Virus record (IMG/VR): IMGVR_UViG_3300027847_001698
Length of the DNA: 64,000 bases
Reading direction: 5' to 3' (one strand)
Source of the DNA: a virus
Lineage: Duplodnaviria > Caudoviricetes
The translations under genes were made by a program, and so were the position numbers. Below, one piece after another: positions 1-64,000 of the stretch; within the stretch, counting starts at the first letter, position 1, and each line of letters opens with the position of its first letter. The notes under the pieces are model-generated. The model had not been told where the DNA came from. It saw only the letters and a program-made list of their open reading frames with translations, and did not search any database.

Positions 1-295
1 TTTCCCCAACAACTATGTATTTAATACCTTTTCTGTTTTCTTCTTCTTTTAAGAATTCTCCTAGAATTGGACCATAACAATTATTTAAGTTATGAACCAA
101 AATATCAGTTCGAGATCCATAATCTACAGGATCAGGAATAGTTTCATTGATTCTTATAACTAAATCATAAGAATCGATTACGGATCCTAAACCAGACCCC
201 ATTATATGTGGGGACGGTCCAACATACGCAACACGTTTACCAGATACAAGATTTGAAAAGTTTTCATCTTTATTAATATTTAGATATGCGGGCAT
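1..295 (-). CDS. GT29 sialyltransferase-like protein (partial, runs off window start; absent from ORF track)
   Basis: Hand translation MPAYLNINKDENFSNLVSGKRVAYVGPSPHIMGSGLGSVIDSYDLVIRINETIPDPVDYGSRTDILVHNLN matches the sialylmotif-L pattern (V-G...L.GS..G..ID..D.V.R.N....DxG..T); ATG at 295 with upstream AAGGA; frame open to base 1. Confidence 0.7.
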   Translation of the reverse strand, partial: MPAYLNINKDENFSNLVSGKRVAYVGPSPHIMGSGLGSVIDSYDLVIRINETIPDPVDYGSRTDILVHNLNNCYGPILGEFLKEEENRKGIKYIVVGE

Positions 296-307
296 TATTT
301 ATATTCC

Positions 308-1165
308 TTATAATTTAGATAAATCAAAAAATTCTGTTATTAGATCATAATTTAAATGATTTGTTTTTTGGCCATTTCGTTCTATAGGTACTATTTTCAT
401 TCTATCTAATACCGATAACATAAATTCTTTAATTCGTAAAGATCGATTATCAGTCTTTAATGTATTTAATGGAAATGGAGAATATGCCATATTGAGGTGC
501 TTCTCTATAGCTTCAAATTTAATAGCCGGACGTATCCATTGCCACATTCTATCCATGTTTCCCATAGGATCACTAACTTGATTATGATTAGACTCACTAG
601 AACTAATATCATTATTGTAGAGTATATTATGTGTTACTACGGCATCATTATAAAATGGAATTTCTAGAATATTGAAGAAATGACAAGATGACCATCCTCC
701 ATCAAACTCTAATGTGTATGGAAAGAACCAATCTAGTAATGAATTATGTACCATCTTAAATCCATTATGGGTAAACAAATGAGAAGAATAATTACAGCTT
801 CTCAAAAAATCATGATCGCCTGAATATTTAGATGAAATATTCTTCCATGGGTATACTGTAAGTGTTGCAGGCACAAGAACAGTTAGATCTTCTATTAGTT
901 GATCCAAAATAGATTTATCACCTAATGCTTCAATACCATAATCATAATCTACAAATCCATAATATTCATAATCTTTAGGAACCATGTCTACTAATATATT
1001 TCTAGTCTCCGCCCATGTAGTATTCGGACAAAACTTAAGTGCATCAGGATGCGGAGAATCATGAGTTACAAAATAAAAATCACACTCATCTTTATTTGCA
1101 AATAACTTTATATGTTCCGGATTTGGTGTAGTCGGTGTTACTTGTAAAATGCATAATTTTTTCAT
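308..1165 (-). CDS. Hypothetical protein, possible GT-A-fold glycosyltransferase
   Basis: FVDYDY DxD-like motif after a hydrophobic strand; lies inside the glycan operon with 4-nt overlap to gmd. Confidence 0.4.
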   Translation of the reverse strand: MKKLCILQVTPTTPNPEHIKLFANKDECDFYFVTHDSPHPDALKFCPNTTWAETRNILVDMVPKDYEYYGFVDYDYGIEALGDKSILDQLIEDLTVLVPATLTVYPWKNISSKYSGDHDFLRSCNYSSHLFTHNGFKMVHNSLLDWFFPYTLEFDGGWSSCHFFNILEIPFYNDAVVTHNILYNNDISSSESNHNQVSDPMGNMDRMWQWIRPAIKFEAIEKHLNMAYSPFPLNTLKTDNRSLRIKEFMLSVLDRMKIVPIERNGQKTNHLNYDLITEFFDLSKL

Positions 1166-2145
1166 TTGACTTCTTTTTTGTATACCTCAAGCCAATGTGT
1201 TGTCATTTCATTCATCATAGTTTCAAATGTATATTTCTTGTCCCAATCAAATAAAGTCTTAGCTTTCGAACAATCCCCTTTAAGATACTTCAATTCATCT
1301 GGTCTCATGTATCTAGGATCTTGTTCTATGTATTGAGTATAATCAAGTCCTAGCTTACTAAATACTTGATCACATAATTCCCTAATTGAATGTGTTATTC
1401 CTGTGGCTATCACAATATCATTAGGTTTATCAAGTTCAAGAATCTTTTTCATTGCTCTTACATAATCATATGAATGACCCCAATCTCTATAAGCATCAAG
1501 ATTACCTAATGTTAAAACATCTTGTAGTCCTAACTTAATTCTAACCGCAGCTTTAACTACTTTATTTGTTACAAAGTTAGCTCCCCGTCTAGGACTCTCA
1601 TGATTAAACAGAATACCATTTGATGCAAATAATTTATATGCTTTTCTATATGATCTAACTATATTATATGCATACAACTTTGCACATCCATATGGACTAA
1701 CTGGTGTCATTGGGGTGGATTCTCTTTGATAATTATCATCATCTACTGAATTACCAAACATCTCAGATGAACTAGCTTGATAGAATCTTGCGGCTGGGCA
1801 TATCTGTCTATAGCATTCTAACATATTTAATACACCCAATGCATTAACTTGGCATGTAAACTGAGGTTGATCGAAACTTATTCGCACATGACTTTGTGCA
1901 GCCAGATTATATATTTCATCTGGCATTATTGCCATCATAGCTTTTTGTATAGATGAAATATCTAGTAAATCACCATATGTTATATTGACCTTACCGTCAA
2001 GATGATCAATGCGGGTGTGCTGATGTTCAGGAGTTGAGTTTCTCCTTACTATTCCGTGTACATCGTATCCTTCATCTAATAAATGTTCAGATAAATATGA
2101 ACCATCCTGGCCAGCTATTCCTGTTATAAATGCTTTCTTTTTCAT
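1162..2145 (-). CDS. gmd: GDP-mannose 4,6-dehydratase
   Basis: ITGIAGQDGSYL, YNLAAQSHV, FYQASSSEMFG, SPYGCAK (YxxxK), GILFNHESPRRG, LGNLDAYRDWGH. Confidence 0.97.
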   Translation of the reverse strand: MKKKAFITGIAGQDGSYLSEHLLDEGYDVHGIVRRNSTPEHQHTRIDHLDGKVNITYGDLLDISSIQKAMMAIMPDEIYNLAAQSHVRISFDQPQFTCQVNALGVLNMLECYRQICPAARFYQASSSEMFGNSVDDDNYQRESTPMTPVSPYGCAKLYAYNIVRSYRKAYKLFASNGILFNHESPRRGANFVTNKVVKAAVRIKLGLQDVLTLGNLDAYRDWGHSYDYVRAMKKILELDKPNDIVIATGITHSIRELCDQVFSKLGLDYTQYIEQDPRYMRPDELKYLKGDCSKAKTLFDWDKKYTFETMMNEMTTHWLEVYKKEVK

Positions 2146-3182
2146 TTTTCCTTCTCTATTTTTAATACAGTTTCACATATATATTCAATATCATCATCAG
2201 TAAGAGTCAAGGATGATGGCAAATATACAATACTTTTATAAACTTTTTCTGTAACTGGGAATTCTTTATGTGAATAGAAATAATTATTATGATATATCGG
2301 AACGTAATATTGAGTTGCCGATATTCCTGATTCTTTTAATTTAGATATCAATGTTAAAGGGTCATCAGATCTAATTATAATTCCCCAGGATGAATCATAA
2401 CCATAATCAATTATATCTAAATATTGTTTATATTTATTCCATATTCTGTTTCGAATACTTAGTAATTCATCTAACTTCTCTAATTGATCTAGGCCGTATG
2501 CTGCAAGAATATCATTAAACTTAAGATTTAAACCTACATGTTCATGTATCCTAGTTTTTCTCCAGTTGCCACCTTGATCTCTTAATTGAAGACTTCTCTC
2601 GTAGATGTTTTTGTCGTTGGTAAATAATACTCCACCTTGACCAGTTGTAACTAGCTTAGGAACTGAGAATGAGAATGTGCCAAATAATCCTTTCTGACCA
2701 CAATCTCTAATACCTATTCCCTGACAAGAATCTTCAATCATTAAAACTTCGCTATCATCACATGCATCACTTATTAAATCTCTATCTTCACCACAATACC
2801 CATTATGGTTTACAAAGATAATACCTGAACATGCAGCCATGCGCTCTATGACTAAATCAGGATTCATGCATAGTGTATCTTCTTTTATATCTATCAATTC
2901 AATATCCAGATTTAAAAATTTAGCTACATTTGCTGCTGCCAAGAAAGAATATGCAGGAAACAAAATAGTTTCCCCTTTTATGAATCCACAGGCATTCATA
3001 CCTAACAATAATGCTGATGTTCCTGAATTAGTAGAAACGCAATACTTACTATTAGTTATCTCACATATTTTCTCTTCAAACTTTCTAACAGTTTCTCCTG
3101 GTCCTACGAAACCAGTTTCCATCTGACTACAAACTCTTTTAACACTAGATGACATTACTAATGGTTCTACTTGATGTATCAT
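2142..3182 (-). CDS. DegT/DnrJ/EryC1/StrS PLP-dependent sugar aminotransferase (perosamine synthase-like)
   Basis: NSGTSAL, IEDSCQ, FSFSVPKLVTTGQGG (PLP lysine), terminal LPSS; adjacent to gmd. Confidence 0.92.
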   Translation of the reverse strand: MIHQVEPLVMSSSVKRVCSQMETGFVGPGETVRKFEEKICEITNSKYCVSTNSGTSALLLGMNACGFIKGETILFPAYSFLAAANVAKFLNLDIELIDIKEDTLCMNPDLVIERMAACSGIIFVNHNGYCGEDRDLISDACDDSEVLMIEDSCQGIGIRDCGQKGLFGTFSFSVPKLVTTGQGGVLFTNDKNIYERSLQLRDQGGNWRKTRIHEHVGLNLKFNDILAAYGLDQLEKLDELLSIRNRIWNKYKQYLDIIDYGYDSSWGIIIRSDDPLTLISKLKESGISATQYYVPIYHNNYFYSHKEFPVTEKVYKSIVYLPSSLTLTDDDIEYICETVLKIEKEK

Positions 3183-3733
3183 GGTTTTGTTGCTTCAATA
3201 TTCAGACTTATCAACCGTCCAGTGGAATCCATATGTGGAATATATGCCATTGAATAATCATCGTAATCTTCTGGCATAACGTCTTGCCATCTATATCGAC
3301 TAACATGTGTAAACCCACATTCATATAAAGTTTCACTCATAGACTTGAAATCATAAGTTGTTTTTTGATAGATATATTTATTTTCTCCATCAACTATTAT
3401 CTTCCAACGTCCAAATATAGGACCTAATATACCTTGGTGATTTAAGTCACCGGTTGTTGAATATACACTAACTATTGATTCGAAATCGGGAACCGATAAT
3501 CTAAGAGTTCCGCCCGATTTTAATACTCTTTTCCACTCAGTTAAAACACCTGGTATTTGAAATCTATCAAAATACACTAATGCTCCACATGAGTAAATTA
3601 TGGATACACTGTCTGATTCAATCATAGGTAGAGTTTCTATTGTATGACAATAATCTATATGTTCAGAATTATTTATATCTACATGGACATATCCTGGAAG
3701 AAATCTATCTCCGCATCCCAAATGTAAATTCAT
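3179..3733 (-). CDS. Class I SAM-dependent methyltransferase (glycan-associated type)
   Basis: LHLGCG motif I, YVHVD, EWKRVLKSGGTLRLSVPDF. Confidence 0.85.
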   Translation of the reverse strand: MNLHLGCGDRFLPGYVHVDINNSEHIDYCHTIETLPMIESDSVSIIYSCGALVYFDRFQIPGVLTEWKRVLKSGGTLRLSVPDFESIVSVYSTTGDLNHQGILGPIFGRWKIIVDGENKYIYQKTTYDFKSMSETLYECGFTHVSRYRWQDVMPEDYDDYSMAYIPHMDSTGRLISLNIEATKP

Positions 3734-4152
3734 TGACTCTGTCCTTGTTCAATCAAATGAGGAGTAATTCTAAATGTATCAGATTCATAATCACTTCCGC
3801 CTCTTGGACCTTTAGAGAAAACTACAAATTCATTATCTTCTAACATGTTTAAAGCGTGAATTTCATATGGAGTAGAAGTAATCAAATCTCCCACCTCCAT
3901 GATTTCACATTTAATGGAATCATTATCATCTCTAGCATCTGTATACCAATATTCCAATCTGCCTTTTGTAACCAAAATAGTTTGAGTACTTTGTTTATGG
4001 TAATGACTACCTCTCCATGCACCTTTTACTGATTTTATTATTGCAACATGATCTATTTTATCCTTATAAAATAGATCAGCTATCACTCCCCTATCATCTT
4101 CATGGACTTCTAATGGTTCTTTTACTTCATTCCATGAATTCCGTTTAATCAT
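3730..4152 (-). CDS. Cupin-fold NDP-sugar epimerase/isomerase (RmlC/WxcM-like)
   Basis: HEDDRG, RGSHYHK cupin motif 1, TPYEIHA cupin motif 2. Confidence 0.8.
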   Translation of the reverse strand: MIKRNSWNEVKEPLEVHEDDRGVIADLFYKDKIDHVAIIKSVKGAWRGSHYHKQSTQTILVTKGRLEYWYTDARDDNDSIKCEIMEVGDLITSTPYEIHALNMLEDNEFVVFSKGPRGGSDYESDTFRITPHLIEQGQSQ

Positions 4153-5366
4153 TCTGTTATCCCATCCATATCCATAATTATGGCTTTGGGATTTATATTA
4201 TATATAATTTCTTTAAGTTTACTTGATAGGTTCCATGACAATATCAATACATAAACCCCTTTATACTTTTCTAGTATTTCATCCCCGGTAATTAGTATTC
4301 TGCTTAATGGAGTATATTTTCCTTGTTTATATTCGGAACAATCCGTAACATAATCTATAACACTACTATCAAGATTATAAAAATTAAGAAATGTATTCCC
4401 CTTTGCTGCTGCACCAACTGCTACAATATTATGCCCCATAGTTTTCAAGGTATATATTTTCTGTAAAAAACTATTTCTTCTACTAAGAATACTTTGCATG
4501 AAAGAATCATACGTAGAAGGTTCAAATAAACCCATAGCCTCTTCTTGAGCTTTAAACTCTCTAACTGAATAAGGAGAACGTACTTTCTTCTTTCCTGCAT
4601 ATATTCTTAATGATCCACCATGATAATCAACAATCTCCGCATCATAAATATATAATCCAGCTTTTCCGAGTAGATTTTGTAAACCAGTTATCGTAAAATA
4701 ACTAACATGTTCATGATAGATTTGATCAAAACGTTGAGTCTCAACTGATGTTGCCCAATATGGTTGTTCACATACAAATGTTCCATTCTCTACTAGTACG
4801 CTTGCAACACCTTTAGCAAAATCTAAAGGATCATTAGAATGATTGAATACATTATTTGCTAGTACAACATCGGCGGCAGTCATATGATCTGCCATATTTA
4901 AATCAAAACACCCATGAATCACATCAATGTCATTTTCGTTAGATATATCCACCATTGCTTTTGCTGCATCTACTCCAGATACATTCATTCCAATAGATTT
5001 AAATTGATTACATAAATAACCATCATTAGATCCAATTTCTACAAGTATAGATTCTGGTTTCAATGATAATTTTTCAGTCACCGTTAATGCATATTCCTCC
5101 CAATGAGCTCTCGCTATTCCCGAATTAGATGATGTATACGAATAATCATAATCATTATATCGTTTAACAGCATCTGATTCATAACCCGTTTGGATATGTC
5201 CACACTTTTGACATAAATGACATTCTAATGGCAACACTGGTTCTGATTCTTCTAATCGTTCTTCCCCTATAAACGTATCACTAAATGGATGAACTCCTAA
5301 TTGAATTATAGGGATTAATGTTTTAGATTTACATGATAGGCATTCAGTTCTTCTCATTTTATCCAC
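4149..5366 (-). CDS. NDP-hexose C3-methyltransferase (NovU/TylC3/EryBIII-like)
   Basis: N-terminal CxxC and CxxC zinc sites, EIGSNDG, ANNVFNH, FDQIYHEHVSYF, HGGSLR, GAAAKGNTFLN. Confidence 0.92.
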   Translation of the reverse strand: MDKMRRTECLSCKSKTLIPIIQLGVHPFSDTFIGEERLEESEPVLPLECHLCQKCGHIQTGYESDAVKRYNDYDYSYTSSNSGIARAHWEEYALTVTEKLSLKPESILVEIGSNDGYLCNQFKSIGMNVSGVDAAKAMVDISNENDIDVIHGCFDLNMADHMTAADVVLANNVFNHSNDPLDFAKGVASVLVENGTFVCEQPYWATSVETQRFDQIYHEHVSYFTITGLQNLLGKAGLYIYDAEIVDYHGGSLRIYAGKKKVRSPYSVREFKAQEEAMGLFEPSTYDSFMQSILSRRNSFLQKIYTLKTMGHNIVAVGAAAKGNTFLNFYNLDSSVIDYVTDCSEYKQGKYTPLSRILITGDEILEKYKGVYVLILSWNLSSKLKEIIYNINPKAIIMDMDGITE

Positions 5367-5764
5367 GCCTTATCGTTTGATTGACCTAGATATGGTCCAT
5401 TTTTAAATTCAAAGACCTTAGTTCCATCTTCAATCATTTCAAAGAAATGGCCACCTCTAAATGTCATACAATAATCTGATGGCAACAATTCTACTTCTTG
5501 TAGTATTGTATCATCTAAATCATAAAATACAGCTTTAAGAACTCCAGCTATAACTATGATTGATTCTTGGGTTATATTATTTTCTTTCTTTACTTCTAAA
5601 TGTTTATGTGCTTCAAATCTTTTTCCAGTATTACCTTTTATTATAGCCATCTGTAAGGCTTCTTGTTCAGTAGTAACATCACATCTACCTTCACTTATGT
5701 CGTCAATATTCCCAACTACATGAAGAAGATTCCCAGGTTCAATTTTAGAATATATTTTTTCCAT
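5354..5764 (-). CDS. WbuC-like cupin-fold protein
   Basis: HKH...ITQESIIV, GGHFFEMIED, EFKNGPYLG..DK pattern typical of O-antigen cluster WbuC cupins. Confidence 0.7.
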   Translation of the reverse strand: MEKIYSKIEPGNLLHVVGNIDDISEGRCDVTTEQEALQMAIIKGNTGKRFEAHKHLEVKKENNITQESIIVIAGVLKAVFYDLDDTILQEVELLPSDYCMTFRGGHFFEMIEDGTKVFEFKNGPYLGQSNDKAWIK

Positions 5765-5765
5765 T

Positions 5766-6572
5766 TTACGCTTGTATTAGTGTTAGGTTTCCCCAATCTT
5801 TATTGGGAGTGCTTATATTGTTTTGTATATTGGATACAGATTTATATTTATTTGCTTTCATCTCGACATATATTTTATGTCTTGATTCGTCTGAGTGAGT
5901 TTCATGACTTACACATGAATGTTCACTTGATATGAATCTATAGTTATTAACAAATTCATGTGGTTCTAAATCTTCTCTATCATCCAAATGACTACATATT
6001 TCAACTAAAGGAGTAGATTTATTAAATATCATTATTCGGTTTAATAAATCTCTTTCTTCTGATCCCCAACCTACAAATTCTTCATCGAATCCTAAAACTG
6101 ATTCAACTAGTTTTCGAGGATAAACCCAACAACTACCATAACGGTCACCTTTTTTGAACTCATAATAAGATTCTTGATATGGGAACGTCATGCCATTTCT
6201 TGATCCGTCTTTAGTTTCATAACATGCAATCTTAAAAACAGTTGATGGACTTGATTCTAACATTGGGACTAATGTTTCTAAAAATTGACTATCAAATCTG
6301 AAATCACAATCCCAACCTAAAACGAAATCGGATTCGCTTCGTTTAAATCCAAAATTCAAAAGTTTTCCTCTACTCCAATCACAATCAAGATCAACAACAT
6401 AATGTGTTAAATTATCTAATTTTATAGTATCCGGATTTACTATATTTTCACTAACTGCTTCCGTTATAACAAACGCACAATCATTCAGGTTATCTTGAGT
6501 TGAGATAGATTTAATAGAATCGGGAATCATATGAAGTCTATCTTTCAAACACATACAAAATGTCAATATCAT
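5766..6572 (-). CDS. Glycosyltransferase family 2
   Basis: WSRGKLLNFG, LGWDCDF (DxD), GFDEEFVGWGSEERDL. Confidence 0.85.
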   Translation of the reverse strand: MILTFCMCLKDRLHMIPDSIKSISTQDNLNDCAFVITEAVSENIVNPDTIKLDNLTHYVVDLDCDWSRGKLLNFGFKRSESDFVLGWDCDFRFDSQFLETLVPMLESSPSTVFKIACYETKDGSRNGMTFPYQESYYEFKKGDRYGSCWVYPRKLVESVLGFDEEFVGWGSEERDLLNRIMIFNKSTPLVEICSHLDDREDLEPHEFVNNYRFISSEHSCVSHETHSDESRHKIYVEMKANKYKSVSNIQNNISTPNKDWGNLTLIQA

Positions 6573-9500
6573 GTTATTAATTCTTCTTCTAATGTAGACA
6601 TCCTAAAACAATCTAAACTACTACCAGGACTACAATTAACTACTTCCACCCCATGTTCCTTAGAGAATTCAGCAAATGCATTCCATGCTGGTCTATGAAA
6701 TATTTCTGGTTTAGGATAGTTATATTTATCCCCAACTTTTTGGTAATCATCAAGCCAATAGTTTTCATTTTTTGCAGGCGGTTTAGTTATTACTAACTTC
6801 CCTCCAATTTCAGATGCACCATCAACTATTTCTTTGTACTTACAGTCAACCCCAACAAGAATTATTTTTGTATAACCCAAGATGAGTGCTACTTGACAAC
6901 AGTTAACTCCAGTGTTTCCACCATAACCAAACGTTTCAAATGTATCTCCAAATTCAGCAATGTCACTATTTCTCAAATGAAGATTGACATATTGAAATCT
7001 ATCATTAGCAGAAATATTCAAAGCCATAAAAAAGCGTTTAATTGGTACATTTGAGTCATTTATCATCTTCTCAAATTCAGCTTGGTGATTAGGTATTACT
7101 GTTTCATCAAAGCAACCAAAATACTTAGGCCACCATTTGTTTTCATAATACCATCTATATGCACCATTCATTCCAAACGTATCAACATTCTCAATTAAAT
7201 CAAAATTGATTTCTTTCATTGATGGCCCATTACCCATTATCACTATAGTTTTTTGGGTGTAATCTTTCTTTTCTACCAGTTTAGAATCTCCCCATCCGTT
7301 AGGATTAACTTCCATTACTCGTCCTCTTTGATTTTTAATCATTCTTCGTTTATTTATGTCATAATGTGCCATATCATCTCTACTTTCATCACCATGAGAT
7401 AAATGATATATGTATCCATGCTCTGTAATATATTCCACGTCAATACCATACTTCCTGCATATCCGATCGTTAGCATCTAACTCCTCAAAACCATAAAATT
7501 TAAATTCCTCATCATATCCATTTACTCCCTGAATATGTTTCGTTTTATAAATATACATTCCACCATATAATTGACCTGGATGAAACTTATGACCCCCCCT
7601 ATATGAATGTCCAGTCTCCGTGACACGTATACCATAAAATGTTTGAGTGAAATTCCACCCCAACAAGTCTTCTCTAAAAGTGTTTAGAAATTTATCTGGA
7701 AAAATAAAATCAGCATCCCATGAACTAACAAAAGTGGTTGTTGCTCGTCTAAATCCATAGTTACATGTTTTGGATCTATTCCATTTATCACCGGTATTAA
7801 TTACATAATGATCTATATGTTTAGCATATTTGAAATTGGAAAGATCTAATAAGTCATCACTGTAATCTTCTGATATAATAAAATTACAATAAGGGATTGT
7901 TCTTTCATTAACTAAACTTTCAATAGATCTAATAGCTGTTTCTGATCTATTTTTTAGACACATACAAAATGTTATTAGTTTTGAATCCTTTACTATTACT
8001 TGTAAATTTCCAGCTCTTCCCCAATTAGGATTAGTCCATTTGGAATTATTCGCTAATGGTAAATTGCCAGTCGCTCTGTCTTGAAAAAATGAACCAACTT
8101 TTGGAGTTGCACGTCTAGCGTGATTTATATGCAAAAGTATATAATCAGAATTACTATGGAGATCTATACTATCTGTTTTTTCAAGTCTTCTACATAACTC
8201 AGTATCATCATGACCCCATCCAAATATATCTTCACTATAACCACATGCCTTATGCCAATCTCCACGATGCATTGCAAAACATGCACCAAGACCACCTTTA
8301 TCTTTATCTAGACCTTCCCACTTCTCTAATGTCATACTTGGTTGCTGTTTAGATACATGAGAACATAAGCATATTCTGGCATGACCTAACGATACTTCAT
8401 CTCGTAAATAATTGAAAATATTAGAAGTGAACATGATGTCAATATCAGTTTTCACTATTATAGCAGACGTATCCTGAACTGCCCTTATTCCATAATTTAC
8501 AGTCTTCCCTATTGAAAATTGAGTCTGTTCAATTGGATACATGATGTATGATACATTATCATAATTAGAATTGTAATGGGTATTAGTTACTACAATTACG
8601 TTAATTTGCATAGATACAAATACAGATCTGTTCATTTCAAGAAAGGCATCTACCTTTCTTTTTTCTATATTATATCCTGCAACTACAACATATATTGGAA
8701 TTATATCTTTAGCTATTGATTTTATACGATTGATATATACTACTTCGGTTGATATATCAGGGTGATTAACTCCAGATGATCCTTTCCGTCTATGGATAAT
8801 AGTATTTGTTTTAGGAGTGTCTAACTTCCCAATAAGCTTCCCAAATATTTTTCCGGAAGTAGTTGACACTCCAGTATAATTTAAAAAATCTACTGAGAAA
8901 TCTAATACAGTAACAGTTCCTTTTGAATCATTCCACCGTATTCGTAATCTCCTTCCTTTAACTGCCAACTCTCCCCTAATTCCACCCCACCCCGTACATT
9001 CCCCAAGAATAGAAAAGTAAAACTCAGTCTTAATACCTTTAATAGAGTTATAACTATAAGTCCGACCTATTAATAAGGTTAGAATATCTTGTTTGTCCAT
9101 TATGTATGCCTCTTCGCCTTCATTACAGTCCTTATTGTACCATTCCATATTTCGAGCCACATAAGGGCGTCTGGACCTAAGAGCACAATCACCTTGTACA
9201 TATCGTTGATATACAGCAAACGAATCATTAATATCCGCATAATATGCATCTTTATCTGGCATTAAGTTTTGCCAGTGTTGTTCTTCCTCTATAATTCTGT
9301 CAGGTTTAGATTGAATTTCGGGTAGATCGTTTATCTCTAGTGACAATCCAACCTTTTTCATGGTCGGATATTTTCTTGCTAGACTGATTAAAAAATCAAT
9401 GCTGTTTGATGGACAATTCTCTTTTGGTAATATAGAACTACTTGTTATAAAATAATAATTAAACTCACCTATAAGTTTTAGTTCTCTATTTAATATATCG

Positions 9501-9790
9501 TAATCCAATTTTGGGAAAGATACAAACTTTATATCACTATATGTATTCTTTAGACTGTCAGGTATTTCCTCGTATGCAACATACAAGGAAAGGCTATGTC
9601 CAGTTTTACATCTAGTAAACCAAGCTAATATTCTTCGTAAATACGAAATCGGATTCTTTTTGTAATGCAGTATAATTATTGGTATTTTATTATTTTCTTT
9701 TACGTTCATAAAAAAACGGGATTTAACCCGCTCTTCCAAATTAAGGTTTAATTTCTTGGGTGTCTCCGCATTCACCTGAAGCGCATTCAC
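6569..9790 (-). CDS. Multidomain glycosyltransferase: GT-like N-domain, two GT2 domains and a C-terminal Cst/Maf (DUF115)-like Rossmann domain
   Basis: KTDIDIMF/GWGHDD and SWDADF/GFEELD GT2 motif pairs; C-terminal IVIMGNGPSMKEI..FGMN..GNTG..ALILGYTKIILVGVD; start may be GTG 9790 or ATG 9709. Confidence 0.8.
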   Translation of the reverse strand: MNALQVNAETPKKLNLNLEERVKSRFFMNVKENNKIPIIILHYKKNPISYLRRILAWFTRCKTGHSLSLYVAYEEIPDSLKNTYSDIKFVSFPKLDYDILNRELKLIGEFNYYFITSSSILPKENCPSNSIDFLISLARKYPTMKKVGLSLEINDLPEIQSKPDRIIEEEQHWQNLMPDKDAYYADINDSFAVYQRYVQGDCALRSRRPYVARNMEWYNKDCNEGEEAYIMDKQDILTLLIGRTYSYNSIKGIKTEFYFSILGECTGWGGIRGELAVKGRRLRIRWNDSKGTVTVLDFSVDFLNYTGVSTTSGKIFGKLIGKLDTPKTNTIIHRRKGSSGVNHPDISTEVVYINRIKSIAKDIIPIYVVVAGYNIEKRKVDAFLEMNRSVFVSMQINVIVVTNTHYNSNYDNVSYIMYPIEQTQFSIGKTVNYGIRAVQDTSAIIVKTDIDIMFTSNIFNYLRDEVSLGHARICLCSHVSKQQPSMTLEKWEGLDKDKGGLGACFAMHRGDWHKACGYSEDIFGWGHDDTELCRRLEKTDSIDLHSNSDYILLHINHARRATPKVGSFFQDRATGNLPLANNSKWTNPNWGRAGNLQVIVKDSKLITFCMCLKNRSETAIRSIESLVNERTIPYCNFIISEDYSDDLLDLSNFKYAKHIDHYVINTGDKWNRSKTCNYGFRRATTTFVSSWDADFIFPDKFLNTFREDLLGWNFTQTFYGIRVTETGHSYRGGHKFHPGQLYGGMYIYKTKHIQGVNGYDEEFKFYGFEELDANDRICRKYGIDVEYITEHGYIYHLSHGDESRDDMAHYDINKRRMIKNQRGRVMEVNPNGWGDSKLVEKKDYTQKTIVIMGNGPSMKEINFDLIENVDTFGMNGAYRWYYENKWWPKYFGCFDETVIPNHQAEFEKMINDSNVPIKRFFMALNISANDRFQYVNLHLRNSDIAEFGDTFETFGYGGNTGVNCCQVALILGYTKIILVGVDCKYKEIVDGASEIGGKLVITKPPAKNENYWLDDYQKVGDKYNYPKPEIFHRPAWNAFAEFSKEHGVEVVNCSPGSSLDCFRMSTLEEELIT
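9710..9734 (-). terminator. Intrinsic terminator-like hairpin
   Basis: Minus strand GCGGG-UUAAAU-CCCGU followed by a U-tract, just past the stop of 9741..10196. Confidence 0.55.
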
Positions 9791-10196
9791 TTAACACCCC
9801 AGAAATACTATCATCCGATACGGTATGAATGCATCTTTTCCCGGATGAATCAATGATGATTACTTTATACGTCCCCTCAACCGGAGGATCCATATATGCA
9901 GGAGCAGGATCAGCAGCAGATTTATGATTTGCTTTCCACATAAGTTTATTAGAGTCGGAAAGCGTAAGAGCATACGCCGTCGTGATTGCCGATCTAGTGG
10001 CCTCCCATATTTGACAGGGAACCGGATCCAGTGTGCTTTTCACCAAAGTTTCTGTAAGATTTCTAACAAATCTAGCAAATTCTAAAGCTTCAGCTTCAGT
10101 ATTGAACTCAAGTTTAATATCTGTATTCTGATCGAAGTCAAACTGCGGCTGCAGTTCTTCCCACGGCGACAAATCCCAAAACGTTGTAACTGGCAT
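9741..10196 (-). CDS. Hypothetical protein
   Basis: 151-aa ORF flanked by a promoter-like motif and a terminator; no motif recognised. Confidence 0.6.
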   Translation of the reverse strand: MPVTTFWDLSPWEELQPQFDFDQNTDIKLEFNTEAEALEFARFVRNLTETLVKSTLDPVPCQIWEATRSAITTAYALTLSDSNKLMWKANHKSAADPAPAYMDPPVEGTYKVIIIDSSGKRCIHTVSDDSISGVLSECASGECGDTQEIKP

Positions 10197-10237
10197 AATT
10201 TCACCAAAGTTAATTAGTTATAAACGATTGCTTCAAT

Positions 10238-10254
10238 TATAGATATATATAGAA
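10238..10254 (-). promoter_or_regulatory. Recurring motif class A (minus strand TTCTATATATATCTATA)
   Basis: 17-mer TATAGATATATATAGAA identical to 60689..60705; intergenic, upstream of a minus-strand gene. Confidence 0.55.
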
Positions 10255-10282
10255 TTAATTTTCTTACTTATTTACAGGTTAG

Positions 10283-10290
10283 AGAACAAA
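10283..10290 (+). promoter_or_regulatory. Recurring motif class B (AGAACAAA)
   Basis: Intergenic, 22 nt before ATG 10313; recurs before most plus-strand structural genes. Confidence 0.5.
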
Positions 10291-10312
10291 AAAATAATTA
10301 AAGGATTGATTT

Positions 10313-10825
10313 ATGACAACCATTCAAAACATTCTAAAGAATATAGTTCCCGGTCAAGCAAGTCAAGGATATGGTTATATATTTAAGGCTTTAAATGACT
10401 TCTATAAAAGTATTAGTAAAGAAATAACAATAACATATGTAAAAAAAGAAGCAGGTGGAACTACGGTATATTACGAATTGCCATCTTCTGATAGAACCAA
10501 GATATACACTATAGTAATTTGGTTTGATTCTATAACTAGAGTAAGTTCAGGGACGGCTGTTAAAATTTATTCCGATTCCCCAAATTTCGCTTATACCTTT
10601 GCTTACACTTTTAATAACACTAAGGATCTTTTGTATTCAGACAAGTACCCACAGCAATTTATAAATATTCCACCAAAAAAAAGAAATCCGAGTGGATCTA
10701 AAGGATTTGATAAACATGTTTACTCATGCCTTAAACTAGCAACTAAACATGATTTAGCTACACTAGCTAGCAAATTTGAGACTATGCAAGAACCTATAGT
10801 TCCTCGATTTATTTCGCAGAAGTAG
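10313..10825 (+). CDS. Hypothetical protein, possibly a degenerate SWIM-like domain
   Basis: YSDSPNF...RNPSGSKGFDKHVY resembles CxCxxF...NP...CKH with Cys replaced by Asp. Confidence 0.45.
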   Translation: MTTIQNILKNIVPGQASQGYGYIFKALNDFYKSISKEITITYVKKEAGGTTVYYELPSSDRTKIYTIVIWFDSITRVSSGTAVKIYSDSPNFAYTFAYTFNNTKDLLYSDKYPQQFINIPPKKRNPSGSKGFDKHVYSCLKLATKHDLATLASKFETMQEPIVPRFISQK

Positions 10826-11042
10826 ATATTATCATATACCCTTAGTGATATAGTTTCTATCTTATATGAATATACGCGTGTCACAACTACGTTGTTCATC
10901 ATCAGGGCATAATAATTTATTAATTATATAGTCCCGTCACCTATTGATAATAAACGTTTTTTATCTTAGCCATATCATATCTCAATGTTCAAGTCTACTA
11001 GAACTATTAATCCTAGTAGACTTAACAATAATTAATTTTTAA

Positions 11043-12152
11043 TTAGATATGTTGTTCTAACTTGTTAATTGCATTGTTAGCTATAAATTCACTAGCTGCC
11101 TTTTTATTGAATTTTATAAATAATATTTCAGGAAGTTGATCTATTGAATCTGCAGTTGTTTCAACTTGAGCTAATGGTACAAAATTAGATCTTGTAGAGA
11201 TTCGTAATATCGTTTTCTCTCCAGTTCTAATTCTGTGTCTATTTGAATTATCTATAGCAAGGTAATAGAATACCCTTTCATCATCTTCTAAATATGCTAA
11301 TGATTCTTCTGTTAAACCTGTTCCTTTAACTCGAATAGAATTAGAAAGTATTTCGAATACTTTATAATTATTCATATCTTCAGGGTCAGTTATTTGGACT
11401 TCATTTAAGTTAGTTAACTCAACAACATCCATATTTCTAAACTGTGACAATTCAACATTGGCACTTGCTAGAAAGTCTTGACCATATTTTCTAGAGAATC
11501 TATTCAAATGACATCTATTCATGAAATCATTATTTTCAATAGCGACCTTCAGATTAGATGGCCGTCTGAGTTCTTGACGTGTTAGAAATTCTCTAGTGAA
11601 CGATTGGGTCTCATATAACTTATTCCATAATTCCTCATCATCATATGACCCTGCTGGCAATGATGTATGAATAGTTCTAGAATTTTGATCTTCTTGCCAA
11701 CTAACTTCAAATTCAATATAATCAGTATTAGAGAATATAAAAGTATCAGATTGTTGAGCTTGGTTACCGGTAGAAGTTCTAAACATTATAGGTGCCAATT
11801 TGTAATTGGTATCAACTATAATAGTTCGCTTTCCATAAGCACCATAACATGTACCTGATAATCTCGTTTCGTTTAGGATTCTACAATCTCCTAAAACTAT
11901 TGATGCCATTGCTTCAGCAGTAATATCATTCTCATCGTACTGAAAATACAATTTAGATGATTGGGCTGATGCATTTCTTCTAGATCTGGGAACGTCTATC
12001 TTGACAATATCCGGATCATAACTATATTCTATGCCTTTATGTACAACACACATTCTGGCGGAAAGAGAACTAAAGCCTGGATTAAATCGTACATATTTGA
12101 ATCCACTTTTGCTTATAGTTCCATTTCTATTAATTTTTAAGACTCCTATCAT
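11043..12152 (-). CDS. Hypothetical protein co-transcribed with the AAA/vWA pair
   Basis: 369-aa ORF with AGGAG RBS, 8 nt downstream of the AAA gene. Confidence 0.7.
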   Translation of the reverse strand: MIGVLKINRNGTISKSGFKYVRFNPGFSSLSARMCVVHKGIEYSYDPDIVKIDVPRSRRNASAQSSKLYFQYDENDITAEAMASIVLGDCRILNETRLSGTCYGAYGKRTIIVDTNYKLAPIMFRTSTGNQAQQSDTFIFSNTDYIEFEVSWQEDQNSRTIHTSLPAGSYDDEELWNKLYETQSFTREFLTRQELRRPSNLKVAIENNDFMNRCHLNRFSRKYGQDFLASANVELSQFRNMDVVELTNLNEVQITDPEDMNNYKVFEILSNSIRVKGTGLTEESLAYLEDDERVFYYLAIDNSNRHRIRTGEKTILRISTRSNFVPLAQVETTADSIDQLPEILFIKFNKKAASEFIANNAINKLEQHI

Positions 12153-12160
12153 TTTATCTC

Positions 12161-13411
12161 CTATACTATAACTATAATGTCTTTAATAAGGGCAACAACT
12201 TCACTATCCGCCAAAAGGCGTCTAGTGACCGGGGATGATACCTTCTGTTTGTTTCCTGACTGTTCCTCTCCTATAAGCAATTTTAATCCTAATGGAATGA
12301 TTGCTCTGAATTTTATTGCCAATGGTTTAATAATATCATCTTTGACAATATCTATCATTGGTGATACTGTTTTATCTTCTTTAAAATTATTATTTCTAAG
12401 ATGTTTAAGTAACTCACCGATTGTCGCACTCATTAATGCATAACAATCTACTTGGTTCATAGATGATATGACCCAATCCTTCGGGGAAGTTCTATCGTTT
12501 TCTGTTAAAACTACTTTTCTAGTTCCATTTAGGATTTCAAAAGATACCCATTTAGCCAAGAGTTGTCTGTATTCTACAAACTTCCCTGCATATTCTGGCC
12601 CAACACATCCTTTCATTACAGTATCAACCATATTAGCTGACAAATCCCCGCCCTCTATTATAGTTTCTAGCATGTCTAGTTCCATTGAAGCATAGGTCCA
12701 ACTTCTTGGACTGGCCCACGAACTACTTTCTAATGGAGTACTACTGAAACATTCCTCTGAATGTTGTAAGAACGATATAATATCTGGTCTTACTTGATTG
12801 GGTATTGCAAAATTAGTCACCCAACTATCAACATCGTAATCAACATAGATGTATCTCATTCTATTAGCAATTGGTGCTAACGTTTGCTGGAATCCTGCTT
12901 TATCATCAGACGAATTTCCTGCAAGTACAATTGCTACTCGTTCAGGTAATTTATGACTGTGTATCTTTTTACTACCCAACAATTGGAACATGTAATTCTG
13001 AATTGATTTTTGGGCAGTGTGGGCATCATCTAATAATAGAACAACAGGACTGTCGTCAGACGCTGGAGATACTTGTAGATTATGCTTGAAATTGAATATT
13101 TCAGGTGTTGACCATGGAACGAATTTCTCCGTGTCACCATCATCAGTCACCTTAATCATCGGCATTCCCGACAGCATATCAATTGTCATCTGACTTATAA
13201 ATACGACAACAAGACCCCAGCCTTGTTCTCTGCATATATGTTCCATCCATTCACTTTTCCCTAATCCCGGAGGTCCAGAGATCCATAATGTTGGAGACTG
13301 TTGTTTTGTTTTGTTTCTTTTTATTTGCAGTTGTACGTTACTGACAATATGAGGAGTTAACTCGCTTAATGTGAGACTTTGATTTGTAGTTATCGTTCGT
13401 TGTTGTGGCAT
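12161..13411 (-). CDS. MoxR-like AAA+ ATPase
   Basis: Walker A GPPGLGKS, Walker B LLLDD, AGNSSDD, ANRM arginine finger, ASPRSW lid motif. Confidence 0.9.
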   Translation of the reverse strand: MPQQRTITTNQSLTLSELTPHIVSNVQLQIKRNKTKQQSPTLWISGPPGLGKSEWMEHICREQGWGLVVVFISQMTIDMLSGMPMIKVTDDGDTEKFVPWSTPEIFNFKHNLQVSPASDDSPVVLLLDDAHTAQKSIQNYMFQLLGSKKIHSHKLPERVAIVLAGNSSDDKAGFQQTLAPIANRMRYIYVDYDVDSWVTNFAIPNQVRPDIISFLQHSEECFSSTPLESSSWASPRSWTYASMELDMLETIIEGGDLSANMVDTVMKGCVGPEYAGKFVEYRQLLAKWVSFEILNGTRKVVLTENDRTSPKDWVISSMNQVDCYALMSATIGELLKHLRNNNFKEDKTVSPMIDIVKDDIIKPLAIKFRAIIPLGLKLLIGEEQSGNKQKVSSPVTRRLLADSEVVALIKDIIVIV

Positions 13412-13420
13412 AAATTCTCC

Positions 13421-14866
13421 TTACTGATTAATTCTTATTACTCGTCCCAATAAACCGTGTACATTGTGATCACTATTTACAATCCATACTCTAGGAATAG
13501 AACTAGGTATGATATTTTGAGTTGTTTCTAAATCTGAATATAAATCTGTACATCCTACTAAAACTGATGGCTGTATATCTTGTCTTGATTTCATAAATTC
13601 AGCTATTTTCTCAAACACCCATTTATGAGATGTTCCGCCTGCATGACGCCTTTTTAATAAATCTTTTATTTCATCTTTCTCTCCACTTATACCTTTTTCA
13701 TAAAATTTAAGCCAGACATTATCATAATCATGAGTGGCTAACAAAACACCATCATAATATTCATCAGCTTCTATTGTTATTGATAATGCTTTAGTTACAT
13801 CTTCATCTGACATTGATCCAGACTGATCACTTACAAATATAGCATATCCTGGTATCTCATCCTCGTCAAAATTCGGCAAGTATGGCATATATGGATTTGC
13901 AAGCCACACCGTTCTAGGCATATGCCAAATTTGATCTTGGCTTACCTGTAATGCAGTCAAAATAGAATCTTTAAGTATTCTGGCCCAATCTATTTTGATT
14001 TTAAGTAGTCGTCTTAAAAATGCTTGAAATGATGTCGACCCTATACCTTTGGATAGAGTCTCCCCTAATTTTCCTCTAGCTATGGCTGTTCTGCCTTCTT
14101 TTTCTCCAGCTTTATCTTTACCAATAATCTGTTCTAATGGTGGAAAGTTAATATCCGTTCTAGTGTGTCCACCAAGACCAGGAAGATCAATTGTTGTTTC
14201 AGTTATCTCAACTACTTGGCCATCTATATCCTCAGGACTTTTAGAAATGGAAGGAGTTTCTCCTTCTCCATCTACTGAATTTTTAAAGTCGGCATACGAC
14301 ATATAGTACTTTTTCTTTTTGTAAGATTTAGAAGCTAATTGAGAATAGACTTCTTCCTCTAGCATATTCTCAAACATACTATTTAATAAAATATACCCAT
14401 CAGGAATTTCAGATATGCCCAAGTTGACCAAGTTGTCTGCCTTAGACGATGTTTGATTATGGGATTCTTCTTCCAAATGTTTTAGTATTAAATTAATAAC
14501 ATAGTCACATGCTATATTCCATAACTCTGGATCTCTATGGCCTCTTCTTCTATTATGTTGAAGCATTATATGTAATACTTCGTGCATAAAAAGAGTACTC
14601 AATAATTGACTTCTCGTTATCCTTTTCCCTACCACGGTGAAAAAAGCAGATGTGGGACATATCCATATTGTTTCATAATCAGTACATGCAGGAACATCCT
14701 GTGGAAATGGAAGACTATCTACAAACTTTATATCATAATTTAAACATTCTAATGCAAACGGTAAAAATATATTATCTCGTAATGCTGTGGATAATATAAC
14801 ATCCTTCTCTCTTTGTAATTTAGGGAGCTCTCTTGTGAATAATGCTTTTCTATTTAGGTCAGACAT
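13421..14866 (-). CDS. DUF2201-type metallopeptidase-vWA protein
   Basis: HEVLH (HExxH), WNIACDYVIN, C-terminal vWA MIDAS-like DQSGS, GGTSH, CTD. Confidence 0.88.
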   Translation of the reverse strand: MSDLNRKALFTRELPKLQREKDVILSTALRDNIFLPFALECLNYDIKFVDSLPFPQDVPACTDYETIWICPTSAFFTVVGKRITRSQLLSTLFMHEVLHIMLQHNRRRGHRDPELWNIACDYVINLILKHLEEESHNQTSSKADNLVNLGISEIPDGYILLNSMFENMLEEEVYSQLASKSYKKKKYYMSYADFKNSVDGEGETPSISKSPEDIDGQVVEITETTIDLPGLGGHTRTDINFPPLEQIIGKDKAGEKEGRTAIARGKLGETLSKGIGSTSFQAFLRRLLKIKIDWARILKDSILTALQVSQDQIWHMPRTVWLANPYMPYLPNFDEDEIPGYAIFVSDQSGSMSDEDVTKALSITIEADEYYDGVLLATHDYDNVWLKFYEKGISGEKDEIKDLLKRRHAGGTSHKWVFEKIAEFMKSRQDIQPSVLVGCTDLYSDLETTQNIIPSSIPRVWIVNSDHNVHGLLGRVIRINQ

Positions 14867-14882
14867 ATTTATTTACCCTCCT

Positions 14883-14923
14883 AAAAAAAACAAAGTGACA
14901 AAGGTATTACCCCCTGCCACTCT
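14883..14923 (-). terminator. Intrinsic terminator
   Basis: Minus strand AGAGUGGCAGGGG...CCUUUGUCACUUU 13-bp stem (4 G-U pairs that work only on this strand) followed by a U8 tract. Confidence 0.7.
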
Positions 14924-14935
14924 ATTTTTTTTACG

Positions 14936-15679
14936 TTATACTGTTACTTCCGGATAGACTGGAGCTCCCGCTCCTTTAATAGACTTCTCGAGTAACGCCC
15001 GCTGCTGGCGAGCGGAAACAATCACCAGCTTGTTTTCCGCTTTGGGTTTTTTCACCAACATGAATTTGTCAGCTTCCGTCATAGCTTCCGCACACTCAAC
15101 ACATGACTTTGCAGCCAAGAGAGTGCTATGTTGGTGGAGGTGTTGTGTAGCTACGAAATATGATGGAGTGGCAGGAAAAATCCGACAGTGATCGGTGTCA
15201 ACTTGCAACCCAAACGAGGTATGTTTCATGTCCATGAATGCCCAGGCGATGTGCCTAGCCAACCAATTCATGGGTCGGAATACACCGAGAGGTGTCGGAT
15301 TTCCATTGAAGTGATCTCTTGGTACACAGGATAGGAACGACATTGACATCTTCGTTTCTTGTTTCACAGGGTCATGATAGTCCCCTAAACTCATGTGACC
15401 AAAACAACGGATCTCGGTCTCTTGGGTTTTAAGGTTATACATAGCCATGTGGATGGCCGCCGCGACCGAGTTTCGACTCTTTGAAAGGAAGAACTCATAC
15501 CTAAGTGATTCTTCCCTCGATGCGGTGCTGGATTTGTATTGCGCCGTTCCGCTGCAGGCATGGTCTAGGTTTGAACCTATCCACATACCGGCTTGAATCG
15601 GAGAGATCTCTGATGCCGCTCTTTTATAACTCTTTGTTGTTGACTTCTGCGTGGGAGCAGTTCCGGAAGCGTTTGGCAC
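14936..15679 (-). CDS. Hypothetical protein (GC-rich relative to its neighbours)
   Basis: GTG start with AAGGAG RBS; line 15001-15060 is 30/60 GC versus 12/60 for line 10381-10440. Confidence 0.65.
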   Translation of the reverse strand: MPNASGTAPTQKSTTKSYKRAASEISPIQAGMWIGSNLDHACSGTAQYKSSTASREESLRYEFFLSKSRNSVAAAIHMAMYNLKTQETEIRCFGHMSLGDYHDPVKQETKMSMSFLSCVPRDHFNGNPTPLGVFRPMNWLARHIAWAFMDMKHTSFGLQVDTDHCRIFPATPSYFVATQHLHQHSTLLAAKSCVECAEAMTEADKFMLVKKPKAENKLVIVSARQQRALLEKSIKGAGAPVYPEVTV

Positions 15680-15787
15680 TTTAGGCGGTTCTCCTTGTTA
15701 AAAAAGATGGAAGGGTTTTATTCTTCCGGTTCTCGGTTTAATGGAAAACATTATTAATACATAACAAAGTTTTCCTCTCATAATTTA

Positions 15788-15799
15788 ATATATATAGAA
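15788..15799 (-). promoter_or_regulatory. Motif class A
   Basis: ATATATATAGAA, the 12-mer shared with 10243..10254 and 60694..60705. Confidence 0.5.
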
Positions 15800-15834
15800 T
15801 GAGTTTATTAAACCAAGATACGATTAATACGACA

Positions 15835-15842
15835 AGAACAAA
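15835..15842 (+). promoter_or_regulatory. Motif class B (AGAACAAA)
   Basis: At the head of the plus-strand structural gene run. Confidence 0.5.
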
Positions 15843-15877
15843 TAATAAGAGGAAATGCCATCCACGGAAAAAGTTTC

Positions 15878-16036
15878 ATGAATGATAAATTTATACAAGT
15901 TAAACAAATACTGCAAGATAACACATCTGCAACTATATCTGGGTACGAATCTTTACCTACCAATAATGGTAATTTAATAGATTCATCTAAGAAAAAGAAA
16001 AAGAAAAAAATACTAAAGTTATATAAAGACTACTAA
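15878..16036 (+). CDS. Small Lys-rich protein (52 aa; absent from ORF track)
   Basis: Hand translation MNDKFIQVKQILQDNTSATISGYESLPTNNGNLIDSSKKKKKKKILKLYKDY; its stop abuts ATG 16037. Confidence 0.55.
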   Translation: MNDKFIQVKQILQDNTSATISGYESLPTNNGNLIDSSKKKKKKKILKLYKDY

Positions 16037-17113
16037 ATGGCACAATCTATTGTTGATACCCCATATCTGGATACATCGCCTCCAGTTTTCAATGTCTCTC
16101 CTGTAATTGTTGAACCTTTCATTTTTGTCCCTGAAATTAATTATTGGGCCACTAATGTTATAGAAAACAGTTCAGTGGAAGTAGACTATATGAAAAAACC
16201 AGTTAAAGTTTCTGAAACCGATTGGAAGCTAGATGGTTCAGTATTAGACTTATTGTTTAATTATACCTACAATTCCGATAAGTACGGTATATACTATAGA
16301 AAAGTATCAAAAGAAAAAATAACAGATAAACAGGTTAGTAATAGAATTAGTATATATGCTGGCCGATTAGATATATATCATTCTGATTCTACAACTGCAT
16401 TAGAAGTAGGAGTGGTAGCTGGAGATACCACCACATTTGGTATGAGTGTAGAAATTATTCCTGATACTACTATTACTCTTGTACAAGCTCAAGATAATGC
16501 TCTTCTACTTGATACTAATGTACTGGATAGCAAAAACATCTTCAATATCACATTTGGTGAGAATGATATGTTGTCATTATTATATGATTTCAAAGTAGGA
16601 AATACTATAGTATTAAATAGCATAGTGTATAATGACCTTCCTAGTGATCTATCAAAGCTAATTTATATATTTCTGAATTACGAATTAAATAATGATACAA
16701 CATTATATGAAACAGGAACTTCTCTCTCCACCGAAGATAGACTTATAACTTGGTTATTTGAACAGTGGTTAGTAAATCATTTCTTTAGACGAAAGAAATT
16801 CAATCCTTCGTTACCTTTTACAGATTTAGGATCTTTATTAGAAAGTCAAGATTTTTGGCAGATTATAGAATTAGATCAAACTTCTATAACTGATAAAAAA
16901 GTTGTATTTCCTCCAGGAAAAGATCCTATAAATGCATCATTCATATTTATGGCGCATGATTCACATAAGCAAGTATTAGATACTGATTATAAATTTATAA
17001 CCAACGATGATTCTACTGCATCAGCAGAAGTAAACTGGAGCGGATTAGGACTAGAGAGTAAAGTATCTCTAACCGATAGAATCTATTTATTATGGGCATA
17101 CAATCCTAATTAA
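16037..17113 (+). CDS. Probable virion/baseplate structural protein
   Basis: 358-aa ORF at the start of the tail cluster; position only. Confidence 0.5.
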   Translation: MAQSIVDTPYLDTSPPVFNVSPVIVEPFIFVPEINYWATNVIENSSVEVDYMKKPVKVSETDWKLDGSVLDLLFNYTYNSDKYGIYYRKVSKEKITDKQVSNRISIYAGRLDIYHSDSTTALEVGVVAGDTTTFGMSVEIIPDTTITLVQAQDNALLLDTNVLDSKNIFNITFGENDMLSLLYDFKVGNTIVLNSIVYNDLPSDLSKLIYIFLNYELNNDTTLYETGTSLSTEDRLITWLFEQWLVNHFFRRKKFNPSLPFTDLGSLLESQDFWQIIELDQTSITDKKVVFPPGKDPINASFIFMAHDSHKQVLDTDYKFITNDDSTASAEVNWSGLGLESKVSLTDRIYLLWAYNPN

Positions 17114-17115
17114 AC

Positions 17116-19572
17116 ATGCATAGTCACAACGACGTTTTCACTCTAATTAAATTCTATGATGACAATAAAAACATTATAGGTTCAAGTCAATCCGATCTAC
17201 AGGACATAATTCTTACAACTGAAACAAAAGATATAGAAGAAACGACCCTGCAAATTGCAATTGATACTAAGCTGCAAACTTTAGAATATTTCAAAGTAGC
17301 AATAGATGTTCCTGCTTTTAATTCAACTGATTATAATAAAATAAGAAGATTACTTATAGACTGGTATTCCGCAAATAAAACCTTCTCGACTCTTCAAAAA
17401 AATACATCTGACCCTAATACATTAGAAGCACCATTATTAGAAGAAGCAATAAAGAGTATGGGTTTTAATTACTCTCATCTAATAACACAAAAAGATTCTA
17501 GAGCTCAGTTTTTATTAAACTTAACAGAGCTATATAAAACAAAAGGCTCACCTCAAACTATGTTAGATGCATTAAAATTCTTCGGATTCTTTAATGTAAA
17601 GGTGTATGAATGGTGGTTAGTAAGAGATCATACTGATGATAAATTCACATTCGAAGGTCGGAAAGTAAATACGACTGAGACTGAATTTGAAAGTGTATTT
17701 CCTGAAACACGACTTTTAGATTATGAAGACTTTGAATTATTAGCTGATCCTCATTGGTTTTATAATAAAGCAAAAATATTAGAATTAGATAATGATCCTG
17801 ATAGAGGACTGTTAGGGTTACCTTCAGGTACTCCATATTTCAGTCTAGCTTCTATTGCTGACATCGGAACTATCAATGAATCATATCTAATCATTAGTAG
17901 GTTAGTTAAGGATCAATACGATAATCATATTGCAGGAACTCCTCCACCTAAAGATATTTTAATTGATGCATTCAGATATAAAGTGTCATTACTTTCGTTA
18001 TTTTTATCTATTCTTTATATTCATTGGAAATACAATGATTTCTTAAAATATGATAAACTTAGAGATTATGTTATTACAGAGTTTTTTGTTGATCCCGAAA
18101 CTGATCTATTAAATCCTTTTACATTTGAACAACCAAATTCATATGAAAAACTTCTCTTCTGGACTATTGCAAGAGTTAATGCCATTGGTGATCCTGATCC
18201 ATTTGATATAACGGCATCTAACAAAGCAATAAATCTCCCTAAAGTTAAGACTATACCTGATCTTCCTGTAACTGCGGAATTGAATACACTGAATACCGTG
18301 TTAATTGGTGCTAGTGGTACTCCAGAAATATACAAATACAATGGAACATCTTGGGACCTTAGTGAAATTCCATTCATTGCCAAACAGCCACAATCAGAAA
18401 CATCATTTAAATTATATCCGGCATGTCATGAAGTTTATGATTCTGAAGTTGATGTCTCAAGTGATTTAAATGATTCGTTTTTAAATTTTGATGATTCAGT
18501 AATCAATTATGATGAAAAGGTATTATATCCTCTGTTAAATAGATCTCCAAATCTACCCGATTTTGCTAAGTATTTATATGCAACAGATGATGATATTCCT
18601 AACTACAATCTACCATTTACACAAGTCGTAGATTTAGAAGAAGAGATTACAGAAACAATTGCAGCATACAAAACAACAATTGAAAGACCTACTGATTATG
18701 ATGACGCTAAAGCAAAATTAGATACGTTGTTATCTACCTATCATAGAAATCAATCATTAAACTTCTTACAGAATAAAATAAACCCTGAAGCATTACTGAC
18801 AGCTTTGAATCCTGAATTTAAAGCAGATATTGATGCACGAATTGGTACTGACTTATTTTCATCTGTCGATATAGAAGAGATACTGTTCATTGAATTAGAT
18901 GCGTTTTCTGCTGGATTAATTGGCAAAACTCCTATTGATCTAAAACAATTATTATTAGGTATTCCTAATATTGATACTAAGTTCATTCCTGTTGTTGATT
19001 TCTGGAAGCCTAAGCGTGCTAGATTTTTAGCATTTGAGTTGATATATCAGATATCTAATGCATTAACTGATTCTATTAATTTAAAGGATACACTTAGCCA
19101 AACAATATCTGAAACTTATCATGACACGATTAGAGGAGTACATAGAGAGAACTATGATGTATACCCGTATAGCCATGATCAGAACCATGTAAGAGACGAG
19201 GTAACTGTATCAATGACATTGTTCAATGATGACCCAATTCCATCTATACAGATAGCAACTGGACCACATAGGCTATACCCATGTAAAGCTCTTACAGGGG
19301 ATGACCTATCAGCTAAAAATGATTTAGTTACATTAGCTGATGACGAAGGAACAACATATACAATAATAGAAGGTGATAGAATAGTGTCATCATTTGATCA
19401 TAAGATATATGTAGCACAAGCAACCGGTACTACTTGGGTTGTAGCATACAATGGAACCTTAACCACAGATGACATTTTTAGAGTAGATACTGATTTAACT
19501 AAGACACCTGGATCTGCTGAAGTATCAGCATTGTACTTTTATAACGGATCTAGCTTAGACTTGATAATTTAG
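17116..19572 (+). CDS. Baseplate wedge protein (gp7/P2 gpI-like)
   Basis: LYKTKGSPQT matches the Y..KGT motif of gpI/gp7-type wedge proteins; tail cluster context. Confidence 0.55.
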   Translation: MHSHNDVFTLIKFYDDNKNIIGSSQSDLQDIILTTETKDIEETTLQIAIDTKLQTLEYFKVAIDVPAFNSTDYNKIRRLLIDWYSANKTFSTLQKNTSDPNTLEAPLLEEAIKSMGFNYSHLITQKDSRAQFLLNLTELYKTKGSPQTMLDALKFFGFFNVKVYEWWLVRDHTDDKFTFEGRKVNTTETEFESVFPETRLLDYEDFELLADPHWFYNKAKILELDNDPDRGLLGLPSGTPYFSLASIADIGTINESYLIISRLVKDQYDNHIAGTPPPKDILIDAFRYKVSLLSLFLSILYIHWKYNDFLKYDKLRDYVITEFFVDPETDLLNPFTFEQPNSYEKLLFWTIARVNAIGDPDPFDITASNKAINLPKVKTIPDLPVTAELNTLNTVLIGASGTPEIYKYNGTSWDLSEIPFIAKQPQSETSFKLYPACHEVYDSEVDVSSDLNDSFLNFDDSVINYDEKVLYPLLNRSPNLPDFAKYLYATDDDIPNYNLPFTQVVDLEEEITETIAAYKTTIERPTDYDDAKAKLDTLLSTYHRNQSLNFLQNKINPEALLTALNPEFKADIDARIGTDLFSSVDIEEILFIELDAFSAGLIGKTPIDLKQLLLGIPNIDTKFIPVVDFWKPKRARFLAFELIYQISNALTDSINLKDTLSQTISETYHDTIRGVHRENYDVYPYSHDQNHVRDEVTVSMTLFNDDPIPSIQIATGPHRLYPCKALTGDDLSAKNDLVTLADDEGTTYTIIEGDRIVSSFDHKIYVAQATGTTWVVAYNGTLTTDDIFRVDTDLTKTPGSAEVSALYFYNGSSLDLII

Positions 19573-19584
19573 AAAACGACAACT

Positions 19585-19592
19585 AGAACAAA
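19585..19592 (+). promoter_or_regulatory. Motif class B (AGAACAAA)
   Basis: In the 50-nt gap before ATG 19623. Confidence 0.5.
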
Positions 19593-19622
19593 TTTACTAT
19601 ATCACTAGTAGGAAATTAGAGA

Positions 19623-20303
19623 ATGGTCAATATAATAAACATTAAAGAAAATCTTCACAAACATGTAAAGGACGAAGTAACCTCTACGGTTAGAGGACAA
19701 GTAGAAATATACGAAAAGTTCCCCGATGGTAATTTAAAGTTACACGACAAAAGTAATTTAGTAGTATACCAAGGACGTAATTGGTTAATGCAAAGGGCAT
19801 TAAATGAAATCACTATTCCCGAATCTGTGTCAAATATAAAGAATGCATTTATATCTTGGTTTGGTTGTGGATCAGGTGGAGCATCGTCAAACTTAATGGT
19901 CCCATTAGCTCCATCATTGAGTGATGCAGATTTAACACAACAGTCAACTATAAATAACAAAGTCTCAACTGATTGTATTGATGATGGAAAATATCATCCA
20001 TTTGATAGTGTGGAATTTGTTATTGATTCTGATAACAATAATGAATTACTTAAAGCTTCTATAACTGTTACATTAGGAGCAGATGACGGTAATGGTCCAG
20101 CAGGCGGAACAACTGTTTCAGATTTCTATGACCTCAATGAAGCTGGCTTATATGTAAGTGACAGTAAACTTCAAGCGGACTTCACAGGTGGAAGTGCAGC
20201 CGCACATTTAGCAACTATTAGAATGTTTGCTAGAGTGACATTCAGCACATTAAGAAAGTTTCCAGAACGTCAGATTGTTTTCGTCTGGAATGTATTCTTT
20301 TAA
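19623..20303 (+). CDS. Tail-collar/fibre-attachment baseplate protein
   Basis: NLVVYQGR...FGCGSG...LNEAGLY...MFARVTF..LRK...VFVWNVFF pattern seen in fibre-anchoring baseplate proteins. Confidence 0.6.
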   Translation: MVNIINIKENLHKHVKDEVTSTVRGQVEIYEKFPDGNLKLHDKSNLVVYQGRNWLMQRALNEITIPESVSNIKNAFISWFGCGSGGASSNLMVPLAPSLSDADLTQQSTINNKVSTDCIDDGKYHPFDSVEFVIDSDNNNELLKASITVTLGADDGNGPAGGTTVSDFYDLNEAGLYVSDSKLQADFTGGSAAAHLATIRMFARVTFSTLRKFPERQIVFVWNVFF

Positions 20304-20323
20304 AAAAAGAGAGAAATAAAGAA

Positions 20324-20518
20324 ATGACTAAATATTCATATGTATTACGAGAACTATCTGGATCAAGTATCAACAAGAAATCCAATAAGACTGCCAAAAA
20401 GGAAGTCCCAGAAGCTTTTAAGAAGGAATGGAAGAACAAAGACAAAGATGGTGATGGCAAGGAGAATGAACCCAAACCTGACTTCGTGAAAGAGGTTGAA
20501 AAGAATAAGAAGAAATAA
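20324..20518 (+). CDS. Small highly charged protein, candidate internal head protein
   Basis: N-terminus MTKYSYVLRE; K/E/D-rich 64 aa. Confidence 0.6.
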   Translation: MTKYSYVLRELSGSSINKKSNKTAKKEVPEAFKKEWKNKDKDGDGKENEPKPDFVKEVEKNKKK

Positions 20519-20562
20519 TCAAAGATAATAAAATGTCTATATATTCATATGTATTACGAGAA
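20332..20562 (+). repeat. 22-bp exact direct repeat encoding YSYVLRE at the 5' ends of two adjacent ORFs
   Basis: ATATTCATATGTATTACGAGAA at 20332..20353 and 20541..20562. Confidence 0.9.
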
Positions 20563-20882
20563 TTATTTAACAAGAAAAGAAAAGATTGGAATCGTAAGAT
20601 ATCACCAGAAGAAAAATAGCTCAGGATATATATGATGTATCAATTAGTGGTCGAACAGATGTTTACGATTTAGCAGAGTCAAAATTTAAAGATTTAGAAA
20701 AAAATCCAAAAACTGTACCCATAGCTGCAAAATGGATGGCTGATCATTGTTTTAAGAAATATAAACAACTGATCAACAAGTTATCAAAATCTCAAAAATT
20801 AAAAGTTCATACCAAACTTAAAGATGGATTTGAAGAGCAACTTTATGAAAGTGGAAAAATGGATTGGATAAAAAAGGGGTAA
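20533..20882 (+). other. Frameshift-interrupted ORF (28 aa plus a -1 frame continuation, about 116 aa if joined)
   Basis: ATG 20533 frame stops at TAG 20617-19 after GAA GAA AAA; the -1 frame is open from 20598 to TAA 20882 with no early ATG. Confidence 0.55.
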
Positions 20883-20897
20883 CCCCCTCTTTTATCC
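20866..20897. terminator. Hairpin between convergent genes (probable terminator)
   Basis: GGATAAAA..GGGG-TAA-CCCC..TTTTATCC inverted repeat. Confidence 0.6.
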
Positions 20898-21119
20898 CGG
20901 AATACGGAGTGTTACACATGTAACATCGTGTTTTTCCGCATGACGATCATTCATCGCCACATCGACTTGATTCTGAAGAAAATCAATCCCCCAGTCCATT
21001 ACGTCTTTGTGACTCAAAAACGCGTCCACTGATTCAATAGTGAACTTTGTTTTCAATGTGGATTCCAATTGACTCACTGCTTCTGCAATACTCGTAGCAA
21101 CATCAATGACATCTGGCAT
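20892..21119 (-). CDS. Small hypothetical protein inserted in antisense within the tail cluster
   Basis: 75 aa, GAGGG RBS, upstream class A-like motif 21177..21188, downstream hairpin. Confidence 0.6.
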   Translation of the reverse strand: MPDVIDVATSIAEAVSQLESTLKTKFTIESVDAFLSHKDVMDWGIDFLQNQVDVAMNDRHAEKHDVTCVTLRIPG

Positions 21120-21199
21120 TTTTAATTCCCTCTGTTAGTTGTTAAAGTTTGAATAGTTTCTTTGAATCACAAGTTAATATGTATAGACAAACTATAGCC

Positions 21200-21401
21200 A
21201 AAAGAAACATGCAACCAACTGAAGGGTTAGTTCAATTGGCCACATATCCAAACGACTGACTCGTCTTGTACTAATTGTGAGTATAACGTTTATACTCACA
21301 ATTCAATGTATCTGAATCACATTGGACTGTCCTCCTATTTCTGATTCCTATACCGTTGTTATAGCAATATGGAACGAGTTTCGTTCCTGATGCGTGCATC
21401 A
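21200..21401 (-). ncRNA. Candidate structured non-coding RNA
   Basis: Five to seven consecutive hairpins (21388-21401, 21371-21387, 14-bp perfect stem 21273-21303, 21215-21239 then U-rich tail) downstream of an A-like motif at 21402..21413. Confidence 0.4.
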
Positions 21402-21435
21402 ATATATATAAATGAATTATCCTATACCATTCTCC

Positions 21436-21443
21436 AGAACAAA
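21436..21443 (+). promoter_or_regulatory. Motif class B (AGAACAAA)
   Basis: Upstream of the tail sheath gene. Confidence 0.5.
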
Positions 21444-21494
21444 AATAAAAGTACAATTTAAGTATAATAGATTTTAAACTAAGGATTAGTTATT

Positions 21495-23171
21495 ATGGCA
21501 AACAATGTAAGCCCAGGTGTGTTCACTAAAATAATAGATTTATCTTCCTTTCTTGTAGAAACTCCAGGAACTCATGCATTCCTGCCATTTCTATCGAGAA
21601 CAGGTCCAGATAACAAAGCAGTTTTTGTTGCAAGTCTTCAACAGTTTGTAGATCTATATGGAAGACCAAATATCAATGACTTTGGGAAGTCATTCGGGCA
21701 AGGCCCATATGTGGCGTATAACCACATTTCTGTTGCTCCTGGATTTTGGGCAATGCGCGTTCTACCTACTGATGCAACGTATTCTAATTTATTTGTAAAC
21801 TATAATACAGATTCAACAGGGGCAATATCAGTAACTCACGAAACTACCCTTAATACACATGGGGAAATAGATACTGAAGTAGCACAGACAACTGGGACTA
21901 TTACTCCATTAGTAGCTTTCTACCCAATTGGTAGAGGAGATGCTTATGATGATTTTGCCATTACAATTACTAAACATGCAAATACACAATTAACTGGAAT
22001 CTACATTCTTGATATTTGGAAAACTCAAGCTGATGGAGATGATGTAATTATAGAAACATATGAGATTTCATTTGAATCAACTGCTATAGATGATTCTGGT
22101 GATTCCATATTCATTGTGGATGTTGTAAATAGATACTCCAAATGGATTAGAGTTAAAGCCAATGAAACATCTATTAATGAATGGCAAAAATCATCTATCG
22201 AAATTGTAGTTGGTGATTCAGTAACACCTGTTCACTTATTCAACGGTTCAGAAGGCAATATCATTGCGGTTGATTCCGATACCGGTAAGAGAACAATGGG
22301 GTCAACCGAAATTACAAATGCAACTTCACTTCTAATTGATGCATATACAGGATTGATTGAAAATCCCGAAAGTGGACTATTGGATGAAACTGTATTAGAC
22401 CTAGATGATACATACATACCAATCGTATATGATGCTGGTTATCCAACATCAGTCAAGAATGCTGCTGTTACATTAACAAGTAGCTTAAGATTAGATGGTG
22501 TAGCTATCCTTGATAATGGTGATAATGTATCAGTAGATGCAGCCCTTTCAGCTAGAGATGCTAGTCATACATACAATACTGCTTACGCATCAATATTTGA
22601 ATGTTACAGTAAAATATTTGATAACCATACTGGTAAAGAATTATGGGTAAGTCCTGTTTATCACATGGCTTCAATGATTCCTCAGAATGATAGATTGTTT
22701 GGTATTTGGTATCCAAATGCTGGATTCAATAGAGGAACCGTTGATAACATTATGGAATTGAGATTCAATCCCAGGATAGCTGATAGAGACAGATTATATC
22801 TCAAACAAGTTAATCCAATTGTTAAATTCTCAATCGGTTATGCAGTATTCTCTAATTTAACTACACAAAGAAAACCTTCTGCTCTTCAAGACTTAAGTGT
22901 ACACAGAACAATTCTGTATATTCAAAGGAACTTGGAACAATTTCTCAAGTTCCATATCTTTGAATTAAATACACCTGAAGAACATTCAAGAATGGCTGCG
23001 GCAATAACACCGTTCTTATCATCAATCAAATCTGCAAGAGGATTGGTTGATTACAGTGTTGAGGTCGGAGCAAACGAATATGAAATTAAAACTAAACAAA
23101 TGCACGTTAATGTAATATTACAGCCAACGAAAGCAATTGAAAGAATTAACTTAAATCTATTCATAAAATAA
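21495..23171 (+). CDS. Tail sheath protein (T4 gp18-like)
   Basis: N-terminal SPGVFTKIIDLS; C-terminal LYLKQVNPI, RRT-like VHRTILYI, LQPTKAIERINL. Confidence 0.95.
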   Translation: MANNVSPGVFTKIIDLSSFLVETPGTHAFLPFLSRTGPDNKAVFVASLQQFVDLYGRPNINDFGKSFGQGPYVAYNHISVAPGFWAMRVLPTDATYSNLFVNYNTDSTGAISVTHETTLNTHGEIDTEVAQTTGTITPLVAFYPIGRGDAYDDFAITITKHANTQLTGIYILDIWKTQADGDDVIIETYEISFESTAIDDSGDSIFIVDVVNRYSKWIRVKANETSINEWQKSSIEIVVGDSVTPVHLFNGSEGNIIAVDSDTGKRTMGSTEITNATSLLIDAYTGLIENPESGLLDETVLDLDDTYIPIVYDAGYPTSVKNAAVTLTSSLRLDGVAILDNGDNVSVDAALSARDASHTYNTAYASIFECYSKIFDNHTGKELWVSPVYHMASMIPQNDRLFGIWYPNAGFNRGTVDNIMELRFNPRIADRDRLYLKQVNPIVKFSIGYAVFSNLTTQRKPSALQDLSVHRTILYIQRNLEQFLKFHIFELNTPEEHSRMAAAITPFLSSIKSARGLVDYSVEVGANEYEIKTKQMHVNVILQPTKAIERINLNLFIK

Positions 23172-23215
23172 AACAATAAGATGGAACAAATTAATAAAAT
23201 TCGCGGAGTAATAGG

Positions 23216-24037
23216 ATGCATAATAGTTTCGTAAAAACCCAAGAGAACCGCCATGATAGATATTTTGGCGGGACTAGTAAGGGGGTCGCTGATCCATATA
23301 TCAGTGGCTATCACTTCATTCATTTCAAACATCTTCCGCCAAACCTTTCAGCCCACCTAGCTGTTAATGACCCGGCAGATCTCGGTTTTCAAGAAGGTCC
23401 TCCTGGAAACGATGAAATAGCTAGATTATTAGCTGCATCATGTTTGTCTGTTACTCCAGTCGGGGGAACACTAAACAGAGCTGAATTCACTGGTCTTGGC
23501 GGAACGAAATGGTCCGTTCCTACAAATATTGATTATGGGAATACTCTTTCAATGAGATTCCTGGAATATAGTAGATTACCTATCCTTCATGTATTCAACA
23601 ACTGGTTTAGAATGATCAGAGAATACAGAAATGGTACCAGTTTGTTAACTGGAAGTGCTAAAAGCCAGACATCTATAGAATATACTAAATCGGCATATTC
23701 TGGAACACTATTATACTGGACAACAAAACCAGATGGTGTAACAGTAGAATATGCTGCATGTTATACAGGTGTTTACCCAACAAAAGATCCCCAAGAACTG
23801 TATGCTGGCGACATAGCCTCATCAGATAAGCTAGAAGTTGATATGGAGTTCAGCTTCGATATGCCTTTCATGGAGAGTTGGGTAAGAAAAGAATGTCAGT
23901 TCATGGCAAATCTCTACCACGGGGAAGGTATCAAGGCACATGGCGGATATAAGGTAGGTACTTCAACAGCTAATAATACTGAAGAAGGTAGTCATACCGA
24001 TTCCGGTGGAATTGGCACTGCAACATCACCTGCATAA
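23216..24037 (+). CDS. Tail tube protein (gp19-like)
   Basis: Directly follows the sheath gene; YTGVYPT...LEVDMEFSFD tube-type C-terminal strands; followed by a strong terminator. Confidence 0.75.
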   Translation: MHNSFVKTQENRHDRYFGGTSKGVADPYISGYHFIHFKHLPPNLSAHLAVNDPADLGFQEGPPGNDEIARLLAASCLSVTPVGGTLNRAEFTGLGGTKWSVPTNIDYGNTLSMRFLEYSRLPILHVFNNWFRMIREYRNGTSLLTGSAKSQTSIEYTKSAYSGTLLYWTTKPDGVTVEYAACYTGVYPTKDPQELYAGDIASSDKLEVDMEFSFDMPFMESWVRKECQFMANLYHGEGIKAHGGYKVGTSTANNTEEGSHTDSGGIGTATSPA

Positions 24038-24067
24038 TAAGAATAATAGCAGCTAAATCATAAGTTC

Positions 24068-24115
24068 ACAGGAATCAACATAGTATATGTATTATGTTGA
24101 TTCCTGTTTTTTTTT
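24068..24115 (+). terminator. Intrinsic terminator after the tube gene
   Basis: 15-bp perfect stem ACAGGAATCAACATA/TATGTTGATTCCTGT, 10-nt loop, T-tract. Confidence 0.9.
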
Positions 24116-24202
24116 CGTTATATACTAGGAAATTTATTTCTACGATTAATTAAATCAAATCAATAACTATCTACAAACTAATTTTAATCGAAGGAGCTTG
24201 TC

Positions 24203-25156
24203 ATGGACAACCCATCTGTAGAAGAATCACCAATGGCTAATGTTGCACCGTTACCGCAACAATTAACGCCTGACACACCCCCACCCCCACCCCAAATGCC
24301 ACCACCCCAAATGCCACCACCAGTGGTAACACCTCAAGTATCAACTGCTACAATGTCCCCAACAGGATACTTTGCTGGCTTTACTGATGTTAAGTTACCA
24401 GAATATGAGTTAATAACTCCTCAAAGTTTATATTCCATAACAGTTAAAACAATGACTGTTGAAGTGGAAGAAAATCTTAAAGGTAGTTTAATAACCCCTA
24501 GAAAAGTTCCGGAACATTTGAATAAAGCACTCTGGCAATCAATTGTAAGCAAACCTGAAAATATTGTAACATATGATGACTTTCTAAAAAATATAACTAT
24601 TAAGGATAGAGATGTCCTTATGTATGCATTGTACCATATCTCATATAAAGATGTGAGGAATTATGATGTAACATGTTTACAGTGTAGAAAATCCAATCCT
24701 ATTACATTTGAAATTGGAAAGATATTTCAGATGGAAGCATTTAATGGTAGTCCTGGAGAAATAATCAATAAACGTATTGATATTCCACTGCCTATCATAA
24801 GCAATGTTACTGCCGTTATAAAGCAACCAGTTATTGCAGATGAAAAAGCAATGTTAGAAGATATGCTTTTTCAGAGCGATAAGAATTTAGAATTGGGAAC
24901 AGAAATGTTAGTCATTGATAAATTCGTTATGGAAAATAATGGAGTACGTCAAGATATTACAGGACGAGACAATATATTCAGAGCATATAATACATTGTCG
25001 AGTCAAGATAGAAAAGCAATAAGTCGTGAGTATGTAGAAAACTTTGGTAAGTATGCTATGAAATTAGAAATACAAACCACCTGTCCAAGTTGCGGAGTCT
25101 CGGACGATACACCCATAGACTTATTCAACCAATTTTTTCGTTCACTGCACGAATGA
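24203..25156 (+). CDS. Baseplate hub/tail assembly chaperone (T4 gp26-like) with Pro-rich N-terminus
   Basis: CLQC and CPSC zinc pairs, ends ..FF..; located after the tube gene. Confidence 0.7.
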   Translation: MDNPSVEESPMANVAPLPQQLTPDTPPPPPQMPPPQMPPPVVTPQVSTATMSPTGYFAGFTDVKLPEYELITPQSLYSITVKTMTVEVEENLKGSLITPRKVPEHLNKALWQSIVSKPENIVTYDDFLKNITIKDRDVLMYALYHISYKDVRNYDVTCLQCRKSNPITFEIGKIFQMEAFNGSPGEIINKRIDIPLPIISNVTAVIKQPVIADEKAMLEDMLFQSDKNLELGTEMLVIDKFVMENNGVRQDITGRDNIFRAYNTLSSQDRKAISREYVENFGKYAMKLEIQTTCPSCGVSDDTPIDLFNQFFRSLHE

Positions 25157-25208
25157 AGAATCACTGATCGAGTACCAGAAGTCAATACAGGAAAATATAT
25201 TCCTAGCA

Positions 25209-25346
25209 ATGGAACTCGGTAAACAACAATATACCTCTATTATTAAAATGCCGATTGATCGTCTTCATAGTTACATCAAGTGGAAAGTTAAATTTGACGA
25301 AGAAGTGTCCAAAATGAAAGAAGATCAACTTAAAGATATTAAGTAG
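25209..25346 (+). CDS. T4 gp51-like baseplate assembly protein (absent from ORF track; frame open from 25119)
   Basis: Frame reads ESLIEYQKSIQENIFLAMELGKQQYTSIIKMPIDRLHSYIKWKVKFDEE, resembling gp51-type L..Y....F.LM....s...MP..R..Y. Confidence 0.6.
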   Translation: MELGKQQYTSIIKMPIDRLHSYIKWKVKFDEEVSKMKEDQLKDIK

Positions 25347-25354
25347 AGAACAAA
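25347..25354 (+). promoter_or_regulatory. Motif class B (AGAACAAA)
   Basis: 5 nt before ATG 25360. Confidence 0.45.
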
Positions 25355-25359
25355 TTTAA

Positions 25360-25866
25360 ATGATTGAATATAAGAAAGTTTTAGCTCCTGTAGATACTAC
25401 AACTACAACTTCTCTGGAAATAGCTAATAATACATCCAGAACATTTTCTAGAAGTTTAGAAGGAGCAGATAATATTTATGTAGACTTCTCCTCTATTATT
25501 TCACCCGAGGGAGATTTTAAAAGGCTATCCGGTATCAACGTTTTAATAAACTCTATCAGAAATTTATTAATGACACCTATTGGGACATATCCATTTAATC
25601 CGTTATATGGATCAAATTTATATAAGAAGATATTTGATCTGGCCGATAATGATACTGAAGATGAAATTATAGCAGAAGTAGTAGACAGGATTAGAGAATG
25701 GGATGATAGACTTGAAATAACTGATGTTGATACTGGATTCTTTTCTAATAGGAAAGGATTTCGATTATCTATAACTATCCAAACAGGAGAAGAGACTGCC
25801 TCTACATCTCTTGACTTTATAGAATCGTATACAGACTTATTTACAGACTTACACGGAGAAGCATAA
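25360..25866 (+). CDS. Baseplate wedge subunit gp25/gpW-like
   Basis: NSIRNLLMTPIGTYPFNPLYGSNLY...IREWDDRL. Confidence 0.9.
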   Translation: MIEYKKVLAPVDTTTTTSLEIANNTSRTFSRSLEGADNIYVDFSSIISPEGDFKRLSGINVLINSIRNLLMTPIGTYPFNPLYGSNLYKKIFDLADNDTEDEIIAEVVDRIREWDDRLEITDVDTGFFSNRKGFRLSITIQTGEETASTSLDFIESYTDLFTDLHGEA

Positions 25867-26516
25867 TGCAAAATTGGTTAAGGCTTCAACACTATCCCGC
25901 TGATTATTTAAATCTCGTATACAGGTATTATGCAGCTCATGGTGTTTCCTATATTTGTAACTATTATCACTTGGATCTCCCTAGCAGCACGGCAGATCTC
26001 GAAGTGTTAGATTCAGGAGCATATGAAGTATTGGGAGAATTATCTGGATATTGTTGGGAGAAGATTACACTACTACCTATCTATAACACAGAACAGATTC
26101 AGCCAGTATTTGAAGCAGATGAACGAGGATTTGGTAAATTCAATCAATCATCAAGTCTTAACTTTCCTACTCTATATAACATTCAGCCTACTGCTACTGA
26201 TTTCATTCAATTTGTAGAACCAAAATTAAACGAGAGCGATGCTCCTTCAATTGATAGTCCTTTATATAGAGTGGTAAATTTTGAGAAGGCAACTAATTCA
26301 TTTTTCTCTTTCTGGAAATTAAGTTTACAAGTTAGTGAATTTACACTAACAAAATTAGAAAAACAACTTAGAGCAATTTTTTCATTTGTCGATTATGAAA
26401 AACAAATATATGATATTGACACTGCAACATTAATATATAGATTGTTAGATAAAAATCAAACATCTAAGGTTAAAGACTATTATAATGAACGAATTGGATT
26501 CTATTTTAACTCATGA
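25866..26516 (+). CDS. Probable virion structural protein
   Basis: 216 aa, coupled to gp25; position only. Confidence 0.5.
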   Translation: MQNWLRLQHYPADYLNLVYRYYAAHGVSYICNYYHLDLPSSTADLEVLDSGAYEVLGELSGYCWEKITLLPIYNTEQIQPVFEADERGFGKFNQSSSLNFPTLYNIQPTATDFIQFVEPKLNESDAPSIDSPLYRVVNFEKATNSFFSFWKLSLQVSEFTLTKLEKQLRAIFSFVDYEKQIYDIDTATLIYRLLDKNQTSKVKDYYNERIGFYFNS

Positions 26517-26632
26517 CTAATTGTTCATATATCGCAAAAGATATTAATACTAATAAACAAAGAAGAATGGATTATTCTATAATATTTAATGGAAAATCTT
26601 CCCCTAAGATAAAGCTAGAATATGGTTATTAA
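26513..26632 (+). CDS. Small ORF (39 aa)
   Basis: ATGA overlap with the upstream stop; MTNCSYIAKDINTNKQRRMDYSIIFNGKSSPKIKLEYGY. Confidence 0.3.
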   Translation: MTNCSYIAKDINTNKQRRMDYSIIFNGKSSPKIKLEYGY

Positions 26633-26648
26633 TCATAAAACTAATCTG

Positions 26649-26656
26649 AGAACAAA
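26649..26656 (+). promoter_or_regulatory. Motif class B (AGAACAAA)
   Basis: 8 nt before ATG 26665. Confidence 0.45.
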
Positions 26657-26664
26657 TATTTAAA

Positions 26665-29466
26665 ATGGCCCTATTTAAAGATAACGATATAAAGATCTTC
26701 AGTTCTAGAGAAGAGATAAGGAATCAGCTTGTAGAGGAGGCTAAAAACTATTTAGAACTATCTAATGTTGACCTGACTAATACTAGTTTTATGTCATACA
26801 TTATAAATATACTATCCATTCTGTCCGCCAATCAAATGTTTTATAGTTCTACGTTATATAGAGAATTCTTTTTAACTCAAGCTCAAATACAAGAGTCAGT
26901 ATATAACTTATCGAAATGGATAGGATATACCATACCCCAAGCCACTCCTTCAAATATCAATGTATTATTTACACTACCTTTGCAATTTAATGATCCCCAC
27001 GTAAACTTAGTTTTCCCAACTGATTTTCAAGTACGAGCTGGAGATGTAGCATTCACATTAGACACCAGCTTTGTTTTAAATGGAACTTTAGTATCTGGGA
27101 CAGAAGAAGATCTTCGTGCCCAAATAGCAAGTATGATCGCTAATGGAGTTCAAACTGAAATATTAAATAACCGAATTGTATCTGTACGAAATGCAACTAC
27201 TGGTTTCTTATATCCAGTAGAAATAAATATTGGTGACGGAGGAGATACTGCATCAGCATCATTCGTTTTACCATTTAGTCAAATAGTTAAAGAATATAGA
27301 TCATTTACAATTCCTGACGATTTGGAATTTTATCAATTCTTTACAAAACGCTTAACTAATCTTGATGGTCAAGTTAGTGAGTTAACTATTTATGTAATTC
27401 CTCCAGAAATAGACATGACAGATGTATCAACTGTTACAGACATAGAATCTAAATTAACGGAAGATCAAAAAACTGAATACCTATGGACTGAAGCAATTTC
27501 TGGGCTATATACTTTAAACCAAGGAGATAAATCATTCATAAGCACAAACTTTGATGGTGAATCCGAAATACTCTTTGGAAATGGAATTATTGGTGAACAA
27601 CCAACTAGAGCTTCAACAATTGCAATAATTGTATCATTAACTAAAGGCGAAAAAGGAAATGTAATTCCTGCTTCAATTACTTCATCAGATAGTCTATTCT
27701 ATGAAAATGATAATAATAGAGTCCAACGGGTAAAACTGACCACAGTAAATACTGAACCTGCTACTGGAGGAAAAGATACTCCATCCTTATCAGAAATTAA
27801 AAGTGCAGCAATAACCAATCTCACCAGCAAAGGTAGACTCGTATCAGAGTTTGACTATGACGATTTTAATATTATTGCTCCTAATGTACCTATTAAAAAA
27901 ACGAAACCTATTCTAAAACGAAGCGATTTAAAAACAAACGAAATTTCGGTATTTTCTGAGCTCATATATAACAATCCAGAAAACGCAAATGGGGCGGCTG
28001 AAATCGTACCAACTAGAAATCTCCCCTATGTGTTTGATAGTACAAGTTTCTTTGTCCCTAGGGGTGCTACAATTCCTAATCATGATGATTTTGAATCAGC
28101 ATTCAATATGATTATTGATTTAACATCGCTACAAGCTAGTTATGAATATATCTTAAGAGAAGTTACAATTACTTCTGCTTTAGAAAGTAGTGATCCGACA
28201 TATAATCCTCTTGTATTTTTAAATATTCCTTCAGTCAAATTTACATCAACTGTTGATCCAAATGATACTAATATTATCAATATAGATATCTATACAAATG
28301 CAAACCATACGCCCACAACTAATGTTACTCAATTCAGAGCAAATCTAATTACTACATTTGATAATGCAAAGTATTCAATGACAACTGAATTAGATACTGA
28401 AGATGTTACAAAGGTTAATGGATTTAGTTATCAATTCTTTGACTTCTTAAACTTTCCTAGAAACTCTGTTCAATTCAAAGTATTAGTGGAAGGACTTATT
28501 CCGTACAGCCAGATTACAATGGAAGATAAAATCGCATTAGGAATTGAAAGCGATACATCTCAACCATCAAAATGGATTACATTAACTACTCATACTGCAG
28601 ATGTAATCATTAGAAAAGATTTAAGTGATTTCATGTTTAGTTCAATAACGGAGACTGATGGAGTAACAACAGTACATAACGTTCCAACTATACTCTCATC
28701 TTATATAACTCAAGAAAATTTCAATGTAGATAATTTTGAATTGGCTGTATTTCAGAAACTTATTGGTAATCTAAAAATTAACTCAATTCGAATGTTAACA
28801 GATTTTCTCAATATTAAGTTTGCAGATACAATTGGCAAGTTGACTAACATGAAATATAATGCCATTGCATCAACAAAGATAATATCCAGAAGTTTAACTG
28901 AAGTTCCTAATACTCCAGTAATAAATGATACATATATTGTAAATGGAACAGAAGGAATTGATATATTCAGTCAAGACTGGAATACACATAAAAATGAACT
29001 GGCACAATGGAACGGTAACAGTTGGATATTTATAAAACCATCATTCGATGAGTTTATTCAAATAGTTAATCCATTAAATACAAGTGATCCAGATCAAAAC
29101 AAAAAATTACAATGGACAGGAATAAGTTGGGTTGAACCAATATTTGATATTCCGTTTAATGTATCTTTAAAAATTAACAAAGATCCTGATATAGCAATAT
29201 CTTCTTCAGCATTAGAAGCTAACATAAAAACAGCATTACTAGATAATTTTGCATCAAAATTTGGTATGGATGTTGATATTGATAGATCGGAAATTGTAAA
29301 AGTTGCTAGAGGGGTATTAGGTGTTCGATTTGTAGAAATTATTGGCCCAGAAATAGATATTAGATTCAACTATAAAATAGATGATCTTGTGTTTGCTGAT
29401 CTATTAGATTATACACCTCAATTAGTAGCATTCACATCAGATTCAATATCCATTACCATTATATAA
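26665..29466 (+). CDS. Baseplate wedge protein gp6/gpJ-like
   Basis: AQIQESVYNLSKWIGY, ILFGNGIIGEQP, GGKDTPSLSEIK, RLVSEFDY. Confidence 0.9.
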   Translation: MALFKDNDIKIFSSREEIRNQLVEEAKNYLELSNVDLTNTSFMSYIINILSILSANQMFYSSTLYREFFLTQAQIQESVYNLSKWIGYTIPQATPSNINVLFTLPLQFNDPHVNLVFPTDFQVRAGDVAFTLDTSFVLNGTLVSGTEEDLRAQIASMIANGVQTEILNNRIVSVRNATTGFLYPVEINIGDGGDTASASFVLPFSQIVKEYRSFTIPDDLEFYQFFTKRLTNLDGQVSELTIYVIPPEIDMTDVSTVTDIESKLTEDQKTEYLWTEAISGLYTLNQGDKSFISTNFDGESEILFGNGIIGEQPTRASTIAIIVSLTKGEKGNVIPASITSSDSLFYENDNNRVQRVKLTTVNTEPATGGKDTPSLSEIKSAAITNLTSKGRLVSEFDYDDFNIIAPNVPIKKTKPILKRSDLKTNEISVFSELIYNNPENANGAAEIVPTRNLPYVFDSTSFFVPRGATIPNHDDFESAFNMIIDLTSLQASYEYILREVTITSALESSDPTYNPLVFLNIPSVKFTSTVDPNDTNIINIDIYTNANHTPTTNVTQFRANLITTFDNAKYSMTTELDTEDVTKVNGFSYQFFDFLNFPRNSVQFKVLVEGLIPYSQITMEDKIALGIESDTSQPSKWITLTTHTADVIIRKDLSDFMFSSITETDGVTTVHNVPTILSSYITQENFNVDNFELAVFQKLIGNLKINSIRMLTDFLNIKFADTIGKLTNMKYNAIASTKIISRSLTEVPNTPVINDTYIVNGTEGIDIFSQDWNTHKNELAQWNGNSWIFIKPSFDEFIQIVNPLNTSDPDQNKKLQWTGISWVEPIFDIPFNVSLKINKDPDIAISSSALEANIKTALLDNFASKFGMDVDIDRSEIVKVARGVLGVRFVEIIGPEIDIRFNYKIDDLVFADLLDYTPQLVAFTSDSISITII

Positions 29467-29472
29467 TAAACC

Positions 29473-30621
29473 ATGCCTAACATATCCTACATTCGAAAAT
29501 TAGATGCACCTAACAACACTTCTAAGGACGATATAATTGCTATACTTGATGCAGCTAAACTTCATAGATTAATTTTAAAGAAAGTAGCTAATGAGCTTCA
29601 ATTCTTGATTCAGGAATGCTACTATCCACGTGTTGCGGATATACACAAAGAACTTCTACATGTAACTAAATCTAATGAAGCTGATCTATTAGCATATTCT
29701 AAAGCTAAATACAGAAATCCAAAATGGAAGAAAGTAGATCCTAAACTTCTGCATGATGCTCAAACTGTTTTACTTGTATTAATTTGTCAAGACTTTACAA
29801 TCAAAAAAGATTCCGCCGCTGGTCTAGCTACATTAAATCTTTTAGCATTAAGATTCTATACTAATACAATGTATAAGTTTATAAAATACTGTAACCCAGA
29901 TTATTTTAGAGCAGCCATTAGTAGGTTATCACATAATCATTTATTTACGACCAAAAAAACAATTGGGGAAGCCGTATTATATTTATCGGGTCAAGTCTAT
30001 AAGAAGTTCCAAAAGGGTCTATCTAATGATGATCCTGTAGAAATTATTGATATGATATATGTACTACGTGGAAGAATTAACCAATCAGTTAGGAGCTTCG
30101 CTAATAAGTATTATGACATTGCGAAAGATGGCGGAGCATCAAGATTAACAAAAGAAGATCTTCCAGAAGAACAAACCACAGATAAAAAATTAAGAATAGA
30201 AGCTGGAAGAATTGCTAAAGAAATTACTATCTATAGAGCCGTAGATACTAGTGCCATTAAATTATCTCAGCAAATTACCAAATTTAATAGACGGTTAGCT
30301 AAAGAATATTCAAATACTTTAACTAATACTAAATACACGGAGAATCTAGAATTACTAATATTCTTGTTATTACGAGAAACTCCTAGTGTACATATGCCAC
30401 AAAATGACTATGCAAAAATAGTCAAAAAACTAATGGCAATAAAGAAAAGTACAAAACCTGTGTACTTTAAAAAGGTCCTAATTCAAGTACATAATCAACT
30501 TAACCAAGATTTAGGTTATGTTGAAAAATTCGATAAACTCTCTTCTCAATCGAAGCATATTTCAAGGAGCTATTTAGCATATTATATTGCTATGCTTGTT
30601 TATAATCATTTCAGCAATTAA
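29473..30621 (+). CDS. Hypothetical basic helical protein
   Basis: 382-aa ORF; no motif recognised. Confidence 0.65.
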   Translation: MPNISYIRKLDAPNNTSKDDIIAILDAAKLHRLILKKVANELQFLIQECYYPRVADIHKELLHVTKSNEADLLAYSKAKYRNPKWKKVDPKLLHDAQTVLLVLICQDFTIKKDSAAGLATLNLLALRFYTNTMYKFIKYCNPDYFRAAISRLSHNHLFTTKKTIGEAVLYLSGQVYKKFQKGLSNDDPVEIIDMIYVLRGRINQSVRSFANKYYDIAKDGGASRLTKEDLPEEQTTDKKLRIEAGRIAKEITIYRAVDTSAIKLSQQITKFNRRLAKEYSNTLTNTKYTENLELLIFLLLRETPSVHMPQNDYAKIVKKLMAIKKSTKPVYFKKVLIQVHNQLNQDLGYVEKFDKLSSQSKHISRSYLAYYIAMLVYNHFSN

Positions 30622-31925
30622 GTAGTATTAAACAAGCCAGGATTTGAATTAACAAGCCCATTACCTCGGGCAATTTGTGCCGGCGTCACTCTGGCAGATG
30701 TATCATTTCTAGTACCAGTACTACTTACTCTGGATATTGAGCTCGGTTTAGTAGCCAACACAATACTAGCCTCATCATCAAGAGCAGAATCAATGTGGAA
30801 TTGTTTATCAGGATAATCATCCCCACCATAATTTATCCAATGAGGAGGACTCTCTTGTGCACCGTCTGACCACCCCTTACATGCCCCAAATTCATTTAAG
30901 TAATCTAATACCGTAGGGGTATCTGTTTTTATACCATGTGCAGCTTTAGTAACATTAACCATCGTGTCATATAAACTACCAATTTCAACTGTAACATCTA
31001 CAATACCGGGACGTTGATTATATGCAATATGATTATCGTCTCCACCCTTTGTAACTGTTACAGTTTTTATGTACGCTGCCTTCAAATTAAATAATCCAGC
31101 GATTCTGGCACCACACAACCAAGGCCAGAAGAATGTATGCCCATCAACACTCCTTGGTGTAACGAACATCATAAGGGTAGCTAATGGGGCAGTTATATAT
31201 TTGTGTGTCATATCGCTATCGTTAGGATACGGATTATATAATCTGATCTGTGCTCTATATGATGGAGACCACCCTGAAGATTTCCAAATATGGGGAAAGT
31301 CTAATTTATGACCCATAAGTACCCCTGACACAGCATTACCAATTGTTTTGGCTTGACCCGAAACTCCACTATTTTTTAATCTTGAATCTAAAGACTCTCC
31401 CCATCCTGTTAAAGTTCCTGACAGGGCATCTGGTAATAGTTCTGAAAGTGTCTTCAATCCTTGTCCTGCTGTTTCTGTTCCTGTTGCAAATGTAAACTCT
31501 CTAACTGCTTTAGATGCAGCATCTGTACTACTAGCAAACATACTTTCTTCATAATCATTACTATATGATTCAGTAGGAGGATTGTTATTTAATGTTGCAT
31601 ATTTAAGTGTATTCTGTGATGTTCCATTGCCTTTCAATATTATGTTATATGTATCTTTAAGATGCTGTCTAAATGAAGGTTTAACATCTGTTCCACCATC
31701 CATTGCAGCAGTAAGTCTGTAAAATTCTGATCCAGAATGTGATAATCTAGGAGTTTTTGGACTAAGTTCTAATATAGGAAGAGTGTCTATAATCGCATCA
31801 TCAGGAGTTGGTCCTTTGGCATCCATACCCATTATTCTTCCGTCTAAAGGCGGGAGACCTAATGGTATATTATTATTAAGAATAATCTCTTTTGCACCGA
31901 GTCCTGATTCTGTTATTGACGCCAT
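30618..31925 (-). CDS. Probable tail tube initiator/baseplate protein
   Basis: Follows the tape measure gene; tube-fold-like C-terminal strands (YIKTVTVTKGG...PGIVDVTVEIGSL). Confidence 0.5.
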   Translation of the reverse strand: MASITESGLGAKEIILNNNIPLGLPPLDGRIMGMDAKGPTPDDAIIDTLPILELSPKTPRLSHSGSEFYRLTAAMDGGTDVKPSFRQHLKDTYNIILKGNGTSQNTLKYATLNNNPPTESYSNDYEESMFASSTDAASKAVREFTFATGTETAGQGLKTLSELLPDALSGTLTGWGESLDSRLKNSGVSGQAKTIGNAVSGVLMGHKLDFPHIWKSSGWSPSYRAQIRLYNPYPNDSDMTHKYITAPLATLMMFVTPRSVDGHTFFWPWLCGARIAGLFNLKAAYIKTVTVTKGGDDNHIAYNQRPGIVDVTVEIGSLYDTMVNVTKAAHGIKTDTPTVLDYLNEFGACKGWSDGAQESPPHWINYGGDDYPDKQFHIDSALDDEASIVLATKPSSISRVSSTGTRNDTSARVTPAQIARGNGLVNSNPGLFNTT

Positions 31926-34900
31926 TATCTTACTCCTGTTCCATTAACTACACCAGACATATTAACATCCAAATCTCCATCTGTAGGAGCTGAAGTAGTA
32001 CTAGAATTAGATGTATTGGTATTATTAATAATTGTTTGACCCACGTTAGTTAACTGTGCAACGGTTGCAGTCTGCATTTGATGCATTTGATTCATAATTT
32101 TCCTCTGGTTAGCTGATTGTCCTCTTATTGCCATCATCTCATCTTGAGCTTTAGCATTAATAATTTCACCATGATTAACACGTAATCTATTAGCTGCTCC
32201 TTCTCGCAGATTATCATACTTAGAATCTTTAAATGCATTCTCCCCTCTGGCAACCATTTTTAATTGACGATAATTAAGACCATTAAGAAGCCTTCCCCCT
32301 AACGCCTTATCCTTACCAGTACCAGTATATTGGGCTATAGCTAAGTTTGTACTGTGTTTCTTTCTATCAGTCTCTACTGCATCAATTGAAGCTAAAAGAC
32401 CTTTCCCGCCAGGAGCTAAGGATATAGCTTTTCTAAGTAAAGGATTATCCTTTATTATGGATGACATTGCAGATTTAATACCAGTGATTATAAGATTATA
32501 TAAACTCGATACAGTAGAGGCTATCTTCTTTGCAAAAAATATGGATGTCTCAGCTACTATATCTTTTATTGCAACTGCTGCTTCACCAATAGCTATAATT
32601 GGAGATAATATCATAGGAATAATCCTGTCCCTATTCTCGTATAATGCTTCTCCTAAAGAGTAAAATACATTCACAAATAATTTAGGCAGATGCCAGAAAA
32701 TAAGTTTAGATATATGCCATACCATCTTACCCACTATCTTACCCAGGAACGCTTGTGTTTTAATATACTTAATAGTTATGTCAAATATTATTTCTGCTAT
32801 CTTCCAGTAGTTTCCACCAGAGGAAAAGAAAGTAACTACTCCAGAAACAAACTTTTTCATTATACCAATTATGTTAGGGATTACTATATCTGGAAGATCC
32901 TTTTGAAGGAAATCAAGTATTCTAGGGACTATAGCTTTAATAGAAGCAGTAACTCGTTTTTGACTTTCAGCAGGATTCATTAAAAAGGAAACGATATTAG
33001 ATATAGAATCTCCTAGAAATCCAAGAATCTTTAAATTCATCTCACCCATAAAGTTTAAATACTTAGCTATCGGTTTACCCAAACCGGGTAATTGAAAATT
33101 AACACCCAGTCTTTCCAGTATGAAATTTACAGGCCATTGTATTATTCTCCATAACCCATCAAGTACTCCACCAACTAATGATGAAAATTTCATTAATAAC
33201 GTTGGCTTAAGTGTATCAAACCATGTTCCGGCTTTAGTCCACCCAATGATTCCATCGATGACCGTAGTAATAATCAACAAGGGAAGGAATATTTTGGAAG
33301 CTAGTCCCGCTATAGGTGCCAGAAGCTTAACTGCTCCAACTCCTCCTAAAATGCCAGTAACTCCAACAAGTGCACCAGCACCCTTTACTCCTTTTGCTCC
33401 TCCCAATAATTTTGATAGTGCAGACATTGGCCCTTTACCTAATAATTTTAAACCTACTCGTTTTGCAGACTGAAACATCCCACCTTTAAAGAATTTTCCT
33501 TTTTCTGCTGCTTCTCCTACTCCTGTGAGAGCTCCACTAGCTTTTGATACTGCTCCTCCTTTTGTTATTGTTTTTAACCCGAGTAGCGAAGCAATGCCTG
33601 AAAAAGCACCACCAAATACTCCAGTGATAGCAGCACCAATAGAACCAACCACAGATGCCATTATCACCCAAAGATTATTTAACAATGCATTAAACTTATT
33701 CTTTCTAAGCCATTCCCAGTGTTTTCCTTGATGCATTGATGTCTTACGATCAGTTATTACAGTGTGATCATATAACCGTTTAGTATATTCAGCAGCTTGT
33801 TGTGTATCTGTTGCATTTTTCTTCCATCGTCTCTGTGCATTATCACCACTAGGACTTATCATTTCTCCAGGTTGAACATGTACCATCCCTTGTTTCGTAA
33901 CATTCAATGGCACCATAGATCCCATTGCGGCCTTAGGTGCTCTACCTAGCATACTATTTAGTCTGCCTTTAGCCCTACTAAATAATCCACCACCTGCTTT
34001 CTGTTCACCCGTATCAGATGACATCAAATCTAAAAAATCACCAGATGCTGAAAATCTCTTGAATCTATCCCATAATTTATCTGGTCCGTCAATTAATCCT
34101 CTGCCTTTTGGAGTTATTGCTCCGCCACCCGTATTTTGAATAATTCTATTCAACTGATCTTGCATCACCTCAAATCCATAAGACAATTGTCCAAATATAG
34201 ACATAGCAGATACAGCTATTGTATCTATTGCAGTTCTTCTAATTACCCGTCTAGAATATTTTTGAGCAGGACCACTTAATACTGTATAATTAGCAGTGAA
34301 AGATACGAAATCTGTAAACATTTTAAATCCCTTCCACACAGATTTAAGAGGACCAGATTTAACAAATGAATCAACCACGTTATCAGCCATACTAAGCATA
34401 GTAGCACCCAAGATACCAACATTATCTGCCATCAGTTGTACGTTAGGTGAAGTTTTTGCTATATTAGAAGATATAATATGAAGATAATCTAACTGTAATT
34501 GTAATGCTTTAGATGGTATAATAGCTTCCCCTTCATGGACAATCGCTTGTCCTGACTTTGTTACAAACCCACCCTTTCTAGCTTTAGGTAAATTTTTCTT
34601 TTTAAGTTCACCTTTAGTAAGGGTATTTACTGCTATTAACCATTGTGCATTACTAATTCTTAATCTGTCAATTGCTTCAATTTCATCTGAAGAACCATAC
34701 ATTCTACTATAGGATGTATTATGTATTCTCTTTTTAGATCTCGTTTTAGATTTTTCGGTTTTATCTACAAATCTACCTTTATCATCTCTAGTTTGATTAG
34801 ACATATGCCCTTTAGATATTACCGATAATTTTTCTTTAGGGCCACCATCAATCATATTTTTTTGAGATTTCTCTCTATTGAGCTTGTTTTTAACTGCACC

Positions 34901-35191
34901 TGCTAAATCTTTAGTTCCTTGATACATTCCTCGTACAGCAGAAGAAAGAGTACCTTTATTTTTTTCTATAATACTTTTAGCTAACTGGCCAACAAATGGA
35001 TTAATTGCAGTAGCAACCGTTATTCCAGCAGCTTGTGTTCCACTAAAACCTACTTGGTCTTTTATAGCACTAGCTGCCGCAGTGATAGGACGGGAAGCTG
35101 CTCTTATAGTTGTAGTTGAAAGATTCTTAATACTGTCAGATAAAGAGGATACCTGAGAGCTAAGATCTCTCATTTGATAATCTTCTGCCAT
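31925..35191 (-). CDS. Tail tape measure protein
   Basis: 1088 aa, G/A-rich amphipathic segments, two GG.V...G...H.GE.I.P-type motifs. Confidence 0.8.
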   Translation of the reverse strand: MAEDYQMRDLSSQVSSLSDSIKNLSTTTIRAASRPITAAASAIKDQVGFSGTQAAGITVATAINPFVGQLAKSIIEKNKGTLSSAVRGMYQGTKDLAGAVKNKLNREKSQKNMIDGGPKEKLSVISKGHMSNQTRDDKGRFVDKTEKSKTRSKKRIHNTSYSRMYGSSDEIEAIDRLRISNAQWLIAVNTLTKGELKKKNLPKARKGGFVTKSGQAIVHEGEAIIPSKALQLQLDYLHIISSNIAKTSPNVQLMADNVGILGATMLSMADNVVDSFVKSGPLKSVWKGFKMFTDFVSFTANYTVLSGPAQKYSRRVIRRTAIDTIAVSAMSIFGQLSYGFEVMQDQLNRIIQNTGGGAITPKGRGLIDGPDKLWDRFKRFSASGDFLDLMSSDTGEQKAGGGLFSRAKGRLNSMLGRAPKAAMGSMVPLNVTKQGMVHVQPGEMISPSGDNAQRRWKKNATDTQQAAEYTKRLYDHTVITDRKTSMHQGKHWEWLRKNKFNALLNNLWVIMASVVGSIGAAITGVFGGAFSGIASLLGLKTITKGGAVSKASGALTGVGEAAEKGKFFKGGMFQSAKRVGLKLLGKGPMSALSKLLGGAKGVKGAGALVGVTGILGGVGAVKLLAPIAGLASKIFLPLLIITTVIDGIIGWTKAGTWFDTLKPTLLMKFSSLVGGVLDGLWRIIQWPVNFILERLGVNFQLPGLGKPIAKYLNFMGEMNLKILGFLGDSISNIVSFLMNPAESQKRVTASIKAIVPRILDFLQKDLPDIVIPNIIGIMKKFVSGVVTFFSSGGNYWKIAEIIFDITIKYIKTQAFLGKIVGKMVWHISKLIFWHLPKLFVNVFYSLGEALYENRDRIIPMILSPIIAIGEAAVAIKDIVAETSIFFAKKIASTVSSLYNLIITGIKSAMSSIIKDNPLLRKAISLAPGGKGLLASIDAVETDRKKHSTNLAIAQYTGTGKDKALGGRLLNGLNYRQLKMVARGENAFKDSKYDNLREGAANRLRVNHGEIINAKAQDEMMAIRGQSANQRKIMNQMHQMQTATVAQLTNVGQTIINNTNTSNSSTTSAPTDGDLDVNMSGVVNGTGVR

Positions 35192-35198
35192 TAAAATC

Positions 35199-36074
35199 CT
35201 AAGTTAATAAATTTATTACCTTGTAATGTAAAGAATTGGGCTTATCACATGCTATAGCTGCTATTTCACTAGGCCACATTAATTCCTGTGCCGCAGTTGT
35301 ATCTGGGTCAACTATTCCGATTTCTTTGTATGCATCTATTAATGCATAATACAAATTATTCATCTGTTTGTTATTATTTATTGTCGCAACAAACACAGCA
35401 TTGTTTTTCATATAAAGACCAAACGCCGATGCCAAATCCATTGCAATTTCTTCTGCTCGTTTTTTCCCAAACACACTAAGTTCTTTTTTTATAAACTCAT
35501 AGTACACCTTTAAGTTGACTTTATACTGTTTAGTATTTTCAAAGTTTGATATTAGAAATTTTGCTATTCGTTTTGCTGAATTTGATTCAATTTGTATTCC
35601 CGCATAAATCTCGAAAAATTTGCTATAGTATGATGCAAACATATCTTTAAAAATATTAAAAAACTTGTTTTGATCTTGTCTACATGCATAATGCATTACT
35701 TCATGTAAAAGTATTTGAGATACATTTTTATCTGATACCCATGAAAATAAATTTACATTATTGTCCATTAAAATATATATTTTATGACTCTCAGGATGAT
35801 ATATCCCCATCAAAGTCTTTTTAAATCCATTAGCAAATTTTTTATGTAAAAGAAGCTTAATAATATTCTTCGACATAAAGCCTGGTACTATGACATCATC
35901 ATTTATTAGATTCGAAATAGGTCCTCTGACTGGAGATATTAATTTATTCTTAGACACTATATCAATAAAACTAGATTTTAATTTCTCCGAGGAATAGACC
36001 GAATAATCATGTAATTTTACAATCTCTTTAACAGAGAAAGGAATAATTCCTAATTTCTCTTGTAAATCGGTCAT
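35199..36074 (-). CDS. HExxH zinc metallopeptidase-like protein
   Basis: GIYHPESHKIYI...ILLHEVMHY, downstream SEIAA (third-ligand Glu candidate). Confidence 0.65.
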   Translation of the reverse strand: MTDLQEKLGIIPFSVKEIVKLHDYSVYSSEKLKSSFIDIVSKNKLISPVRGPISNLINDDVIVPGFMSKNIIKLLLHKKFANGFKKTLMGIYHPESHKIYILMDNNVNLFSWVSDKNVSQILLHEVMHYACRQDQNKFFNIFKDMFASYYSKFFEIYAGIQIESNSAKRIAKFLISNFENTKQYKVNLKVYYEFIKKELSVFGKKRAEEIAMDLASAFGLYMKNNAVFVATINNNKQMNNLYYALIDAYKEIGIVDPDTTAAQELMWPSEIAAIACDKPNSLHYKVINLLT

Positions 36075-36093
36075 CTACTAAGCCTCTTTGTAT

Positions 36094-36101
36094 TTTGTTC
36101 T
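36094..36101 (-). promoter_or_regulatory. Motif class B (AGAACAAA on minus strand)
   Basis: TTTGTTCT in the gap, 19 nt upstream of start 36074. Confidence 0.5.
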
Positions 36102-36122
36102 AGGATCTTATACTTAACAAAG

Positions 36123-37844
36123 TTAATGTACAATATCGTCTGAATCATTTATATTAAATCCTAATATTTTAGTTACATCTACCATAGGAGAATCTTTACT
36201 TACTTCATGTAAATTCTCTTTGATATGTTTAAGAATTTTATTACTTACGTCATGTTGGGTCATTTTCTCTCTATACTTCATATCATTAATATCAGAACTA
36301 TAACTACCTTCCGAGAATCCCATATCTAATACTCCCATCATATCATCAACTACAGCTTCAGATGTAACAGACGATATACTCATGGGTGGATCATACATTC
36401 TAACATATGCACCAAATCCTAATGATATAGCCATATCGTCATTCATTCCCCTAGAGGCTTCAACTCTATTAATTCGACCACCTGTATTTTCTTCTAGTCC
36501 TATAAGCTCCAATGCTAACTTCCTAGATTTAATAAGATTAGTATTTTCAGATACATATGTGTATAACGAATCAAAGATCAAAGGTCTAGTTTGTGCATTC
36601 GTTGATAATCCATATTTGTATGTTGGTCGTTTATTCTTGGCGGTGTTCTTTATTTTATGCTGATATAAATTATGGTCGATTGAACTTCGAGTTAAAAATT
36701 CTATAACTTGATTACCATATGAGTTTTCCTCTACAATAGTTAAATTCCGTGGGAAAATCTTACACACTGACTCCACTACCTTACAAAAATCATCAACCCG
36801 TAGCTTACCTACATACTCCGCAACCTGTTCAAATGTAACATAATCTATAATTTCAATTGCTGAATAATCAGTACCAGATGCAGATGCCACATCAACACAT
36901 ATCATATAATATGAATCTTTATTTGGCTGTTTCCATATCTGCAAATCGTGACTCTCAAATGTCAACTTGGCTATAGGGGGAGTATCAACATCATTAAGTT
37001 TCTCGATAATTTCACCAGGGAAAAATGAATTTATTGAAGCTAAGAATTTCATTTCTAGCTCTTGTTGAATCTTTGCACGATCATTATGTAAGATAGCACA
37101 CTGCCTAGGATACCAAGTAGGATCTTCTCTGAATTCTTTAACCTGCTTCCAATGAATCTTTTTAGCTTTATAGATAGAATTAGGATTAGTCTCAGCTTCT
37201 ACCCAACGCTCATAATACCATTTACCAATACCTACAGTTTTATTAGGAGTACTAATTACTATTGTCCCATAAGGAACTCCCTTTGCTTCGGCTGCACTTT
37301 GGGCCTTAACAAGAGTTGGTCCAAATCCCGAGAATGCTTCATCTATATAATCAATGAATGCAGCTTCATCCACAACAACAATCGTACATGCCTTTCCTCT
37401 AAATAAGTTTTCAGGTTTCTTTGCATTTACCTGTGATGCATGAAATTTACATCCATTATCTAATATGAATGTTTGCTCTGCTTCTTTAACAAATTTAGGT
37501 CTGATCCAATCTGGTAAATTCCTGATCATTGCCATGACCTTTCTGCAAAAGTCAGTAGACTCAGGACCATCTCTACTAACAACACCAACAACAACGTTTT
37601 TATTGAATATCAATGCCCATACAATAAATGCTTGAACTATTGTTGAAATTCCAATCTGTCTTGACTTTAAAGTTATAACATGATGATCATTTACAATAGT
37701 ACGCAAGAAATCTTTTTGTGGATCGTACAACTTAAATAGAATGTTTCCGCCTACTTCTTCTAGCTCTATAAAATGCTCTATAAAATAGACAGAATCTTCT
37801 TTAGCTTTATAGTATATCTCTAATCGTTCTGTTGTTGTTTCCAT
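36123..37844 (-). CDS. terL: Terminase large subunit (T4 gp17-like)
   Basis: LKSRQIGIS Walker A, VVVDEAAF Walker B, ISTPN, RNase H-like CVDVASASGTDYS and DDMAIS. Confidence 0.96.
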   Translation of the reverse strand: METTTERLEIYYKAKEDSVYFIEHFIELEEVGGNILFKLYDPQKDFLRTIVNDHHVITLKSRQIGISTIVQAFIVWALIFNKNVVVGVVSRDGPESTDFCRKVMAMIRNLPDWIRPKFVKEAEQTFILDNGCKFHASQVNAKKPENLFRGKACTIVVVDEAAFIDYIDEAFSGFGPTLVKAQSAAEAKGVPYGTIVISTPNKTVGIGKWYYERWVEAETNPNSIYKAKKIHWKQVKEFREDPTWYPRQCAILHNDRAKIQQELEMKFLASINSFFPGEIIEKLNDVDTPPIAKLTFESHDLQIWKQPNKDSYYMICVDVASASGTDYSAIEIIDYVTFEQVAEYVGKLRVDDFCKVVESVCKIFPRNLTIVEENSYGNQVIEFLTRSSIDHNLYQHKIKNTAKNKRPTYKYGLSTNAQTRPLIFDSLYTYVSENTNLIKSRKLALELIGLEENTGGRINRVEASRGMNDDMAISLGFGAYVRMYDPPMSISSVTSEAVVDDMMGVLDMGFSEGSYSSDINDMKYREKMTQHDVSNKILKHIKENLHEVSKDSPMVDVTKILGFNINDSDDIVH

Positions 37845-37850
37845 AAATAT

Positions 37851-39182
37851 TTAAACTATATTTTGAGTTGATCCAGAAAATTTATTTTCTATAATTGGAT
37901 TCTCAAAATAACTAGGAGAAGTTCTGAATAATGTCAAGTGGCACACTGAATCCCAGTTATCAGATGTTTCCCTACTAAGAATAAAATCACTAGAATTCAA
38001 AATATACTTTCCTCTATATGATTGATATTCAAATATCGTTGGTACAAAATCTACTGGATTTCCTATTTTAACAATAGGTATCATCCTGATATTTCTTCTT
38101 ATTGTAATCCCCATCCCCAACATACTTCTGATATCATTGGAGACGGCTGTCGTTGCCAATGCTGAATTACTCACACCACCAATATTATGAGTATACCGTT
38201 TTCGGATTCTTACATTAGGATGCATCTTTGCCCCTGAAGATCCTTCAAACACACCTTTGGTTGTTGCAATATTTCCAATAGTCTCAGAAAAATGTTGATA
38301 TAAATCATTTGGGGGATGTGTTGTAAATACTCTATTAAATCCATTTTCTACAATAGAACTATTTCCAAAATATAAAGTTTTAATAGGATCTCTAGTGTAA
38401 TATGTACCACTATTATGATGTACATCATCCATTATTTTAGAGAATAGAGTCTTATCTCGTCTTGCAGTGTTCATCTGGAATATTCTACATACGGGAATAT
38501 CTTTTATTTTCTCATTTAAATTCCACATATGAATCTTCCCATCAAATCCACAAAATCTAAACATCGGCCCATTATATAAAGAAAATGCATTATCTATAAA
38601 TGAAATCAGTTGTGTTACTGTCATTGGTGGGCATATAAACTGAGGAATCAACTCTAAATTCTTCCCCCTATTATCTATATCTAATCTATCTCCTAATCCT
38701 AAATCTGTTATTATCTTAGCCACTGTATCTACAGGACATAGACTAGGATCTTCTTCTTCTGTAATATAATTTACAAAAGAACACATTGTATTAAATGAAG
38801 GAAGTGGAATTGCAGTAAATGTTACTGGACCTCTATCACCCATTGTATCTGGTGTTTCTGTTTCATTCATTTCAGGTCTAAGGAATAGATGAGTATCAGC
38901 TTTTAAATACAACAATTTGTACTGTACCAACTCCACTGGCATATTATCTTCTTGCATTAAGTAGATTCTCAAATGCATTGTTTCTTGACCATAAATGTCA
39001 TTTAAGATTATATCATTTGAACTAATGTTCAAACTTATACTAAATTTCGGCCACACTGAATTCGCAGTATGTATCATACGAACCCGGGTCAAGAATTTAG
39101 ATATGTCTACATTTCCTATGTATAATTCTACACTAAAATTCTTACCAAGTCTATTTACCTTTGAAATATCAATAGCTGGCAT
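37851..39182 (-). CDS. Probable baseplate hub/tail protein
   Basis: 443 aa beta-rich; ends RGKYILNSSDFIL...CHLTLFR, like hub-type C-termini. Confidence 0.5.
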   Translation of the reverse strand: MPAIDISKVNRLGKNFSVELYIGNVDISKFLTRVRMIHTANSVWPKFSISLNISSNDIILNDIYGQETMHLRIYLMQEDNMPVELVQYKLLYLKADTHLFLRPEMNETETPDTMGDRGPVTFTAIPLPSFNTMCSFVNYITEEEDPSLCPVDTVAKIITDLGLGDRLDIDNRGKNLELIPQFICPPMTVTQLISFIDNAFSLYNGPMFRFCGFDGKIHMWNLNEKIKDIPVCRIFQMNTARRDKTLFSKIMDDVHHNSGTYYTRDPIKTLYFGNSSIVENGFNRVFTTHPPNDLYQHFSETIGNIATTKGVFEGSSGAKMHPNVRIRKRYTHNIGGVSNSALATTAVSNDIRSMLGMGITIRRNIRMIPIVKIGNPVDFVPTIFEYQSYRGKYILNSSDFILSRETSDNWDSVCHLTLFRTSPSYFENPIIENKFSGSTQNIV

Positions 39183-39202
39183 TTAAATTCCTACAAAAAA
39201 AA

Positions 39203-39457
39203 TTACTTGGATGTTTTTATCCAAAACGACTCAATATTGCTATATATTTGTTTGGCAAAATCTTCCCTTGATTCCAAAGGAAGACTTTTCCAAACTTGAT
39301 TTACCTTAGTTTGAATAGCCTGACTCCATGTTATAAGTCTAGGATCATTTGCTCTATCATTTTCTAACTTTGATTCTTTTGCTAGTGGACATTCCCCGTC
39401 TGCTACTGGGGGATGAATATATCCACATTCAGGACAATTTCCATTATCAGTGGTCAT
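39203..39457 (-). CDS. Small zinc-binding protein
   Basis: CPECGYIHPP...ECP. Confidence 0.6.
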   Translation of the reverse strand: MTTDNGNCPECGYIHPPVADGECPLAKESKLENDRANDPRLITWSQAIQTKVNQVWKSLPLESREDFAKQIYSNIESFWIKTSK

Positions 39458-39618
39458 TTTCGTTTACCTTTTTGTTCCTGCTTATATTTATCTGCAAGAA
39501 CCCATTTTACCAATTTTTTCTGATCACTTATTATTCGAACACTCTCTTTGTAACTTTGACATTGAAATCTAATTATTTCTAAATCTCTCCAATTATCTTG
39601 AAGATTTTCAACTGTCAT
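39454..39618 (-). CDS. Small hypothetical protein (54 aa; absent from ORF track)
   Basis: MTVENLQDNWRDLEIIRFQC...KGKRK; its TGA overlaps ATG 39457. Confidence 0.4.
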   Translation of the reverse strand: MTVENLQDNWRDLEIIRFQCQSYKESVRIISDQKKLVKWVLADKYKQEQKGKRK

Positions 39619-39712
39619 ATTTTGAAATACAGCCTCAATCCAAAATATATTCCATTTCAGATTTTAACATACCAATGGGAGGTCGTTAGTAGTTATATTT
39701 ACAATTTGTTCC

Positions 39713-40585
39713 TTATATTAACTTTCCATCTTTTTTTGCTACAAATGCTGATAGATACTTTCTTAATTCTAATTCCCTAACAATGTTCTTATCAGCGTCG
39801 ATAAGATATGATAGAATGAATGAAGCATAATACAGATTACGAAATTCGTCATTCAAGTTGTCTTGCATTTCGATAAACGTTCTCACTAATTTTTTCGGAA
39901 AAGCTTTGGTTAAACCAGTTAAGAAATCAATATCAACAGGAATCTGTTTGAACTTGTTTATTCTATCCTCGCATTTACTCTTAACATCCTTAACTTGTTC
40001 ATACGTTAAATTGAGTGTGTCATCATGAATAAGCCGGTGAGTAAACTCATCTAATACAAAAGGATTAGATACACTTGCTTTAGCTTTAGTACCATCTTCT
40101 TTGTCCCCAAACAATGCAGTAACGAAACTGTAATTCAACTGCAAAGCAAGATTACCAGAAAATCCATTTATTATTCCAAATGCTAATCCGGTCTTAGAAG
40201 TTATTTCTTCTAGATTCAAATTTGTCATTAAATTGAATAGAATTTTATCTACATCAGTATCACCAGGAATATCTAAAACATAATCCTTTAGTATAAATAT
40301 ACTTTTAACTGATGTTTTATCTCTAAAATGCTTTTCGCCAATTGTTTTAGCACCAAGAGACGCTTGTATATCTTTAATTATTTCTGATGTTTTGGCTACT
40401 TGGTATTCTTCGGACAATAGTCCATTACATGTTAGCCACGGTTGCCCGGACTCTCTATATGATAAACTGAAATACGGAGTATCTGAACCGTCTGGATCTT
40501 TAACTCTCTTATATCCAAAATCATAATTCATATCTTGTACTAATACAGAATCTGATATTGTCTGTAGACTAATTATAGATGCCAA
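39713..40585 (-). CDS. DUF932-like protein
   Basis: LSEEYQVAKTSEII and GIINGFSGNLALQL resemble DUF932 S..Y....N.E and INS.DG motifs; TTG start with AGGAG RBS. Confidence 0.5.
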   Translation of the reverse strand: MASIISLQTISDSVLVQDMNYDFGYKRVKDPDGSDTPYFSLSYRESGQPWLTCNGLLSEEYQVAKTSEIIKDIQASLGAKTIGEKHFRDKTSVKSIFILKDYVLDIPGDTDVDKILFNLMTNLNLEEITSKTGLAFGIINGFSGNLALQLNYSFVTALFGDKEDGTKAKASVSNPFVLDEFTHRLIHDDTLNLTYEQVKDVKSKCEDRINKFKQIPVDIDFLTGLTKAFPKKLVRTFIEMQDNLNDEFRNLYYASFILSYLIDADKNIVRELELRKYLSAFVAKKDGKLI

Positions 40586-40755
40586 TGGGATATCTCTCCT
40601 TTGATAAATATTTTGAAATGAAAAACTTATTAAATTCTCGTTTAAAATGATTTTTTAAAATGAAATCATTTACAGACACAATTCTTACTTCGATAGTAAT
40701 ATTCCCAATCATGGTTATACTTGTAATCATGGATGTCATATATTATTACATTTAG

Positions 40756-41973
40756 TCACCTTGCCACTATTAGAAGTTGATTCTGTGCTCTTGTTATTGC
40801 TGTATATAACCACCTAGCCCAATATTCATCATCCCAATAGCTACTTCGTTCTTCTAATACCATGACTCGATTTGCTTGACTTCCTTGTGCTTTATGAACA
40901 CTCAAGCAATAACCATAATCAAAATAATCAAGTTTAGCTGCATATACGTTAAGAGACGATGCAGATATCACTGCTCTATTCACTTTAGTAGGATTCATCT
41001 CAGGAGACGAATTCCCAAAACATGTTTTATCTATGGGTCCATGATATACTTCAGGGGTTTCATCTATTGCTACTTCTATTTCATAATAACAACCATGATC
41101 TGAGATATATCTTATCCTGCCACAACTACCATTGTATATAACAGTATCCATTGCAAAATGATTATTCTTTAAACAAACTACTCTGTCTCCCTTCTGGGGA
41201 TCTGAAGTAGTTCTTTTCAATAAATTTTCTCGAATGTAATTATTCATCTTTACTCTAGTAGCATTAAACCCACATAGTAATAAAGTTGTATCAAAGTTAT
41301 TAGTATTACGAAGGAAGTTATTTACAGCTTTGTTTTTACTTCCAACTACCTTTGCAACTTTTTCTCCATACATACCTGGAGGTATAACTCCGTTCGATCT
41401 TATATCCATAGATAATTTTATTATTGGATTTCCTTCACTCTGCCTATGTATTTCACGTAACATAAAATCAGGATTTTCCATTAAATTTAATGTTCCTTCA
41501 ATAGGTGGAAGTTGAAAGCAATCCCCAACTGCTAATATGGGGATTTCATAACTTTTCAAATCCTTATATATATCCGATCCAATCATACTAGCTTCATCTA
41601 CAACTAGTAGATCATACTCAACTTCATCCTTGGTTTTTAAATCCCAGGAAATGATATTCCCTGAAGATTCCTCAACCTTTGGTTTATATATCAAGGAATG
41701 TATAGTTCCGCAATAATCTACGGGTCTTAATGAATTAGTAGACTTGAGTTTAACTCTTAACACATGAGATGCCTTACCAGTATAACTGATATATGCAATT
41801 TTCACCATTCTAGGAAATATACGCTGGATTGTACTTACTAACGTAGTTTTGCCAGTTCCAGCATAACCTCCAAGAATAAATGGTTTCTCCTCATTATAAT
41901 TATACCACTCGGTTATTAATCCAATGGCTTCGTTTTGTTCTTTACTGTATTCCAGGGTCGTCTGTTGGGTCAT
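40756..41973 (-). CDS. SF1B DNA helicase (Dda/RecD2-like)
   Basis: GYAGTGKT, VDEASM, GDCFQLPP, SVHKAQGS, LYTAITRA. Confidence 0.95.
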   Translation of the reverse strand: MTQQTTLEYSKEQNEAIGLITEWYNYNEEKPFILGGYAGTGKTTLVSTIQRIFPRMVKIAYISYTGKASHVLRVKLKSTNSLRPVDYCGTIHSLIYKPKVEESSGNIISWDLKTKDEVEYDLLVVDEASMIGSDIYKDLKSYEIPILAVGDCFQLPPIEGTLNLMENPDFMLREIHRQSEGNPIIKLSMDIRSNGVIPPGMYGEKVAKVVGSKNKAVNNFLRNTNNFDTTLLLCGFNATRVKMNNYIRENLLKRTTSDPQKGDRVVCLKNNHFAMDTVIYNGSCGRIRYISDHGCYYEIEVAIDETPEVYHGPIDKTCFGNSSPEMNPTKVNRAVISASSLNVYAAKLDYFDYGYCLSVHKAQGSQANRVMVLEERSSYWDDEYWARWLYTAITRAQNQLLIVAR

Positions 41974-42430
41974 TCTCTTCTCCAGTCTCTTCTTCAGTCT
42001 CTTCTTCTTTTTCGTATATGTCTAATGTCCCTCCAGGTGACGAGAATACAAATACTCTAGCAATAACATCACCTACTGCAAATTCATATGCATAGTTAAA
42101 AGCAGTAACACTTAGCCACACTTCCCCATCATGTTCATTTCTATACATGTAATTTTGAACATAGACACCATGATCAAATTCTAATGATGGATCAACTTGA
42201 ATGAATGGAATTACACCTATAGGAAAATCTATACTCAACCCCATTGGTATTTGGGTTGGGTTCATTACTCTCATGTTAGCGGCTGACTTTAATTCAAAAT
42301 ATCCATCTTTATGAAAAACAGGTTTATTGACATTAGACGAAATATGAGTATATGTTATAGCCGGGTTACAAACCGATGTAACATAATTGTTTGCCATTGT
42401 AGTAACAGCATCAGGTTGCTGGGTGTCCAT
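41942..42430 (-). CDS. Degenerate dUTPase-fold protein
   Basis: IPMGLSIDFPIG...DGEVWL...GDVIARV follows trimeric dUTPase spacing but lacks RSG, G.ID.DY and the P-loop tail. Confidence 0.5.
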   Translation of the reverse strand: MDTQQPDAVTTMANNYVTSVCNPAITYTHISSNVNKPVFHKDGYFELKSAANMRVMNPTQIPMGLSIDFPIGVIPFIQVDPSLEFDHGVYVQNYMYRNEHDGEVWLSVTAFNYAYEFAVGDVIARVFVFSSPGGTLDIYEKEEETEEETGEENDPTDDPGIQ

Positions 42431-42433
42431 AGA

Positions 42434-43357
42434 TTAACCTCCTAATCGAGAACGTAATTCACTTTTTCTATCTTCAGGAATTTGTATTCTATCTATAATA
42501 TTGTAGATATCTTTATCTAGAGTCTTCCCTTCGTTTATATGAACAGGTATGTATGGGTGGTAATCAGGATCATCTACTTCATAGAAGTTTCTAATATTCA
42601 TGTCATCTATCCCAACCATTTTAGAAGACCAATATGACAGAAGTCCCGATCCACATGCGGGAAGACCATCCTTCATACAATTATGTGGGGTCGATACTGA
42701 ATCCCCATCAGATGTACTATATAAATAAGGTCTATCACAACTAATAGTATGTTTGATGGCATCCCATAAATCAAAGTGTTTAATCAATTCCCACTGATCT
42801 GATTTCATTAAATTAGATAATCCATATAATGGAGTTATCCTATTTCCTATCAATGTTCCATAATTAAATAGTTCCAAACATGATTGTAAAAAGTATTCTG
42901 AATTGTCGGGGTAGTGACCTGATTCTGTAAGATTCAAAAATCCACCTAATAGATAAACTTTATCATATCCATGTTTCATAACCAATGATTCTGCATATGA
43001 TGCCATTACCGTCATGAACATCATATTGCGTCCAGGGTGCCATGCATGTAGTGTTTTCAGCCCCTTAGCCGTTCCGGTGGTCACTTCGGCCTCAGGATTC
43101 TCTAACATAGATATATCCTTACTTCCCATAGCTTCATAAATACCAGAAAGATCAAATTCCTTAAGTGTAACAGGCATTCCTTTAGCTGTTAATTCATCAA
43201 CAACATTCGTGATAGCCAATTTTTCACAATCGCCACCTCTATGATTATAATTGAAATAACATGCTATGACATTCTCGTAGCCTGCTAATTTTAACATTGC
43301 TAATGTAGAGGAAGAGTCTAAGCCCCCACTACATGATACTAGACATAATTCACTCAT
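42434..43357 (-). CDS. queC: QueC-like 7-cyano-7-deazaguanine synthase (PP-loop)
   Basis: SCSGGLDS, YNHRG, PGRN, HYPDN, ISCD..C..C. Confidence 0.85.
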   Translation of the reverse strand: MSELCLVSCSGGLDSSSTLAMLKLAGYENVIACYFNYNHRGGDCEKLAITNVVDELTAKGMPVTLKEFDLSGIYEAMGSKDISMLENPEAEVTTGTAKGLKTLHAWHPGRNMMFMTVMASYAESLVMKHGYDKVYLLGGFLNLTESGHYPDNSEYFLQSCLELFNYGTLIGNRITPLYGLSNLMKSDQWELIKHFDLWDAIKHTISCDRPYLYSTSDGDSVSTPHNCMKDGLPACGSGLLSYWSSKMVGIDDMNIRNFYEVDDPDYHPYIPVHINEGKTLDKDIYNIIDRIQIPEDRKSELRSRLGG

Positions 43358-44667
43358 ACATCTCTTTCTCCATCATAAATATGCTTGATAACTGGAAATC
43401 GCAAACTCGGTTTTCCTTTTTCATCTACTGTTTCCTCAAAATATCTAACTGTTATAGTTCTACCTAACAGATCATTCGGATCTTTATGCCACATCTTTCT
43501 CTGTTCAAGACTAAATCCAGAACCTACCCCCACCGGATTCCCCTTATGTTCAATACTAACTCTACTGAGCAATTCACATTCAACTTCTAATCCTGTTATA
43601 GAATCAATATGCCTGAATGGACCCATTGATACACTTTTAATTATATACTCTGCATCTATAAATTGTTTAACTTTATACATGCTTCTGGTCCGCTTTCCTT
43701 CATACACTGAATCTCCATTTCGAAGTATCAGTCCTTCCCATTCATTGTCATTAGCTGCCTTAGCACAAGCATCAAACATATCAGTGGAAGTGATTAGCGT
43801 TTGTGGTAGCGAGGTCAAAACTGTTCCATCAAATCCAATATTTGTTAAAAACCCCAATCGATTAATGAATGTGGTTGTTCCCTTTTCATTCCAAAAATCA
43901 TCCATAGACATTATATCAAATGCATAGAATTTAGGATTTAGAATTGTATAGTTCTTTTTCCTTATATATTTCATTATCTTCTGGAAATCCTCTAGTCCAT
44001 CTTCAACCATACAGATTTCACCATCAATGACTTTATTCCTAATTAGATCTTCTTTTTCTTTTTCACCAGCCCACGTTAATAAAGTAGATTTAACTACATC
44101 TAATGTGTAGAATTCTTTACCACTTCTTGAAAAGAATTTAACATTAAGATCATTATCTACAAATATTAAACAACGATTGCCGTCGAGTTTCCTTGACGCA
44201 TACCATTTCTCTTTTACAAAATCAACTTTTGCTTTAGCATTATATGTTTCACACAATGAAACATTAAACACTGGAATAGTATTAGGAAATATTTTATTGA
44301 TTAATTTAGTATCAGTTCTAGTCTTTAGATTTCTGTCAATGATATTATATATAAGATCAGTATGTTCATGGTTTTCTGCTATGAATCTATTAACTGCTCC
44401 TACTGCATCATGACCGGTCAGAGTTCTATTATCTAACGCCTTTAATAATGTTATAATTTCATTGTATTCATTTGTTTCAGCCACAACACTAGATAACTTT
44501 TTAAGGTTATCAGAAGTAACGCCATACTGATAGTTTATCGTATCATATATGTACTTCCATATTTCCTTGCATTGTGGATATCTTTCAATTACTTTCTTTT
44601 TATCTAATGTAGAATTAGAAGCATTAGCTTCTTCTACAAAGGGTGCTAAGTTTTGTAAGTCATTCAT
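43354..44667 (-). CDS. ATP-dependent DNA ligase (T4 gp30-like)
   Basis: RKLDGNR (motif I), IDGEI (III), WEGLILR (IV), YKVK (V), SLRFP (VI). Confidence 0.95.
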   Translation of the reverse strand: MNDLQNLAPFVEEANASNSTLDKKKVIERYPQCKEIWKYIYDTINYQYGVTSDNLKKLSSVVAETNEYNEIITLLKALDNRTLTGHDAVGAVNRFIAENHEHTDLIYNIIDRNLKTRTDTKLINKIFPNTIPVFNVSLCETYNAKAKVDFVKEKWYASRKLDGNRCLIFVDNDLNVKFFSRSGKEFYTLDVVKSTLLTWAGEKEKEDLIRNKVIDGEICMVEDGLEDFQKIMKYIRKKNYTILNPKFYAFDIMSMDDFWNEKGTTTFINRLGFLTNIGFDGTVLTSLPQTLITSTDMFDACAKAANDNEWEGLILRNGDSVYEGKRTRSMYKVKQFIDAEYIIKSVSMGPFRHIDSITGLEVECELLSRVSIEHKGNPVGVGSGFSLEQRKMWHKDPNDLLGRTITVRYFEETVDEKGKPSLRFPVIKHIYDGERDV

Positions 44668-45476
44668 CTTCTATTTCCATCATTATCAAAGTTTGTATCA
44701 AAATTCTGAGTTACAAATCTAGGACTGAATTTAATATTTCTAATAAAGCCAGAATCTAAATCCAGACTCTTAATACGTTGGCCTCTTAGATAGTGATTAT
44801 AAAAGTCTTCCCATGTATTTTCGCCGTTTCTAGTACAATCAGTAACATCTTCTATTATTTCTGTAAGACACCCGTTAGAACTAGATAATCCATATCCTAT
44901 TCCCCGAATAGCCATATGGGCTAACGGTTTAAAATCAGTCCAGTAATAAACTCTATCTAATGCAATATCATATAGTATTGCAGCAAAACCACCAGACAAA
45001 TGTTCGCATGTGTCTTTGATATTTTTGTCCTGCCTTATATACTCTGCAATAATAGCTTCAGAATCAATCTGTGTATTAAACTTAAACTTGCCAGTATTAT
45101 TAGACCAATTCTTCAAATCCACACATACAAAATTAGAGACAGAACCATTATGAACAACTACAACTCCATCATTTACAATAGGCTGCATATTTGTTTCAGT
45201 AGTAGGAGGCTCTTGTTCAGGAGCTGCTCTTGCATTGGATAGTAATAAATCTCCTTTGTCAAAGTTAACTTTCACAAAACTTTTCACTTCACCCTTACAT
45301 GTTGAATAGGGGTAAATACTTCTGTATGTAGTTATCTTCCTTGCAGGTTCAGATCTTTTTATAATTGAAATTCCAAATCCGTCGGTCCCTCGTTTTTCAG
45401 ACCATTTAAACAGAGGCTCTATAATTTCATAATCTGGTTTTGATTCTCTTGCGAAAAACATTGATATTCCACACAT
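44664..45476 (-). CDS. Class II (Ntn) glutamine amidotransferase
   Basis: True start MCGI (catalytic Cys1) at 45476, RGTDGFG, RAAP, QP, HNGS, DSE; the track's 45539 start is too long. Confidence 0.9.
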   Translation of the reverse strand: MCGISMFFARESKPDYEIIEPLFKWSEKRGTDGFGISIIKRSEPARKITTYRSIYPYSTCKGEVKSFVKVNFDKGDLLLSNARAAPEQEPPTTETNMQPIVNDGVVVVHNGSVSNFVCVDLKNWSNNTGKFKFNTQIDSEAIIAEYIRQDKNIKDTCEHLSGGFAAILYDIALDRVYYWTDFKPLAHMAIRGIGYGLSSSNGCLTEIIEDVTDCTRNGENTWEDFYNHYLRGQRIKSLDLDSGFIRNIKFSPRFVTQNFDTNFDNDGNRR

Positions 45477-45492
45477 GTTTTTTTGTCTCTTG

Positions 45493-45978
45493 TTATCCGT
45501 TAACTCGTATACTATTATGGATCTTTGGCTGACCATCAAAATACTTATAAATTAATCCATTCTCATTTATAAGTAACACAATCTTACTATTTCTGCTAGC
45601 ATATCTGATTGTTGACCATGTTCCAGATCTCTGTTCCTCAATTAATGTTTCTGGTGTGGCAATAAGAATATCTGTACAATTTACAATATCCTTATTACGT
45701 TCTAAATAATCCTTTGCTCTATGTTCTACTTTGGAATCGTTATTGTAATTCCTCAATCTTGAATTAGTTGGGGGGTGGATAATAATACTTATACCCATGT
45801 TAAGACATATGATATGAGAATCAGTATCTGATCCGATACAATCCCCATGATGAAATTCAGTTACTATACCATTTGCGGATAACATTTGTCTCAATGTCTC
45901 TTTTTGGTAGAGGCTCATTCCAATTCTAGTTCCTGTAAATCCCACTCTTAACGGAGTGTCATTGCTTTCAGTATTCAC
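45493..45978 (-). CDS. SLOG-superfamily (DprA/YspA-like Rossmann) protein
   Basis: VGFTGTR, HHGDCIGSD, YLERNKDIV, RSGTWSTIRYA. Confidence 0.75.
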   Translation of the reverse strand: MNTESNDTPLRVGFTGTRIGMSLYQKETLRQMLSANGIVTEFHHGDCIGSDTDSHIICLNMGISIIIHPPTNSRLRNYNNDSKVEHRAKDYLERNKDIVNCTDILIATPETLIEEQRSGTWSTIRYASRNSKIVLLINENGLIYKYFDGQPKIHNSIRVNG

Positions 45979-46048
45979 TATTTATAATCCTGATTAAAAA
46001 TAAAATATTGTAAAAACAACCATATTAAATTTCTCTTAAAGAAAGTCA

Positions 46049-46081
46049 ATAAGTGACGAGACATTATAACCCGTCACTTAT
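46049..46081 (-). terminator. Hairpin, probable terminator
   Basis: ATAAGTGACG/CGTCACTTAT 10-bp inverted repeat downstream of 46100..46594. Confidence 0.55.
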
Positions 46082-46099
46082 ATCATTTGTCCTTTTCTA

Positions 46100-46594
46100 T
46101 TATGGATATGGTGCGCCTAAATGTAAGATTTTCTTTTCTGCCTCAGTTGGCGTAACTGCAAACTGAGATTTATATCCGAAATTTCCTTCTTCTGACCTTT
46201 CTTCAGATTGTAAAATCTCACCATGATGTTCAATCGTGATCAATACTGAAGCAGGAGCTATAAACAGTTTATCCCCACTGTCATCATCGCCCTCCGTCAC
46301 ACTAACAATAACTGGAAGAGTGTGTTCTTTCTTCTTTGTTGCTCTAAGAGCTCTTACTGCTGATCGACACCATCCTTCGTCTTTGTTGAATGTTTCAGTG
46401 GTACTGCATATTGAAACGCCCCTGCAAACATCTCCATCTGATGTAAGCCCAACAAACACGGTTCCTATTCGATGCCGTCCACTATCCCCACTATCCCCAC
46501 TATCTACTTTCAAATAGTAGTGCTGGTGAGCAGAGAAAGCTTTCTCGACTTGTGCCGCTATGTGTTCATGTTTTGCATTATATGCCATAGTCAA
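46100..46594 (-). CDS. Hypothetical protein
   Basis: 164 aa; contains a 9-bp x3 repeat (46479..46504) encoding DSGDSGDSG. Confidence 0.6.
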   Translation of the reverse strand: MTMAYNAKHEHIAAQVEKAFSAHQHYYLKVDSGDSGDSGRHRIGTVFVGLTSDGDVCRGVSICSTTETFNKDEGWCRSAVRALRATKKKEHTLPVIVSVTEGDDDSGDKLFIAPASVLITIEHHGEILQSEERSEEGNFGYKSQFAVTPTEAEKKILHLGAPYP

Positions 46595-46599
46595 TTACT

Positions 46600-46755
46600 T
46601 CATTGTGGTTCCGGTTTGGGGACTTCCGTTATTGAATGGATGTCCCAGTTAGTTTCTGTTTTAACTTGTTCTTCCGTCATTTCTAAAAACTCTAATAACC
46701 GTTTTCGGCACTCAGGGTTTAGATCATCAATAAATATTTCAAAAAGTTCGTCCAT
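46600..46755 (-). CDS. Small acidic protein (51 aa; absent from ORF track)
   Basis: MDELFEIFIDDLNPECRKRLLEFLEMTEEQVKTETNWDIHSITEVPKPEPQ; fills the gap. Confidence 0.5.
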   Translation of the reverse strand: MDELFEIFIDDLNPECRKRLLEFLEMTEEQVKTETNWDIHSITEVPKPEPQ

Positions 46756-46821
46756 AATATATATAAAAGGGGGATACGCATGATAAATCTATTAAATCTA
46801 CTATGTATCCAATTTAAACTT

Positions 46822-47985
46822 CTATAGTTTTCCTTCTGTTATGAGTTCAACACGGCTCGGAATGTTCGAACGAGTGTTCACTTGTTGGGTTCCTTCTTTG
46901 ACCCTGTATCTGAGAGATACGGATCTTTCACCCACAGATGGTTGTGTAATCTTTAAGCGATTCCATGTGGTCCTTTTGATCTTGTCAGGTTCCCAATTCA
47001 CATTTTGAATCCATGTTGGGAAACTATCAGTTCCTTCTCTGCTTGCTGCAAATTCAACACAACGAGTTGTGAATCTGAATTTTGCTTGTGCAGTTTTTAC
47101 CGCTTTAAGTTTATTCTTAATGGTTCTTAAGGCATCTTCGTTTTTATCATATTCTTCAAACGAAGTCTCAATGTCAGGAGTATCAATCTCCACCAAGAAA
47201 TACTCAACCTTTACCGGCTTTGTTTTTTCTCTTTCAGATGTCGTAGTCTTATACGTATTAATAACTCCTTCTTTATCGTCCGATAGAACAATTCCAGTGG
47301 AGCTAAGTCTATCCCATTCATGAATGAGATGCTTTTTCTCTTCAGTCAATCTGTCCAGCATTGATTTCGTCAAGAAATAATACTGACCATAAAACGAGAT
47401 CCATCTTTCTGGTGAAACGAAGTTGTCAAAGACAATCTTGTTATCAGTAAGAATACCCGACTCCATCATGAATTTATTTTCAGCTGCGGTTGGCATGAAC
47501 TCGATAGTGTTCCATCCGTCATACCATTCTCCATTCAATCCTGTTACGTTGAATGTTCTTGGATGTCCTGTACCATCAGTAGTCATCACATTTTGATCGA
47601 AAATACGAATTCCGAATGTGAATACCTCTTTGTGTGCAGTTAATCCCATAATTTTGCCATGCCGATTTTTATCCGACACAACCATTTGTCCTTCTTGTTT
47701 GGTTCCACCCCTCATTGAATGATACTCAGGTATATTGATGACTGCTTCTCTATCCCATAATGCATACAGAAAAGTAGCGAGATCTAGATCTGTTGCACAA
47801 ATCAGATTACCGGCGTCATCGTGCTGAGCAGCACTCGGGTTGCGACTGAATAGATCGTACACCCATAAGGCGTCAATCTTATCAATCAACGAAACCACAT
47901 CATGTCCTCTATCTCTAATCCCCACCATCAATGGATTTTCTAGGATATTAGTCAGGGTAGCTGCAACTTGTTTTGCTTTTGGCAT
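46822..47985 (-). CDS. Hypothetical protein
   Basis: 387-aa ORF; no motif recognised. Confidence 0.7.
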   Translation of the reverse strand: MPKAKQVAATLTNILENPLMVGIRDRGHDVVSLIDKIDALWVYDLFSRNPSAAQHDDAGNLICATDLDLATFLYALWDREAVINIPEYHSMRGGTKQEGQMVVSDKNRHGKIMGLTAHKEVFTFGIRIFDQNVMTTDGTGHPRTFNVTGLNGEWYDGWNTIEFMPTAAENKFMMESGILTDNKIVFDNFVSPERWISFYGQYYFLTKSMLDRLTEEKKHLIHEWDRLSSTGIVLSDDKEGVINTYKTTTSEREKTKPVKVEYFLVEIDTPDIETSFEEYDKNEDALRTIKNKLKAVKTAQAKFRFTTRCVEFAASREGTDSFPTWIQNVNWEPDKIKRTTWNRLKITQPSVGERSVSLRYRVKEGTQQVNTRSNIPSRVELITEGKL

Positions 47986-48134
47986 ACTTATGCTTCCTTC
48001 TTTGTTGATTGTATCTTTTCGAGCTGTGCTACAATATCGTTATTAACCGCAGATTTCTCTACGATACTCAGGATATTCCACATTGGAAATAATCTCCGTT
48101 GGGATAGTGTTAAGATTCACATGATATCAAATGA

Positions 48135-48761
48135 TTAAGGCTTGGAGCAAAAAATTCTCATATAGATATTTCTACCCTTATGAATTACATCATGTTCTAT
48201 TTTATCTATTTTCCATGTTCCGCCTTCTGAAGCAATATAACTATGAGCTAATTTTGGAGTCCATTGCGACCCATGTGGATCTGACATTGTGTTATTGAAT
48301 TCCGTATTTAATAATAATTTGGTTGATTCTACTTTCTCTGAAGTCATCTCTTCATATCTTTTCTCAAAATCAATTAAAATCTCAGATAATTTTAATGCAT
48401 CAGGAACAAGAATTACCAATTCCGCATCATCATTTGTTATTTGATTACATGCATCTAATAATCTTCCAATTTCACCACTATCGTAAAACTGGTGTTCGAA
48501 AATTCTATCCGCTATTAGTTTATCAAATTGATATTTGTATGTATCTAGAAACTCAAATAAATCTGTTCCAACGTATATTCTACATGGGGTATTATCATTC
48601 ATGTTTCTGGTATATGATTCTTCAGCTTCTCTTACCGTTGAATTGACTCCAGTTGCATAACTCCTATCCACGCATACTACACAATCAAAATCAGATGTTA
48701 TGTCCCGAAAAGTGTTTCCTATTTTTCCTGTACCTAATGATAATAATGATGTATAACTCAC
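48135..48761 (-). CDS. SAM-dependent methyltransferase-like protein
   Basis: LLSLGTG, CVD, RIFEH, LVILVPD, PHGSQWT; same pattern type as 3179..3733. Confidence 0.65.
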   Translation of the reverse strand: MSYTSLLSLGTGKIGNTFRDITSDFDCVVCVDRSYATGVNSTVREAEESYTRNMNDNTPCRIYVGTDLFEFLDTYKYQFDKLIADRIFEHQFYDSGEIGRLLDACNQITNDDAELVILVPDALKLSEILIDFEKRYEEMTSEKVESTKLLLNTEFNNTMSDPHGSQWTPKLAHSYIASEGGTWKIDKIEHDVIHKGRNIYMRIFCSKP

Positions 48762-49777
48762 ACTGATCCCTCTGTTGCTATTTTAAATATTATTAAATCG
48801 GATGCCCACATATTGGAATGCTCGTTACAATAGTTTTCCAAATGTCGAAAATTTTCATTATTGGGCCTTATTCGTTGACGATCCCACCACTTATTAAAAT
48901 ACCCAGAACAGTATTTCATGAGACCATGACGACCGACAGGTCGATTACTCCCACGATCACAAGGATATGAGCAATGGTTCTGTCCATAATTAAACTTTTT
49001 CTTATCCCACCACTTATCAAATAGATCTGGATGATTTGCTGCTAACCAGTGAGATTGAGTCTTCCACCATTTTGTGGGTATTCTCTCGGGTAACCACCAA
49101 TCATCAAAATATTCCAAACAATACGAAAACAAGTAATACATTACATCAGTAGAATAAACAAACTTCTCAGGGTCCCACCATGTAGTAAACTTACTAGGAT
49201 AAGACATTGGCATAATTTCACTAATACGATTCCATTGCCATTTTGTTAGTTTCTCTGGCTTCCACCAGATATCAAACTGCCCCGAACAACTAGTTACTAA
49301 TGACATAAACGATTGCGAGTTAAACTTATTTTCATCCCACCACGTATTAAAGTGGCTCCTACATCCAGATGCTAATGCCGAACTACCATACTTCCAATCA
49401 TATTTATCAGGATCCCACCATTCATCAAATTTAGATGATAAAGAAAAAGCTAAATCAGAAGAGTAATTCTCCCAATCATATTTATCAGGATCCCACCATT
49501 CATCAAATTTACCATTAAGATATCTACATAATAACTTACTATGTTTTTTATAATCTATTAATTCTTTATCAAACCACAAATCAAAATTCTTATATTGATG
49601 GGTACTAAGCCAGTTAAATTCTTTTGTTCTCCAATCTGGTTCTAACTCATAAAATCGAGTTTTAAATTTTCTAGAAACACTTTGTCTAAATGATCTAATC
49701 CTTTTTACGTTGTCAATAGAAACAGGAAATTTCTGTTTCACTAAATTAATATCAATTTTTCCTAATAAATCGTCCAT
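48758..49777 (-). CDS. Trp-rich tandem repeat protein (about 25-26 aa F-x-x-W-W-D-P-x-K repeats)
   Basis: About 8-9 repeat units; start revised to ATG 49777 to remove the 104-nt overlap with the upstream gene. Confidence 0.75.
   Translation of the reverse strand: MDDLLGKIDINLVKQKFPVSIDNVKRIRSFRQSVSRKFKTRFYELEPDWRTKEFNWLSTHQYKNFDLWFDKELIDYKKHSKLLCRYLNGKFDEWWDPDKYDWENYSSDLAFSLSSKFDEWWDPDKYDWKYGSSALASGCRSHFNTWWDENKFNSQSFMSLVTSCSGQFDIWWKPEKLTKWQWNRISEIMPMSYPSKFTTWWDPEKFVYSTDVMYYLFSYCLEYFDDWWLPERIPTKWWKTQSHWLAANHPDLFDKWWDKKKFNYGQNHCSYPCDRGSNRPVGRHGLMKYCSGYFNKWWDRQRIRPNNENFRHLENYCNEHSNMWASDLIIFKIATEGSV
49394..49511. repeat. 40-bp exact direct repeat, 78-bp period
   Basis: CCAATCATATTTATCAGGATCCCACCATTCATCAAATTTA at 49394..49433 and 49472..49511. 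Confidence 0.9.
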
Positions 49778-49784
49778 GTATAAA

Positions 49785-50495
49785 TTATATGAACTCCAAG
49801 AATATAGATTCAAAGAATTCTCTGAAGAAATGATTAAAATACTTATTAGTGTCAACTGCTTTGACATCGACCAGACTGGAATTTGCAACTAATATAGTTC
49901 CATGTTTCTTTGTCTGAATTGCATTCTTTCCATCAACATCAACCATATAAAATTCAGGATTTGGATTATCTAACACTAATTTTTGTATATTATTTAATTG
50001 TGCAAATAATGTTTTTCTGTCGTAGAAGTTTAATTTTCTGAACTTCTCATACACCAAATCAAGATTATGGTATTTACCTTTAACTCCTTTTACAGTAACC
50101 CCATCTGTTCCACACGTCATATATTTTTTACGATCCGGAGTTAATACAATAAAATCTATATAACTTCTAAGATCTAATTCAAGAAAGTCTTCTGTTTTCT
50201 CTAGCAGTTTAGTTGAGATGAACCCGTCCCGTTGGGTAACAATGATATCCGAATCAGTTAAACTATTCTCGGATACATAAAATTGAATTAGACTATTTAT
50301 ATTAGATATTAAATATGAACTAAGATCAGGATTATTAATTTGGATTTTACCAATTTGAATATTCCTATCCCTTTTATTCATCTTTTCTAATTCGCTGACA
50401 TCCCAATCTATACTGTCGAGAATACGCATATATGCAGATTTAAAGTCGTACAGATATACATTCTTTATTATGAGAGGACATCTTTTGCTTATCAT
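49785..50495 (-). CDS. Stand-alone family-B DNA polymerase palm-like protein
   Basis: YDFKSAY resembles motif A (DxxSLY) and IVTQRDGFI resembles motif C (xTDG/S); only 236 aa. Confidence 0.5.
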   Translation of the reverse strand: MISKRCPLIIKNVYLYDFKSAYMRILDSIDWDVSELEKMNKRDRNIQIGKIQINNPDLSSYLISNINSLIQFYVSENSLTDSDIIVTQRDGFISTKLLEKTEDFLELDLRSYIDFIVLTPDRKKYMTCGTDGVTVKGVKGKYHNLDLVYEKFRKLNFYDRKTLFAQLNNIQKLVLDNPNPEFYMVDVDGKNAIQTKKHGTILVANSSLVDVKAVDTNKYFNHFFREFFESIFLEFI

Positions 50496-50553
50496 TATTA
50501 AAGGCAGATGCCCGTAAATCTATTAAATTCACGGACACTGCACTACAAATATG

Positions 50554-51327
50554 TTACAGCTTACACGTCATCATGACATCTTCATTCAGCTTAATCAGAT
50601 GATTAATGTCTGTGGTGATTGCCATGAATGCAAGTGTTTCATTCTTAATGTCACTCTTCTCAGTCATTTCAGCTACCAGTCCACTCAGTCGTGGAGAAGA
50701 TTTGCTAATATGTAACTTGATTGCATCAATATCCATGTCGGATGAATCTACAGAGATTGTTTCAATTGGTGAATCCTGTCCCTTTCTAACAACTGTTTTG
50801 ATAGTGGGGCTACCATCGAGTACATTAAACGAAATAGTATTCGTCTTACCAATATACGCTCTTTTGGTATTTGATTCAACAATAATTCCAGACTTGTGGA
50901 CAGTAATGTTACTAGGTGTGAAGTTTTCAATATACAATTGATCAAGATTCTCATGAAGATAAATATCACCTTTTAGTGTTTTTTCATCTCCATCATTTGT
51001 AATAAACAAGACATATCTGCCAGGTCTAACATTAGGGAATTGCATGTTAGCTTTGCTAGCATTAGATATCTTAGATCCATGTTCCTCTAGTAATGCATAC
51101 ACACTACCCGTATCAGGTGGGTCTACTTCTACTTCTACTTGTGCTTCAACTTCTTCTGCTGTTTCTGCTTCGGTAGTTACCATTTCAGTTGTAGTTTCCT
51201 CTGCAACTGTTTCTGGTGTATCCAATGCTTCCTCGGTTGGAGACTCAGCCACTATGGTTGACGATTCATTGTTTGTACCTAATAGCTCGTCCAGATCGTA
51301 CTGTTTTGTGTTGGTATCGTTTGACAT
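50554..51327 (-). CDS. Hypothetical protein with acidic low-complexity N-terminus
   Basis: E/T/A-rich first 70 aa, then a beta-rich domain. Confidence 0.7.
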   Translation of the reverse strand: MSNDTNTKQYDLDELLGTNNESSTIVAESPTEEALDTPETVAEETTTEMVTTEAETAEEVEAQVEVEVDPPDTGSVYALLEEHGSKISNASKANMQFPNVRPGRYVLFITNDGDEKTLKGDIYLHENLDQLYIENFTPSNITVHKSGIIVESNTKRAYIGKTNTISFNVLDGSPTIKTVVRKGQDSPIETISVDSSDMDIDAIKLHISKSSPRLSGLVAEMTEKSDIKNETLAFMAITTDINHLIKLNEDVMMTCKL

Positions 51328-51340
51328 TAAATAATAGCTC

Positions 51341-51937
51341 CTAGTCCTTGATTAAGGACAAAAACTCAGTTCTAGTCTGAGGTTGATTTTTAAATTTTCC
51401 TTTCATAGCTGAGGTTATCATTGAAGCATTTTGCTTCTTGACACCTCTACATATCATACAGAAATGCTGTGCTTCCATTATTACTCCGACACCATCTGGC
51501 TTTAAATACATGTCCATGGTCTCGGCAATGTCAACAGTCATTTTTTCCTGAATTTGTAATCTACTGGCAAATATATCAACAAGTCTTGCCATCTTAGATA
51601 ATCCTAATACTTTTCCGTTTGGAAGATAACCTATATGACATACCCCACTAAACGGTAGCATATGATGCTCACATATTGAAGTAAAATCAATATTTTTACA
51701 CATTACTATCTCGTCAGCGAGTTCTCCCTCACCTAAACCTTCTTGGAAGAATGTAGATAACACTGTAGAAATATCATGATTGTATCCAGCATACAATTCT
51801 ATCCATGATTTTACAACCCTGAATGGGGTATCAATCAATCCTTCTCTTGTTGGATTATCTCCAATAGATGCAAGAATTGATTTAACATTATCCATTGCTC
51901 CTGGAAACTTTGCTTCTACTTCTTCTTTAGTTATCAT
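51341..51937 (-). CDS. folE: GTP cyclohydrolase I
   Basis: TPFRV, SICEHHMLPF, LSKMAR, RLQIQE, HFCMICRGV. Confidence 0.97.
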   Translation of the reverse strand: MITKEEVEAKFPGAMDNVKSILASIGDNPTREGLIDTPFRVVKSWIELYAGYNHDISTVLSTFFQEGLGEGELADEIVMCKNIDFTSICEHHMLPFSGVCHIGYLPNGKVLGLSKMARLVDIFASRLQIQEKMTVDIAETMDMYLKPDGVGVIMEAQHFCMICRGVKKQNASMITSAMKGKFKNQPQTRTEFLSLIKD

Positions 51938-54900
51938 TATAATTCCTCTTTTATTTCGTAGTCTAATCCCATAGTCTTTAATTCTGATTGAAATAATCTG
52001 ATTGACTGACTTACGTCATCATCATTTTCATCCAATTTCATATCATCATTTTGGATCATTTTTGAGATAGTAGCATTTCTCTTTTTGATTGAATCCGATT
52101 TAGTGGTAAGAAACTCCCACAAATTAGATTCGGCTCCATGACCTGCTACTGCCCAAACTTCCATTTCTCCTAATCTTTGTCCACCCTTTCTATTCTTGCC
52201 ATCAAGCGGTTGACATGTTTTAGATGAATATGGTCCAACTCCTCTATGGGCTATTTTATCCTTTGATATATGATTCATCTTTATAAAATATTGATAACCT
52301 ACTGCAATCTCATTGATTATATTCTGTTCAAAATAAGATGGATCCTTATTGTGTTCATCATCCCCATAAGGATCATAACACGGATACTCCATTCTGGTTC
52401 CAGTATAATCCATTGCCTCTGATAATTTATCAACTGGGGTTGATTCATACGGAGGCTGAATAACATAGAACGAATCAATATGATTGACAATATACTCTAC
52501 TGATACTGCTTCTAAAAAGAGTTTCATTTGATGAGTATACTCTTTATTTTTAGTACTATCAATAATCTTTATATAGTTTAAAATGAATTCTTTAATTTCT
52601 TCTTCTTCTTCTTTATCTTCGAACTTCTTAACAATAATGTTTCTCATATCTTGAACGGACATTGCCATATGCAACTCAAAGAGCTGCCCAATATTCATTC
52701 TTGAAATCACACCTAATGGGTTCAGTACAACATCTGCACTTTGACCATTTTCTAATCTAGGCATTTCATGTTCTGGAACTATCTTTGAAATGATTCCCTT
52801 GTTTCCATGCCTGTTCCCAATTTTATCACCAACTTCAATTGGTCGTTTATACATTGCTGTTATTTCGAATCTAATCCCATCAATAGATCCACCTTTTACT
52901 TTATACGTCCCTCTCTTCTTCTCAGTGTTATCAATTGCAATTGATTCCAAGAAGTGACCTAACTGATCTTGACTAAGATACGTAGATAGGTTATCAATCA
53001 TACTAGTCCGATCTTTATTCTTTTGTGCTATCAATGATGTCACGAATGTATCATATTGTGGAAACTCTTTATTCCACTTGTTAGCAAAAAGTTTTACATC
53101 AGTGATAACACAATCTTCAGTTACCACCTTTTCAAACGGTTCATCAAATATCATATCCAGACTATCATTAATACCAGTCAATGTCTTTATCTTGGCATAT
53201 ATGTCACCTTTAGTCAAAACATCTCCAATATTAGGAATTCCCTTATATGCAGTTTCATCATCTCCAAGATTCAGTAAAAGCTTATTTGGGGGAACTTCAA
53301 ATGTCAAGTCTAAATAATGAACTGATGTCAATTCATTGTCTTTAACCAATCTATCAGATATTACTATAGCATCTTCAAAGTTATAACCATGCCATATAGT
53401 AACAGCAGTCAATAAGTTTTTACCAACAGTAAGTCTACCTTGTTTCAAATAATTACTTTCTGCAATCATTTGATCCTTCTTGAATGTATGACCTATATCA
53501 AAATAAACATGATAAAAATCATATATAGACAAGAATAACTTTTTGTAACCAATATTAAACGCTTGACATTTCTTGTTATCAAATTGAACAACTATGACAC
53601 TATCATCCTTGAATACCACAGTACCATCTCTAGAAGCGACAAAGCAGAATGAGGTATACTTGGTATACATTCCCTCCACTCCAGATTGTACTAGTGGTAC
53701 ATCGAAGTTTTCTAACATAATAGCATGACGTTGTTGGGAACTAGACATTTGTAATCTAGTTGGATCATCATGTTCTAAAAACGGAACATGTGATATGGCA
53801 ATTGAATTTCTGCAATCACCTTCCCCTTTATTAAACGTCAAATCATTTCCAAGCTGTATTGTTGGTGTCAAATATTGAACTGTTCCACAATTTTCTCTAT
53901 CCCCTGTATCCGCAGGACATACATGACTCTTCATTGAAGGATGTATATCTCTTAGGTATGGAGGAACATTTCCCTTTTCAAATCCACCTGGCCCAGACAA
54001 TGATAACCTAGTTAACATTGCTAACTCTGATAATGGGTTGATTGAAAAGTCAAACTGTACAATTGCAGACTGATTTATATTGTTTAGTATAACTTTAGAA
54101 TTATTCCGAAATCTATTCTTCTTAGATTGTCTCAATGAAACAATCATCTGGTAGAAGTCTCTAGCCAGATGAGAGTAAACTAATTGTTCAGAAAATCTAA
54201 TTCGTTTATTTGAATAGTCTAAATCGTCATTATCCCAATCTCCTAATGAGCTAATCAATTCCTCTAATACATTTGGTGTGGTGAGGAATTCCTTAGTGAA
54301 AATATCTACCTCAGATATTAGAAGAACGTTATTAACAATATCAACGTCCTCTTTTCTATTAAAGTACTGAGATAACAATCTCTTCTTGCTTGAAGGAGAG
54401 TCAATCAAATCTTTAATATCTTGTGCCAAATCGTAATCAATAGTAACATTGGTAGATAACGAATCTTCCTTTGTTATACCAAATCTATCCTTAATCTTAT
54501 CTTCTCCCAAATAAGCATAGACAAGATAACAAAACGGAACTTCCTTACCAAACAGAGTAACATAGTAAAAGTAAGGTCGTCTAAGACGTTGTTTCTTAGT
54601 TAAAGTAAAATTATGAATATTGGTCCTGAGTTTAATTATATCATTTCTTCGAATCAAAGGTCTATCAAACAATTGAAAGATCGAAACTTTTTTGTTTCCA
54701 CCAATAAAGAAATGATTATCTACAAGCCAAGGAATTTCATATTCTAAATCTAACGTCTTATTATCACCATGAACCATCGAAATTTTCAATATTCGAGATA
54801 TTGTTTGTTTTAATTCAGAGCGGTCAACTTTTTCTGGTCGTTCAACAGAAATAGAACTAACTCGAATACCATACTGTTCGCCACATTGCAGCATCTTAGT

Positions 54901-54996
54901 TATATTAGAAACAAGACTGTTTTCCCAGTCTTTCTGTCTAAGATCAAATATATTATGTTTACTTAATATATAATCAGGTACACATAGATTTAACAT
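51937..54996 (-). CDS. Multi-subunit RNA polymerase beta subunit (phage)
   Basis: GDKIGNRHGNKG, NPLGVISRMNIGQ, KMNHISKDK, GGQRLGEMEVWA. Confidence 0.96.
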   Translation of the reverse strand: MLNLCVPDYILSKHNIFDLRQKDWENSLVSNITKMLQCGEQYGIRVSSISVERPEKVDRSELKQTISRILKISMVHGDNKTLDLEYEIPWLVDNHFFIGGNKKVSIFQLFDRPLIRRNDIIKLRTNIHNFTLTKKQRLRRPYFYYVTLFGKEVPFCYLVYAYLGEDKIKDRFGITKEDSLSTNVTIDYDLAQDIKDLIDSPSSKKRLLSQYFNRKEDVDIVNNVLLISEVDIFTKEFLTTPNVLEELISSLGDWDNDDLDYSNKRIRFSEQLVYSHLARDFYQMIVSLRQSKKNRFRNNSKVILNNINQSAIVQFDFSINPLSELAMLTRLSLSGPGGFEKGNVPPYLRDIHPSMKSHVCPADTGDRENCGTVQYLTPTIQLGNDLTFNKGEGDCRNSIAISHVPFLEHDDPTRLQMSSSQQRHAIMLENFDVPLVQSGVEGMYTKYTSFCFVASRDGTVVFKDDSVIVVQFDNKKCQAFNIGYKKLFLSIYDFYHVYFDIGHTFKKDQMIAESNYLKQGRLTVGKNLLTAVTIWHGYNFEDAIVISDRLVKDNELTSVHYLDLTFEVPPNKLLLNLGDDETAYKGIPNIGDVLTKGDIYAKIKTLTGINDSLDMIFDEPFEKVVTEDCVITDVKLFANKWNKEFPQYDTFVTSLIAQKNKDRTSMIDNLSTYLSQDQLGHFLESIAIDNTEKKRGTYKVKGGSIDGIRFEITAMYKRPIEVGDKIGNRHGNKGIISKIVPEHEMPRLENGQSADVVLNPLGVISRMNIGQLFELHMAMSVQDMRNIIVKKFEDKEEEEEIKEFILNYIKIIDSTKNKEYTHQMKLFLEAVSVEYIVNHIDSFYVIQPPYESTPVDKLSEAMDYTGTRMEYPCYDPYGDDEHNKDPSYFEQNIINEIAVGYQYFIKMNHISKDKIAHRGVGPYSSKTCQPLDGKNRKGGQRLGEMEVWAVAGHGAESNLWEFLTTKSDSIKKRNATISKMIQNDDMKLDENDDDVSQSIRLFQSELKTMGLDYEIKEEL

Positions 54997-57749
54997 TCTA
55001 TTTCCGCCACCGGTTTATCATTTGTCATAATTTTTTCGAGAATTCCTGATGATTCCCCATCTCCAGAAATTATTCCATCTATCAAATATGATTTTGGTTT
55101 GCTGAATGCAAGTGCAAGAAGCCATGATTCCCTAGATGGGATCGACTCAATACTAACCATTTCATAATCTGTTATATCTCTTTCCGGATTAACTCTCCAT
55201 CTCATTTTCCCATTACGCATCATTTGAGAGACTATGCACTCATAATGAACCAATAGGACTAATTTATAAGCCGAGTATACACCGAATAGCTTCATAAGAG
55301 AATCGTAATAAGAATTCTTTTCACTTGCATGAAATACTTTCTTTACACGACTCAAATCATTTACAATATCTTGTTGTTGAGAAGCGTCTCCAGTTGATTT
55401 CTTTGCTGCACCTGATGTATGAAACGTTCTTAACACTAACTGGGTTGATACTTCTCCCATTGCTTGTGCTGCAATAATGCCAATGTATTTAGAATGTAAA
55501 TACTTATGACTTGACCCATAACATGTTTGACACACGCCATGGTCTTCACAAAACAACGGAGATCGAACATGTACTAATTGTCCCAGAAATGAATGATAGT
55601 TACCATATGTAATTTCAACTAATCCATCATCTGTTACACTATACCGTCCTATTAGAGACTTTGCTAATTTCAATCCTCCATTTTCCTTCTCGGGAATATT
55701 AATTGCAAGAGTATCTACTGTACCACAATCTTCGTTTTTACCCAATTCAAGATTAACAGAACAATACACCAATTTTCTAGTTAAGTATCCAGAATCTCCA
55801 GTGTTAAGTGCTGTATCTAATAATCCTTTTCTTGAACCATAGCAAGAGATGAAAAAATCATCTCTAGTCAATCCACCAATTAGATTACTCTTAATTGGTG
55901 TTTCAATGATCTTCCCTGCAAAGTTAGAAACAAATCCTCTACACAGCACAATCTGGTTCGCTTGATCCCATGATCCTCTTGAACCCGAATCGATGAATAG
56001 GGAATAAGGGAATGCTTCTCGTACCTTCTCTTGTATTTCTGTTGATTGAATCTTAGAGAATTTATCACCCCACTCTAATTCAGGATCATCCATTATATCG
56101 GACACTATTGTATCAGCGCCTTTTAATAACATATTCTTTAATGACATAGTACAACCAAATCGAGATGTAGACTTAAATCCTAACACCTTTATATCGTCTA
56201 AAATATCACACACTTGATCAGAGTTTCTAGTTCTAGCCAAATCATCCAACAAAACTCTCAACAGTTTTTTATCAATTACTTCATTGATGAATGGATAATC
56301 TGGCAATATGCTATTGAATTCAACTCTTCCTTCGTATGTATCAATGCCATCTGCTATCACCTTTTTAGATTCGTCTTCTTTGGTTAAGAGATATAATCCT
56401 AAAATTATATCCTGATTAACACCAAGAATAAGACTTCCAGTAGTTGGACAGATCAGATTGTTCTTTATAGATAACTTCTCTTTGCATTCTGCCGTGGTTT
56501 CTTCTGTCAACGGTCTATATATTGCCATTTGATCTCCATCAAAATCTGCATTATATGGCTCGCATACCATCGGATGTATTTTAATTACATTGTCAGTATT
56601 GATTAATACATCAAATGACAATATTCCCATTCTATGTAACGTTGGTTGTCTATTAAGAATAACGGATGTACCCTCACAACAGTTCTTTACAACATCTAAT
56701 AATGAGAGATCTTTAATTTTTATACATGAATCAATATGATCTATTGCTGAATCATATCGTTTGAATGTTCTCTTCTCTAGTAATTTGTTTGCTAGTTCCA
56801 ATTTATACAATTCAAGTGCAAGCACATAAGGTATAGAGCATTGATTTAATCTCAAACTAGGTTCAGGTGCAATAACTGCTCTCCCTGAAAAATCAACTCT
56901 CTTGCCCAAAATCGATCCTCTGATCAATCCTGTTTTCTTACTCAACTTCTTGAATATAAAATCATAAAGAGACGTTACATGTCGTTGAAGATTTCTAAAT
57001 GTGGCTTCCCGTATTCCTGCAACCGCAGCAGTTTCTAAATGGTCGTCCTTCATTAAAATCGAGAAATTCAAGATAGTTGTTAAATATCTATTCATCTCAT
57101 CTCGCATTTGAGCATCCTTTGTCTTAGACACTGGTCTAAACTCAGGTGGTAAGATAATTATATTAGACATGTAAAATTTAGACAAGTGAGTCTCAACTAT
57201 TTTCCACATCGCATCTTTATCTTTCTTTCTATCACACTCAAACTTTACGAGATCGTAAACTCCATCAACACCAATAAACACAGGTTTATCATCTGGTAAT
57301 GTTGGAAGTTCCTCTTCATCTGATTCCCTCTCTTTGAATATTCGTTCAACTAATACATAACTAGCCAACTCTTCATCAAAATAATATGCATAAATCTTTT
57401 CATTAAAGAACAGATTCTCTATCATGTCCCTCATTTTTGTCTTTCCTGCCCTAATAATTAATTGATACATAATAGGGTTTAGTATTGGAAAGGGTAACAC
57501 TATTTTTGCAAATCTTTTTCGTCTCTCATTAGAATATGTAATGTCTACATCACATGTTCCACATTTATCTCCAATTCTAGATCTTCCCCAATACGTTTTA
57601 CAACCACACCATGTAGTTTTGACTGGTCCGAATATCTTTTCACTGAAAAGACCTTCTGGGTGAAATCCGTGCTTTGAATAAATTTTAGAACTTGATACTT
57701 GGGGTATACCCTCGCAGAATTCATCTACGTTAAAGAAATCTAATTTCAC
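54990..57749 (-). CDS. Multi-subunit RNA polymerase beta' subunit (phage)
   Basis: GLFSEKIFGP, zinc ribbon, GKRVDFSGRAVI, NRQPTLH, NADFDGD, bridge helix TGDSGYLTRKLV, trigger loop GEVSTQLVLRTFH. Confidence 0.97.
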   Translation of the reverse strand: MKLDFFNVDEFCEGIPQVSSSKIYSKHGFHPEGLFSEKIFGPVKTTWCGCKTYWGRSRIGDKCGTCDVDITYSNERRKRFAKIVLPFPILNPIMYQLIIRAGKTKMRDMIENLFFNEKIYAYYFDEELASYVLVERIFKERESDEEELPTLPDDKPVFIGVDGVYDLVKFECDRKKDKDAMWKIVETHLSKFYMSNIIILPPEFRPVSKTKDAQMRDEMNRYLTTILNFSILMKDDHLETAAVAGIREATFRNLQRHVTSLYDFIFKKLSKKTGLIRGSILGKRVDFSGRAVIAPEPSLRLNQCSIPYVLALELYKLELANKLLEKRTFKRYDSAIDHIDSCIKIKDLSLLDVVKNCCEGTSVILNRQPTLHRMGILSFDVLINTDNVIKIHPMVCEPYNADFDGDQMAIYRPLTEETTAECKEKLSIKNNLICPTTGSLILGVNQDIILGLYLLTKEDESKKVIADGIDTYEGRVEFNSILPDYPFINEVIDKKLLRVLLDDLARTRNSDQVCDILDDIKVLGFKSTSRFGCTMSLKNMLLKGADTIVSDIMDDPELEWGDKFSKIQSTEIQEKVREAFPYSLFIDSGSRGSWDQANQIVLCRGFVSNFAGKIIETPIKSNLIGGLTRDDFFISCYGSRKGLLDTALNTGDSGYLTRKLVYCSVNLELGKNEDCGTVDTLAINIPEKENGGLKLAKSLIGRYSVTDDGLVEITYGNYHSFLGQLVHVRSPLFCEDHGVCQTCYGSSHKYLHSKYIGIIAAQAMGEVSTQLVLRTFHTSGAAKKSTGDASQQQDIVNDLSRVKKVFHASEKNSYYDSLMKLFGVYSAYKLVLLVHYECIVSQMMRNGKMRWRVNPERDITDYEMVSIESIPSRESWLLALAFSKPKSYLIDGIISGDGESSGILEKIMTNDKPVAEIEC

Positions 57750-57763
57750 GTCTAGTTCCTAAT

Positions 57764-58327
57764 TTATGAAGTTGATACACTAAATGATATTGAATTTATC
57801 TTATCTGCAATGATACCGTTAATGCTTTCTTTTAAATCTGAAGTTCTATTAGCTAGTGTGGCGTTTATAGCTGGAGCTAATGTATTATCGAATTCTTGTT
57901 TAATAAGTCTAATTAAATTTTCATCACAATATCGTTCAATTACATCAGTTATTATTGAATGATCTCTTTTAATAACTGCTTCAACTCCTTCCATGATAAC
58001 AGTAGATAGAATATCATTAGTTAACATGTTAGTAACTGAAACGTCTGCACATAGCATATCAAGATCACCATACTTCTCAACACTTTTAAACTTCCACCCT
58101 TTAGTCTGTCTATCATAACTCATTCGGCTATTGTACTTCGCAAACTGTTTCTTAAACTCCTCAATTCCAGTAATACCATAATCCTGTTCTAAGTCTGTAG
58201 ATATAATATGTAACTCTTTTAAGGTAAAACTATCCTGATTATCAAATTCTTCCGTGGCAGTTATAACATCGTTTATTAATGTTTCTATGTTATTAACTAC
58301 AGGAACTGAATTAATTTCATCTGACAT
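57764..58327 (-). CDS. Hypothetical protein
   Basis: 187 aa, coupled between the E2-like gene and beta'. Confidence 0.65.
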   Translation of the reverse strand: MSDEINSVPVVNNIETLINDVITATEEFDNQDSFTLKELHIISTDLEQDYGITGIEEFKKQFAKYNSRMSYDRQTKGWKFKSVEKYGDLDMLCADVSVTNMLTNDILSTVIMEGVEAVIKRDHSIITDVIERYCDENLIRLIKQEFDNTLAPAINATLANRTSDLKESINGIIADKINSISFSVSTS

Positions 58328-59029
58328 TTATTTCTCCTTTAGTATATGTTTAAGAGTTTCAAAATGCTTATTATGCTCATATGGATTATCCATATTTACA
58401 TATCCTAACATCATCTTAGCTATATTTAAAGAATCCGGAGTTAAACACATTCGCTTAATAGCGGAATCCATGCAAAATTTATTATTTAGTGGACTTAAAT
58501 TGGGATGTACACCTGTACAATATAAGCCCCCTCTTAATGTTTTGTCAATAGAAATCTTAAACTCTGTGATTCCATAACCTAACTGCCTTAATTCATCTGG
58601 GTTTGTCCTGATTATTTTTCCATTGTACAGTATCGAATTAATCGGAATATAATCAACCCATATTATCCATTTATTATTAACAAGATATCCTTGTTTTAAA
58701 ATTTCATTTATGGCTTGACATCCTTCAGTGGTAGCGAAATAGGTTAATCTCTTTACATCTGCCATTATCCTAGTCAAACTTGAAGCCAATGAAACGTGTG
58801 CCTTAACTTTACGTGATACTATAAATTTTCTAATGTCCCTTAATACATCAGATAAATTGATTTGAATATCGCCTATTATAATCAACCCTGTCCTATCTTT
58901 TGATAATCTATATCCCGATTTTTGTTTATTTATTAAACATACTGAATACATATTATCTTCATCATAATGTTCCCAATTATTAATATCTGATAACGTTAAT
59001 AATTTTGATACTTCATCTAATATGGTCAC
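58328..59029 (-). CDS. Prokaryotic E2/UBC-like protein
   Basis: HPNLSPLNNKFC (HPN plus Cys 11 residues on; 58472..58507) followed by LGYVNMDNPY. Confidence 0.55.
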   Translation of the reverse strand: MTILDEVSKLLTLSDINNWEHYDEDNMYSVCLINKQKSGYRLSKDRTGLIIIGDIQINLSDVLRDIRKFIVSRKVKAHVSLASSLTRIMADVKRLTYFATTEGCQAINEILKQGYLVNNKWIIWVDYIPINSILYNGKIIRTNPDELRQLGYGITEFKISIDKTLRGGLYCTGVHPNLSPLNNKFCMDSAIKRMCLTPDSLNIAKMMLGYVNMDNPYEHNKHFETLKHILKEK

Positions 59030-59304
59030 GCCGTTCCTGTTAATGGATTAACCGTGACCTCTAAATTGTTATCAAAATCTTTTCTGAACGTCAAAGCAAA
59101 CTTCTTTTGTGGGAATAATGTACATTCTGTTTTGACTTCAGCTTGTACTGTTTTAATAAAATCTAATATTGAAAATCTGGACCCGTCTACCTGTTTAGGT
59201 CTTTTAGAGGAATCAGATCTAATTGATATTTTCATATGTGGATTTTCATATATAAATCCACTTAATGCGTTTTCATTTTCTACTTGGTTAATTAATCGAT
59301 TCAT
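59026..59304 (-). CDS. Small protein, candidate beta-grasp ubiquitin-like modifier
   Basis: Apparent beta-beta-alpha-beta-beta hydrophobic pattern; ends EVTVNPLTG-TA; overlaps both the E1-like and E2-like genes. Confidence 0.35.
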   Translation of the reverse strand: MNRLINQVENENALSGFIYENPHMKISIRSDSSKRPKQVDGSRFSILDFIKTVQAEVKTECTLFPQKKFALTFRKDFDNNLEVTVNPLTGTA

Positions 59305-59851
59305 TTCTTTCTATCCTTTGTCCATCTTGTACATGTGCTCTAAGATTATAAACGTAGTAAGTATTAGGAAATAATAACTCTTTGTCTATTACATTACATA
59401 CTATACTTGTTGCCAAATCTACATATAAGAAATCTTTAGCTACAGAGTATTCGGAATAATCATCTGTAACTTTAGGGTCATCTCTGGTATCTATTATTAA
59501 AGTAGAACCATCTAGTGATATTCTTGCATGACTATTAATTGGTCTAGCCTTATCATCTCTACAATCTAAAATAATTCCTGTCTTATCTATATCCGTCTTA
59601 ATTTCTTTATGATGACAAACCAATTTTCCCAAATCTAATATTCCTAAACTTTCTATTAGGTCGGCTATTGCTACAACCTTTTCCACTCCTGCCATTGATG
59701 TATAAAATGGAGGTTCTACTACCCCATATGATATTACATCTTTGTCATAAATATGATAATCACGAAAAACTTTATTTCTCCAAAGTTTGAAGAATATATT
59801 TGAGCCAACTGTTCCACATCCAACTATCCGAACAATTTTAGTTTCATACAT
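59288..59851 (-). CDS. ThiF/MoeB/E1-like adenylation-fold protein
   Basis: IVGCGTVGS (GxGxxG), IYDKDVI, AGVEKV, ILDCRDD; lacks SNLxRQ and the CxxC zinc sites. Confidence 0.75.
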   Translation of the reverse strand: MYETKIVRIVGCGTVGSNIFFKLWRNKVFRDYHIYDKDVISYGVVEPPFYTSMAGVEKVVAIADLIESLGILDLGKLVCHHKEIKTDIDKTGIILDCRDDKARPINSHARISLDGSTLIIDTRDDPKVTDDYSEYSVAKDFLYVDLATSIVCNVIDKELLFPNTYYVYNLRAHVQDGQRIERNESIN

Positions 59852-60181
59852 TTAAATCTTAATTAAAAATCTACATACTTCTATGTCTTCAGTTTTATAT
59901 TCATATGGTTTTTCATCAACCACAGTTATATCTAATTCCGTAAATGCAGCTCTGGTATTTGATAGAATCTCTCTATTCACTTCAATAATACCTACATTGG
60001 TCGTTATTGATTCAAAGAATCCTCTATACTGGGGAGTAGTTGGTACACCAAATCCCAACACTGATATTTTCTTTTCTTTTAATCGTTTTACTAATGTATG
60101 AACCTTTCTAGTATCATTTCTAATTCTGTCATCTTCCTTAGTACTAAAAGTTGACTTTTTATCCTTTTTATCCGTTCTCAT
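59852..60181 (-). CDS. Hypothetical protein
   Basis: 109 aa; its stop abuts the E1-like start. Confidence 0.6.
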   Translation of the reverse strand: MRTDKKDKKSTFSTKEDDRIRNDTRKVHTLVKRLKEKKISVLGFGVPTTPQYRGFFESITTNVGIIEVNREILSNTRAAFTELDITVVDEKPYEYKTEDIEVCRFLIKI

Positions 60182-60190
60182 TAATATTCC

Positions 60191-60670
60191 CTATAAGTAA
60201 TTCTGGAATTCCCCAGCTCTAAAATCAAATGTACTAATAGCGTTGAATGGGTAACCATTCGTCATAGAATTCATTTTTTTAATACCCTCAATATCATTAT
60301 CAACGTAATAAATCTTATCTACATCAAAATTAATTTCATCATGTGTACCATCTATAATACTTTTTATTGTATCCACTTTATATTTTATAACTTCACTATA
60401 TGTAGTATTGGAATAAAAAATTCTTGGAAGAGTGAATATTTTTTCAGGTTCCATGCCCCTCAACAAACAAACCAAGTAAACAAATGGCTTATCTATCCTT
60501 GGGCGACCTGTTAACACAGACCATCTTACTCCAAAATCCTCATTGGGGTTTATATATGTTCCTGATGTTATACATTGTTTAGTGTTATGTATCAATCCTT
60601 TCCAGTTCGTATCACCACAAAGTGTTCCATCAAAATCAAAAAGGTATAATATATTTCTAGATTTTAACAT
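60191..60670 (-). CDS. HAD-superfamily phosphatase
   Basis: FDFDGT motif I, LTGR motif II, YKV Lys, YYVDND motif IV. Confidence 0.85.
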   Translation of the reverse strand: MLKSRNILYLFDFDGTLCGDTNWKGLIHNTKQCITSGTYINPNEDFGVRWSVLTGRPRIDKPFVYLVCLLRGMEPEKIFTLPRIFYSNTTYSEVIKYKVDTIKSIIDGTHDEINFDVDKIYYVDNDIEGIKKMNSMTNGYPFNAISTFDFRAGEFQNYL

Positions 60671-60688
60671 TAATAACCTCCTCTCATA

Positions 60689-60705
60689 TATAGATATATA
60701 TAGAA
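60689..60705 (-). promoter_or_regulatory. Motif class A at the head of the HAD-E1-Ubl-E2-RNAP run
   Basis: 17-mer identical to 10238..10254, in a 47-nt gap that also holds an AGGAGG RBS. Confidence 0.55.
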
Positions 60706-60717
60706 ATAGCTTTCCAT

Positions 60718-63234
60718 TTAAATACTCAGAACCACATCACTCTCAGCGTCTTGTGTATAAGAGTGTGTAATCAATGTAATGTTTTTATTGTTTGCTAACG
60801 CTTTTAAATTCTGACAAAAAGTAGAAGAATTAGCAGAATCAAGACTGTCTAATACTTCATCCAGTAAAATAATATTAAATGATTTATCATATAGATTTTC
60901 AACTAACTTTCGTAATACCATCATACAACAAACATCAATCTGACGTTTTTCCCCACCAGATAATAACTTATGACTATCTGCCCCTGTTTCTGTATTCAAT
61001 ACATTCACAGAAAATCTCTCTCTGATATCTCCACCTTTTGTTTCAGATAGGGTATCAAACGAGACTATAAATTTACCTGGTGCAATCTTTGTTAGTTCCT
61101 CACGAATTGTCTTATTCATAAAAGGAATAGATCCATCAATTAACATCGACGGTATTCCTTTATCAGAAAATGCAATTTTCCAAAACTTATAAACTTCCAG
61201 TTTTTTATTTCCCTTTTTTATAGAAGCGGCATAATTATTTTTTTCAACTGTCAATTCATTTAATTCACTCTTTACAGAATCTAATTTAGATTCATCTATA
61301 TCAGTATCTTCTTCCAACGTATAAAGCTCATTTCGATTAAAGTCTAAAGATGCTATAAGACGAACAATAGAAGCAGTCCTTCCTTCTATTTCAAGTTTAG
61401 ATTCTAACTGTTCAACTTTCTCTACTTGTATATTAAGCAAATCTGATTCAAGTGTATATTTGGATGATAGAAACTCATTTAATATTTCTTTAGACTCTGT
61501 TTTAGATTTAATATCTATTTCATCTTCTATCTTTATTTTAAATACTTCAAAATCAGATTTAAGTTTTTTCTTTTCAGATTCTATTTGAATAGACAACTTA
61601 GACTTGTTCTCTTGGCATTCATCCATTAGCATATCATATTTTTCATCAATAGCTTTATCGGTTTCTTTTCTGGCAACTATAATAATATCTAACTGTTGTG
61701 TAATATCTAATATACTTGTAGAATTATCTGTTTTCTTTTTATCTCCTGTAGCTAAGAGAGTACTAAGATCTTTCTCTACCTTCTCATTTTCATCTATGAG
61801 TTTTTGTTTATAATCAGCATATAATGTTTTGATGTTTAAGAATTCAGCCTTTATAGCTTCGATTCGATCAGTCTTTTCATTAATTAATTTCTCAATCAAT
61901 TCAGATTGTTCTTGTAAATGTTGTTTATGGCTATTGTCCTCTACCTTTTGATTACACATTAAACATGTATCAAAATCAATTTGGACTTGATGCCTTTTTT
62001 CATTTACTTCACCATTAAGAGCTTTAGCCTCTTGTTTAAGATCCTCTGACTTCTTTATAAGAGAATCAATTTGATCTTGAATGTCATATACATTAACTGA
62101 CTTATTCTTTCGTGCTTTTTCAATATCATATTGTTGACTTAAAAGAACCTTCCCTCTCTCCAATTCAATAAGATCAGATTTCAATTTAGATTCGTTATCA
62201 AACGATCCTTTAATAGAAGTTTGAGTCTCTTCCGCCTTTTGACTTGTCAAGATAGTTAATGTGTCAGCCAATGTTGTGAGCTTTTGTCCCAATGTTTCAC
62301 GGGTATTCGAGAAACTAGTGTCTAACTCATTTTTCATTTTAGACAAGATATCATCTTTTTCTCTTACTAGCTTACTGATAAGATTCTCTTGTTTCTTCTC
62401 TTTAGCTTCTTCCAATCCAAATAATTCATCTGACATTTTAACTATATCTACATCTATATGGACTAGTTTTTTATTTATAGAATCCAGATCTTTCTTTGTT
62501 TTATCTTCATCAAGATCGTTAAGATCCTTTTCCATTAACGGTATTCTAATAGTCAAATCTTTAATTCTATTAGCAAGATCATCTTTCTGTGCCTGAATAA
62601 ATGCAGATGTTTCAGTCAACAGAGTTTCTTTTTCTTCAAGTCTAACTTCTATTTTGTCAAACTCTCTACTCTGATTATCAACTTCTATAGTGAGAGTTTT
62701 AGAATCTTCGTCTATATATTCTTTATATCTTTTCCATTCCTCAAGTTGTAGGATAGATGAAAAAATTTGCTTTTGTTGAGAATCATTCAACGACGTAAAG
62801 AAATCCTTAACTTGCTGAGAAAAATAAATACTATTTAAAAAAACTTGTTTAGGAACTAAAATCTGCTCTATTCTCTTATATGTATCAGTTGTAGTTTTCC
62901 CTGAAATGTCAGTTCCATTCAGATACAAATACAACTTATTAGAATGTTTAGAATGTTTATAATAACGCTTTATTAGATATTCATCAGTGTCCACTAGAAA
63001 ATCTACTTCTACTTCGAGATTTTTCCCTTCCTTTTTATTTACTAAATCTGGAAGTTCAATTCCTTCTGCTGTTTTCCCATATAAGGCAATCATTAAAGCC
63101 ATAAAATAAGAAGACTTTCCTTTACCATTTGGTCCAACAATAGATACTAATTTATTATTAGGGAATTCTAATTCTGTTTCAATGTGACATCTAAAATTTA
63201 CTAACTTTACTTTATTAAATTGGATATTTTTCAT
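60718..63234 (-). CDS. SbcC/Rad50/gp46-like recombination ATPase
   Basis: GPNGKGKS, coiled coil with CLMC zinc hook, LSGGE signature, LLDEVLDSLD. Confidence 0.96.
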   Translation of the reverse strand: MKNIQFNKVKLVNFRCHIETELEFPNNKLVSIVGPNGKGKSSYFMALMIALYGKTAEGIELPDLVNKKEGKNLEVEVDFLVDTDEYLIKRYYKHSKHSNKLYLYLNGTDISGKTTTDTYKRIEQILVPKQVFLNSIYFSQQVKDFFTSLNDSQQKQIFSSILQLEEWKRYKEYIDEDSKTLTIEVDNQSREFDKIEVRLEEKETLLTETSAFIQAQKDDLANRIKDLTIRIPLMEKDLNDLDEDKTKKDLDSINKKLVHIDVDIVKMSDELFGLEEAKEKKQENLISKLVREKDDILSKMKNELDTSFSNTRETLGQKLTTLADTLTILTSQKAEETQTSIKGSFDNESKLKSDLIELERGKVLLSQQYDIEKARKNKSVNVYDIQDQIDSLIKKSEDLKQEAKALNGEVNEKRHQVQIDFDTCLMCNQKVEDNSHKQHLQEQSELIEKLINEKTDRIEAIKAEFLNIKTLYADYKQKLIDENEKVEKDLSTLLATGDKKKTDNSTSILDITQQLDIIIVARKETDKAIDEKYDMLMDECQENKSKLSIQIESEKKKLKSDFEVFKIKIEDEIDIKSKTESKEILNEFLSSKYTLESDLLNIQVEKVEQLESKLEIEGRTASIVRLIASLDFNRNELYTLEEDTDIDESKLDSVKSELNELTVEKNNYAASIKKGNKKLEVYKFWKIAFSDKGIPSMLIDGSIPFMNKTIREELTKIAPGKFIVSFDTLSETKGGDIRERFSVNVLNTETGADSHKLLSGGEKRQIDVCCMMVLRKLVENLYDKSFNIILLDEVLDSLDSANSSTFCQNLKALANNKNITLITHSYTQDAESDVVLSI

Positions 63235-64000
63235 TCTGCCCTAGATTCTATACTTTCACATGCTAATTTCATATACTCAGGATCAGTTATTTCCATTATT
63301 TCTGCATACTTTTCAATTTTCTCTTTCCAGTTCATTGAAATATCAATGCCACGATTAGAGATATCTATAATATCAGATTCATCAATAACTGAGATATTGT
63401 TATCATTTTCTTCAATTTTGTTTTTAGTCTTCTTTCTAATTCTTACGTTATGACCATCAGCTTTAGATATAGATGCTTCTTCTAATATTTTTTTTGTATC
63501 AGAATCGTCATCTAATATATACTCTCTATATTCGGTAAATCCACTCACCTTAATAGCTTCCACTTCTAATGTTTCAGTATCATAAATTAAAAAACGTTTA
63601 TCTTCATTTTTATCATTCCATGATGTATGAATAGGACTTCCCACATACATTAATCGGGTAGTTTCATTCTTTATTTCTTGAGGTTTATGATAATGACCCA
63701 ATAAAATAAGTTTGAATTTTGAAAGATGTCCCATGTTTAAATTAGACATAATCGATATCCCGGACTGAAGTTGCGCCTCTGATAGCCCAAAATGACCTAA
63801 CAGAATATCACAGGCTTCAGCCTCAAGGATATCGACTACCATAGTACTGGACCAGGGGACCAGTAATACGTTATCTAATTTAATTGTCTCTGTATAACAA
63901 CTAACATTTGAATATCCTTCAAACGCCGATATGCTTGAAGTTTTATGATCACCAATACTAGATAAATCATGATTTCCTGATATGATCAAGAACTCTAAAT
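63231..64000 (-). CDS. SbcD/Mre11/gp47-like nuclease (5' end outside window)
   Basis: ISGNHD, LLGHF, LGHYH, YVGSP metallophosphoesterase motifs. Confidence 0.92.
   Translation of the reverse strand, partial: LEFLIISGNHDLSSIGDHKTSSISAFEGYSNVSCYTETIKLDNVLLVPWSSTMVVDILEAEACDILLGHFGLSEAQLQSGISIMSNLNMGHLSKFKLILLGHYHKPQEIKNETTRLMYVGSPIHTSWNDKNEDKRFLIYDTETLEVEAIKVSGFTEYREYILDDDSDTKKILEEASISKADGHNVRIRKKTKNKIEENDNNISVIDESDIIDISNRGIDISMNWKEKIEKYAEIMEITDPEYMKLACESIESRAE

Follow-up and report, generated by a model that had tools for sequence, protein, structure and literature searches.

Phage 201phi2-1 encodes eleven small RNAs (sRNAs), each delimited by a transcription start and a terminator no more than 250 nt behind it, and the sRNAs of both 201phi2-1 and phiKZ were detected by ONT-cappable-seq (PMC11512511). 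[quoted passage not shown] The jumbo phage PA5oct, in which the host RNA polymerase is used, possesses the orphan RNAs ncRNA001-004, of 236-619 nt, which were defined by RNA-seq coverage and have no known promoters (PMC7318152). In phage AR9, the mapped early promoter is AAATATATATTAT-N6-G(+1), a single deviation from this early consensus can abolish activity, and early promoters diverge from late promoters ahead of virion genes (PMC5312081).

Here, we describe a computational analysis of a hairpin-rich stretch of DNA beside the tail sheath gene of an uncultured marine jumbo phage. The window, the whole 64,000-nt stretch that was analysed, occupies positions 25369-89368 in an IMG/VR virus record of 193.5 kb. 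Our preferred reading, which is a tentative one, is that positions 21393-21200 of the minus strand could specify a short, early transcript that is terminated, untranslated and akin to the orphan sRNAs of phages. The unit resembles the 201phi2-1 and phiKZ sRNAs in possessing a promoter-like site, an intrinsic terminator within ~200 nt of it, a position beside a tail gene, several hairpins and no open reading frame (ORF), and its predicted length of ~190 nt would lie inside the 250 nt that bound the jumbo-phage sRNAs. It differs from them in being divergent from the sheath gene and probably outside the sheath mRNA, in being confined to one phage species, and in being known from sequence alone. 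Like the PA5oct RNAs, it is ORF-free and species-restricted, and has neither sequence relatives nor a known function, whereas its outline here comes from sequence grammar and folding only. With early units of the AR9/phiKZ type it shares an extended AT-rich promoter with a conserved start at a fixed distance (AAATATATATTAT-N6-G in AR9, TCTATATATAT-N7-TGAR in this phage), the divergence of early promoters from the late promoters of virion genes, and a late motif that contains AACA (PMC5312081). In the present case, however, promoter class and timing are predicted, the promoter of the unit departs from the local consensus, and the payload is non-coding.

Genomic setting and promoter motifs

The hairpins are held in a 375-nt gap between a minus-strand ORF of 75 amino acids (20892-21119; P0001), which encodes an acidic helical protein, and the plus-strand tail sheath gene (21495-23171), whose 558-aa product matches four PHROG sheath families and Pfam Phage_sheath_1C. 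The minus strand reads as two tandem units. The first comprises a partial promoter (P1), ~190 nt of hairpins and a terminator-like hairpin (H7); the second comprises a promoter (P2), the 75-aa gene as its payload and a bidirectional terminator hairpin of 14 bp (20866-20897), found by both a terminator scan and an inverted-repeat search, which closes the 75-aa cassette as well as the convergent plus-strand genes. Five relatives with sheath identities of 45-62% (L001, L002, L013-L015) are without the whole insert; in these phages a 221-251-aa gene, matching the window gene at 19623-20303 in position and length, precedes the sheath gene directly, with gaps of ~35-90 nt. Because this gene abuts the sheath gene in all five relatives, 20304-21430 (~1.1 kb), which was found only in this phage species, is best regarded as a lineage-specific accessory insert, and the site between the virion protein gene and the sheath gene is, judged by this comparison, a hot spot for accessory cassettes.

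Besides the hairpin unit and the antisense 75-aa cassette, the insert contains two small plus-strand genes whose products start with MxxYSYVLRE. The second of the MxxYSYVLRE genes (20535-20882) appears frameshifted or truncated in the window. Locus L009 carries a 2-nt deletion inside this gene (20626-20627), and the variant locus L005 has in its place a longer, distinct gene (125+ aa) that shares the N-terminal motif.

The record holds nine exact minus-strand copies of the class A core TCTATATATAT, and in eight of the nine TGAR follows exactly 7 nt after the core, giving the extended class A consensus TCTATATATAT-N7-TGAR; the sole exact plus-strand copy is without TGAR. Class A sites of the window lie on the minus strand at 10253, 15798, 21187 and 60704. 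P1, with the core TTTATATATAT (21402-21412, minus strand), is a partial class A (early-type) site that matches at 10 of 11 positions, the mismatch to TCTATATATAT being C to T at position 2. Its core is followed by TGATGCA-CGCA instead of N7-TGAR, and only the G and the final purine of CGCA agree with TGAR. The earlier note had seen a class A-like motif immediately 5' of the hairpins; its TA-rich core stands, but with CGCA in the place of TGAR the PWM score of P1 is 6.25 bits, as against 24-30 bits for the exact sites and 16.8 bits for P2, and 141 genome positions score as high. By an AR9-like rule, transcription from P1 would be predicted to start at the G at 21393.

A spacing of 23 nt separates P1 from TTTGTTCT, which is complementary to the class B motif AGAACAAA (21436-21443, plus strand); this class B motif is a candidate late promoter of the sheath gene and is divergent from P1. 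Six other class A sites show the same back-to-back layout with a late motif, at spacings of 27-42 nt. Examples of this recurrent module, in which late and early-type promoters diverge from a short spacer, are found at 10253, 15798 and 78159 in window numbering. Of the features that mark a cassette, the P1 unit has the core, the back-to-back late motif and closure by H7, and lacks TGAR and a coding payload.

P2 (TCTATACATAT-N7-TGAT; 21166-21187, minus strand) is a good class A promoter for the 75-aa gene, ranking 13th genome-wide by PWM score. It is located directly behind H7 and 48 nt before the ATG of the 75-aa gene, and in L005 its core is the exact consensus. In L008-L010 the TA repeat within P2 is contracted by 2 nt (21180-21181), and 13 nt between ATTCAAA repeats (21153-21165) are deleted from the 5'UTR of the 75-aa gene.

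RNA contigs of four ocean metatranscriptomes, from four studies, were placed on 19500-23500; contigs of this kind cannot show transcript starts or ends. They leave 20984-21455 uncovered in shallow libraries (depth 2-5 on the flanking late genes), and since the neighbouring 75-aa gene, a real gene, is also barely covered, the gap over the hairpin stretch is uninformative. In two independent studies the first positions covered by sheath RNA contigs are 21456 and 21461, which places them 13-18 nt beyond AGAACAAA and leaves 34-39 nt to the sheath ATG; this points, weakly, to where the sheath transcript begins and to AGAACAAA as its promoter. The candidate, which reaches no further than 21402, overlaps no plus-strand gene, and the late motif and both contig starts lie outside it, so that the hairpin stretch would fall outside the sheath mRNA. 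The unit had been described as antisense to the tail operon, and of this description the orientation stands, probably without any overlap. The geometry thus hints, weakly, that the unit does not regulate the sheath gene as a cis-antisense RNA; an upstream sheath start or read-through from 20897 may still create an overlap.

Folding and strain variation of the hairpin stretch

In the comparison with dinucleotide shuffles that the earlier note had proposed, the minus-strand RNA of 21195-21420 reaches a folding energy of -70.6 kcal/mol (z -6.0), which 0 of 200 shuffles equalled. It ranks fourth among 1759 windows in a GC-adjusted sliding 220-nt scan of the whole 193.5-kb record, and the subsegment 21305-21393, which excludes the hairpin H5 as well as H7, reaches z -4.7 alone. 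The hairpin structure is real and more than chance. The plus strand of 21195-21420 folds at -56.8 kcal/mol (z -3.9), and the minus-versus-plus difference of -13.8 kcal/mol, at rank 224 of 1759, is ordinary for this genome; the overall energy asymmetry between the strands was for this reason dropped as proof of the minus strand. The clear minus-strand signal consists of H6, H7 and the U tract only, the subsegment 21196-21272 having z -3.2 on the minus strand and -0.7 on the plus strand. The earlier assignment to a minus-strand RNA accordingly draws its strength from the terminator part and not from the strand energies as a whole.

The minus strand contains all of the stems named beforehand, most of which are also recovered by folding and repeat tools. 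H1 (21388-21401) is the 5-bp hairpin UGAUG-CACG-CAUCA, with a 4-nt loop, and not the 6-bp stem first reported; it straddles the predicted P1 start, and a start at G 21393 would leave it out of the RNA, from which it may be absent. H2 (21371-21387), a perfect 7-bp hairpin (GGAACGA/UCGUUCC, loop AAC), is identical across all strains, L005 included. Although the reported stems CUAUA/UAUAG and AAUGU/ACAUU are possible, their place in the minimum-energy fold is taken by a composite hairpin, H3' (21308-21353), of 4 + 6 + 3 bp (GUAU/AUAC, GAAUCA/UGAUUC and GGA/UCC). H5 (21273-21303) is a perfect 14-bp hairpin with the loop ACG, recovered by inverted-repeat search; no other perfect hairpin in the 193.5-kb record is as long, and H5 is strain-specific. 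H6 (21250-21266) is the 6-bp hairpin AGACGA-GUCAG-UCGUUU, the base of whose stem is one U shorter in L009.

Within H3', the sequence AGGAGG (21336-21331) is followed, after 8 nt, by AUG-UGA (21322-21317). We considered this start-stop arrangement as a signal and rejected it: 7 of the 46 genomic AGGAGG sites precede ORFs, the sites being mostly intragenic, and two other start-stop look-alikes in the genome lie inside ORFs, so that the SD-AUG-UGA sequence of H3' is not meaningful.

H7 (21200-21249, minus strand), picked up by the terminator scan, has a 19-bp stem (21249-21205) with seven G-U pairs, topped by CCAAUUGAA/UUCAGUUGG, and a CUAACCC loop; the stem is followed by UUUCUUUU. With a stable stem-loop and a U-rich tract directly 3' on the transcribed strand, H7 is a good candidate intrinsic (Rho-independent) terminator, and it resembles such terminators further in that its pairing is retained in a variant allele. 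It departs from the usual terminators in its unusually long stem, rich in G-U and A-U pairs with only four G-C pairs, and contrasts with the short terminators, rich in GC, that close other cassettes of this phage, e.g. that at 20866-20897. When the RNA was cut short ahead of the 3' arm of H7 and folded, no antiterminator helix competing with H7 appeared. If transcribed, this long, G-U-rich hairpin would offer a test case for termination by a phage polymerase. The stretch is, as had been proposed, non-coding, hairpin-dense, best read on the minus strand and closed by a terminator-like end.

Within the species, ~24 contigs are nearly identical. The L005 variant, with a sheath gene ~99% identical to that of the window, is 100% identical from 21305 to 21500, replaces H5 with 12 nt that form a 4-bp mini-hairpin, and has a different sequence beyond the terminator at 20866-20897; its version of the stretch folds with z -4.0. 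H5 is thus dispensable, as far as this alignment tells, and sits exactly at the boundary of the segment swapped between strains; it may be a young inverted duplication of adjacent sequence. Because H5 is absent from L005 and the strains diverge exactly there, the element is, on this comparison, not conserved as one piece. In H7, L005 carries three substitutions, all of them pair-preserving (A-U to G-U, U-G to C-G and G-U to G-C), and the U tract that follows is 3 nt longer. The covariation in relatives to which the earlier note had looked amounts to these three one-sided changes, all in the terminator; no two-sided (compensatory) pair changes were found in the strain alignment, where diversity is low and seven further contigs contribute few SNPs. 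Conservation of pairing is therefore indicated weakly, and for the terminator only.

Readings of the unit

A search of the entire window with Rfam covariance models, a check to which the earlier note had pointed, returned nothing at gathering thresholds, and a more permissive Rfam scan of 20800-21800 (E up to 10) returned four chance matches to miRNA models, at 12.9-18.5 bits against gathering thresholds of 46-86. The riboswitch, T-box, 6S, tmRNA, ribozyme and known phage RNA families of Rfam were rejected, none giving a covariance-model match, and ARAGORN found neither a tRNA nor a tmRNA. A blastn search of 50,697 phage records yielded no match to the hairpin stretch; exact-pattern scans, from which near-identical records may have been withheld, gave zero occurrences for H5 in viral contigs, for H2-H3 and H7 in metagenome contigs, and for H2 in genome contigs; and a covariance model (R1) built from the window, L005 and L009 found only its training sequences in the phage's own record, a relative's record and nine loci. 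The hairpins recur nowhere else in the phage genome and have no paralogue there, and their complementarity to the rest of the phage, at most 13 nt, is at chance level. The RNA polymerase-binding or decoy role suggested earlier gained nothing in its support, no Rfam match to 6S or any other family having been obtained. An antitoxin RNA of a type III toxin-antitoxin system (ToxI-like) was likewise rejected: the stretch has no tandem repeats, and the 75-aa acidic helical protein encoded downstream matches no family and has its own promoter.

In the sRNA reading that we tentatively favour, the stretch would be a stand-alone member of the phage's counter-oriented early cassettes. A weakened P1, back-to-back with the late promoter of the sheath gene, would start a ~190-nt RNA; this RNA would fold into H2, H3', the strain-specific H5, and H6, and would be released at H7 acting as a constitutive intrinsic terminator, and P2, an intact class A promoter behind H7, would drive the 75-aa gene independently. 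The scheme supposes that P1 fires, that transcription is early and is carried out by a virion-type phage RNA polymerase, as the analogy with AR9 and phiKZ would suggest, and that the product either acts as an RNA in trans or is merely a terminated by-product insulating P2. The layout of TA motif, hairpins and terminator matches a short stand-alone RNA unit, and a terminated minus-strand unit is plausible. With a promoter match that is partial, the unit is a candidate RNA only, and its transcription from P1, any regulatory role and any link to the tail operon are putative. Counting against the sRNA are the weakness of P1, the loss of H5 from L005, the absence of the insert from the relatives and the lack of any homologue. 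If transcribed, the unit would add an orphan ncRNA to an uncultured marine jumbo phage and would provide a compact test of the early-promoter rule, P1 having the core without TGAR. As a species-specific candidate it is not a major finding, and the by-products of the analysis, namely the AR9-like early consensus, the back-to-back promoter module and the weak hint of where the sheath transcript begins, will probably prove of greater use than the RNA.

A bolder version of the sRNA reading, which we hold to be doubtful, is an early, phage polymerase-made orphan sRNA of a marine jumbo phage whose modules turn over between strains, the RNA and the acidic protein together forming one accessory, possibly anti-host, module. 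One hairpin would then have been gained by inverted duplication, and another part would have been swapped together with the fast-evolving 75-aa gene.

Nearly as likely as the sRNA, though on its own somewhat unlikely, is a relic of an early cassette that has decayed and lost its payload, in which only H7 would be under selection, as an insulator shielding P2 and the 75-aa gene against stray transcription of the minus strand; the other hairpins would be young or neutral palindromes, e.g. from the inverted duplication making H5, and there would be no functional RNA. P1 is indeed degenerate, the sole comparative sign of selection lies in H7, and H5 is perfect, strain-specific and placed at the strain divergence boundary, in a hot spot of cassette turnover where the insert is missing from five relatives and the left side is replaced in L005. 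Decay does not, however, predict that 21305-21393, stripped of H5 and H7, should still depart from its shuffles as far as it does, and a terminator is useful only where minus-strand transcription arrives, for which the P1 region is the only upstream source in the gap. The AGGAGG-N8-AUG-UGA sequence could be taken as a dead translation start, but AGGAGG is unreliable as a gene-start mark in this genome.

We regard it as improbable that the P1 transcript is a long 5' leader of the 75-aa mRNA, with H7 as a premature terminator that sets read-through; in such an arrangement read-through would add to P2-driven expression, and a 5'UTR-derived sRNA would be released as a by-product. A leader or attenuator of this type would agree with the same-strand order of promoter, structured leader, terminator and gene, and with the precedent of 201phi2-1, in which 8 of the 11 sRNAs arise by premature termination in 5'UTRs (PMC11512511). 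Set against this, P2 is a good independent promoter between the terminator and the gene, and exact consensus in L005, so that the hairpin unit is not needed as a leader for the 75-aa gene; a riboswitch-like leader is disfavoured by the independence of P2 and by the absence of an alternative antiterminator helix that could compete for the H7 5' arm, and Rfam gave no riboswitch, T-box or leader match.

Well below these readings in probability is an element acting at the level of DNA, whose palindromes would be operators of the divergent promoter pair, a recombination site or a replication origin. The palindromes H1, H2 and H5 show perfect Watson-Crick pairing and read alike from either strand, the start predicted for P1 falls within H1, and H5 lies at a recombination boundary; yet the three palindromes have no common half-site and recur nowhere else in the genome, and good pairing of H7 and H6 is confined to the minus-strand RNA. 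The hairpin-rich origin that the earlier note had offered as an alternative finds no foothold, the stretch having no iterons, tandem repeats or repeated short motifs beyond chance and no AT-rich unwinding tract, with a local GC content of 37% that lies above the mean of this low-GC record (~33%). The least probable reading by far is a missed small protein gene, in the 42-61-aa minus-strand frame 21456/21399-21271 or another micro-ORF: the frame is open in L005, where the indel of 21 nt is a multiple of three, but no ORF with a ribosome-binding site occurs in the hairpin stretch or in L005, the in-frame ATG (21399-21397) precedes the point at which the transcript is predicted to start, L005 has an altogether different C-terminus, and the frame crosses perfect hairpins.

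The 75-aa gene and its distant homologue

The L005 allele of the 75-aa gene (P0122; L005:3153-3383) is 75% identical to P0001. With dS 0.61, dN 0.18 and dN/dS 0.3 between the two alleles, the gene is under purifying selection overall. The first ~30 codons differ heavily between strains that are otherwise ~99% identical, and the DNA of codons ~33-49 (20973-21023) is identical in both strains; by this comparison the divergence is patchy, gene-conversion-like or diversifying. The protein has no match in Pfam, PHROGs or Foldseek/PDB. Its predicted model is helical (pLDDT 70.7), and the Atlas model is of low confidence and gave no usable match. Among the minus-strand 220-nt segments of the record, 20833-21052, which takes in the bidirectional terminator and the 3'-terminal half of the 75-aa gene, ranks third for structure (-76.1 kcal/mol, GC-adjusted z -3.9).

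A single distant homologue of the 75-aa protein was found, P0126 (45 aa), encoded by an unrelated GC-rich phage (L016) in which there is no similar RNA. In L016 an element of ~70 nt is repeated (2215-2285 and 2935-3003) ahead of two consecutive small genes and may be a phage promoter or a leader repeat. A large terminase that contains an intein is also encoded on this contig.

What the first reader, a model, noticed from the sequence alone, without database searches (positions are those of the whole stretch)
51937..57749. Compact, unsplit two-barrel RNA polymerase with beta' transcribed before beta
Both subunits are single ORFs (919 and 1019 aa), unlike the split phiKZ/AR9 enzymes, shorter than bacterial RpoC/RpoB, and in the reverse of bacterial rpoBC order. 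Motifs mix bacterial-like (GGQR.GEME) and archaeal/eukaryote-like (GKRVDFS) states, as reported for deeply branching phage multimeric RNAPs. No alpha, omega or sigma gene is recognisable in the window, so assembly and promoter recognition are unexplained.
Basis: partly seen in the sequence, partly recalled or inferred. Interest (0 to 1): 0.6.

Follow-up and report, generated by a model that had tools for sequence, protein, structure and literature searches.

The report
Unsplit phage RNA polymerase core genes
These two genes encode the catalytic core of a marine jumbo phage's own bacterial-type RNA polymerase. It is an unsplit relative of the phiKZ/AR9 phage enzymes, and its genome also carries a second unsplit polymerase and a sigma-like factor, so the origin of phage two-polymerase systems can now be tested.

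Summary
On the minus strand, 54990-57749 encodes a 919-aa beta' (NADFDGD, GKRVDFS, both zinc sites). Overlapping it by 7 nt, 51937-54996 encodes a 1019-aa beta (GGQRLGEM). Beta' comes first in all 80 related loci fetched. No sigma70, alpha or omega profile matches the 193-kb record.

- The enzyme is bacterial-type, not a bacterial/archaeal mix. It scores about three times higher against bacterial chains, and the F-for-Y state also occurs in one sampled bacterium.
- It is not a recent capture. Identity to bacterial beta' is 28-33% across many phyla, and it lies outside a monophyletic Bacteria.
- It fits the published mReC phage polymerases (Weinheimer & Aylward 2020).
- It is not alien to phiKZ/AR9. 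It groups with their virion and non-virion enzymes (SH-aLRT 99; alternatives rejected, AU p about 0.02).

The same genome, and 5 of 5 long relatives, carry a second unsplit set; this scan had already noted that set (e1-5368750). New here: a 468-aa protein 36 kb away folds like AR9 gp226 and phiKZ gp68, the sigma-like subunits, so a promoter-recognition candidate exists.

My working model, inferred only, is that this compact set is the polymerase made after infection. Interest is moderate to high: a new variant of a known kind.

The parts
54990..57749 (-). beta' subunit gene (919 aa, GTG start): catalytic NADFDGD loop, N-terminal and second zinc sites, bridge helix and trigger-loop region
   Evidence: ORF. 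Pfam Rpb1_2/3/4/5. NADFDGD at 400 and GKRVDFS at 282. Invariant C48/C50/C63/C66 and C675/C734/C740/C743 in 18 family members. 280-308 bits to bacterial beta' chains in the PDB.
51937..54996 (-). beta subunit gene (1019 aa), start overlapping the beta' stop by 7 nt
   Evidence: ORF. Pfam Rpb2_3/6/7. GGQRLGEM at 938. 222-268 bits to bacterial beta chains, 70-103 bits to archaeal/eukaryal chains and 88 bits to AR9 non-virion beta-C (7s00_C). Follows beta' in 80 of 80 related loci.
57764..58327 (-). 187-aa ORF ending 14 nt before beta'. It occupies the slot of a small helical protein ('family C') that precedes beta' in relatives. Candidate accessory protein, unproven.
   Evidence: Family C (62-97 aa, core MPDLDKLISKKVKEHF-like) ends 2-14 nt before beta' in 53 of 80 loci. 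Long forms of 171-175 aa occur in the closest relatives. hhalign picks the same core in this ORF (aa 146-173), but with P=0.088 only. No Pfam or PHROG family matches.
60694..60703 (-). promoter-like AT-rich motif (TTCTATATATAT, 'motif 2'), 33 nt before the first ATG of the co-directional gene block 60670..~49785 that contains beta' and beta
   Evidence: Sequence read. All 3 window copies are intergenic. In the whole record, 7 of 14 copies lie within 150 nt upstream of a same-strand start, where 2.6% is expected. It resembles the annotated AR9 early promoters, AAATATATATTAT. No transcript data.
51341..51937 (-). GTP cyclohydrolase gene abutting the beta stop codon (same strand, probably the same transcript); context, not a polymerase part
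   Evidence: phrog_2197, E 1e-66. A GTP cyclohydrolase also follows beta in relatives L006, L008, L010 and L019.

Best explanation
Shown: the two ORFs are the beta' and beta catalytic subunits of a phage-encoded multisubunit RNA polymerase. It is bacterial-type but deeply diverged, of the mReC kind. The host genome is an uncultured marine jumbo myovirus, represented by a 193-kb partial record with tail sheath, baseplate and large-terminase genes.

Shown, with phylogenetic caveats: the enzyme belongs to one clade with the split virion and non-virion polymerases of phiKZ and AR9, and with a second, larger unsplit beta'/beta pair in the same genome (contig C1, 107291-117033). The lineage therefore carries the jumbo-phage two-polymerase system in unsplit form.

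Shown by sequence alignment: compared with every bacterial enzyme sampled, it has lost peripheral elements while keeping the active centre and both zinc sites. In E. coli numbering, beta' lacks about 309-325 (rudder), 656-679 (secondary-channel rim helices), 1153-1227 (jaw) and the C-terminal tail; beta lacks part of the flap tip.

Inferred: it works without alpha, omega or a sigma70-type factor. It takes promoter specificity from a 468-aa gp226/gp68-family subunit encoded at C1:119223-120629, which is 36 kb from the polymerase genes and outside the window.

Inferred, about even odds: this compact set is the polymerase made after infection (non-virion type). It would be expressed from an AT-rich early-type promoter together with the gp226-like gene, and would transcribe the AGAACAAA-type promoters found before structural genes and before the larger polymerase set. 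The larger set would then be made late and packaged.
For: Identity.

Family size and gene order: more than 120 protein clusters at 42-64% identity; 291 IMG/VR relatives; beta' then beta in 80 of 80 loci.

Not bacterial: the best GTDB beta' is 28-33% identical, spread over Bacteroidota, Firmicutes, Nitrospirota, Planctomycetota, Actinobacteria and others. Bacteria (14 rows, 9 or more phyla) are monophyletic against all phage sequences, SH-aLRT 100.

Clade with phiKZ/AR9: (small, large, virion, non-virion) has SH-aLRT 99. Placing small+large with bacteria, or with the isolate phages, is rejected (AU p 0.021 and 0.022).

Two sets. Five of 5 long relatives, including a complete 277-kb genome with terminal repeats, have two beta' genes. 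Their larger set is also beta' then beta.

Sigma-like subunit:
- The AR9 gp226 family profile (phrog_25005) hits the ortholog in relative G005 (E 1.5e-7).
- Orthologs are present in 6 of 6 genomes.
- hhalign of a 40-sequence profile against AR9 gp226 aligns 141 collinear columns (E 2e-4).
- The AlphaFold model has pLDDT 85. Its only PDB matches at E<=0.001 are 7s01_A, 7um0_A and 8que_B. These chains are AR9 gp226 and phiKZ gp68.

Non-virion role:
- The compact set scores higher to AR9 non-virion pieces than to virion pieces (95.5/76.6/114 against 69.7/41.2/61.6 bits). The large beta' N-part hits only the virion beta'-N piece (117 bits).
- Motif 2 precedes both the compact-polymerase block and the gp226-like gene. 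Motif 1 precedes tail sheath, baseplate wedge and the M48 peptidase-large beta unit; a further copy, outside the tally, lies at the called start of the 297-aa ORF that heads the large-beta' block.
- In AR9, early promoters of similar sequence precede the non-virion subunit genes and gp226.
Against: - The tree does not make the compact set sister to the phiKZ/AR9 non-virion enzymes. That clade is rejected at AU p=0.024, and the best tree joins compact+large, weakly. Higher similarity to non-virion pieces may only reflect slower evolution.
- The gp226-like gene lies directly upstream of the LARGE beta' in 3 of 6 genomes. A SNF2-type helicase follows the large beta, as a helicase follows the non-virion genes in phiKZ.
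- Motif 2 is not conserved in relatives. In three relatives the AGAACAAA motif sits directly before the compact-polymerase operon.
- The motifs were discovered in the same upstream regions used to score them, so their p-values are inflated.
- No transcript, proteome or binding data exist.
- The phiKZ and AR9 branches are very long (2.2-4.4 substitutions per site), and the supported tree is a 'quick' search, so long-branch artefacts are possible.
- The lost-element map rests on a sequence alignment at 28-30% identity.
Confidence: 0.6

Rival explanations
1. The roles are reversed. The larger set, together with the adjacent gp226-like subunit and the SNF2 helicase, is the non-virion (middle/late) holoenzyme. 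The compact set is the packaged or otherwise early enzyme.
For: The gp226-like gene is immediately upstream of the large beta' in G002, G003 and G004. A SNF2 helicase lies two genes after the large beta, paralleling gp68...gp71-74-gp75 in phiKZ and the helicase-polymerase linkage noted by Iyer et al. 2021. A compact+non-virion clade is rejected at AU p=0.024. In relatives L020, L026 and L032 the AGAACAAA motif precedes the compact operon.
Against: In this genome the large set sits behind the same motif as tail sheath and baseplate genes. The compact set and the gp226-like gene share the other motif. The large beta' N-part matches only the AR9 virion beta'-N piece (117 bits). A large+virion clade is not rejected (p 0.41) and is recovered in the beta-only tree (0.85).
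Confidence: 0.22
2. The two sets come from a duplication private to this lineage and divide labour in a way that does not map onto virion and non-virion. For example, both could be made after infection, one for middle and one for late genes, with host polymerase or another route handling early genes.
For: The best ML tree puts compact and large as sisters, though weakly (FastTree 0.59 and 0.11; open trichotomy with the virion clade in IQ-TREE). No T4-type capsid-targeting leader is found on any of the four subunits.
Against: Two paralogous sets plus a gp226/gp68-type factor is the exact parts list of the phiKZ/AR9 system. The absence of a sigma70-type gene for redirecting host polymerase argues for full self-sufficiency, which requires an injected enzyme.
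Confidence: 0.15
3. Recent capture of host rpoB/rpoC followed by shrinkage.
For: The overall architecture is bacterial-type: both zinc sites and the GGQR motif are present, and the best PDB matches are bacterial.
Against: Identity to any bacterial beta' is only 28-33%, with no preferred phylum. Bacteria are monophyletic to the exclusion of the phage sequences, SH-aLRT 100. The gene order is the reverse of rpoBC in all 80 relatives. The family spans hundreds of phage contigs at 40-64% identity.
Confidence: 0.02

Closest known systems
mReC polymerases (multimeric-RNAP-encoding Caudovirales; Weinheimer & Aylward, Nat Commun 2020, PMC7481178)
   Same: Whole beta and beta' genes on tailed-phage contigs from aquatic metagenomes, detectable with cellular COG/Pfam models. 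They form a clade outside, and sister to, Bacteria. The phages have T4-like morphogenesis genes, and some contigs exceed 200 kb. My tree gives the same placement.
   Different: The paper's main text, searched by keyword and read through its Results, mentions neither a second polymerase set per genome, nor beta'-first order, nor a link to phiKZ/AR9 enzymes, nor any specificity subunit. I did not check whether this contig is in their set of 97.
Non-virion RNA polymerase of AR9 and phiKZ (four beta/beta' pieces plus gp226 or gp68; PDB 7S01, 7OGP, 8QUE)
   Same: No alpha, omega or sigma70. The genome encodes a gp226/gp68-fold protein. It falls in the same phylogenetic clade. It scores better to AR9 non-virion than to virion pieces. 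An AT-rich promoter-like motif resembling AR9 early promoters lies ahead of its genes.
   Different: Both subunits are single polypeptides. It is far closer to bacterial enzymes (255-308 bits, against 88 bits to AR9 beta-C). It keeps the N-terminal zinc site. It is not sister to the non-virion clade in my trees (AU p 0.024). Pairing with the gp226-like protein is not shown.
Unsplit polymerases of cultured phages: Rhizobium RHph_TM30 (Kleczkowskaviridae), Cobetia Carin-5, Vibrio 1.031.O, Yersinia YerA41/GN1
   Same: Whole beta' genes of 1083-1263 aa. In Carin-5 the order is beta' then beta, with a roughly 200-aa ORF just upstream.
   Different: Only 23-31% identical. They fall outside the (compact, large, phiKZ, AR9) clade. 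They are longer, and beta is not adjacent in TM30 or 1.031.O.
Bacterial RpoB/RpoC core
   Same: Two double-psi beta-barrel subunits, NADFDGD, GGQR.GEM, two zinc sites, and a collinear domain order.
   Different: 28-33% identity. 220-490 aa (beta') and 130-470 aa (beta) shorter. Rudder, rim-helix tip, jaw, C-tail and part of the flap tip are missing. The gene order is reversed, and no alpha, omega or sigma partner was found.

Membership tests
mReC-type phage multisubunit RNA polymerase | Whole beta and beta' genes, matching cellular RNAP models, on a tailed-phage contig | tested here: met
   Pfam Rpb1/Rpb2 domains. Tail sheath, baseplate wedge and large terminase lie in the same window.
mReC-type phage multisubunit RNA polymerase | Sequences form a clade distinct from cellular homologues, next to Bacteria | tested here: met
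   Bacteria against all phage rows, SH-aLRT 100. No archaeal outgroup was available, so only separation from Bacteria was tested.
mReC-type phage multisubunit RNA polymerase | Gp23-type major capsid protein (PF07068) and the shared TerL family | not tested
   TerL matches phrog_2. The capsid gene was not located.
phiKZ/AR9-type two-polymerase system | Two paralogous beta/beta' sets in one genome | tested here: met
   Five of 5 long relatives also have two sets.
phiKZ/AR9-type two-polymerase system | beta and beta' each split into two or three polypeptides | tested here: not met
   Single ORFs of 919 and 1019 aa here, about 1000 and 1365 aa for the second set in relatives, with no internal stops.
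phiKZ/AR9-type two-polymerase system | gp68/gp226-family fifth subunit encoded in the genome | tested here: met
   phrog_25005 hit in the G005 ortholog. hhalign E 2e-4. Foldseek top three hits are AR9 gp226 (two entries) and phiKZ gp68. The direct phmmer, PHROG and PDB sequence searches with the protein or its 6-sequence profile were negative.
phiKZ/AR9-type two-polymerase system | No alpha, omega or sigma70-type genes | tested here: met
   The record is about 61% complete.
phiKZ/AR9-type two-polymerase system | Common ancestry with phiKZ/AR9 polymerases to the exclusion of bacterial ones | tested here: met
   SH-aLRT 99. Alternatives rejected at AU p 0.021-0.022. Caveat: long branches.
phiKZ/AR9-type two-polymerase system | One set packaged in the virion and injected | not testable with these tools
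   No virion proteome exists. No T4-type capsid-targeting leader on any subunit.
Non-virion polymerase orthologue specifically | Sister to phiKZ/AR9 non-virion subunits in a tree | tested here: not met
   The constrained tree is worse by 13.5 lnL, AU p 0.024.
Non-virion polymerase orthologue specifically | Genes expressed early from the promoter class read by the injected enzyme | tested here: inconclusive
   Motif 2 before the block resembles AR9 early promoters.
Bacterial rpoBC (host capture) | Nests within a bacterial phylum; rpoB before rpoC | tested here: not met

The most novel reading that the evidence does not exclude
This marine lineage preserves the whole jumbo-phage transcription kit in unsplit form: two polymerases plus a gp226/gp68-type sigma-like factor. 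If so, virion and non-virion polymerases arose by duplication inside one phage ancestor after a single divergence from the bacterial stem. The splitting into 4-5 pieces seen in phiKZ/AR9 would then be derived, not a pre-LUCA relic.
Probability: 0.4. Interest if true: 0.8.

Novelty: new variant of a known kind. Interest (0 to 1): 0.62.

Why it matters
A 2026 review states that it is unknown whether virion and non-virion phage polymerases arose by duplication or by two acquisitions. Iyer et al. 2021 argued that the split phage subunits are ancestral, pre-LUCA forms.

A large uncultured lineage bears on both questions. It comprises hundreds of contigs. It carries both polymerases as whole beta'/beta pairs, groups with the phiKZ/AR9 enzymes, still aligns well to bacterial RpoB/RpoC, and has a gp226/gp68-fold factor. 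That makes it an intermediate form that can anchor alignments and root those trees.

It also offers a two-gene core, plus one factor, for biochemical study of alpha- and omega-free assembly and of sigma-independent promoter recognition.

Tried and rejected
- Complex prediction of the family C small protein with beta' (alignments A2 and A3) returned 'no answer', score 0.00. This is neither support nor evidence against binding.
- phmmer of phiKZ gp68 and AR9 gp226 against a six-frame translation of the record found nothing. The two known subunits do not find each other by BLAST either, so this test had no power.
- The phrog_3209 profile (phiKZ gp68) found nothing in six genomes.
- Direct PHROG and PDB sequence searches with the 468-aa protein, and a 6-sequence profile against the PDB, did not find gp226. 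The only hit was a probably spurious match to T4 Soc, E 0.003.
- Pfam and PHROGs gave nothing for ten neighbours of the polymerase genes, nor for the ORFs upstream of beta' in relatives and isolates. This includes Carin-5's annotated 'sigma factor'.
- None of the four subunits carries a T4-like capsid-targeting leader.
- IQ-TREE with ultrafast bootstrap timed out. A background run was killed. The treekit AU test under the mixture model did not finish, so AU tests were run under LG+F+G4 on 25 rows.
- DNA-level search of the phage collection found no relative.
- I rejected the idea that AGAACAAA matches the full AR9 late promoter (AACA-N6-T[A/G]). Only the AACA core is shared, and the downstream T[A/G] is not kept.
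Full report
**Observation**

The window is bases 25369-89368 of a 193,518-bp IMG/VR record. The record is about 32% G+C, about 61% complete by CheckV, and labelled 'provirus'. On the minus strand, 54990-57749 is a 919-aa ORF and 51937-54996 a 1019-aa ORF, overlapping by 7 nt.

Pfam identifies the first as an RNA polymerase largest-subunit homologue (Rpb1 domains 2, 3, 4, 5). It identifies the second as the second-largest subunit (Rpb2 domains 3, 6, 7). The quoted motifs are present: NADFDGD at 400, GKRVDFS at 282 and GGQRLGEM at 938.

**What kind of polymerase it is**

Against all PDB chains, beta' scores 280-308 bits to bacterial beta'. Beta scores 222-268 bits to bacterial beta, but only 70-103 bits to archaeal/eukaryal subunits and 88 bits to the AR9 non-virion beta-C piece.

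Two four-cysteine clusters are invariant across 18 family members: C48, C50, C63, C66 and C675, C734, C740, C743. Their spacing matches the two bacterial beta' zinc sites (the E. coli comparison is from my own knowledge).

The supposed archaeal state GKRVDFS differs from the bacterial GKRVDYS by one residue. One of 27 sampled bacterial sequences also has F. The enzyme is therefore bacterial-type, not a mosaic.

**Not a recent capture**

A pattern scan of one genome per GTDB species returned bacterial beta' genes at only 28-33% identity. They came from Bacteroidota, Firmicutes, Nitrospirota, Planctomycetota, Verrucomicrobiota, Actinobacteria, Proteobacteria, Spirochaetes and candidate phyla, with no favoured group.

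By contrast, the protein has more than 120 metagenomic clusters at 42-64% identity and 885-1020 aa, and 291 relatives in IMG/VR. In all 80 fetched loci beta follows beta' on the same strand, most often with a 4-nt overlap. This fits the published mReC group.

**Why it is compact**

I aligned 16 family members with 22 bacterial pairs. The family lacks the following columns present in at least 80% of bacteria (E. coli numbering):
- beta' 200-222, 309-325, 524-540, 656-679, 1153-1227, 1265-1279 and 1359-1387;
- beta 7-19, 157-179, 371-387, 582-623, 640-656, 859-867, 898-904 and 919-926.

It also lacks the lineage-specific inserts of E. coli. From my knowledge of E. coli RNAP, these ranges correspond to the rudder, the tip of the secondary-channel rim helices, the jaw, the C-terminal tail that omega wraps, and part of the flap-tip helix that binds sigma region 4. 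The mapping rests on a 28-30% identity alignment and is provisional. It agrees with the absence of Sigma70_r2, Sigma70_r4, alpha (RNA_pol_L) and omega (Rpb6) matches in the record.

**A second polymerase and the phiKZ/AR9 connection**

The same record holds a second set outside the window. Its beta' is 1390 aa (C1:112861-117033, with a roughly 360-aa intein-like insert). Its beta is 1399 aa (C1:107291-111490).

All five long relatives tested have both a compact and a roughly 1000-aa beta'. These include a complete 277-kb genome with terminal repeats. In four of the five the second set was recovered as whole beta'-then-beta ORFs; in G003 the beta' ORF is cut short at 780 aa.

I built a concatenated beta'+beta tree of 35 rows and 1775 columns (IQ-TREE, LG+C20+F+G4 PMSF, quick search). 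It gives:
- Bacteria against all phage rows: 100;
- compact family: 100, and large family: 100;
- (compact, large, phiKZ/AR9 virion, phiKZ/AR9 non-virion): 99;
- the cultured unsplit phages TM30, 1.031.O and Carin-5 fall outside that clade.

AU tests under LG+F+G4 reject moving compact+large next to bacteria (p 0.021) or next to those isolates (p 0.022). Inside the clade the order is unresolved:
- compact+large is the ML solution;
- large+virion is not rejected (p 0.41);
- compact+non-virion is rejected (p 0.024).

The phiKZ and AR9 branches are very long, so these inner results need better models.

**Promoter recognition**

The AR9 gp226 family profile (phrog_25005) hit a 479-aa ORF in relative G005 (E 1.5e-7). 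Its ortholog in this genome is a 468-aa protein at C1:119223-120629, which would be window position 93855-95261. Orthologs occur in 6 of 6 genomes, and more than 100 hypothetical-protein clusters exist in metagenomes.

A 40-sequence profile aligns 141 collinear columns with AR9 gp226 (E 2e-4). Its AlphaFold model has mean pLDDT 85. Among 350,542 PDB chains, only three match at E<=0.001: 7s01_A, 7um0_A and 8que_B. I verified that these are AR9 gp226 and phiKZ gp68. Published work describes these as the fifth, sigma-like subunits of the non-virion enzymes. So a specificity factor exists, although not in the window.

**Which role this set plays**

Evidence for a non-virion role:
- The compact set scores higher to AR9 non-virion pieces than to virion pieces, while the large beta' N-part matches only the virion beta'-N piece.
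- Two promoter-like motifs partition the genome.
  - AGAACAAA lies within 150 nt upstream of a same-strand start in 15 of 31 copies, where 2.6% is expected. It precedes tail sheath, baseplate wedge and the M48 peptidase-large beta unit. Another copy, not counted among those 15, sits at the called start of the 297-aa ORF that heads the large-beta' block.
  - TTCTATATATAT does so in 7 of 14 copies. It precedes the block holding the compact polymerase (window 60694-60703) and the gp226-like gene.
- Annotated AR9 early promoters read AAATATATATTAT. They precede AR9's non-virion subunit genes and gp226.

Evidence against:
- the tree result above;
- the gp226-like gene adjoins the large beta' in three relatives;
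- a SNF2 helicase follows the large beta;
- the AT-rich motif is not conserved in relatives, and AGAACAAA precedes the compact operon in three of them.

I put the non-virion reading at roughly even odds.

**Possible extra subunit**

A small helical protein of 62-97 aa, with no known family, ends 2-14 nt before beta' in 53 of 80 loci. The closest relatives have 171-175-aa versions. The window's 187-aa ORF (57764-58327) occupies the same slot, with only weak similarity. Whether it binds the polymerase is unknown.

**Verdict**

The thing itself is a member of a published kind (mReC). What appears new is its placement as the unsplit counterpart of the phiKZ/AR9 two-polymerase system, complete with a gp226/gp68-fold factor. 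I did not find this in the literature I could search.

Noticed in passing
L008-L087, 2-14 nt upstream of beta'; window 57764-58327 by position: A small helical protein family (62-97 aa, conserved core like MPDLDKLISKKVKEHF) with no Pfam or PHROG match sits directly before beta' in 53 of 80 related loci. It is a candidate polymerase-associated protein.
   Followed up: partly
G000:C1:119223-120629 (window-equivalent 93855-95261; L211:1501-2904:+): A 468-aa hypothetical protein whose predicted fold matches only AR9 gp226 and phiKZ gp68 in the PDB. It is conserved in 6 of 6 related genomes and lies next to the larger beta' in three of them.
   Followed up: yes
G000:C1:112861-117033 (L005:12861-17033:-), residues about 782-1140: The larger beta' carries a roughly 360-aa insert at the trigger-loop region, with weak intein and LAGLIDADG hits. 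Relatives, whose beta' is about 1000 aa, lack it. An M48 peptidase gene and a 141-aa ORF are inserted between large beta' and beta in this genome only.
   Followed up: partly
L008, L019, L035, L071, L075, between beta' and beta: ORFs of 236-390 aa are inserted between the two polymerase genes in some relatives. They may be mobile (homing-endonuclease-type) genes. Not examined.
   Followed up: no
window 10243-10290 and 15788-15842; also C1:103526-103562, 119124-119183, 174490-174535, 184090-184136: The two promoter-like motifs, TTCTATATATAT and AGAACAAA, occur back to back on opposite strands at strand-switch regions, as if marking divergent promoters of two temporal classes.
   Followed up: partly
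L008-L087, 0.3-1.5 kb upstream of beta'; window 58328-59851 and C1:90507-91277: An E1-like gene of about 286 aa and a roughly 110-aa partner gene lie upstream of beta' in 74 of 80 loci. The ubiquitin-like module noted earlier in this scan is therefore tightly linked to the polymerase genes across the clade.
   Followed up: partly
L203:6294-6884 (Carin-5); L204:6178-6813 (Vibrio 1.031.O); L202:5988-6644 (RHph_TM30): Cultured phages with unsplit polymerases also have a roughly 200-aa ORF directly before beta'. The Carin-5 ORF is annotated 'RNA pol sigma factor', but no Pfam or PHROG match supports that. The 1.031.O and TM30 ORFs are homologous to each other (E 3e-6).
   Followed up: partly
window 51341-51937: A GTP cyclohydrolase gene abuts the beta stop codon. 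Relatives have a cyclohydrolase there too, and relative L006 has radical-SAM genes nearby. This hints at a 7-deazaguanine-type DNA modification pathway linked to the polymerase block.
   Followed up: no

Follow-up and report, generated by a model that had tools for sequence, protein, structure and literature searches.

An uncultured marine tailed phage, myovirus-like in type, carries three overlapping genes which we read, with a probability of roughly 55 %, as a reduced ubiquitin-type conjugation module that is paralogous to a Ubl(-NKAA)-E2-E1-JAB operon encoded by the same phage. The genes are located on the minus strand of the analyzed window, a DNA stretch of 64,000 nucleotides, and encode an E1-like protein (E1', 187 aa, 59288..59851), a candidate tag (92 aa, 59026..59304) and an E2-like protein (E2', 233 aa, 58328..59029). 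The three open reading frames, as well as the motifs quoted for them in the earlier note on this DNA (the E1 motifs, HPN-x8-C, the E2 tail and VTVNPLTGTA), were all found, and those of E1' and E2' fall on invariant alignment columns.

The genes are tightly packed. Those of E1' and the 92-aa protein overlap by 17 nt, the TGA stop of the latter overlaps the GTG start of the E2' gene, and a TAA stop directly abuts an ATG start at the junctions 109-aa/E1' and E2'/next gene. The conserved 109-aa protein directly upstream of E1' (59852..60181, minus strand) was found in 14/14 aligned loci, always directly 5' of E1'. No invariant catalytic-type residues are present in its alignment, and no family could be assigned by Pfam, PHROGs, PADLOC or NCBIfam. 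Between SbcC and the cassette a conserved 159-aa protein is encoded (60191..60670, minus strand) with the HAD-like DxDGT motif FDFDGT, and both motif and position are kept in related loci. A search of Pfam gave no match for this protein at E<=1; by its motif alone it might be a HAD protein. Downstream, E2' is followed by another 187-aa protein (57764..58327, minus strand), of 82-220 aa in relatives, the alignable ones of which have a K-x-EF...APAI block in common; gene number and length in this slot before the RNA polymerase gene beta' differ among loci. The phage multisubunit RNA polymerase (51937..57749, minus strand; beta' at 54990-57749, then beta at 51937-54996) lies immediately downstream of the cassette and was matched by the Pfam RNA_pol_Rpb1 domains 2, 3 and 5. 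Scanning the region for promoters and terminators gave nothing above shuffled expectation, and it is from the gene spacing only that co-transcription of the cassette with the RNA polymerase genes is suggested.

The ThiF/E1-type fold proposed earlier for the 187-aa E1' is borne out by sequence profiles, which support membership in the ThiF/E1 superfamily. The profile of the E1' family (62 representatives of about 180 aa) matches the solved structures of Uba1, MccB, SAE2, UBA5, TcdA, MoeB, ThiF and Cap2 with E values of 2e-10 to 1e-4. Comparison by hhalign with the phage's own 256-aa E1, a Pfam-verified ThiF protein, resulted in a probability of 97.9% (E 5e-13, 154 columns). As a single sequence E1' is matched weakly by PADLOC E1-E2 (2.5e-4) and NCBIfam ThiF (1e-4) and stays under the Pfam cut-off for the PF00899 clan (11.8 vs 28.1 bits). 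The motifs GCGTVGS (11-17), DKD (36-38), K58 and DCRD (96-99) were confirmed. Throughout the 50 sequences used to define invariant columns, G11, G13, G16, D36, D96 and D99 do not vary and K58 is nearly invariant; this conservation of the nucleotide site argues against a decayed pseudoenzyme. Downstream of this core Y135, which probably belongs to the crossover loop, is the sole invariant residue, and the conserved cysteines are limited to C12 within GCG and C97 within DCRD.

Several elements of canonical E1 enzymes are absent from the E1' alignment. With 5-6 residues in front of strand beta1, the protein has no Arg finger (N-terminal R-x-x-RQ); the arginine of (S)NLxRQ is missing, the NLxR position being variable; there are no cysteines for a CxxC...CxxC zinc site, and no catalytic Cys of the crossover loop. 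The lack of SNLxRQ and zinc motifs had already been pointed out for the single sequence and holds for the family. Lacking the Arg finger, the arginine of NLxRQ and the crossover-loop Cys, E1' may by itself be incapable of adenylation or transfer, and since both ATP-contacting arginines of canonical E1s are missing, a full-size E1 may be needed as dimer partner.

E1' and E2' could also be accessory subunits of the full system, with the 92-aa protein as an adaptor or substrate and no second cascade, which we consider rather unlikely. E1' would then heterodimerize with the 256-aa E1 as a partner of the inactive-adenylation-domain type (cf. SAE1, NAE1), and E2' would serve the NKAA-terminated tag as an additional E2 or as a UEV-like cofactor. 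The missing Arg finger and NLxRQ motif are indeed shared with inactive adenylation domains. Uba1, the best-scoring PDB entry for the E1' profile, is matched in two stretches, and the better one (residues 26-111, 22.5 bits, vs residues 419-501, 18.7 bits) is found in the N-terminal half, which we take to be the inactive domain. However, the GxGxxG motif, D36 and DCRD of E1' and the His/Pro/Cys set of E2' are invariant, with K58 nearly so, which partners without catalytic function would not usually show.

Among single-stretch matches of the E1' profile, MccB scores best (40.9 bits, E 6e-10). Together with the size and architecture of E1', which are those of non-conjugating bacterial E1-like enzymes, and the absent crossover-loop Cys, this match favors E1-like chemistry without protein conjugation. 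The 92-aa protein would then be a thiocarboxylate carrier (ThiS/MoaD/TtuB) or receive a nucleotide adduct (MccB), and the Cys/His protein would relay sulfur or act as a processing enzyme, for instance in nucleic-acid modification. Three observations make this very unlikely. E1' begins at strand beta1 and therefore has no MccB-type N-terminal peptide clamp. The third protein of the cassette has a predicted UBC fold with HPN...C and is not of the rhodanese, PP-loop or MoaE type. Finally, sulfur carriers end in Gly-Gly, in contrast to the x-Ala end of the tag.

The predicted UBC fold belongs to the C-terminal domain of E2' (about residues 96-233, 58331-58744, minus strand); it is preceded by a variable N-terminal domain of about residues 1-95. 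H175, P176 and C186 are invariant in 17 homologues, and N177 is replaced by His in 2/17, giving the signature HP(N/H)-x8-C. On the minus strand the HPN codons (residues 175-177) occupy 58499-58507 and the codon of the putative active-site Cys186 occupies 58472..58474. The tail of the protein carries an L..N...PY motif. An alignment-based AF2 model from the 17 sequences reached a pLDDT of 91.9 and was used instead of the single-sequence model (pLDDT 32.5). In this model C186 is positioned between strand beta4 and the next helix, 8 residues past HPN. When the model was compared with 48,161 PDB chains, E2/UBC enzymes occupied ranks 1 to 15 (Z 6.5-5.4, rmsd 3.5-4.5 Å, 111-130 residues aligned). 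The aligned span comprises residues about 90-232, and the absolute Z values are moderate. Two AFDB clusters were matched with E 2.2e-5 and 4.3e-5, one of them a 'UBC core domain' protein. A shape search of the Atlas with the two-domain model returned mostly unrelated large proteins and a single UQ_con row (TM 0.38, rmsd 3.8 Å, 119 residues aligned).

Further evidence comes from the neighboring operon, whose 470-707-aa family includes an E2 domain that hhalign aligns to E2' with a probability of 89% (E 2.3e-6), HPN and Cys being superimposed; the neighboring protein itself is matched by Pfam UQ_con at 2.9e-4. In contrast to these results, the Pfam models UQ_con and Prok-E2 matched 0/17 members of the E2' family, PHROGs, PADLOC and NCBIfam gave no E2' match, and a PDB sequence-profile search with the E2' alignment found nothing significant. 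Overall, a UBC-type fold of the E2' C-terminal domain, as the earlier note had expected along with a conserved Cys, is supported by the structural model. For the N-terminal domain, a metallopeptidase assignment was rejected, as the HtpX/SprT/IrrE rows are weak and HExxH is missing.

The gene of the 92-aa protein is genuine and conserved, and the protein is a candidate modifier. Its gene is always located between those of E1' and E2'. An alignment of 17 homologues shows a terminal Ala92 (codon 59029-59031, minus strand) that is invariant (17/17) and followed by nothing in any homologue. The tail conforms to the pattern P-(V/I/L)-(T/P)-x-(T/A/S)-A and reads VTVNPLTGTA at the C-terminus in this phage. 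P65 is invariant and usually part of an LPH motif, and P87 is nearly invariant. The residue next to the last (-2) is T/A/S/V and the one preceding it (-3) is G/S/C/D/N. An activation by removal of a dipeptide, which would expose a C-terminal Gly as the earlier note had suggested, was therefore rejected: the Gly position varies and the Ala does not.

No family was matched by the tag in Pfam, PHROGs, PADLOC or NCBIfam, nor by PDB sequence-profile search. Sequence similarity to any Ubl, the tag of the neighboring operon (module 1) included, was not detectable; hhalign gave a probability of 0.1-0.2% for the two tags. With respect to the tentative beta-grasp assignment of the earlier note, the ten neighbor rows (TM 0.44-0.53) of a low-confidence Atlas model (pLDDT 0.57) include the beta-grasp neighbors TGS, Prok_Ub and AUX/IAA-PB1, and the low-confidence model of a homologue (pLDDT 0.49) has no beta-grasp neighbors. 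Complex prediction of E1' with the tag resulted in a score of 0.41, compared to 0.00 for the best of 3 controls, and is graded as weak support. The mark applied to such scores was passed by 58/80 solved complexes and 2/110 mismatched pairs; passing scores of <=0.60 comprised only 7/80 solved complexes and both passing mismatches. According to the tool, most passes of this kind are wrong if the pairing was not already likely. The contact agreement between the E1' and tag runs was at least 51% and the partner pLDDT at least 83; the interface was not reported.

Module 1, the Ubl(-NKAA)-E2-E1-JAB operon, belongs to the same gene array and is found about 5 kb upstream of the cassette (minus strand; window-equivalent 64295-68710, L051:1295-5710). 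The earlier note had seen no JAB peptidase in the window. A JAB/JAMM peptidase, the only JAB found, lies 295 bases past the end of the window as part of this fuller operon. The alignments identify the E1 and E2 of module 1 as paralogues of E1' and E2'. The 256-aa E1 aligns with E1' over the full length of the latter, and the two have GxGxxG, D, K, DCRD, two more Asp and the same invariant Tyr in common. The E2 domain of module 1 is homologous to the UBC domain of E2', with HPN, Cys and an L..IN.D..Y helix aligned. In both candidate tags the final Ala comes after a small residue. The tag of module 1 closes with an invariant NKAA, which suggests that activated tags of this clade end in Ala as a rule. 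Nothing significant was found when the PDB was searched with sequence profiles of the JAB, the large E2 and the module-1 tag.

The differences consist mainly in reduction. The E1 measures 256 aa in module 1 vs 187 aa in the cassette, the E2 470-707 vs 184-263 aa and the tag 192-215 vs 84-101 aa. The 256-aa E1 has an Arg finger and an SNLNRT motif, both of which E1' has lost. Module 1 is arranged as tag-E2-E1-JAB, whereas the cassette runs E1-tag-E2 and has no JAB of its own. Extensions beyond NKAA occur in 2/4 phages for the module-1 tag and never for the 92-aa tag. Being a reduced paralogue of a fuller operon, the cassette may not work as a system by itself. The paralogy of E1' and E2' to the module-1 enzymes also speaks for the accessory-subunit explanation, as do the presence of just one JAB and the co-occurrence of both modules in this genome and in all three related viral contigs searched. 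With an adaptor role, on the other hand, the invariant terminal Ala and the fixed middle position of the 92-aa protein are hard to reconcile, and the three genes are translationally coupled among themselves and not with module 1. The phage lineage has retained two paralogous E1/E2/tag sets under selection.

The arrangement recurs in related phages. An E1-like gene followed by a small ORF ending in Ala was observed in at least 17 related loci, with the E2-like gene also seen in at least 14 of those. The gene order was found to be identical in every related locus with enough sequence, and the earlier note's placement of a phage-borne set next to the RNA polymerase was confirmed, with beta' downstream in all 11 loci (11/11) that reach far enough. 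Such recurrence of the three-gene set is far beyond chance. Near-identical DNA is present in metagenomes from at least 10 studies; the phage lineage carrying the cassette is abundant in seawater. Gene fragments also occur in three seawater metatranscriptome libraries, where contigs of an RNA library could be carried-over DNA. Neither blastn nor tblastn matched the region or the proteins E1' and E2' to any of 50,697 phage records, and pattern scans of viral contigs with E2' found nothing. A word search of 5.8 billion proteins returned the query itself and nothing else until a three-sequence profile was used. A pattern-based, non-exhaustive scan of 185,579 prokaryote genomes yielded distant partial ThiF-like matches only, and the cellular genomes scanned gave no sign of the module.

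The invariable position directly upstream of beta'/beta could also indicate that the cassette encodes accessory or assembly factors of the RNA polymerase, three proteins without enzymatic function in which E1-like and UBC-like folds are merely retained. To our knowledge, neither alpha nor omega is part of phage multisubunit RNA polymerases, which have unrelated extra subunits. A marginal match of the tag profile to FliA (sigma-28, E 0.31) points in the same direction. This match is non-significant, however, and reading the tag as a sigma factor was rejected; synteny by itself is weak evidence for a physical association. The strictest conservation falls on the nucleotide site, DCRD, the His-Pro-Cys set and the C-terminal Ala, and we regard a purely structural role as highly improbable.

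For the preferred reading as a conjugation module, the following course can be proposed. With GxGxxG and DCRD as the binding site for ATP and Mg, the minimal E1' would adenylate the C-terminal carboxylate of the 92-aa protein, whose invariant Ala and P-V-T-x-x-A tail would thread into the E1' active site. The activated tag would then move to Cys186 of E2', either directly or via an oxyester on Tyr135 as in bacterial Bub E1s, and from there to a target amine without an E3. The JAB peptidase of the neighboring operon could reverse the modification. The fixed place beside beta'/beta may point to targets within the transcription machinery or to an action of the cassette at the same infection stage.

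A more far-reaching version, which we judge distinctly unlikely, is a two-tier tagging run by a clade of marine phages. Here E1' and E2' would put the Ala-terminated tag on the phage or host transcription machinery and so switch or protect transcription, with a Gly-independent and possibly Tyr-oxyester chemistry. Tagging of this machinery would explain the fixed linkage to beta'/beta. Bacterial ubiquitin-like conjugation (CBASS Cap2, Bil, Bub) has been characterized so far as anti-phage host defense; a two-tier system would, if true, be the first ubiquitin-like system of a bacterial virus that serves offense or self-regulation. Independent of this version, the cassette is reduced to an E1 and an E2 of roughly the minimum size at which function is still conceivable. 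If it is active, phages themselves employ ubiquitin-type tagging, a compact minimal E1-E2 pair becomes available for mechanistic study, and the known chemistry is broadened to Ala-terminated tags and Cys-less E1s. The linkage to the RNA polymerase additionally provides a concrete, testable target hypothesis.

A literature search found no published phage-encoded E1-tag-E2 counterpart, in agreement with the earlier note, which knew of no characterized one. Among known enzymes, the minimal homodimeric E1s MoeB, ThiF and UBA5 resemble E1' as small single adenylation domains (profile E 2e-8 to 6e-9), and the DCRD of E1' presumably corresponds to the Mg-binding DCTD motif of MoeB and ThiF. In contrast to E1', these enzymes keep the Arg finger and NLxRQ, and MoeB and ThiF also the CxxC zinc site. 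Their carriers end in Gly-Gly, whereas the 92-aa tag ends in Ala, and MoeB and ThiF have no E2 partner, whereas the cassette includes E2'.

In PADLOC, E1' is matched best by seven 'E1-E2' models of Cap2 from type II CBASS (E 2.5e-4 to 0.04), which cover E1' residues 3-98 only, and Cap2 structures are matched by the E1' family profile with E 1.7e-5. Cap2, whose system includes the JAB protein Cap3, is, however, a single fused polypeptide that conjugates the C-terminus of a CD-NTase, while the phage genes are separate and include a dedicated small protein. No CD-NTase is found in the operon, and PADLOC gave no CBASS match for its other proteins.

The ISG15-like anti-phage defense Bil (BilABCD) comprises a host-encoded Ubl, E2, E1 and JAB (10.1101/2023.09.26.559546; 10.1101/2023.09.04.556158). 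Ubl, E2 and E1 with a JAB nearby are likewise found at the phage locus, there is no E3 in either case, so that the E2 is presumed to choose the targets, and type II BilA ends in Ala as does the 92-aa tag. The defining features of Bil are nevertheless missing. Its E1 is a three-domain IAD-AAD-CYS protein that has a catalytic Cys (PMC11601596; 10.1101/2023.09.26.559546); E1', by contrast, consists of one domain of 187 aa and lacks such a Cys. In BilA the reactive Gly97 is conserved and Ala98, which blocks ATP binding, has to be trimmed; in the phage tag the Gly position is variable and the Ala invariant. Furthermore, Bil is encoded by the host and the cassette by the phage.

The E1 of Bub (6E) operons is minimal, of the homodimer type and without a crossover-loop Cys, and Y370 of BubCD carries the Ubl as an oxyester (PMC11601596). 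A Cys-less E1 with one invariant Tyr is the pattern that alignments suggest for E1' and its 256-aa paralogue as well. The Bub E2 works via Ser/His oxyesters (PMC11601596), in contrast to the invariant Cys with HPN in E2', and the Bub Ubl ends in Gly, in contrast to the Ala of the 92-aa tag. E1-JAB or E2-E1 fusions as in Bub are not seen in the cassette, and the DUF6527 serine protease, another Bub feature, was not matched among the operon proteins scanned. Among the structures matched by the E2' model is that of BubCD-BubB, 9eav_D (Z 4.9, rmsd 3.5 Å, 96 residues aligned).

The candidate conjugation cassette consists of three ORFs on the minus strand, encoding an E1-like protein (E1′, 59288-59851, 187 aa), a small protein (59026-59304, 92 aa) and an E2-like protein (E2′, 58328-59029, 233 aa). 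These positions and all motifs quoted for the ORFs in the earlier note were confirmed, including the Cys codon of E2′ at 58472-58474. The ORFs are tightly coupled. Those of E1′ and the 92-aa protein overlap by 17 nt, the TGA that ends the 92-aa gene shares bases with the GTG that starts the 233-aa gene, and at both flanks of the cassette an ATG directly follows a TAA. Direct searches with the 233-aa protein in phage records, a protein collection and viral contigs gave no relatives. With the 187-aa protein as query, an exhaustive HMMER search revealed a family of 62 representatives of ~180 aa each, and synteny was read from the contigs fetched for them. At all related loci the gene order is SbcD, SbcC, a 155-169-aa FDFDGT protein, a ~120-aa protein, the E1-like protein, an 84-101-aa gene, a 184-263-aa gene, one or two variable genes and RNA polymerase (RNAP) β′. 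The trio is retained at every locus with sufficient sequence, and β′ lies downstream in 11 of the 11 loci reaching that far. Given this common order and the retention of the trio throughout, the cassette genes are genuine and are maintained together by selection. Two minus-strand genes are always found between SbcC and the cassette, namely that of the FDFDGT protein (60191-60670; ~160 aa in the family), with a HAD-like motif and no Pfam match, and that of a conserved protein of 109 aa here and ~110-150 aa in the family (59852-60181), in which one Arg is the sole invariant residue. A pattern-based scan of 185,579 prokaryote genomes gave no full-length relative.

As a single sequence, E1′ gave weak but consistent matches to seven Cap2 'E1-E2' models in PADLOC (E 2.5e-4 to 0.04) and to ThiF in NCBIfam (E 1e-4). 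The family profile matches solved E1s (Uba1, MccB, SAE2, UBA5, TcdA, NAE, MoeB, ThiF, Cap2 and PaaA) at E 2e-10 to 1e-4. In the family alignment G11, G13, G16, D36, D96, D99 and Y135 are invariant and C12, D38, K58, C97, R98, K101, S112 and D114 nearly so. With these matches and the invariant nucleotide-site residues, the earlier ThiF/E1-type assignment is borne out. The conserved residues correspond to a Rossmann P-loop and to the DCxD motif that serves Mg/ATP binding in MoeB and ThiF. The absence of SNLxRQ-type and zinc motifs, already noticed earlier, also holds for the family, whose alignment contains no NLxRQ motif, no CxxC zinc site and no conserved Cys after the core. Tyr135 is the only invariant residue after the core and may lie in the crossover loop. 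E1′ starts five or six residues before strand β1 and so lacks an Arg-finger helix at its N-terminus. Many gut-metagenome viral contigs and MAG contigs (fetched loci L012-L017, L029-L043 and L064-L068) encode distant ThiF-like proteins, 25-36% identical over the N-terminal 60-140 residues, which may be part of other phage-borne E1 cassettes.

The AlphaFold2 model of E2′ (17-sequence alignment; pLDDT 91.9, pTM 0.74) exhibits an N-terminal domain of residues 1-95 and a C-terminal α/β domain. In a Foldseek search against the PDB, E2 enzymes dominate the list, though none at E ≤ 1e-3. In a Foldseek-independent search of 48,161 representative chains, E2/UBC enzymes took the top 15 ranks (Z 6.5-5.4, rmsd 3.5-4.5 Å, 111-130 residues aligned, model residues ~90-232), followed by UEV and RWD domains and the Citrobacter BubCD-BubB structure. 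Clusters of the AFDB were matched at E 2.2e-5 and 4.3e-5 (probability 1.00), the second being annotated 'UBC core domain'; Swiss-Prot and BFVD gave weak E2 rows only. H175, P176 and C186 are invariant in the 17 sequences, and N177 is replaced by His in two. In the model the HPN/Cys motif falls after strand β4 and ahead of the next helix, which is the E2 position for HPN and the catalytic Cys. The UBC fold and conserved Cys proposed earlier are thus upheld by the top structural matches and the invariance of C186. The size of the N-terminal domain varies: comparison of window 58328-58744 with the related loci L005, L006, L021, L022, L045 and L050 revealed homologues of 184-210 aa without the β-sheet segment equivalent to residues 17-55. 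This suggests a variable module, possibly with a role in target recognition.

The earlier note had described the C-terminus of the 92-aa protein as Gly plus two trimmable residues. This could not be sustained, as Ala is the C-terminal residue in all 17 homologues, none of which extends beyond it, and the Gly position is occupied by G/S/C/D/N. Going inward, the tail before Ala reads T/A/S/V, then G/S/C/D/N, then usually Thr and Pro-(V/I/L). Such a free terminal Ala on a conserved tail fits what a substrate would show if its carboxylate entered an adenylation site, although it can also be read otherwise. Profile searches with the alignment showed no similarity to any family. The ESMFold2 complex of E1′ and the small protein lends weak support, with a score of 0.41 (best of three controls 0.00; contact agreement at least 51%, partner pLDDT at least 83); of 80 solved complexes 58 reached the mark for this score, as did 2 of 110 mismatched pairs, but with scores ≤0.60 it was reached by only 7 of the 80 and by both of these mismatches. 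In one relative (L048:562-1125) the gene after E1′ encodes 187 instead of ~90 aa; its product is an N-terminally extended candidate tag, because the family tail is retained (NPVSGVA).

A fuller operon of four genes lies upstream of SbcD, on the same minus strand, in fetched DNA of the same phage past the window end (L051:1295-5710, window-equivalent 64295-68710). It encodes a 202-aa candidate tag ending NKAA, a 707-aa protein that carries HPNVSSDGSVCL and a central UBC-like domain (Pfam UQ_con 2.9e-4 over residues 405-465), a 256-aa E1 of the ThiF family (Pfam 5e-22) in which RQ and SNLNRT motifs are present, and a 288-aa protein whose JAMM motif is exact. The missing JAB peptidase, a caveat of the earlier note, is therefore located just beyond the window. 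In this protein E66, H113, H115, S123 and D126 are invariant across four homologues, three of which show a weak Pfam Prok-JAB match. NKAA is invariant in the tag and is extended in two of four homologues, by one and by sixteen residues, resembling a precursor trimmed by JAB. Both operons were found on each of the three related viral contigs searched. The whole of E1′ can be aligned with the 256-aa E1 (hhalign 97.9%, E 5e-13), which has the same invariant Tyr, and homology likewise links the UBC domain of E2′ to the E2 domain of the large protein (89%, E 2.3e-6). By these homologies the cassette is a reduced paralogue of the full Ubl-E2-E1-JAB operon within the same gene array.

The source IMG/VR virus record comprises 193.5 kb, and genes for tail sheath, baseplate wedge, large terminase and a Dda-like helicase in the window identify a large tailed phage. 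Its multisubunit RNAP is unsplit and compact, with β′ (919 aa) followed by β (1019 aa) at 51937-57749 on the minus strand. The best matches of β′ in the phage collection are bacterial rpoC and Rhizobium-phage β′ genes (~28-31% identity); as the closest cultured-phage β′ reaches only ~30%, the clade is uncultured. DNA near-identical to window 57500-60800 was found in seawater and marine metagenomes of more than 10 studies. In three seawater metatranscriptome libraries (three studies) there are short contigs whose sequence is identical to segments of E2′, the small gene, E1′, the 109-aa gene and the gene downstream. Together these show that the phage is widespread in the ocean. The latter contigs are compatible with transcription of the cassette region without proving it, because DNA carry-over is possible and they give neither strand nor ends.

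The analysis establishes to which folds and families E1′ and E2′ belong, that catalytic-type residues in them are invariant, that the small protein keeps a terminal Ala, and that the cassette is syntenic across loci and paralogous to the full operon. Beyond this, we propose that E1′ would adenylate Ala92 of the small protein and hand the tag to Cys186 of E2′, from which it would be conjugated without an E3. The main alternative is that E1′ may work only in partnership with the full-size E1, because it lacks both ATP-contacting arginines. No phage-encoded E1/E2/Ubl system was found described in open-access papers and preprints, the Bil and Bub papers included. Ubiquitin-type conjugation machinery as such is of a known kind; what is added is a phage-owned, minimal version with a candidate Ala-terminated tag and a Cys-less E1, the new element being a minimal second module fixed beside the RNAP. 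E1′, which is Cys-less and has one invariant Tyr, resembles the Bub E1s, in which an oxyester is formed by Tyr370 (PMC11601596); Y135 is placed in the crossover loop by alignment only. In type II Bil, terminal Ala blocks ATP binding and has to be removed to expose Gly (10.1101/2023.09.26.559546). There, Gly is reactive after removal of Ala, whereas in the candidate tag Ala is conserved and Gly is not; if it is a tag, the pocket of E1′, and likewise that of the 256-aa E1, must therefore accept Ala.
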